Shown here in pieces: positions 1 through 19,009 of a stretch of 19,009 nucleotides of DNA; positions within the stretch are counted from its first letter, which is position 1; each line of letters opens with the position of its first letter. Under the pieces are notes generated by a model. That model saw nothing but the letters and a program-made list of their open reading frames with translations. It searched no databases and was not told the DNA's origin. The DNA comes from an uncultured Deinococcales bacterium (GTDB taxonomy: Bacteria > Deinococcota > Deinococci > Deinococcales > JAAFIG01), in the NCBI GenBank assembly GCA_964244895.1, contig CAXTKV010000094.1, forward strand, positions 1 to 19,009, in the 5' to 3' direction. Both the position numbers and the translations under genes were made by a program.

Positions 1-2
1 CT

Positions 3-539
3 AAAAACGTGAAAACGCGCGTTCCGGTCGGCCCGAACCGCGTGCTGTACCTGAAACCCGGCCTGGACGATTCCGTCAAATTCGAGGAAGTCGTGATGAT
101 TCAGGCTCCGACCAACGGGTTGCTGGCCGCCATGCGCGTCTTCAACGACAACCCACTGGATTTGACGGTCGATCGGATCGTGTACGCGCCGAGCGCGCTG
201 GCCTCGAATCGGGTGCTGGTGCGCGCCAGTTACGACACGGCCTGGATGGACAAGCTCGATGTCTGGTCGCAGCGCGTGGCTGATGGCGCGAGCGACGCTA
301 CGCCGCCCGAAGGTGCGAGCTTTGCGAATGCGCTCGAGTTGAAGCTGAAGGTCAAACCGTCCAGGGGTTTTTCTTTTGCGGTGGTCGCGCCCAGCCTGAA
401 ACCCGGCGTGCTGTGCGGCAAGCGCGCGCGCAAGGGCGTCAGCGCCTACCTGGTTCCCGTGGTCGAGTACCACATCGCGGGCGGGCCTGAGCAGCGCTTC
501 GCGGTTCCGAGTGAGATCATCACGAACTTCTGCATCTGA
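3..539 (+). CDS. Hypothetical protein, probably 5'-truncated by the window edge
   Basis: Frame open from base 3 (ORF track starts at GTG 9) to TGA 537-539; codon usage like neighbouring genes; no family recognised. Confidence 0.65.
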   Translation, partial: KNVKTRVPVGPNRVLYLKPGLDDSVKFEEVVMIQAPTNGLLAAMRVFNDNPLDLTVDRIVYAPSALASNRVLVRASYDTAWMDKLDVWSQRVADGASDATPPEGASFANALELKLKVKPSRGFSFAVVAPSLKPGVLCGKRARKGVSAYLVPVVEYHIAGGPEQRFAVPSEIITNFCI

Positions 540-618
540 GGCTCGAGGATTGGATTTCTCGCACCCGCCAGTTTGATGGCGTGTTCAGCCGCGAGCGTAA
601 CGACGAAACCCGTGTCCC

Positions 619-644
619 GGAGGGGCAACCTTTATGGTTGCCCT
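619..644 (+). repeat. REP-like hairpin GGAG-GGGCAACC-TTTAT-GGTTGCCC
   Basis: Perfect 8-bp stem (623-630/636-643) preceded by GGAG; 625-644 matches 16298-16317 at 18/20. Lies between convergent genes. Confidence 0.6.
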
Positions 645-677
645 TCCCTCGAGATGCGCTCGATCACATCCCCAAGA

Positions 678-779
678 ATCAACCCGTCCTGCTCGGGTGT
701 TCTCGAAGCGAGGATTTCGGGAAGACCGTCCAGGACGCGATTTCTCGAGGTTGAAAAACGCTGTCCAGGACGGGCTTCT
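678..779. repeat. Cluster of 25-bp palindromic intergenic repeats (ACCGT-N5-ACGGT family)
   Basis: Units 720-744 GGAAGACCGT-CCAGG-ACGCGATTTC and 755-779 AAAACGCTGT-CCAGG-ACGGGCTTCT; degenerate unit 678-703. Confidence 0.8.
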
Positions 780-1546
780 CAACCGATGCTGTAATTCAGC
801 CTCGAGCCGATCCGCCAGAACCCGATCTTGGCGTAGCAGGCGCGGGCGGCGTCATTCTCGACGGACAGCCACACGGCGTCCCCATGGCGTGCGAGCACCC
901 CGGCCACGAGCGCGCTCGAGAGGCTGGCCGCAACCCCGCGTCGGCGCGCGTCGGGGAGCGTGGCGACGCCCTGGAGTTCGGCCAGGTCGGTTCCGAGGGT
1001 CGTGCCTGCACCCACGGCGCGTTCACCCAGAAACGCGAGTGCGGCGCGGCGACCGGCGCTGATCTGATCGCGGCAGCCGGAAATCTGTTCGGGCGTGGGC
1101 GCGTTTTCGCCGTAGCCGAAGCCGCGCGCCTGCGTCTCGAGGTAGGCCGCGAAAAGCGCGTCCGGGTCGTCGGGCAGCAGGAACTGGACGGTCACGTCGG
1201 ACGCGCTGGATGGACTGAAGGTTTCCGGCGTGACGATCATGATGTCCTGCGCGTCACCCTCGGAGTTGAAACCCGCGCGTTCGAGCGAGGTGCTCAGACC
1301 GGGCCAGCATTCGCCGATGAACTCGAGGCGCGGCGTGCGGTCGTGGGCGCGGAAGGCATCTTGCATGGCGCTGATCTCGAGTTCGCTCGGGTCGGGCTTC
1401 AGGGGCGTCGCCCAGTTCACACCCGGAAAATCGTCGTTCGGGTTGAGCAGCAGCTTGAACGCGCCCGTGTCCACCACGGTTCTGGTTTCGGCGGTGGCGG
1501 TCGCGTCGGCGGCGCTGATGCGCTCGAGCCATTCTAGATCGGTCAT
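779..1546 (-). CDS. GNAT family N-acetyltransferase
   Basis: C-terminal acetyl-CoA motif A (VATLPDARRRGVA) and motif B (NDAARACYAKIGF). Start set at ATG 1546 (MTDLEW) because TACGAT lies 6 nt upstream and the longer ORF reads through intergenic repeats. Confidence 0.85.
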   Translation of the reverse strand: MTDLEWLERISAADATATAETRTVVDTGAFKLLLNPNDDFPGVNWATPLKPDPSELEISAMQDAFRAHDRTPRLEFIGECWPGLSTSLERAGFNSEGDAQDIMIVTPETFSPSSASDVTVQFLLPDDPDALFAAYLETQARGFGYGENAPTPEQISGCRDQISAGRRAALAFLGERAVGAGTTLGTDLAELQGVATLPDARRRGVAASLSSALVAGVLARHGDAVWLSVENDAARACYAKIGFWRIGSRLNYSIG

Positions 1547-1552
1547 GAAAGC

Positions 1553-1558
1553 ATCGTA
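1553..1558 (-). promoter_or_regulatory. Putative -10 box (TACGAT) of a leaderless GNAT transcript
   Basis: TAnnnT 6 nt upstream of the ATG with no Shine-Dalgarno; leaderless mRNAs are common in Deinococcota. Confidence 0.55.
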
Positions 1559-1624
1559 CCCACCGTCCGCCGAAGATTTCAGGCCGGAGCTTCCCCGAGA
1601 TACCGCCCGTTTTTCCGTGACTTC

Positions 1625-1700
1625 CAAACACCGTCCAGCACGCCGGGATTGCAAACAAAAGAACACCGTGCCAGACGGTGTTCTCGAGAATCGAGATCGT
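1625..1700. repeat. Pair of 25-bp palindromic intergenic repeats
   Basis: 1625-1649 CAAACACCGT-CCAGC-ACGCCGGGAT and perfect 1660-1684 AGAACACCGT-GCCAG-ACGGTGTTCT; 1660-1700 matches 12435-12475 at 37/41. Confidence 0.85.
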
Positions 1701-2624
1701 TTATTTGGCCGGGCGTTCGACCCCGGCTTTTTTCAGCAAGGCCTCGCCGCCCTGCGCCAGCACGTCCTCGGCCAGTTCGGCGCCCAGGTCTTCGGCCTCG
1801 TCGGGGTCGCCCTCGATACTGGCGCGAATGACCTGCGAGCCCTCCGGGTCAGCCACGCAGCCTTCCAGGGTCAGCACGCCGTCGTCGCCGATCACGGCCA
1901 GCGCACCGACGGGCGCGCGCGGGTCATCGCCCAGGCCCGAGAGGAAGGCGCGTTCGGCGGTGATGCGGTCGTCGCTGGCGTGGTGGTGAATGCCGTAGGC
2001 GCACTCGGCGGCGATGTCGTCGTCGGCGCGCACCTCGAGCGCCAGCGCGCCCTGACCGGGCGTGGGCGTGATGATGTCGGGCGCGATCAAATCGTCGATG
2101 CGGTTGCGCAATTCCAACTGGATCAGGTCGGCGGCGGCCAGCAGCACCGCGTCGTATTCCAGGGTCGTCAGGGCTTCCAGGCGCGCATCCACCTCGCCGC
2201 GCAGATCCTTGGCGATCACGTCCGAACGGTACGCGCGCAGCAGGGCCGTCCTCAATGGGCTCGAGACGCCGACCCTGGAACCCTGCGGCAGCCCTTCGAG
2301 GGATTTGCAGTTGGCGCGTCCGACCAGCGCCACGCGCGCCTCGATGCGTTTGGTGATCGCGGCGACCTCGATTTCAGAAGCCGGGGCGGTCGGCACGTCC
2401 TTGAGGTTGTGAATCGCGATGTGAATGCGGTTGTCCGCCAACGCAGCCCGCAAATCCTGCACCAGCGTCAGGCGCGGATCATCGCCCACCTTGCCCGGTC
2501 TGGACGCGATGGTCTGGAGTTTGAATTCGGTGTCCGGCCATTCTTCCTTGAGCCGAGCAACAACCCAACGGGCCTGCGCGAGTGCGAGAAGGCTGCCTCG
2601 CGTGCCGACGACGATTTGACGCAT
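1701..2624 (-). CDS. hemC: Hydroxymethylbilane synthase (porphobilinogen deaminase) homologue with degenerate active site
   Basis: GTRGSLLALAQ, HNLKDVP, LRGEVDARL, PGQGALALEVR and AERAFL motifs; full length (307 aa). The GGC/GAGC cofactor-Cys motif is replaced by GDDP. Confidence 0.9.
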   Translation of the reverse strand: MRQIVVGTRGSLLALAQARWVVARLKEEWPDTEFKLQTIASRPGKVGDDPRLTLVQDLRAALADNRIHIAIHNLKDVPTAPASEIEVAAITKRIEARVALVGRANCKSLEGLPQGSRVGVSSPLRTALLRAYRSDVIAKDLRGEVDARLEALTTLEYDAVLLAAADLIQLELRNRIDDLIAPDIITPTPGQGALALEVRADDDIAAECAYGIHHHASDDRITAERAFLSGLGDDPRAPVGALAVIGDDGVLTLEGCVADPEGSQVIRASIEGDPDEAEDLGAELAEDVLAQGGEALLKKAGVERPAK

Positions 2625-2634
2625 ACGAGGACAG

Positions 2635-2640
2635 AGTATA
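2635..2640 (-). promoter_or_regulatory. Putative -10 box (TATACT) for the hemC homologue
   Basis: TATACT 10 nt upstream of ATG 2624; no Shine-Dalgarno in between. Confidence 0.5.
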
Positions 2641-2673
2641 GACCGTCGCAGGACTTCGCGTCGCGCGAGGGGC

Positions 2674-2708
2674 GGTCAGGGGTCAGAACTCAGGGGTCAG
2701 AGGTTGAG
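2674..2708 (+). repeat. Degenerate heptamer tandem repeat
   Basis: GGTCAGG GGTCAGA ACTCAGG GGTCAGA GGTTGAG. Confidence 0.7.
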
Positions 2709-2754
2709 CAAAAACCGTCCTGGACGATGTTTGAGGCTCCAAGCACGGTGAATT
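2709..2754. repeat. 25-bp palindromic intergenic repeat plus half-site
   Basis: 2709-2733 CAAAAACCGT-CCTGG-ACGATGTTTG; right half-site ACGGTGAATT at 2745-2754. Confidence 0.7.
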
Positions 2755-2774
2755 GAGGCTCGAGAACCAACGCT

Positions 2775-2809
2775 GTTCACCCGTGACCCGCGACTCGTGA
2801 CCCGCGACC
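2775..2809 (+). repeat. Degenerate heptamer tandem repeat
   Basis: GTTCACC CGTGACC CGCGACT CGTGACC CGCGACC. Confidence 0.75.
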
Positions 2810-2848
2810 GCCCGGTGTCGGATTTGTCCTGAGCCAGCAGGTTTCCCT

Positions 2849-2857
2849 TGCTACAGT
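2849..2857 (+). promoter_or_regulatory. Putative extended -10 (TGcTACAGT), leaderless or near-leaderless
   Basis: TGnTAnnnT 8 nt upstream of ATG 2866; no Shine-Dalgarno. Confidence 0.55.
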
Positions 2858-2865
2858 GGCCTGGC

Positions 2866-3936
2866 ATGATCCAGGGGCGACTCCGAGAAGTACCGTTGAG
2901 CGACATCTTTAACCTGATCGCCGGAGGGCGCAAATCGGGCGTCCTGACGGTCAAGCTCGACGATCGCGAGGCCAGGGTTCACGTCGAGGGCGGCAAGGTG
3001 CTGTACGCCCGCGTCGAGGACGGCGCGAACCTGGGCGAGTACCTGGTCAGGTTGGAATTGATGGCTTTAGAAGAAGTCCAACGCCTGATCTCGAGGCAGG
3101 TCTCAGAGAACCCGCACACGCCGTTGGGCATGATGGCGGTCAGGTCGGGGATCATCACCGAAGAAGACCTCAGGGCCGCCCTTGAAGCCCAAGTGCTGGA
3201 CGCCATCACCGAGATGCTCGTCTGGAGCGACAACCCGCGTTCGCGGTTCAACTTCAAGGAGCGCGGCCCGGAAGCCTCACAGGTACCCACGCCGCACATC
3301 CTGGAACCCGAATCGCTCTTGTTTGAAGCCGCGCGCCGTCTGGACGAATGGCGTCGCGGACAGGTCAAGCCGCACACCGTCCTGGAACACGCCGTCAACG
3401 CCGGAGAAGTTCAGGAAGGCGAGAAACTCAACGTCGGCCAGTGGGAACTGTTGCACATGGTCGACGGCATCCGCACCGCCTCGAGCATCGCCGCTGAACT
3501 GGACATCCCGGAGGGCGAAACCTACCGACAGCTGTTCATGCTGTTTGAAGCCGGGCTGCTGCGCGAGGCCGCCGTGCGCCCCGAAGACCCGTGGGTGCTG
3601 ATCGTCACGCCCAGCGTCAGCACGCGCCGCCTGGTGACGATGGCCCTGACGCGCGAGCGCTACCGGATCATGACCGCCAACAACTTGGAGCGCGCCCGCG
3701 AGTTGCTGGCGGCGCACCGTCCGAACAGCGTGCTGCTGGATTGGCCGGAACCGAACGAGGCCGCCAAAGTTCTGCGTTCCGTCAAGGGTCGCGCCCACAC
3801 GCCGATCATCGCGATCGTGCGTGAGGAACCGCGCGGCTGGCGCTCCAAGCTTTCAAACTTGCGTTACCTGGTGAAGCCGTACAGCGACATGGATCTGGTG
3901 CGGGCCGTGGGCGCGGTCACGGGCCGAGCCGTTTAG
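2866..3936 (+). CDS. PatA-like protein: DUF4388 (PATAN) domain, HTH-like segment and atypical C-terminal receiver domain
   Basis: N-terminus GRLREVPLSDIFNLIAGGRKSGVLTV is typical of DUF4388; LLFEAARRLDEW; VDGIRTASSIAAELDI; receiver with VLLD and YLVKPY. Start set at ATG 2866. Confidence 0.85.
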   Translation: MIQGRLREVPLSDIFNLIAGGRKSGVLTVKLDDREARVHVEGGKVLYARVEDGANLGEYLVRLELMALEEVQRLISRQVSENPHTPLGMMAVRSGIITEEDLRAALEAQVLDAITEMLVWSDNPRSRFNFKERGPEASQVPTPHILEPESLLFEAARRLDEWRRGQVKPHTVLEHAVNAGEVQEGEKLNVGQWELLHMVDGIRTASSIAAELDIPEGETYRQLFMLFEAGLLREAAVRPEDPWVLIVTPSVSTRRLVTMALTRERYRIMTANNLERARELLAAHRPNSVLLDWPEPNEAAKVLRSVKGRAHTPIIAIVREEPRGWRSKLSNLRYLVKPYSDMDLVRAVGAVTGRAV

Positions 3937-3946
3937 AACGTGTGTA

Positions 3947-4045
3947 TGAAGGCGAAGGGCAAAAGGCAAAAGTGAGGGTCGAGAGTTCGGATGTGCTGCC
4001 CGACCCATGGTCTTCCTTTTTCCTTTCACCCTTGCGGCCCTCACC
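3947..4045. repeat. Purine-rich and pyrimidine-rich heptamer tracts between convergent genes
   Basis: TGAAGGC GAAGGGC AAAAGGC AAAAGTG from 3947; GTCTTCC TTTTTCC TTTCACC at 4010-4030. Confidence 0.6.
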
Positions 4046-4080
4046 GACATTGCTCGAGACTTCATCGAGACGCCTTGAGA

Positions 4081-4482
4081 TCAATTTGCGGGTTCGTTGA
4101 TGGCGACCCAGAAACGACCGATCTCTTGCAGCCACGCTGCCCGATTCGCGCCTTCGTCCGGCCAGCGCAGGCACGAGTTCGCGCGCAGCCGAGCGGCGCG
4201 CGCCAAGCTGTCCGCGTCCCAGGCGTGCGCGATCACCACGACCGGGACGTGCGCACCGCCTGGAAGCTGCCGCAAGCGCTCGAGCACTTTCAGGCCATCC
4301 ACATCTGGCAGTTCGCGCTCGAGCAGGATCACGTCGGGTACGCTCAGCAGGTCGCCGAGGGGTTCAAATTGGGTCAGGACGCGCACCTCGAGGTCGGCGT
4401 GAACGCTCAGGGCGGACGCGAGTTCGGTCGCGGTTTTTTCGGCGGCGATCACCAGGGCGCGTCTGGAACCCGGATTGCTCAC
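4081..4482 (-). CDS. Single-domain response-regulator-like protein (Rcp1-like pseudo-receiver)
   Basis: [37 protein letters not shown] and EIGRFW..INEP follow the Rcp1-type pattern; GTG start overlaps the trmH stop (GTGA). Confidence 0.8.
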
Positions 4483-5129
4483 GGTTGCAGCTCCGGTGCG
4501 TCCGTATCAAATGGTGGGTAGGGTTCATCCCTGGATCGGAACTGTTCGGCCTCGCGCGGGTGCAACCATTCGTACCCGATGCGCTCCAACGTGCTCCGCT
4601 CGAGCCGCGGCTCGTCGTAGAAACCCGCCTCGGCGCGCTGTCGAGCCGCCTCGAACAGGATCACGGCGGCGGCCACGCTGACGTTCAGGCTCTGCACCAT
4701 GCCGCGCATCGGGATGATGATGTTCGCATCGGCGGATTCTGCAGCCTCGTCGGACACGCCCGAGCGCTCCGCGCCCAAGAGCACGCAGGTCGGGCGGGTG
4801 TAATCGATCTGTCGGTAATCCTGAGCGCGCTCAGACAGGTGCGTGGCGATGATCTGAAAGCCCCTGGCGCGCAGGTGTTCAAACGCGGCTGGCGTGTCGG
4901 CGTGCGTGATCAACGGAACCCATTTTTCGGCGCTGGCGCTGGTTTCGTTGAAGGTCGGCACGCGACCGTCCGCCGATACGGCGTGCGCCTCGAACACCCC
5001 GACCGCATCGCAGGATCGCAGGATCGCGGAGAGGTTGTGCGGCTTGTGGACGCGTTCCAGCAGCACCGTCAAGTCCGGCTGGCGCTTTGAAAGCACCTCG
5101 CGGATGCGGTGGCCGCGCTCCAGGGTCAC
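4479..5129 (-). CDS. trmH: tRNA (guanosine-18 2'-O)-methyltransferase, SPOUT family
   Basis: [63 protein letters not shown]-like AAGGGG upstream of GTG. Confidence 0.95.
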
Positions 5130-5147
5130 GCCAGCCCCTTGACACAG

Positions 5148-5209
5148 AGAACACCGTCTGGGACGGCATTTTTAGCGCACCGCGCTGGACGGTGTGCTCG
5201 AGCCTCGAG
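5148..5209. repeat. Pair of 25-bp palindromic intergenic repeats followed by two CTCGAG sites
   Basis: 5148-5172 AGAACACCGT-CTGGG-ACGGCATTTT; 5174-5198 AGCGCACCGC-GCTGG-ACGGTGTGCT; CTCGAG at 5197 and 5204. Confidence 0.8.
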
Positions 5210-5225
5210 AAGCGATCCGGAACCG

Positions 5226-7049
5226 TCAGGCACGCGAGCCTTCCAGCTTCGAGGCTCGAGCCTCGAAAAATTGCCGCGCGACCCACACCAAGAGCGACAC
5301 GACCGCACCGATGACCGCACCGAAGGCGATGCCGTTAACGGTGCGCAGCAGGGAAATCAGCATTGGCGTGTGGTAATGGGCGAAGGTGTCGATGATCGAG
5401 CCCTGCCCGATCACGCCGCCCAGCAAGAGCAAATTCGTGAACCACACGGGCCACGGTTGGGTCAGCCCGAGGATCGCCATCGGATGCAACAGGATTTCCT
5501 TGGTGCGCGGGCGAATCAAGGAATCCTGCAGGGCAGCCCGCACCTTGGTTTCGGTGGCGCTGACGCTGACGGCGGGCGTGTTGCCGCGCCGCAACAGCAC
5601 CAGCGCGATCGCCCCCAGCGCCACCAACGCGAGCGCCAGCGTGCCCAGGCTGACGGGCTGGTTCCACAGGTCGCGGATGGTCTTGCGGATGTCCTGTCTG
5701 GGCAGCATCGTCAAGGCCAGCAGCAACGGCGGCAGCGCCAGCGTCAGGGCCACGCCCCGGAACGGCTCGAGCGCCAGGACTTCGTTGCGACCTGCGCCCA
5801 ACGCGCTGACGAAGAACGCGCCCATGATGGAAATCGCGGTCGCGCGCAACCAGTCGATGCCACCGCCGACCGGGTTCTGCCGCCGGGAAAGCGCGAATCC
5901 CAGCACCGGGAAGACGCAAGCCGCTAAGAGCGCCTCGCCGCTCGAGCCGAAGCCACCGCCGACGAACGACAAGCCCAGCACGCCGAGCGCCGTCAGCGCA
6001 GCCAGCCAACCCCAGGCCAGGCAGGTCACGAAAAGCGCCAATCCCAGCAATGGCCCGATCAGCGACAGGCGTTGCAGCAATTTGTTCTGGCTGAACTCGA
6101 GCGGTGCGGGCGTGCCGAGCTTCAGGCTGGCTTTCTCGAGCCCTTCCGTGATTTTTTTCAGAAAAATTTCCGTGTCCGCGATGCGGTAGAAGGGGCGCAC
6201 GTACAACAATCGGTGGTTGCGTTCCCGCGCGGCCAGCACGAACTTGCTGGCGACTTCCTCGGGTTGCAAGACCGCCTGCCACTCCGGGCGCAACGAGAAC
6301 ACGCGCACGACCGGGTTGACCTTGGCGATCTTCTCGATGTCCTTCTGGTCGGCGGCTTCGACCACGCCGGTGATCAGGTTCTGCGTGCGCTGCCGGACTT
6401 TCTCGATGTTGGCATCGTCGCCCGCGCCGACGACCTCGTCACCGGCGTAAATGATGAAGGGAACTCTCGGGAAGTCCGCGCCGGGGTCCACGACCGGCAG
6501 GGCGTTGAACGGTCGGTAGACGACGAAGAACCCCTGTTTTTCGAGGCTGGCGATCTGTTTCAGATCCGGCCCGGCGGGCAGGCCGATCACGTCTATTGGG
6601 AAGGCGATCCATTTCGAGCCGTCCACGGTGACTTCGCGGGTGGCGTAACGGTATTTGGCTTTGAAGGCTTCGGCGGCGCCCGGCTCTAAAGATCGCATGT
6701 AGTACTCGTTCGAGCGCAATTGTGACACGTCCTTGCCGCCGGAAACGCGCTCGTTGCGCCAGTCCGCACCGGCGCGGTAGAGCACCCGATCCGTCTGGAT
6801 CAACCGCCCCAGCGTGGCCTCGTAAATGCTCACGCCCGCCACGCCGAGCGCCTTGTAGCGCGCCAAGAGCGCATTCGGCTCGAGGCCGTTCTCTCGAGCT
6901 TGGCGCACCACGTCCGGATAATCGATGACCACGGCCAGCGTGTCGTAGGCGCGCTCGAATTGCACGCGTTGCACGGCCAGGATCAACGGCGGGATCAGGG
7001 AAAGGGTCAATAGGATCGACAGGATCAGTTGAATTCGGGACTTCGGCAC
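5226..7049 (-). CDS. DUF5693-family membrane protein (N-terminal anchor, large soluble domain, C-terminal multi-TM region)
   Basis: LAARERNHRLLYVRP, FRGVAL, RPRTKEILLHP and DTFAHYHTP motifs recalled for DUF5693; SD AAGGAG upstream of GTG 7049. Confidence 0.8.
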   Translation of the reverse strand: MPKSRIQLILSILLTLSLIPPLILAVQRVQFERAYDTLAVVIDYPDVVRQARENGLEPNALLARYKALGVAGVSIYEATLGRLIQTDRVLYRAGADWRNERVSGGKDVSQLRSNEYYMRSLEPGAAEAFKAKYRYATREVTVDGSKWIAFPIDVIGLPAGPDLKQIASLEKQGFFVVYRPFNALPVVDPGADFPRVPFIIYAGDEVVGAGDDANIEKVRQRTQNLITGVVEAADQKDIEKIAKVNPVVRVFSLRPEWQAVLQPEEVASKFVLAARERNHRLLYVRPFYRIADTEIFLKKITEGLEKASLKLGTPAPLEFSQNKLLQRLSLIGPLLGLALFVTCLAWGWLAALTALGVLGLSFVGGGFGSSGEALLAACVFPVLGFALSRRQNPVGGGIDWLRATAISIMGAFFVSALGAGRNEVLALEPFRGVALTLALPPLLLALTMLPRQDIRKTIRDLWNQPVSLGTLALALVALGAIALVLLRRGNTPAVSVSATETKVRAALQDSLIRPRTKEILLHPMAILGLTQPWPVWFTNLLLLGGVIGQGSIIDTFAHYHTPMLISLLRTVNGIAFGAVIGAVVSLLVWVARQFFEARASKLEGSRA

Positions 7050-7139
7050 GTGTGGGACTCCTTGTGGGCAGCCCGAGTGGTCTCGAGCGCTCGCGGCTCG
7101 AGTCTAACGACTGGTCTACCTCAGACGCTACTCATTCAA

Positions 7140-7195
7140 AAAAGATCGTCCTGGACGGTGTTCTTCCAGGGTATTCCCGTCGCGGACGGTATTTT
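7140..7195. repeat. Pair of 25-bp palindromic intergenic repeats
   Basis: 7140-7164 AAAAGATCGT-CCTGG-ACGGTGTTCT; 7171-7195 GTATTCCCGT-CGCGG-ACGGTATTTT. Confidence 0.8.
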
Positions 7196-7258
7196 TCACG
7201 GCGATTCGTGCGGTGTGAGCCATCGACGCTCGAGATTCAGGCTCGAGGATCGGATCAC

Positions 7259-7309
7259 GTTTCGTTTTGCTTACGTTTTGTTGACAAAACGAAACCACGG
7301 CGGTATGAC
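7259..7309 (+). promoter_or_regulatory. Putative sigma70 promoter of the iol operon with overlapping operator
   Basis: TTGACA (7281-7286), 17 nt, TATGAC (7304-7309); 11-bp direct repeats TTTCGTTTTGC/TTACGTTTTGT and perfect inverted repeat GTTTCGTTTTG (7259-7269)/CAAAACGAAAC (7285-7295) overlap the -35. Confidence 0.7.
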
Positions 7310-7395
7310 CTAACCTGCAACTTGCGCGCCACATCCCACAACCGAAGAACAACGCGAACGCACGTTTCAACTCGCGCTCGAGAATAGAGGCGACC

Positions 7396-8202
7396 ATGAA
7401 TGAGCTGTACCTCAACGGCGCGACCATCATGACCACCCCCACGCCGCGCCAACTCGAGGTCGCGCTTCTGGCGGGCTTCACGGGTTTGGAGGTTCGTACC
7501 GCGAGGCTGTGCGGCCCGGAGAATGCACAGGAACTCAAAGAAACCCTCGATGCCGTCGAGTCCAGCGGCGCGAAAATCCTCAACATCGCCGATCTGGCGC
7601 TGCACACCAGGCCGGACGGCATCGTGGATCAGAAGCGGCTCGAGGCGGAACTGCCGGAAATCCTCGACCTGACCAACGCGCTCGGTACGCCGTACCTGGG
7701 GATCGTGCCGGTGCCCGCCGACGGCGTCAGCTTTGAACAGGTTCTGCCCTCCATGCGGGACGCGCTGGCCTACTGCCTGGAACAGGCCAGGCCGCGAGGC
7801 ATCAGGCTCGGCTTCGAGTTCCTGGGCTTCGCCAACGACCCCATCAACACGGCGGCCAAATGCGTCAGGCTGCTCGAGACCCTGCCCGAGATCGGTTTCG
7901 TGCCCGATTCGTGCCACGTCTACGCATCGCACAGCCATTTTTCAGAGATTCCCGCCGACCGCATCCCGTTCGTGCATTTCAACGATTGCGCCAGACCGCC
8001 ATCCTTCGAGATTCGGGACGGCGACCGCGTGCTGCCCGGAGACGGACGGATTCCGTTGCGCAGCTACCTGGCGGAACTGCGCGCTGGCGGATTCACCGGC
8101 CCGATCAGCCTCGAGACCTTCACGCCCAGCCTGTGGGCCGAAGATCCCGCGCAACTCGCGGTGCGCGCCTTCAAGCAGCTTCAGGCCATCGTCAACGCGT
8201 GA
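7396..8202 (+). CDS. Sugar phosphate isomerase/epimerase TIM barrel, IolI-like inosose isomerase
   Basis: Metal-binding motifs GFEFLG, DSCH, VHFND, DRVLPGDG, SLETF; first gene of the iol cluster. Confidence 0.8.
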   Translation: MNELYLNGATIMTTPTPRQLEVALLAGFTGLEVRTARLCGPENAQELKETLDAVESSGAKILNIADLALHTRPDGIVDQKRLEAELPEILDLTNALGTPYLGIVPVPADGVSFEQVLPSMRDALAYCLEQARPRGIRLGFEFLGFANDPINTAAKCVRLLETLPEIGFVPDSCHVYASHSHFSEIPADRIPFVHFNDCARPPSFEIRDGDRVLPGDGRIPLRSYLAELRAGGFTGPISLETFTPSLWAEDPAQLAVRAFKQLQAIVNA

Positions 8203-8230
8203 CCAAAATGTGTAAGAGAAAGGATCGGGC

Positions 8231-10111
8231 ATGAACACCATTCGACTCACCGTCGGGCAGGCCGTCGTGCGTTACCTGGCGAGCCAGTACGTCGAACGCG
8301 ACGGAACCGAACAGCGCTTCATCGCGGGCGTCTGGGGTATCTTCGGTCACGGCAACACCGCGGGCATCGGGCAGGCCTTAGAGGAATACGGCGATGGCCT
8401 GGGATTGCGCCACTACCGTCCGCAGAACGAGCAGGCGATGGTGCACACCGCCGCCGCCTACGCCAAGCACCTCAACCGATTGGGCACCTACGCCTGCGCG
8501 ACCAGCATCGGCCCCGGCGCGACCAACATGGTCACGGGCGCGGCGCTGGCCACGATCAACCGATTGCCGGTGTTGTTGCTGCCGTCCGATTACTTCGCCA
8601 ACCATTTCCCCGATCCGGTGCTGCAACAACTCGAGCACCCGTCCGAACGGGACGCGAGCGTCAACGATGCCTTCCGCAGCGTGTCGCGCTACTTCGACCG
8701 GATTTCAAGGCCCGAGCAGATCATCTCGAGTCTGCCCGAAGCCTTCCGCGTCCTGACCGATCCCGCCGAAACGGGCGCGGTCACGCTCAGTTTGTGCGAG
8801 GACGTGCAGACCGAAGCCTACGATTACCCGGTGGCGCTGTTCGAGCGCCGCGTCTGGCGCGTGCGCCGCCCCGTACCGGAACCCGAACTGATCGCGGAGG
8901 CGGCGCGTTTGATTCGCGCCGCCAAGAACCCGTTGATCGTGGCGGGCGGCGGCGTGACCTACTCCGGTGCCAACGCGGAACTCGAGCGGCTGGTGTCCGC
9001 TACGGGCATCGCCGTGGCGGAGACGCAGGCCAGCAAGGGCGTCCTGCCGTGGGATCACGCGCAGAACCTCGGGCTGGTCGGCACGCTCGGCACGACGGCG
9101 GCCAACCGGCTGGCGCGGGACGCCGATCTGGTGATCGCCATCGGCACGCGGTTGGCGGACTTCCCGACGGCCTCGAAGACCGCCTTCAGGAACCCCGACC
9201 TGAAGGTCATCGGCATCAACGTCGTGCCGATGGACGCGTACAAGTTCGGTGCGCTGCCCGTCGTGGCGGACGCCAGACGCGCGTTGCCCGCGTTGATCGA
9301 GGCGCTATCCGGTCACGCCGTCTCGAGCGAGTACCGCGCGCAGGTCGGCATCTGGAAGACCGAATGGGACGGCATTGTGGACGAATTGCGAGCCGTCAAG
9401 GAACCCGGCAACCTGGCGCAGGCCGAAGTCATCGGCATGGTCAACCAGGCGGCGGGCGGTCGCGGCGTGGTGATCTGCGCGGCGGGCAGCATGCCGGGCG
9501 ACCTGCCGAAACTCTGGCGCTCAGATGACCCGAAAAGTTACCACCTCGAGTACGGCTATTCCTGCATGGGCTACGAGATTCCCGCCGGGCTGGGCGTCAA
9601 GCTGGCCGAACCCGAGCGCGAGGTCTACGTCATGATCGGCGACGGCACGTACCTGATGATGAACTCGGAGATCGTGACCGCCGTGCAGGAGGGCTTGAAA
9701 CCGATCGTGATCGTGGTGGACAACCACGGCTACCAGAGCATCCACAGTCTGCAACGCAGCCAGGGCACGCCGCATTTCGGGCTGGAGTTGCGCTTCCGCG
9801 AGGAGAACGGTCGGCACGACGGGCCGTTCGTGCCGGTCAACTTTGCGATGCACGCCGAAGCCATGGGTGCGCGAGCCTGGAGCGCCACCACTGAGGCCGA
9901 GTTCCGCGCCGCGCTGGACGGCGCGAAAAAATCCGATCGCATCTCCGTGATTCACGTTCTGGTCGATCCCGAAAAACGCGTCGGCGGGTTTGAAAGCTGG
10001 TGGGACGCACCACCCGCCGCCGTATCCGGTGAAGCCAGCGTGCAGGAAGCCCGAGCCAAATACGAGGAGAACCTCGAGCATCAGCGCAAGTACGTCAGGG
10101 TCACAAAATGA
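8231..10111 (+). CDS. iolD: 3D-(3,5/4)-trihydroxycyclohexane-1,2-dione acylhydrolase (ThDP-dependent)
   Basis: IRLTVGQA, GIFGHGN, TSIGPGATN, PDPVLQQLE, YHLEYGYSCMGYEI, GDGTYLMM...DN ThDP motif, SWWD. Confidence 0.95.
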   Translation: MNTIRLTVGQAVVRYLASQYVERDGTEQRFIAGVWGIFGHGNTAGIGQALEEYGDGLGLRHYRPQNEQAMVHTAAAYAKHLNRLGTYACATSIGPGATNMVTGAALATINRLPVLLLPSDYFANHFPDPVLQQLEHPSERDASVNDAFRSVSRYFDRISRPEQIISSLPEAFRVLTDPAETGAVTLSLCEDVQTEAYDYPVALFERRVWRVRRPVPEPELIAEAARLIRAAKNPLIVAGGGVTYSGANAELERLVSATGIAVAETQASKGVLPWDHAQNLGLVGTLGTTAANRLARDADLVIAIGTRLADFPTASKTAFRNPDLKVIGINVVPMDAYKFGALPVVADARRALPALIEALSGHAVSSEYRAQVGIWKTEWDGIVDELRAVKEPGNLAQAEVIGMVNQAAGGRGVVICAAGSMPGDLPKLWRSDDPKSYHLEYGYSCMGYEIPAGLGVKLAEPEREVYVMIGDGTYLMMNSEIVTAVQEGLKPIVIVVDNHGYQSIHSLQRSQGTPHFGLELRFREENGRHDGPFVPVNFAMHAEAMGARAWSATTEAEFRAALDGAKKSDRISVIHVLVDPEKRVGGFESWWDAPPAAVSGEASVQEARAKYEENLEHQRKYVRVTK

Positions 10112-10126
10112 TTTCGCGTGTCACGA

Positions 10127-10214
10127 AAAACACCGTGCTGGACGCTGTTCTTGAGAGTACAAAAGACACTGTCCTGGACGGTGTTCCTAAAATCCTGACT
10201 TTTGAAAACACTGT
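10127..10214. repeat. Pair of 25-bp palindromic intergenic repeats plus half-site
   Basis: 10127-10151 AAAACACCGT-GCTGG-ACGCTGTTCT; 10163-10187 AAGACACTGT-CCTGG-ACGGTGTTCC; half-site AAAACACTGT at 10205-10214. Confidence 0.85.
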
Positions 10215-10223
10215 GAGGTACGC

Positions 10224-11150
10224 ATGATTCGTTTCGGCAACGCGCCGTGCTCGTGGGGCACGATCGAGGGCATCGGCTCGAGCATCCCTTACGCGCAGAT
10301 GCTCGACGAGTTGAAAGCTTCGGGCTACGAGGGCACGGAACTCGGGGATTTCGGTTACATGCCGACCGACGCGAGCGCCCTGAAACGCGAACTCGAGGCG
10401 CGATCCTTGACGATGCTCGGCGCGTACGAGGGCGTCTACCTGCGCGATGCCAGCACCCACGCGGACGGCGAGGCGCGCGTGCTGCGGAACGCGCGGTTAT
10501 TGAAAGCCGTCGCCTCGAGTGATCCCGACTCGCAACCCTTCGTGGTGCTGGCCGACGACCACTCAAAGGATCCGGTACGTTTTCAGAACGCCGGACGGAT
10601 CGCGCCCGAGATGATGCTGTCCGACGCCGACTGGCAGACCTTCGCGGTGGGCGCGAACCGCATCGCTCGAGCCGTCAAAGACGAGACGGGTTTGAAGGTC
10701 GTGTTCCACCACCACTGCGCCGGGTACGTCGAAACCCCCGACGAGATCGCTCGATTGCTCGAGCTGACCGACCCGGAACTGATCGGTCTGGTTTTTGACA
10801 CCGGTCATTACCTTTACGGTTCCGGCACGAACGAGGCTGACATCGTGCTGGACGGCCTGAACCGCTTCAAAAATCGGATCTGGTACGTGCATTTCAAGGA
10901 CTGCCAGCCGGAAGTCGCCAGCCGCGCCCGACGCGAGCATTTCAACTACAACCAATCCATCGGCGCGGGCGTGTTCTGCGAACTCGGAGCCGGTGTCGTG
11001 CCGTTCCAAAGCGTGCTCGGCTGGTTGAACGCCACCGATTACGCGGGATGGATCACGATCGAACAGGACGTGCTGCCCGGCATGGGCGAACCCCGCGAGA
11101 GCGCCCAGCGCAACCGCGAGTACATCGCCAGGATCGCGGGTGAATCGTGA
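10224..11150 (+). CDS. iolE: myo-inosose-2 dehydratase
   Basis: GNAPCSWG, GYEGTELG, FHHHCAGYVET, FDTGH, VHFKD, FCELGAG, IEQD; located between iolD and iolC. Confidence 0.85.
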   Translation: MIRFGNAPCSWGTIEGIGSSIPYAQMLDELKASGYEGTELGDFGYMPTDASALKRELEARSLTMLGAYEGVYLRDASTHADGEARVLRNARLLKAVASSDPDSQPFVVLADDHSKDPVRFQNAGRIAPEMMLSDADWQTFAVGANRIARAVKDETGLKVVFHHHCAGYVETPDEIARLLELTDPELIGLVFDTGHYLYGSGTNEADIVLDGLNRFKNRIWYVHFKDCQPEVASRARREHFNYNQSIGAGVFCELGAGVVPFQSVLGWLNATDYAGWITIEQDVLPGMGEPRESAQRNREYIARIAGES

Positions 11151-11172
11151 ATTCGACGCGCCCGACCGCACC

Positions 11173-11222
11173 AGAACACCGTCTGGGACGCGAATTTGAC
11201 CACGCGTCCCAGACGGTGTTCT
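11173..11222. repeat. Two repeat units forming a perfect 20-bp inverted repeat (REPIN-like hairpin)
   Basis: AGAACACCGTCTGGGACGCG (11173-11192), 10-nt loop, CGCGTCCCAGACGGTGTTCT (11203-11222), ending in CTCGAG. Confidence 0.9.
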
Positions 11223-11269
11223 CGAGGGTCGACCCGAAGTCTCCCCTGCTCGAGACGCCTTCCCGATCT

Positions 11270-11304
11270 TCCTCGCGGCTCGAGGCTCACGGCTCGCGGC
11301 TGCC
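11270..11304 (+). repeat. Degenerate heptamer tandem repeat
   Basis: TCCTCGC GGCTCGA GGCTCAC GGCTCGC GGCTGCC. Confidence 0.75.
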
Positions 11305-11322
11305 CTCTGTGGTGATCCCCTC

Positions 11323-12348
11323 GTGAGCTTCACGCACGATCTGGTCACGCTCGGACGCTCGAGCATCGACCTGTACTCGAACGACATCGGCCAGCCCTTC
11401 GTGAACGTCAAAAGTTTCGGCGCGTACCTGGGTGGCAGCCCGTTGAACATCGCGGTCGGCGCGCGGCGCTTGGGTTTGCGGGTCGCACTTTTAACGGCGG
11501 TCGGTCAGGATCAGACCGGGGACTTCATCCTGCACGGCCTGAAGCGCGAGGGCGTGGACACGCGCTTCATCCCCGTCAAGGGTGACGCCCGCACCAGCGC
11601 GGTCGTGCTGGGCATCGAGCCGCCGGACAAGTTCCCGATCACCTTCTACCGGGAAAACGCGGCGGACATCCAGTTCAGCATCGACGATGCCATCGCCGCG
11701 CCGATCCAGACGACCCGAGCGCTCCAGGTGTCCGGCACGGCGCTCGCGAAGGAACCCGCGCGCAGCGCGACCTTCTTCGCGGCGGAACGCGCCAAAGCAG
11801 CCGGTGCGAGCGTCTACCTGGACATCGACTTCCGCGCCAACCAGTGGCACGACCCGCGCGCCTTCGGCGTCAACCTGCGCGCGCTCCTGCCGATGGTGGA
11901 CGTGGCCTTCGGCACGGAAGAAGAAATCAACGCCGCCATGCTGCGCGATCCGTCCGACATCACGATCCGCGACAGCCAGATCACCGCGCCGGAAATCAGG
12001 GGCGACGTGAAAGCCAATACGGACGCGCTCTTGGAGCGCCTGCCCGCCCACGGTGCGCTGGTCGTCAAGAGCGGCGCGAACGGCGCGACCGTCCACGCCA
12101 AAACACCCACTGGCCTCGAGACGATTCACGCGCCCGGATTTCGGGTCGAAGTTCTGTCCGTCCTGGGCGCGGGCGACGCGTTCGCGGCGGGGTTCATCTT
12201 CGGGCGCTTGCAGGGCTGGGACTGGTTCAAGAGCGCCCGCATGGGCAACGCCTGCGGCGCAATCGTCGTGACGCGCATCGGGTGCGCGGATTTCGCGCCG
12301 TACCTCGATGAGACGCTCGAGTTCATCGCCTCGCACGGAGGGTTCTGA
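11323..12348 (+). CDS. iolC: 5-dehydro-2-deoxygluconokinase (PfkB family)
   Basis: LGRSSIDLY, YLGGSPLNIAVGARRLG, LDIDFR, VLGAGDAFAAGF, NACGAIVVTR.GC. Confidence 0.95.
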   Translation: MSFTHDLVTLGRSSIDLYSNDIGQPFVNVKSFGAYLGGSPLNIAVGARRLGLRVALLTAVGQDQTGDFILHGLKREGVDTRFIPVKGDARTSAVVLGIEPPDKFPITFYRENAADIQFSIDDAIAAPIQTTRALQVSGTALAKEPARSATFFAAERAKAAGASVYLDIDFRANQWHDPRAFGVNLRALLPMVDVAFGTEEEINAAMLRDPSDITIRDSQITAPEIRGDVKANTDALLERLPAHGALVVKSGANGATVHAKTPTGLETIHAPGFRVEVLSVLGAGDAFAAGFIFGRLQGWDWFKSARMGNACGAIVVTRIGCADFAPYLDETLEFIASHGGF

Positions 12349-12434
12349 TGGTCACTCGCTCGAGATGCGAGGCATCGTTCCCGACGGAGGGCGAATACAA
12401 GATTCACTACGGGAACGGTTGAGAGGATCGCGTA

Positions 12435-12494
12435 AGAACACCGTCCCACACGGTGTTCTCGAGAATCAAAATCGTGTGTGCTAGACGGTATCCC
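12435..12494. repeat. Pair of 25-bp palindromic intergenic repeats
   Basis: Perfect 12435-12459 AGAACACCGT-CCCAC-ACGGTGTTCT; degenerate 12470-12494 AATCGTGTGT-GCTAG-ACGGTATCCC; a weak unit also at 12369-12393. Confidence 0.8.
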
Positions 12495-12529
12495 CATTTC
12501 GATTCATTCAGAAAACTGAGGTGGCAGAC

Positions 12530-13555
12530 ATGAAAACGTTCGGTGTGGCCTTGCTGGGCGCGGGAAGAATGGGCGTGGAGCACGCCAGAAACCTGATCGG
12601 GATTTCGTCGGCGCGCTTGCTGGCGGTCGGTGATCCGTTCCTCGAGAATGCCGAAAAAGCCGTGGCCTCGACGCGGGCGGAGAAAGCCTACGCCGATGCG
12701 GAAGCCGCCATTCACCATCCCGGCGTGGATGCCGTGGTGATCGTCACGCCGACGAACACGCACGCGGATTTGATCGAGGTCGCGGCGCGTGCCGGCAAAG
12801 CGATTTTCTGCGAGAAGCCCGTGGCGCTCGAGTTGGAACGCACCGTGCGGGCGCTCGAGGTCGTGCGCCAGAACAACGTGCCATTCCAGATCGGTTTCAA
12901 TCGGCGTTTCGATCCGCCGTACGCGCTGGCCAAACGCAAACTTCAGGCGGGAGAACTGGGCGAGATCGAGCAGTTCATTTCCGTGATGCGAGACCCGTCG
13001 CCGCCGCCGTTGGAGTACCTGAAAATTTCGGGCGGCATGTTCATCGATCAGTCGATTCACGAACTGGACTGCGCGCGCTTCTTGGTCGGCGAGGTCGAGG
13101 AATTGAGCGCCTGGGGCGCGGCGTTGGTCGACCCGGCCATCGGTGAACTGGGCGACGTGGACACGGGCATGATCTCGTTGCGATTCAAGAACGGGGCGCT
13201 CGGCGTGATTCAGAATTCCAGGCGTTCGACCTTCGGCTACGACGTTCGCACGGAAGTCTTCGGTTCAAAGGGCAAGCTCGTCATGGATGCCACGCCGAAA
13301 ACGCCCCTGACGCAGTACGGCGCTGGTTCCACTTCGCGCGAGGGGCGGCTCGAGTCGGATCATTTTCACTTCTTCATGGATCGGTTCAAGGACGCGTACC
13401 GGCTCGAGATCGAGGCGTTTTTCAGTTGCCTCGAGACGGGTGCATCGACCACGCCGAGCGCGGTGGATGCGCTGGAATCCTTGCGGTTGGGCGTGGCGGC
13501 GACGCTCAGTTTCCGCGAGAAACGTTCCGTCAAACTCTCGGAAGTCACGGCGTGA
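12530..13555 (+). CDS. iolG: Inositol 2-dehydrogenase (Gfo/Idh/MocA family)
   Basis: GAGRMG, CEKP, QIGFNRRFD, SGGMFIDQSIHELD, GYDVRTEVFG; SD GAGGTG favours ATG 12530 over GTG 12521. Confidence 0.88.
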   Translation: MKTFGVALLGAGRMGVEHARNLIGISSARLLAVGDPFLENAEKAVASTRAEKAYADAEAAIHHPGVDAVVIVTPTNTHADLIEVAARAGKAIFCEKPVALELERTVRALEVVRQNNVPFQIGFNRRFDPPYALAKRKLQAGELGEIEQFISVMRDPSPPPLEYLKISGGMFIDQSIHELDCARFLVGEVEELSAWGAALVDPAIGELGDVDTGMISLRFKNGALGVIQNSRRSTFGYDVRTEVFGSKGKLVMDATPKTPLTQYGAGSTSREGRLESDHFHFFMDRFKDAYRLEIEAFFSCLETGASTTPSAVDALESLRLGVAATLSFREKRSVKLSEVTA

Positions 13556-14559
13556 AAGACACCATCGGCGTGGCTCTGATCGGCGCGGGCCGCATGGGTC
13601 TGACGCACGCGCGAACCATCGCGGGTCTCTCGAGCGCGCGCGTTCTGGTCGTGGCGGATGCCGTGCCGGGGGCCGCAGAGCGCGGTCGGGCCGCCTGCCG
13701 CGCGGAACGCGCCGTCACGGATTTCATGGAGGCGATCAACGCGCCCGGTGTGGACGCCGTCGTGATCGTCACGACGACCGACACGCACGCACACCTGATC
13801 CAGAAGGCGGCGCGGGCGGGCAAGGCCGTCTGGTGCGAGAAACCCATCGCGTTGACGCTGGCGGACACGCGAGAAACCATCGCGGTGCTCGAGGAAACCG
13901 GCGTGCCGTGCCAGATCGGGTTCATGCGCCGTTTCGATCCGGGCTACGCCAGGGCGAAGGAGATGATCGAGCACGGCGAACTGGGCGCGCTCGAAACCTT
14001 CCGGGCGCTCGGGCGCGACACGTACCTGCCCAACCCAAGTTTTCTTGCAGGCAGCGGCGGCACCTTCCTGGACATGAGCGTCCACGATTTCGACCTGGCG
14101 CGCTTCCTGATCGGCGAGGTCGAGGAAGTCAGCGCCTGGGGCGCAGTCAGAATTGACCAGATGTTCGCGGATGCCGACGACGTGGACACGACCGTCTGCA
14201 TGTTGCGCTTTTCAAACGGTGTCCTGGGCGTGGTGGAAAACTCCAGGAAATCGAACTGGGGTTACGACATCCGCACGGAAATCGCGGGTTCCAGATCGAA
14301 GGTCGTGATCGAGGCGGGCCGCAAGACGCCGATCCAGACCTTCACGAATTTCAGCGTCCAAAACGATGTCTTTGAGCTTTTCCCGGATCGTTTCGAGCAG
14401 GCGTACCGCCTGCAACTCGAGGCGTTCTTCGAAGCGTTGCTGAAGGGCAAGAAACCCAGCCCCGGCCCCCAGGATGCGCTCGAGACGCTGCGCTTGTCCT
14501 TGGCCGCGCGGCAAAGCTGGCGCGAGGGTCGGCCCGTCAACGTCAAGGAGGTCATATGA
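13552..14559 (+). CDS. Second Gfo/Idh/MocA inositol dehydrogenase paralogue
   Basis: GAGRMG, CEKP, QIGFMRRFD, SGGTFLDMSVHDFD, GYDIRTEI; GTG 13552 overlaps the upstream TGA. Confidence 0.88.
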   Translation: MKDTIGVALIGAGRMGLTHARTIAGLSSARVLVVADAVPGAAERGRAACRAERAVTDFMEAINAPGVDAVVIVTTTDTHAHLIQKAARAGKAVWCEKPIALTLADTRETIAVLEETGVPCQIGFMRRFDPGYARAKEMIEHGELGALETFRALGRDTYLPNPSFLAGSGGTFLDMSVHDFDLARFLIGEVEEVSAWGAVRIDQMFADADDVDTTVCMLRFSNGVLGVVENSRKSNWGYDIRTEIAGSRSKVVIEAGRKTPIQTFTNFSVQNDVFELFPDRFEQAYRLQLEAFFEALLKGKKPSPGPQDALETLRLSLAARQSWREGRPVNVKEVI

Positions 14560-15377
14560 AACTTCATTTTCCCGCCAAGTCCGGTACGGGCGTGCTGCAC
14601 GAGGTCAATCCGCACATCGCGGGCTGGCAGTACCTGTCTTTCAAGGTCGTAGCGCTGTCCGCCGGGCAGACGCACCACGGGAACACGGGCGGCGATGAGG
14701 AGATGATCGTATTTCTTTCGGGGTCGGCTCGAGCCAAGGCTGGCGGGCAGGATTTCGAGATCGTGGGCAGAAAAAGCGTCTTCGACGGTCTGCCGCACGA
14801 ACTGTATTTACCGCCTGGAACGGCGTATTCCGTCACGGCAACGACCGATCTGGAGTTCTCGACGGGCGGCGCACCCGCCGCCGGGAAATTCCCGATCCGC
14901 CTGTACGGCCCCAAAGATTTCACCGTGGAAATGCGCGGCGGCGCGAACGTCTCGCGGGCGGTCACGCACCTGACGGGCGCTGGCGTGGACGTGGAAAAAC
15001 TATTTCTGTTCGAGGTCTACACGCCATCAGGCAACTGGTCGGGCTTCCCTCCGCACCGCCACGACGGACGCATGGGCAGCAGCTACCTGGAAGAAACGTA
15101 TTACTTCAAGATCGCGCCAACGGACGGCTTCGGCGTGTTCCGCGTCTACACCGGCGACACCGATCTGGACGAGGTCATGATCACCAGGGACGGCGATCTG
15201 GTGATCGTGCCGGAGGGCTACCATCCGGGGGCGACCGCGCCTGGATCGAATCTGTACTTCCTGAATTACCTGGCGGGCGAAAACCGCGAATACACCGTCG
15301 TCAACGATCCCGCCTTCGATTGGGTCGCGCGCGACTGGGCGGGCAAACCGATTCAATTGCCGTTCAAGGCGGAGTGA
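14556..15377 (+). CDS. iolB: 5-deoxy-glucuronate isomerase (KduI/IolB family)
   Basis: EVYTPSGNWSGFPPHRHD, LEETYYF, VPEGYHP, YFLNYLAG; SD AAGGAGG; ATGA overlap. Confidence 0.95.
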   Translation: MKLHFPAKSGTGVLHEVNPHIAGWQYLSFKVVALSAGQTHHGNTGGDEEMIVFLSGSARAKAGGQDFEIVGRKSVFDGLPHELYLPPGTAYSVTATTDLEFSTGGAPAAGKFPIRLYGPKDFTVEMRGGANVSRAVTHLTGAGVDVEKLFLFEVYTPSGNWSGFPPHRHDGRMGSSYLEETYYFKIAPTDGFGVFRVYTGDTDLDEVMITRDGDLVIVPEGYHPGATAPGSNLYFLNYLAGENREYTVVNDPAFDWVARDWAGKPIQLPFKAE

Positions 15378-16153
15378 ACAACGTGCGCACCGAGGAGCGC
15401 CGCACCGCGATTCTCGAATTGCTCGAGCGTCAAAACACCGTGCAGGTCGAGGAACTTTCACGGCAGTTCGAGGTGTCTCTGGTCACGATCCGAAAGGATC
15501 TGACCGACCTGGAATCGCGCGGGCTTTTGCGGCGCACGCACGGCGGCGCGACGCCCGCCCACAAGAGCCTCTGGAACCCGTCCTTCCGCGAGAAACTGCA
15601 CCTGCACGACGCCAGCAAGGACGCGATCGCGCACGCGGCCCTGGCGCACATCGAGGATGGCGACACGCTGATCCTGGATGCGGGTTCGACCACGCTGCAA
15701 CTGGCGCGCAAGCTCCGGGGGCGCTTTCAATCGTTGTTCGTGCTGACGAATTCCATGCCGATCGCGCTGGAACTTTCAGACACGCCCTTCGAGGTGCTGG
15801 TGCTGGGCGGTCAGATGCGCCACCACAGCATGGCCTTGATCGGCCCCGCTTCCGCCTTCGTCCTGGAGGCGTACCACGCGGACAAGGCGTTCATCGGTGC
15901 GACCGGCGTGTCGTTGGCGCAGGGGTACACCACGCCCAACCCGTTCGAGGCGCAGACGAAATCCGCGATGGTGCGCGCTGCGGATCGCGTGTTTGCGCTG
16001 GTCGATTCCAGCAAGCTGGGTCGGGCGACCCTGGCGAGCTTCGCGCCCTTAGAGGACGTGGAGGTACTGATCACGGACACGGATGCACCCCCGGATTTCC
16101 TGCGCGGGCTCGAGGCTCGCCGGATGGCGTTCGCGCTGGCGGGGAATCGTTGA
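15374..16153 (+). CDS. DeoR/GlpR-family transcriptional regulator (probable inositol operon repressor)
   Basis: ERRTAIL...VSLVTIRKDLTDLE...RTHGGA HTH; LDAGSTT, LTNS, DKAFIG, DSSK. Start GTG 15374 (GTGA overlap) or GTG 15383. Confidence 0.92.
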   Translation: MNNVRTEERRTAILELLERQNTVQVEELSRQFEVSLVTIRKDLTDLESRGLLRRTHGGATPAHKSLWNPSFREKLHLHDASKDAIAHAALAHIEDGDTLILDAGSTTLQLARKLRGRFQSLFVLTNSMPIALELSDTPFEVLVLGGQMRHHSMALIGPASAFVLEAYHADKAFIGATGVSLAQGYTTPNPFEAQTKSAMVRAADRVFALVDSSKLGRATLASFAPLEDVEVLITDTDAPPDFLRGLEARRMAFALAGNR

Positions 16154-16174
16154 ATGGTGGCTCGAGAACCCAGG

Positions 16175-16245
16175 CTTCTCGATGCTTGAGCATCGAGAAG
16201 ACCGTCCAGCACAATGTAAAGATTTCGCGTCCTGGACGGTTTTTC
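16175..16245. repeat. 26-bp palindrome followed by an inverted pair of 25-bp family repeats
   Basis: CTTCTCGATGCT-TG-AGCATCGAGAAG (16175-16200); units 16196-16220 AGAAGACCGT-CCAGC-ACAATGTAAA and 16221-16245 GATTTCGCGT-CCTGG-ACGGTTTTTC. Confidence 0.8.
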
Positions 16246-16290
16246 TTACAGCGGCCTCCGCAAAGGTTGACGCGCGAAAAACCTGGCTCA

Positions 16291-16321
16291 CGCGAGAGCA
16301 ACCTTCATGATTGCCCTCGCG
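16291..16321 (+). repeat. REP-like hairpin, second copy of the 619-644 element
   Basis: CGCGAGAGCAA-CCTTCATGA-TTGCCCTCGCG; core is 18/20 identical to 625-644. Confidence 0.6.
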
Positions 16322-16376
16322 TGAACCCGTTCTCGAGACTGACTGTTACGAGAAGTCTATTTTTGAAGATGCACTT

Positions 16377-16401
16377 GTGGGGGCGGGTCTGTGACCCGTT
16401 C
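16377..16401 (+). repeat. REP-like hairpin GTGG-GGGCGGGTC-TGT-GACCCGTTC
   Basis: GTAG-like tetranucleotide followed by a 9-bp stem with two G-T pairs and a 3-nt loop. Confidence 0.45.
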
Positions 16402-16412
16402 AGAACGGCAAC

Positions 16413-16937
16413 TCACCAACTTCTGGCTTCGGCCTGTCGTCGCGGTCGGACGCGCCACCAGGCTCGAGCGCCCAGCACGAACAAGGCCAGCATGGGGATC
16501 GCGGCCAGCGCGTAAATCGGGATGCTGGGTGGCCCTGCGGGGCGCTCGAGCACCTTGATCGGCAGTCGGGCTTTGCCCTGACCATTGATCGTGATCTCGA
16601 GTTGCCAGGTTCCCTGTTGCGGGAACGCGACGGAATCGAATCCCCAGACGCTGCGGTCGCGCGGGAAGCGCGGCAGGCGATCCATCGCCATGTAAGTTTC
16701 GCCGTTGGGCTGGATGAACTTGACCTCGCCGGTCTTCTCGGCGATTCCGCCTTCGGTGGAAAAAGTGAAATCGAGCGAGCGTTCGGCTCTGGGCGGGAAC
16801 TCCGTGAAGTTGACACTGACGGTTTGCGCGCCGATTTTGAGGGTTTCGGTGTGAACCATTTGGGCGGCTCGAGTCACGCTCAAAGATCCCGTCACAATCG
16901 GGCAGAACATCGCCAGAACGATCAGGATTCGTTTCAC
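16413..16937 (-). CDS. Exported beta-rich protein with signal peptide and C-terminal membrane anchor
   Basis: MKRILIVLAMFC signal-like start; Ig/YtkA-like strand GTWQLEITING; Pro-rich linker, TM IPIYALAAIPMLALFVLGA, Arg-rich tail; GTG overlaps the upstream stop (GTGA). Confidence 0.8.
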   Translation of the reverse strand: MKRILIVLAMFCPIVTGSLSVTRAAQMVHTETLKIGAQTVSVNFTEFPPRAERSLDFTFSTEGGIAEKTGEVKFIQPNGETYMAMDRLPRFPRDRSVWGFDSVAFPQQGTWQLEITINGQGKARLPIKVLERPAGPPSIPIYALAAIPMLALFVLGARAWWRVRPRRQAEARSW

Positions 16938-18025
16938 GCGCCCACCTCGGTTCGGGTGTCAATCGTCGGGTTGACGTGGCGCATGACCACGCCGAACTGC
17001 CAGCCCAGCCACGCGCCCACCGCTCCGATCAGTCCGGCGACGATCAACAAGTACCAGTTGCTCACGACATCGATCAGGCTCGAGTCGAGGTAAATCGTGA
17101 TTCCGCCCAGTGCGCCACCGATCAGCACGAGCGGCGCGACCCGCCAGCCTCTGGCCTTGCCGAAGGCCAAGAGCGCCGCCATCAGCAAGCCCGCCACCGG
17201 CGCGAGCACGGGCATGATCGAGGGGATCTGCGGGATGCCATCGGTGGTGTCTCGCAGGCCGTAGCCGAGAGAATCCGCGTAGGCTTTCGTGATGATCGGG
17301 AAGAGCCACCAGAACAACCACCTGAAGGCGGTGAAGGCCAGCATCACCCAGAGCGCCGCCCACGGTCGGCGCGTGACGGACGCGCTGAAAGCCATGCCGA
17401 GCGGCAGCAGGAGCGCGGGCAAGGCCAGGAGCGGGATGATCCAGCCCAGTTCGCTGGCGGTCGCCATGATGAACGGCAGGCTGAAGCCGAGCGCCACCGC
17501 GACGCCCACGACCGTCTCAGGGACGCGAGGTTTGCGACCGCTGGCGAAGATCAGCGCGCAGCCGACCGTGCTCATCACGTCGCTCAGGATCAAGCCGACG
17601 TGCGGTGGGGAACTCAGCACCGCGTCGAAACCGAAAACCGTGTGCCACCACTGGTCAAACACGCCGAACAGCAGGAATCCGAACGCGCCGAAACCCGCGA
17701 TCACGAAACCGACCGGCGCGTGAAAGCGTCCGCCCAGCACGGGAATCCAGTCGGCGCGCCGCACATCCCTGGCGACCTGCGAGCAGAGCAGCACGGTGCT
17801 CAGGCAGGCCGCTCCAGTCAGGGCCGCACCCGCGTACACGAACAGGTGCGGCAGCGTCCAGAAGGTGTCCGGGCCGACATCGCCGTGCCATTGCACGTCC
17901 CAGCTCAGGCCAAAGAAGGTCACGATCACGCCCAGGAGCGTCAGCCACGCACCGATGCGTTCAAAACGCCGCCACTCGAGCGGGGACAACCTGGGGCTTT
18001 GGGGTTTGTTCAAGGTCGCATTCAT
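16934..18025 (-). CDS. Uncharacterised ~10-TM membrane protein with two PmoC/AmoC-like Asp/His metal motifs
   Basis: About 10 hydrophobic segments; motifs DVQWHGDVGPDTFWTLPH and DQWWHTVFGFDAVLSSPPH; SD GAGGT upstream of ATG 18025. Confidence 0.85.
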   Translation of the reverse strand: MNATLNKPQSPRLSPLEWRRFERIGAWLTLLGVIVTFFGLSWDVQWHGDVGPDTFWTLPHLFVYAGAALTGAACLSTVLLCSQVARDVRRADWIPVLGGRFHAPVGFVIAGFGAFGFLLFGVFDQWWHTVFGFDAVLSSPPHVGLILSDVMSTVGCALIFASGRKPRVPETVVGVAVALGFSLPFIMATASELGWIIPLLALPALLLPLGMAFSASVTRRPWAALWVMLAFTAFRWLFWWLFPIITKAYADSLGYGLRDTTDGIPQIPSIMPVLAPVAGLLMAALLAFGKARGWRVAPLVLIGGALGGITIYLDSSLIDVVSNWYLLIVAGLIGAVGAWLGWQFGVVMRHVNPTIDTRTEVGA

Positions 18026-18187
18026 AAAAAACCTCAATTTCTGGGTCGATGCGCGAGGGGCGTTGCGATACATCGAGCGGAGGCCAGAAAAGCTGGGTGC
18101 TGGTCGATCAAATCTTGGGCCAAGCTCAATTCACCAGCGCTCGATCTTCACGTTGAGCTTTCACTTTTCACCTTCACCAACAAACGC

Positions 18188-19009
18188 TCAGGGTCGGACG
18201 GTGATGCCGCCGTTGCTGGTCTCGAGCATCAGGCTGGCGCTGGCGGAACCGTCTTTGGTGGCGGTGAACTCCGTCCTGTCCTGCTGGACGTTGAATCCGG
18301 GCATCTGAAGGCTCAATCCGCCGTTCGAGGTGCTGCCCTCGACGCGCACGCCGTCCGGCCCCGTCAGTCCGATGATCTCGATGGAACCGTTCGAGGTCGT
18401 GGCGGTGCTCGAGGATCGCGCCGGAAGCACGGCGCGATCCAGCACGATGCCGCTGTTCGAGGTTTCGGCCTGCACGCGCCCTTCCACGCGCTCCAGGCGA
18501 ATGCGTCCGTTCGAGGTGCTGGCGTTGACCTCGCCGCGCGCGCCGCGAACGTCGATGCCGCCGTTGCTGGTTTCCAGCATCAGGCTGGCCGCGAGCGTAT
18601 CCCTGGCCGTGATCGCGCCGTTCGAGGTGTTCGCCGTCAACTTGCGCGCCGCGCCGATCACCTCGATGGCTCCGTTGCTGGTCTCGAGCTTCAATTCCAG
18701 ATGCTCCGGCACGGTCATTTCGACATCGATCTTGCAGCTCCAGCAGTTCTGCACCAGCGTTTTTCCGGTGATCGCGAAGGTGCTGCCGCGCCGTTCGGTT
18801 TTGACTTCGACCTTGCCGCGTTTGGTAATGGTCAGCTTCGGCTCGCCACCGCTGGTGACGCGGATGTGACCGTTGAAGATGTCGATCCGGAACAATTCAA
18901 AAAGGCGATCATCAAACGTGAGGTGCGACGCGAATCTGACCTCGGTGGTCACTTGCTGAGCGACAAAGAAAAAGAGAAAAAAACTGCAGACACCGCGGCC
19001 ATGAATTAC
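18188..19009 (-). CDS. DUF4097-family beta-strand repeat protein; start uncertain, frame open to the window edge
   Basis: Eight xTSN(G/S) repeats, DVEMTVP motif; the frame stays open upstream of GTG 18952 through a hydrophobic FFLFFFVA stretch. Confidence 0.85.
   Translation of the reverse strand, partial: VIHGRGVCSFFLFFFVAQQVTTEVRFASHLTFDDRLFELFRIDIFNGHIRVTSGGEPKLTITKRGKVEVKTERRGSTFAITGKTLVQNCWSCKIDVEMTVPEHLELKLETSNGAIEVIGAARKLTANTSNGAITARDTLAASLMLETSNGGIDVRGARGEVNASTSNGRIRLERVEGRVQAETSNSGIVLDRAVLPARSSSTATTSNGSIEIIGLTGPDGVRVEGSTSNGGLSLQMPGFNVQQDRTEFTATKDGSASASLMLETSNGGITVRP

Follow-up and report, generated by a model that had tools for sequence, protein, structure and literature searches.

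A large and patchily distributed family of bacterial membrane proteins with two predicted metal sites akin to those of copper membrane monooxygenase subunit C

A two-gene membrane system was identified in the genome of an uncultured Deinococcales bacterium, on a stretch of 19,009 nucleotides (the window). Its larger product, referred to as the core, carries two Asp-His-His triads in its N-terminal half, and this half (residues 15-165) is judged from profile comparisons to be remotely homologous to the final four helices of PmoC/AmoC, subunit C of the copper membrane monooxygenases (CuMMOs). The second gene encodes a conserved partner. The family is large and patchy, and occurs in bacteria of several phyla. 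By analogy with pMMO and AMO, the core may be a copper-dependent, O2-activating, quinol-fed membrane enzyme for a lipophilic small molecule, a reading that we prefer while rating its probability somewhat below even. The features of the two genes are listed in Table 1.

Table 1. Features of the core and partner genes (positions in the window)
Feature	Position	Strand	Description
Core gene	16934..18025	(-)	363 aa; ten predicted membrane helices, with a PmoC/AmoC-like four-helix metal domain and a six-helix C-terminal domain
CuC-like triad D43/H47/H60 (D43-x3-H47-x12-H60), loop G51-x-D53	17846..17899	(-)	Aligned with AmoC 9cl6_C and PmoC 6cxh_C
CuD-like triad D124/H128/H142 (D124-x3-H128-x13-H142), loop G132-x-D134	17600..17656	(-)	In register with the N/H/H site of HmoC
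Two tandem helical-hairpin repeats, residues 15-165	17531..17983	(-)	Assigned by profile as remote homologue of the last four helices of CuMMO subunit C
Six-helix domain, residues 165-355	16961..17533	(-)	Moderate PmoA/AmoA profile match; best fold match to an ECF S-component
Ribosome-binding-like GAGG	18032..18035	(-)	6 nt before ATG 18025
Partner gene	16413..16937	(-)	174 aa; overlaps the core stop at GTGA; predicted to have a signal helix, a beta-sandwich (29-130) and a membrane helix at the C-terminus
Terminator-like 19-bp hairpin with T tail, 3' of the partner gene	16285..16327	(-)	Consensus match only

Core gene and metal-site motifs

When the core ORF was re-derived, both motifs were found exactly where the original prediction had placed them, with the same spacings and 81 residues apart. 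The two patterns co-occurred in 7 of 100,000 shuffles. The ligands named for Methylococcus capsulatus Bath PmoC, D156/H160/H173 for CuC and N227/H231/H245 for CuD, agree with the published ones (PMC11811604), and the equivalents in AMO are D134/H138/H151 and N205/H209/H223 (PMC12801151). A longer core ORF starting at ATG 18073 was considered unneeded, as the closest relatives are mostly 350-380 aa.

The AlphaFold2 model of the core, built on a 120-row alignment, was confident (pLDDT 93.8, pTM 0.91) and consisted of ten long helices. Each motif bridges a pair of helices in the model, as anticipated: D43 and H47 lie on helix 15-49 and H60 opens helix 58-85, while D124 and H128 lie on helix 105-131 and H142 opens helix 140-161. 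Lys and Arg are absent from both motif loops, whereas the alternating loops contain 2-4 of them when helix bounds are set by hand (one predicted outer loop has 2), which suggests that both triads are on the outer face. Together with the model helices and coevolving pairs, this positive-inside pattern predicts that the N-terminus is inside and that both triads sit at the outer face of the four-helix bundle.

Mean-field coevolution was computed from 344 rows (effective number 228). The top 45 pairs included pairs within the hairpins (36-66, 117-148, and 121-145) and pairs across the repeats (64-121, 64-145, 36-145, and 52-133), one turn from the ligands. These pairs fit converging triads and weakly support such an arrangement; any pair that involves position 52, 121, or 133 could instead stem from the split between subfamilies.

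Relationship to CuMMO subunits C and A

The original prediction had regarded the core as a distant relative of CuMMO subunit C, and for the N-terminal half this view is upheld by collinear profile matches that exceed every control. Subunit C is represented by the models PF04896 (Pfam), TIGR03078, and NF041641 and by the PDB chains 9cl6_C, 6cxh_C, 7s4l_C, and 9pxf_G. In hhalign comparisons, residues 15-165 matched CuMMO-C alignments built from M. chubuense HmoC and its relatives with P of 91-96% and with both sites in register. Reversed templates gave less than 2%, and none of 120 column or block shuffles reached the real score. The first motif was the region covered by the best two PDB matches of the broad family profile, AmoC (E 0.0029) and PmoC (E 0.016). 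The narrow alignment of close homologues (A1) reached a P of only 25-28% against CuMMO-C, and its profile had 0 matches in the PDB.

An HMM of the N-terminal half ranked all 36 CuMMO-C sequences above 353 control membrane ORFs. With the reciprocal CuMMO-C HMM, 57 of 120 family members outscored the best control membrane ORF, though the core protein itself (P0001) scored 6.8 bits, below that control at 10.0. Single-sequence searches of P0001 against Pfam, NCBIfam, and the PDB found no match, including the AmoC/PmoC models PF04896, TIGR03078, and NF041641. Among the 120 cores, AmoC models were the most frequent families matched (Pfam, 12/120; NCBIfam, 14/120 and 11/120; best E ~0.001). The sole ORF of this genome matched by the CuMMO-C profile was a paralogue of the core on contig C91 (E 0.0043). 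PF04896 had 0 matches in this genome, but no control genome gave a match either.

Residues 15-165 are a clear tandem internal duplication: repeat 1 matched repeat 2 with P of 97.4% (E 1e-11). The same comparison did not detect an internal repeat in CuMMO C (P 0.4%), in contrast to the clear repeat of the family. Repeat 1 matched the CuC hairpin at 95.7% and repeat 2 the CuD hairpin at 34.5%; the crosswise values were 0.2% and 7.8%.

Like PmoC, AmoC, and HmoC, the family has two triads in the same order and with the same spacing; the helices that carry them correspond to the final four of subunit C, and W-H, the loop R/P-D-T, T-P-x-H, and P-x-H are common to both. Unlike PmoC/AmoC, it has no counterpart of the first two helices of subunit C; archaeal AmoC also has four helices (bioRxiv 10.64898/2026.08.31.748207). 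At the second site, all 120 rows have Asp where bacterial PmoC/AmoC have Asn. The sites are separated by 75-88 residues in nearly all rows, compared with 71-74 in CuMMO C, and position 52 is Pro, not Arg, in the subfamily of this protein (55/120). In a quick unrooted tree of 88 rows, which omitted archaeal AmoC, the 32 CuMMO-C rows were set apart from the 56 family rows by a long branch. The GPD subfamily, to which this gene belongs, formed one side of a branch (96) in the same tree.

The original prediction had described the remainder of the protein as an extension by about six helices; a six-helix domain is indeed present, but it is not featureless. With the broad alignment, residues 165-355 matched CuMMO-A profiles collinearly (P 68-82%). 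The score of 41.8 exceeded those of 22 control membrane families (at most 24.6 in either direction), of reversed templates, and of 120 shuffles, and the cross pairs (N-terminal half against CuMMO-A, C-terminal half against CuMMO-C) gave nil. The match depends on the alignment, being nil for A1, 4-6% for 89 GRD members, and 42-70% for the pooled set. A 51-row profile of the C-terminal half found no PmoA in the PDB, and in the HMM rank test 1 of 31 PmoA sequences exceeded the best control and 6 of 31 the 99th percentile. The likeness to PmoA/AmoA/HmoA (PF02461) is strongest at R-x-P-x-x-A-T and P-x6-A-x3-D, whereas the DW-x-FW-x-DWKD motif and the long outer insertion of PmoA are absent from this protein. 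Another subfamily has an E-Y/F-E/D motif at about the place of DW-x-FW-x-DWKD. In contrast to PmoA, the A-like part shares a chain with the C-like part, and its likeness to PmoA received no support from the fold search. One ORF of 514 aa on a single short contig (P0338) encodes both subunit C and subunit A of a canonical CuMMO, as either a real fusion or an assembly error.

The core model was confident, but a structural resemblance to pMMO was not confirmed by whole-model fold searches. Foldseek with the whole core model found no match at E 0.001 in the PDB and BFVD. No pMMO or AMO chain was listed by Foldseek or among the best 50 of VIA-align, which searched 48,161 chains, an absence that excludes nothing with whole models. 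For residues ~15-165, VIA-align gave four-helix bundles with Z up to 10.5 and cytochrome b561 with 9.4, under the noise level of the tool for helical proteins. For residues 164-363, the ECF S-component 5edl came first (Z 10.7, rmsd 5.0, 172 aligned residues), followed by RibU and a pantothenate S subunit (Z 6.8), all under the noise level for helical bundles. Compared with the S-components (PDB 5edl, 5kbw, and 4rfs; rmsd 4-5 Å), the domain here follows a metal four-helix bundle within one chain. Receptors, too, can have the S-component fold (PMC11109136); the main text of that paper contains no mention of monooxygenase, methane, ammonia, or copper.

Conservation and distribution of the family

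A word-seeded search scored 8000 candidates and found 99 relatives, all of them lacking a Pfam label. The family profile of 94 rows, from which six fragments and fusions were left out, matched 2157 clusters (50% identity) at E up to 0.001 and 817 at E up to 1e-10. The six candidate ligands, whose conservation had been called for as a check, were invariant in 94 of 94 rows of the close set and in 120 of 120 chosen full-length rows (20-66% identity), an invariance that is partly ascertained because the homologues were collected through these motifs. Both spacings were exact in 118 of the 120 full-length rows, in which W46, G51, G132, and D134 were likewise invariant. Beside each Asp-His-His site lies a further invariant Asp of the loop, D53 and D134, respectively. 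When fragments were included (151 rows), 0-2 ungapped rows per ligand column departed from the expected residue.

The closest subfamily has named carriers among the Deinococcales, actinomycetes, and Chloroflexota. Members were found in 44 of 301 sampled genomes of the phylum of this bacterium (the sample takes in unpublished G252), including 9 of 9 in its family, and in 37 of 301 from the phylum of a Chloroflexia genome (including unpublished G567). Genomes carry up to four paralogues, and this one has three members. The second member (L083; G000:C91:15954-16916) is of the GRD type and has a divergent TetR gene; downstream of it are two genes with the signal, beta, and anchor architecture, one of which matches FixH weakly and is predicted to start with His in its mature form. 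The third (L084; G000:C71:14265-15299) is more distant; it retains both triads and has additional helices at the N and C termini, and the partner-profile search found no partner gene at its locus.

Weak matches to the family profile (E 1e-9 to 1e-14, residues ~10-260) were seen in G058, G093, G147, G149, G169, G170, and others, which may represent a more distant subfamily. Members broken into two or three pieces by frameshift or stops were observed in L100 (G247:C270), G182:C77, and G593:C15. None of 48 pattern matches was confirmed as a viral member of the family, no RNA holder of the family was found among the entries listed, and a search of the ESM Atlas with the core returned unnamed clusters only. 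No published description of the family was found in a literature search made without subscription journals or bioRxiv supplements.

Partner gene and genomic context

The original prediction had treated the core as an orphan, possibly stand-alone protein. This is not supported, because the overlapping gene at 16937-16413 is a conserved partner that is adjacent to or fused with the core in 78 of 80 loci (35 adjacent, 4 fused, of which L044 in part only, and 39 with starts within 12 nt of the core stop; unpublished L020 is included). Of the two exceptions, the sequence of L012 stops with the core gene, and at L062 the His-rich gene takes the place of the partner. A partner homologue was also detected in 30 of another 52 loci; most of the misses belong to another subfamily, whose downstream genes share the architecture and have weak YtkA/FixH matches. 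This gene coupling and the fusions suggest that the partner binds the core.

The partner is modelled as a beta-sandwich flanked by two helices (pLDDT 89.9). Its best fold matches were CrdA (Z 10.7, rmsd 2.4, 95 residues), alpha-2-macroglobulin (10.4), PmoD (Z 9.2, rmsd 2.7, 96 residues), and StcE (9.2), and the leading Atlas hits were CopC and YtkA. The fold is thus like that of PmoD/AmoD (6cpd), CrdA (9ll2), and YtkA/FixH-type domains, but alpha-2-macroglobulin scores as high, which points to a generic fold. Unlike PmoD, CrdA, and YtkA, the partners have no conserved copper ligand set across subfamilies. His29, W98, and D101 were invariant in 41 of 41 close partners, whereas His29 was kept in 4 of 18 partners from a second phylum (L201 included); such poor retention is more in keeping with a structural subunit than with a chaperone devoted to copper loading. 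The partner was also considered as a PmoB/AmoB homologue, and the PmoB profile gave no support; the mature N-terminal His, a feature of the PmoB CuB site, is absent from the partner of this genome. No CopC, CopD, or YcnI Pfam domain was found in the 120 cores or the 41 partners, and other partners had only weak YtkA/FixH matches.

No pmoA or pmoB had been noticed in the window, and this observation extends to the whole genome (91% complete). No separate PmoA gene was found there, and for PmoB the best match to PF04744 had an E of 0.43, elsewhere in the genome. Judged by its sequence, the core is therefore neither a canonical CuMMO nor a member of the CuMMO family as defined, having no subunit B and no match to a curated model.

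The actinomycete operon contains two additional genes, encoding a His-rich secreted protein with a weak YtkA match (61/80 loci) and a small M[PT]xMGH protein (51/80). Its first gene (L042:1623-3023 and equivalents) encodes a conserved secreted protein that has a membrane hairpin in its middle and in which the motifs H...HLHP / GH...HAH recur. The His-rich secreted protein was not found in the Deinococcales genome. Regulators beside the core were mostly of the TetR, two-component, or MarR type and differed between lineages. Among 98 scanned neighbours of 21 loci, there was no cop, cox, sco, or copper-regulator family, no ECF module gene (EcfT, EcfA), and no conserved reductase, catabolic, or recurrent enzyme gene. 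Four hand-picked loci of other subfamilies were located beside metal genes: a metal repressor and HMA at L103, a P-type ATPase at L116, CopD-YtkA at L215, and heavy-metal ATPases at L081. Plasmid NC_018022.1 of M. chubuense NBB4 carries both hmoCAB (L086:4036-7099) and a distant family member (L081:11947-13416), ~165 kb apart, the latter near heavy-metal ATPases and regulators.

In the sample from the phylum of the Chloroflexia genome, a COX1-family gene was present in 37 of 37 carriers and in 209 of 264 non-carriers (246 of 301 overall; Fisher p 5e-4), an association that is confounded by kinship and genome size (unpublished G330, G462, G465, G558, and G567 are included). No sigma-70-like promoter was found in 16100-19009, and visual inspection of 9 upstream regions revealed no common operator. 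A DUF4097 (LiaG-like) repeat protein is encoded at 18188-18952 (-), 162 nt upstream of the core on the same strand. The region 7396-16153 of the window contains what we take to be a myo-inositol catabolism cluster (iolD, iolE, iolC, two dehydrogenases, iolB, and a DeoR regulator), of which the regulator was the sole gene scanned. A link of the core to this cluster or to the DUF4097 gene was rejected, as neither is among the conserved neighbours.

Possible function

The CuC/CuD pocket has been described as pMMO's active site (PMC11725843), and the proposed pMMO/AMO active site is also treated in bioRxiv 10.64898/2026.08.31.748207. We prefer the enzymatic reading of the core because the pocket homologous to this site is its only invariant part, paralogues are many, and the regulation looks ligand-based rather than copper-based. 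The presence of COX1 in all 37 carriers was also counted in its favor, and fits a copper module too. By analogy with pMMO/AMO, one or two Cu ions would be bound in the CuC/CuD-type pocket, a membrane quinol would give electrons, and O2 would be activated at the pocket. Binding of substrate or quinol, in place of subunit A, would fall to the six-helix C-terminal domain. The partner, which would correspond in position to PmoD and not to PmoB, would likely cap or stabilise the site and may help load copper; pmoD/amoD comes after the CAB genes (PMC13058606). Metal loading in actinobacteria would involve two further proteins, YtkA-like or His-rich. The core is unlikely to act on methane or ammonia as growth substrates. 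Against an oxygen-activating enzyme stand the absence of pMMO/AMO chains from the fold searches, the alignment dependence of the PmoA match, the lack of a PmoB-like gene and of a conserved reductase or catabolic neighbour, the loci beside copper-handling genes, and the occurrence of zinc at the CuC site in some pMMO crystals (PMC11811604).

The main alternative, and a serious one though less likely than the enzyme, is that the two genes serve in taking up or delivering copper, as YcnJ-YcnI or CopC-CopD do; the triads would bind Cu at the outer face, the S-component-like C-terminal half would carry it or hand it on, and YtkA/CrdA-like partners would collect it. This would account for the best fold matches, namely the ECF S-component for the C-terminal half (5edl, Z 10.7) and the copper resistance protein CrdA for the partner (Z 10.7), as well as for the CopC and YtkA leads, the His-rich (61/80) and M[PT]xMGH (51/80) genes, and the metal genes at L103, L116, L215, and L081. 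YtkA domains support CuA assembly in Bacillus (PMC13344008), and the co-occurrence with COX1 is equally compatible with such a module. However, the 5edl match, at rmsd 5.0, falls below the stated noise level for helical bundles, the partner His is not conserved, and the copper-context loci were picked by eye, the 98 neighbours of 21 loci having yielded no copper regulator, cop, sco, or cox and no ECF module gene. In addition, two complete triads homologous to a catalytic pocket would seem to exceed the needs of a carrier. A metal-dependent membrane enzyme of other chemistry on the same ancestral two-hairpin scaffold, such as a Zn/Fe hydrolase or a non-oxygenase redox enzyme, is clearly unlikely. 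Asp-His-His with a further Asp is a ligand set suited to Zn/Fe, and both sites of the family have Asp-His-His together with an invariant loop Asp (D53, D134). The zinc found at CuC and the long branch between the family and CuMMO C in the quick tree point the same way, but the partners and extra operon genes resemble copper proteins and the carriers track COX1.

That the metal site reads a redox, metal, or ligand state without turnover, as a membrane sensor or envelope-stress component, is very unlikely: the S-component fold does occur in receptors (PMC11109136), two-component systems are adjacent in several lineages, and a DUF4097/LiaG-like gene lies upstream in the window, but the core model has no cytoplasmic output domain, the adjacent regulators vary by lineage, and DUF4097 is not among the conserved neighbours. 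Convergence of the motifs on a generic four-helix bundle unrelated to PmoC would explain why fold searches gave generic bundles and no pMMO chain and why P0001 alone matches no AmoC model; it is nevertheless extremely improbable, given that the reciprocal collinear profile matches beat all controls and that the CuMMO-C HMM picks exactly one ORF in this genome, a family paralogue. 

The preferred reading of the core as a copper-dependent enzyme extends to a wider picture, held tentatively and with the chances on the whole against it, in which the family would be a widespread deep branch of the CuMMO superfamily. A single chain would join the catalytic C core to an A-like domain, the partner would be PmoD-like, PmoB would be lacking, and the family would keep the ancestral two-fold Asp-His-His symmetry behind the CuC/CuD pocket and act as a copper oxygenase in ordinary heterotrophs. 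The divergent CuMMOs of Ca. Angelarchaeales are likewise very divergent CuMMO-like proteins outside the known methane and ammonia oxidisers; they have separate C, A, X, and B genes (PMC9038741), in contrast to the single chain without B of this family.

Implications

There is continuing debate over the copper site at which methane and ammonia are oxidised and over whether CuC and CuD work singly or jointly (PMC11725843, PMC12801151, bioRxiv 10.64898/2026.08.31.748207), in part since the activity of pMMO and AMO is lost once they leave their membranes. A system of two genes that shares this pocket, lacks PmoB, and is present in cultured bacteria (Deinococcus, Amycolatopsis, and Lentzea) would allow mutagenesis and spectroscopy of the pocket alone and could serve as a simpler model of the debated active site. 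The detectable internal repeat points to an origin of the pocket by duplication of one helical hairpin. Should the family prove active, the copper oxygenases would gain a large class that has gone unrecognised; should it carry copper instead, it would place a CuC/CuD-type pocket in a non-catalytic role.
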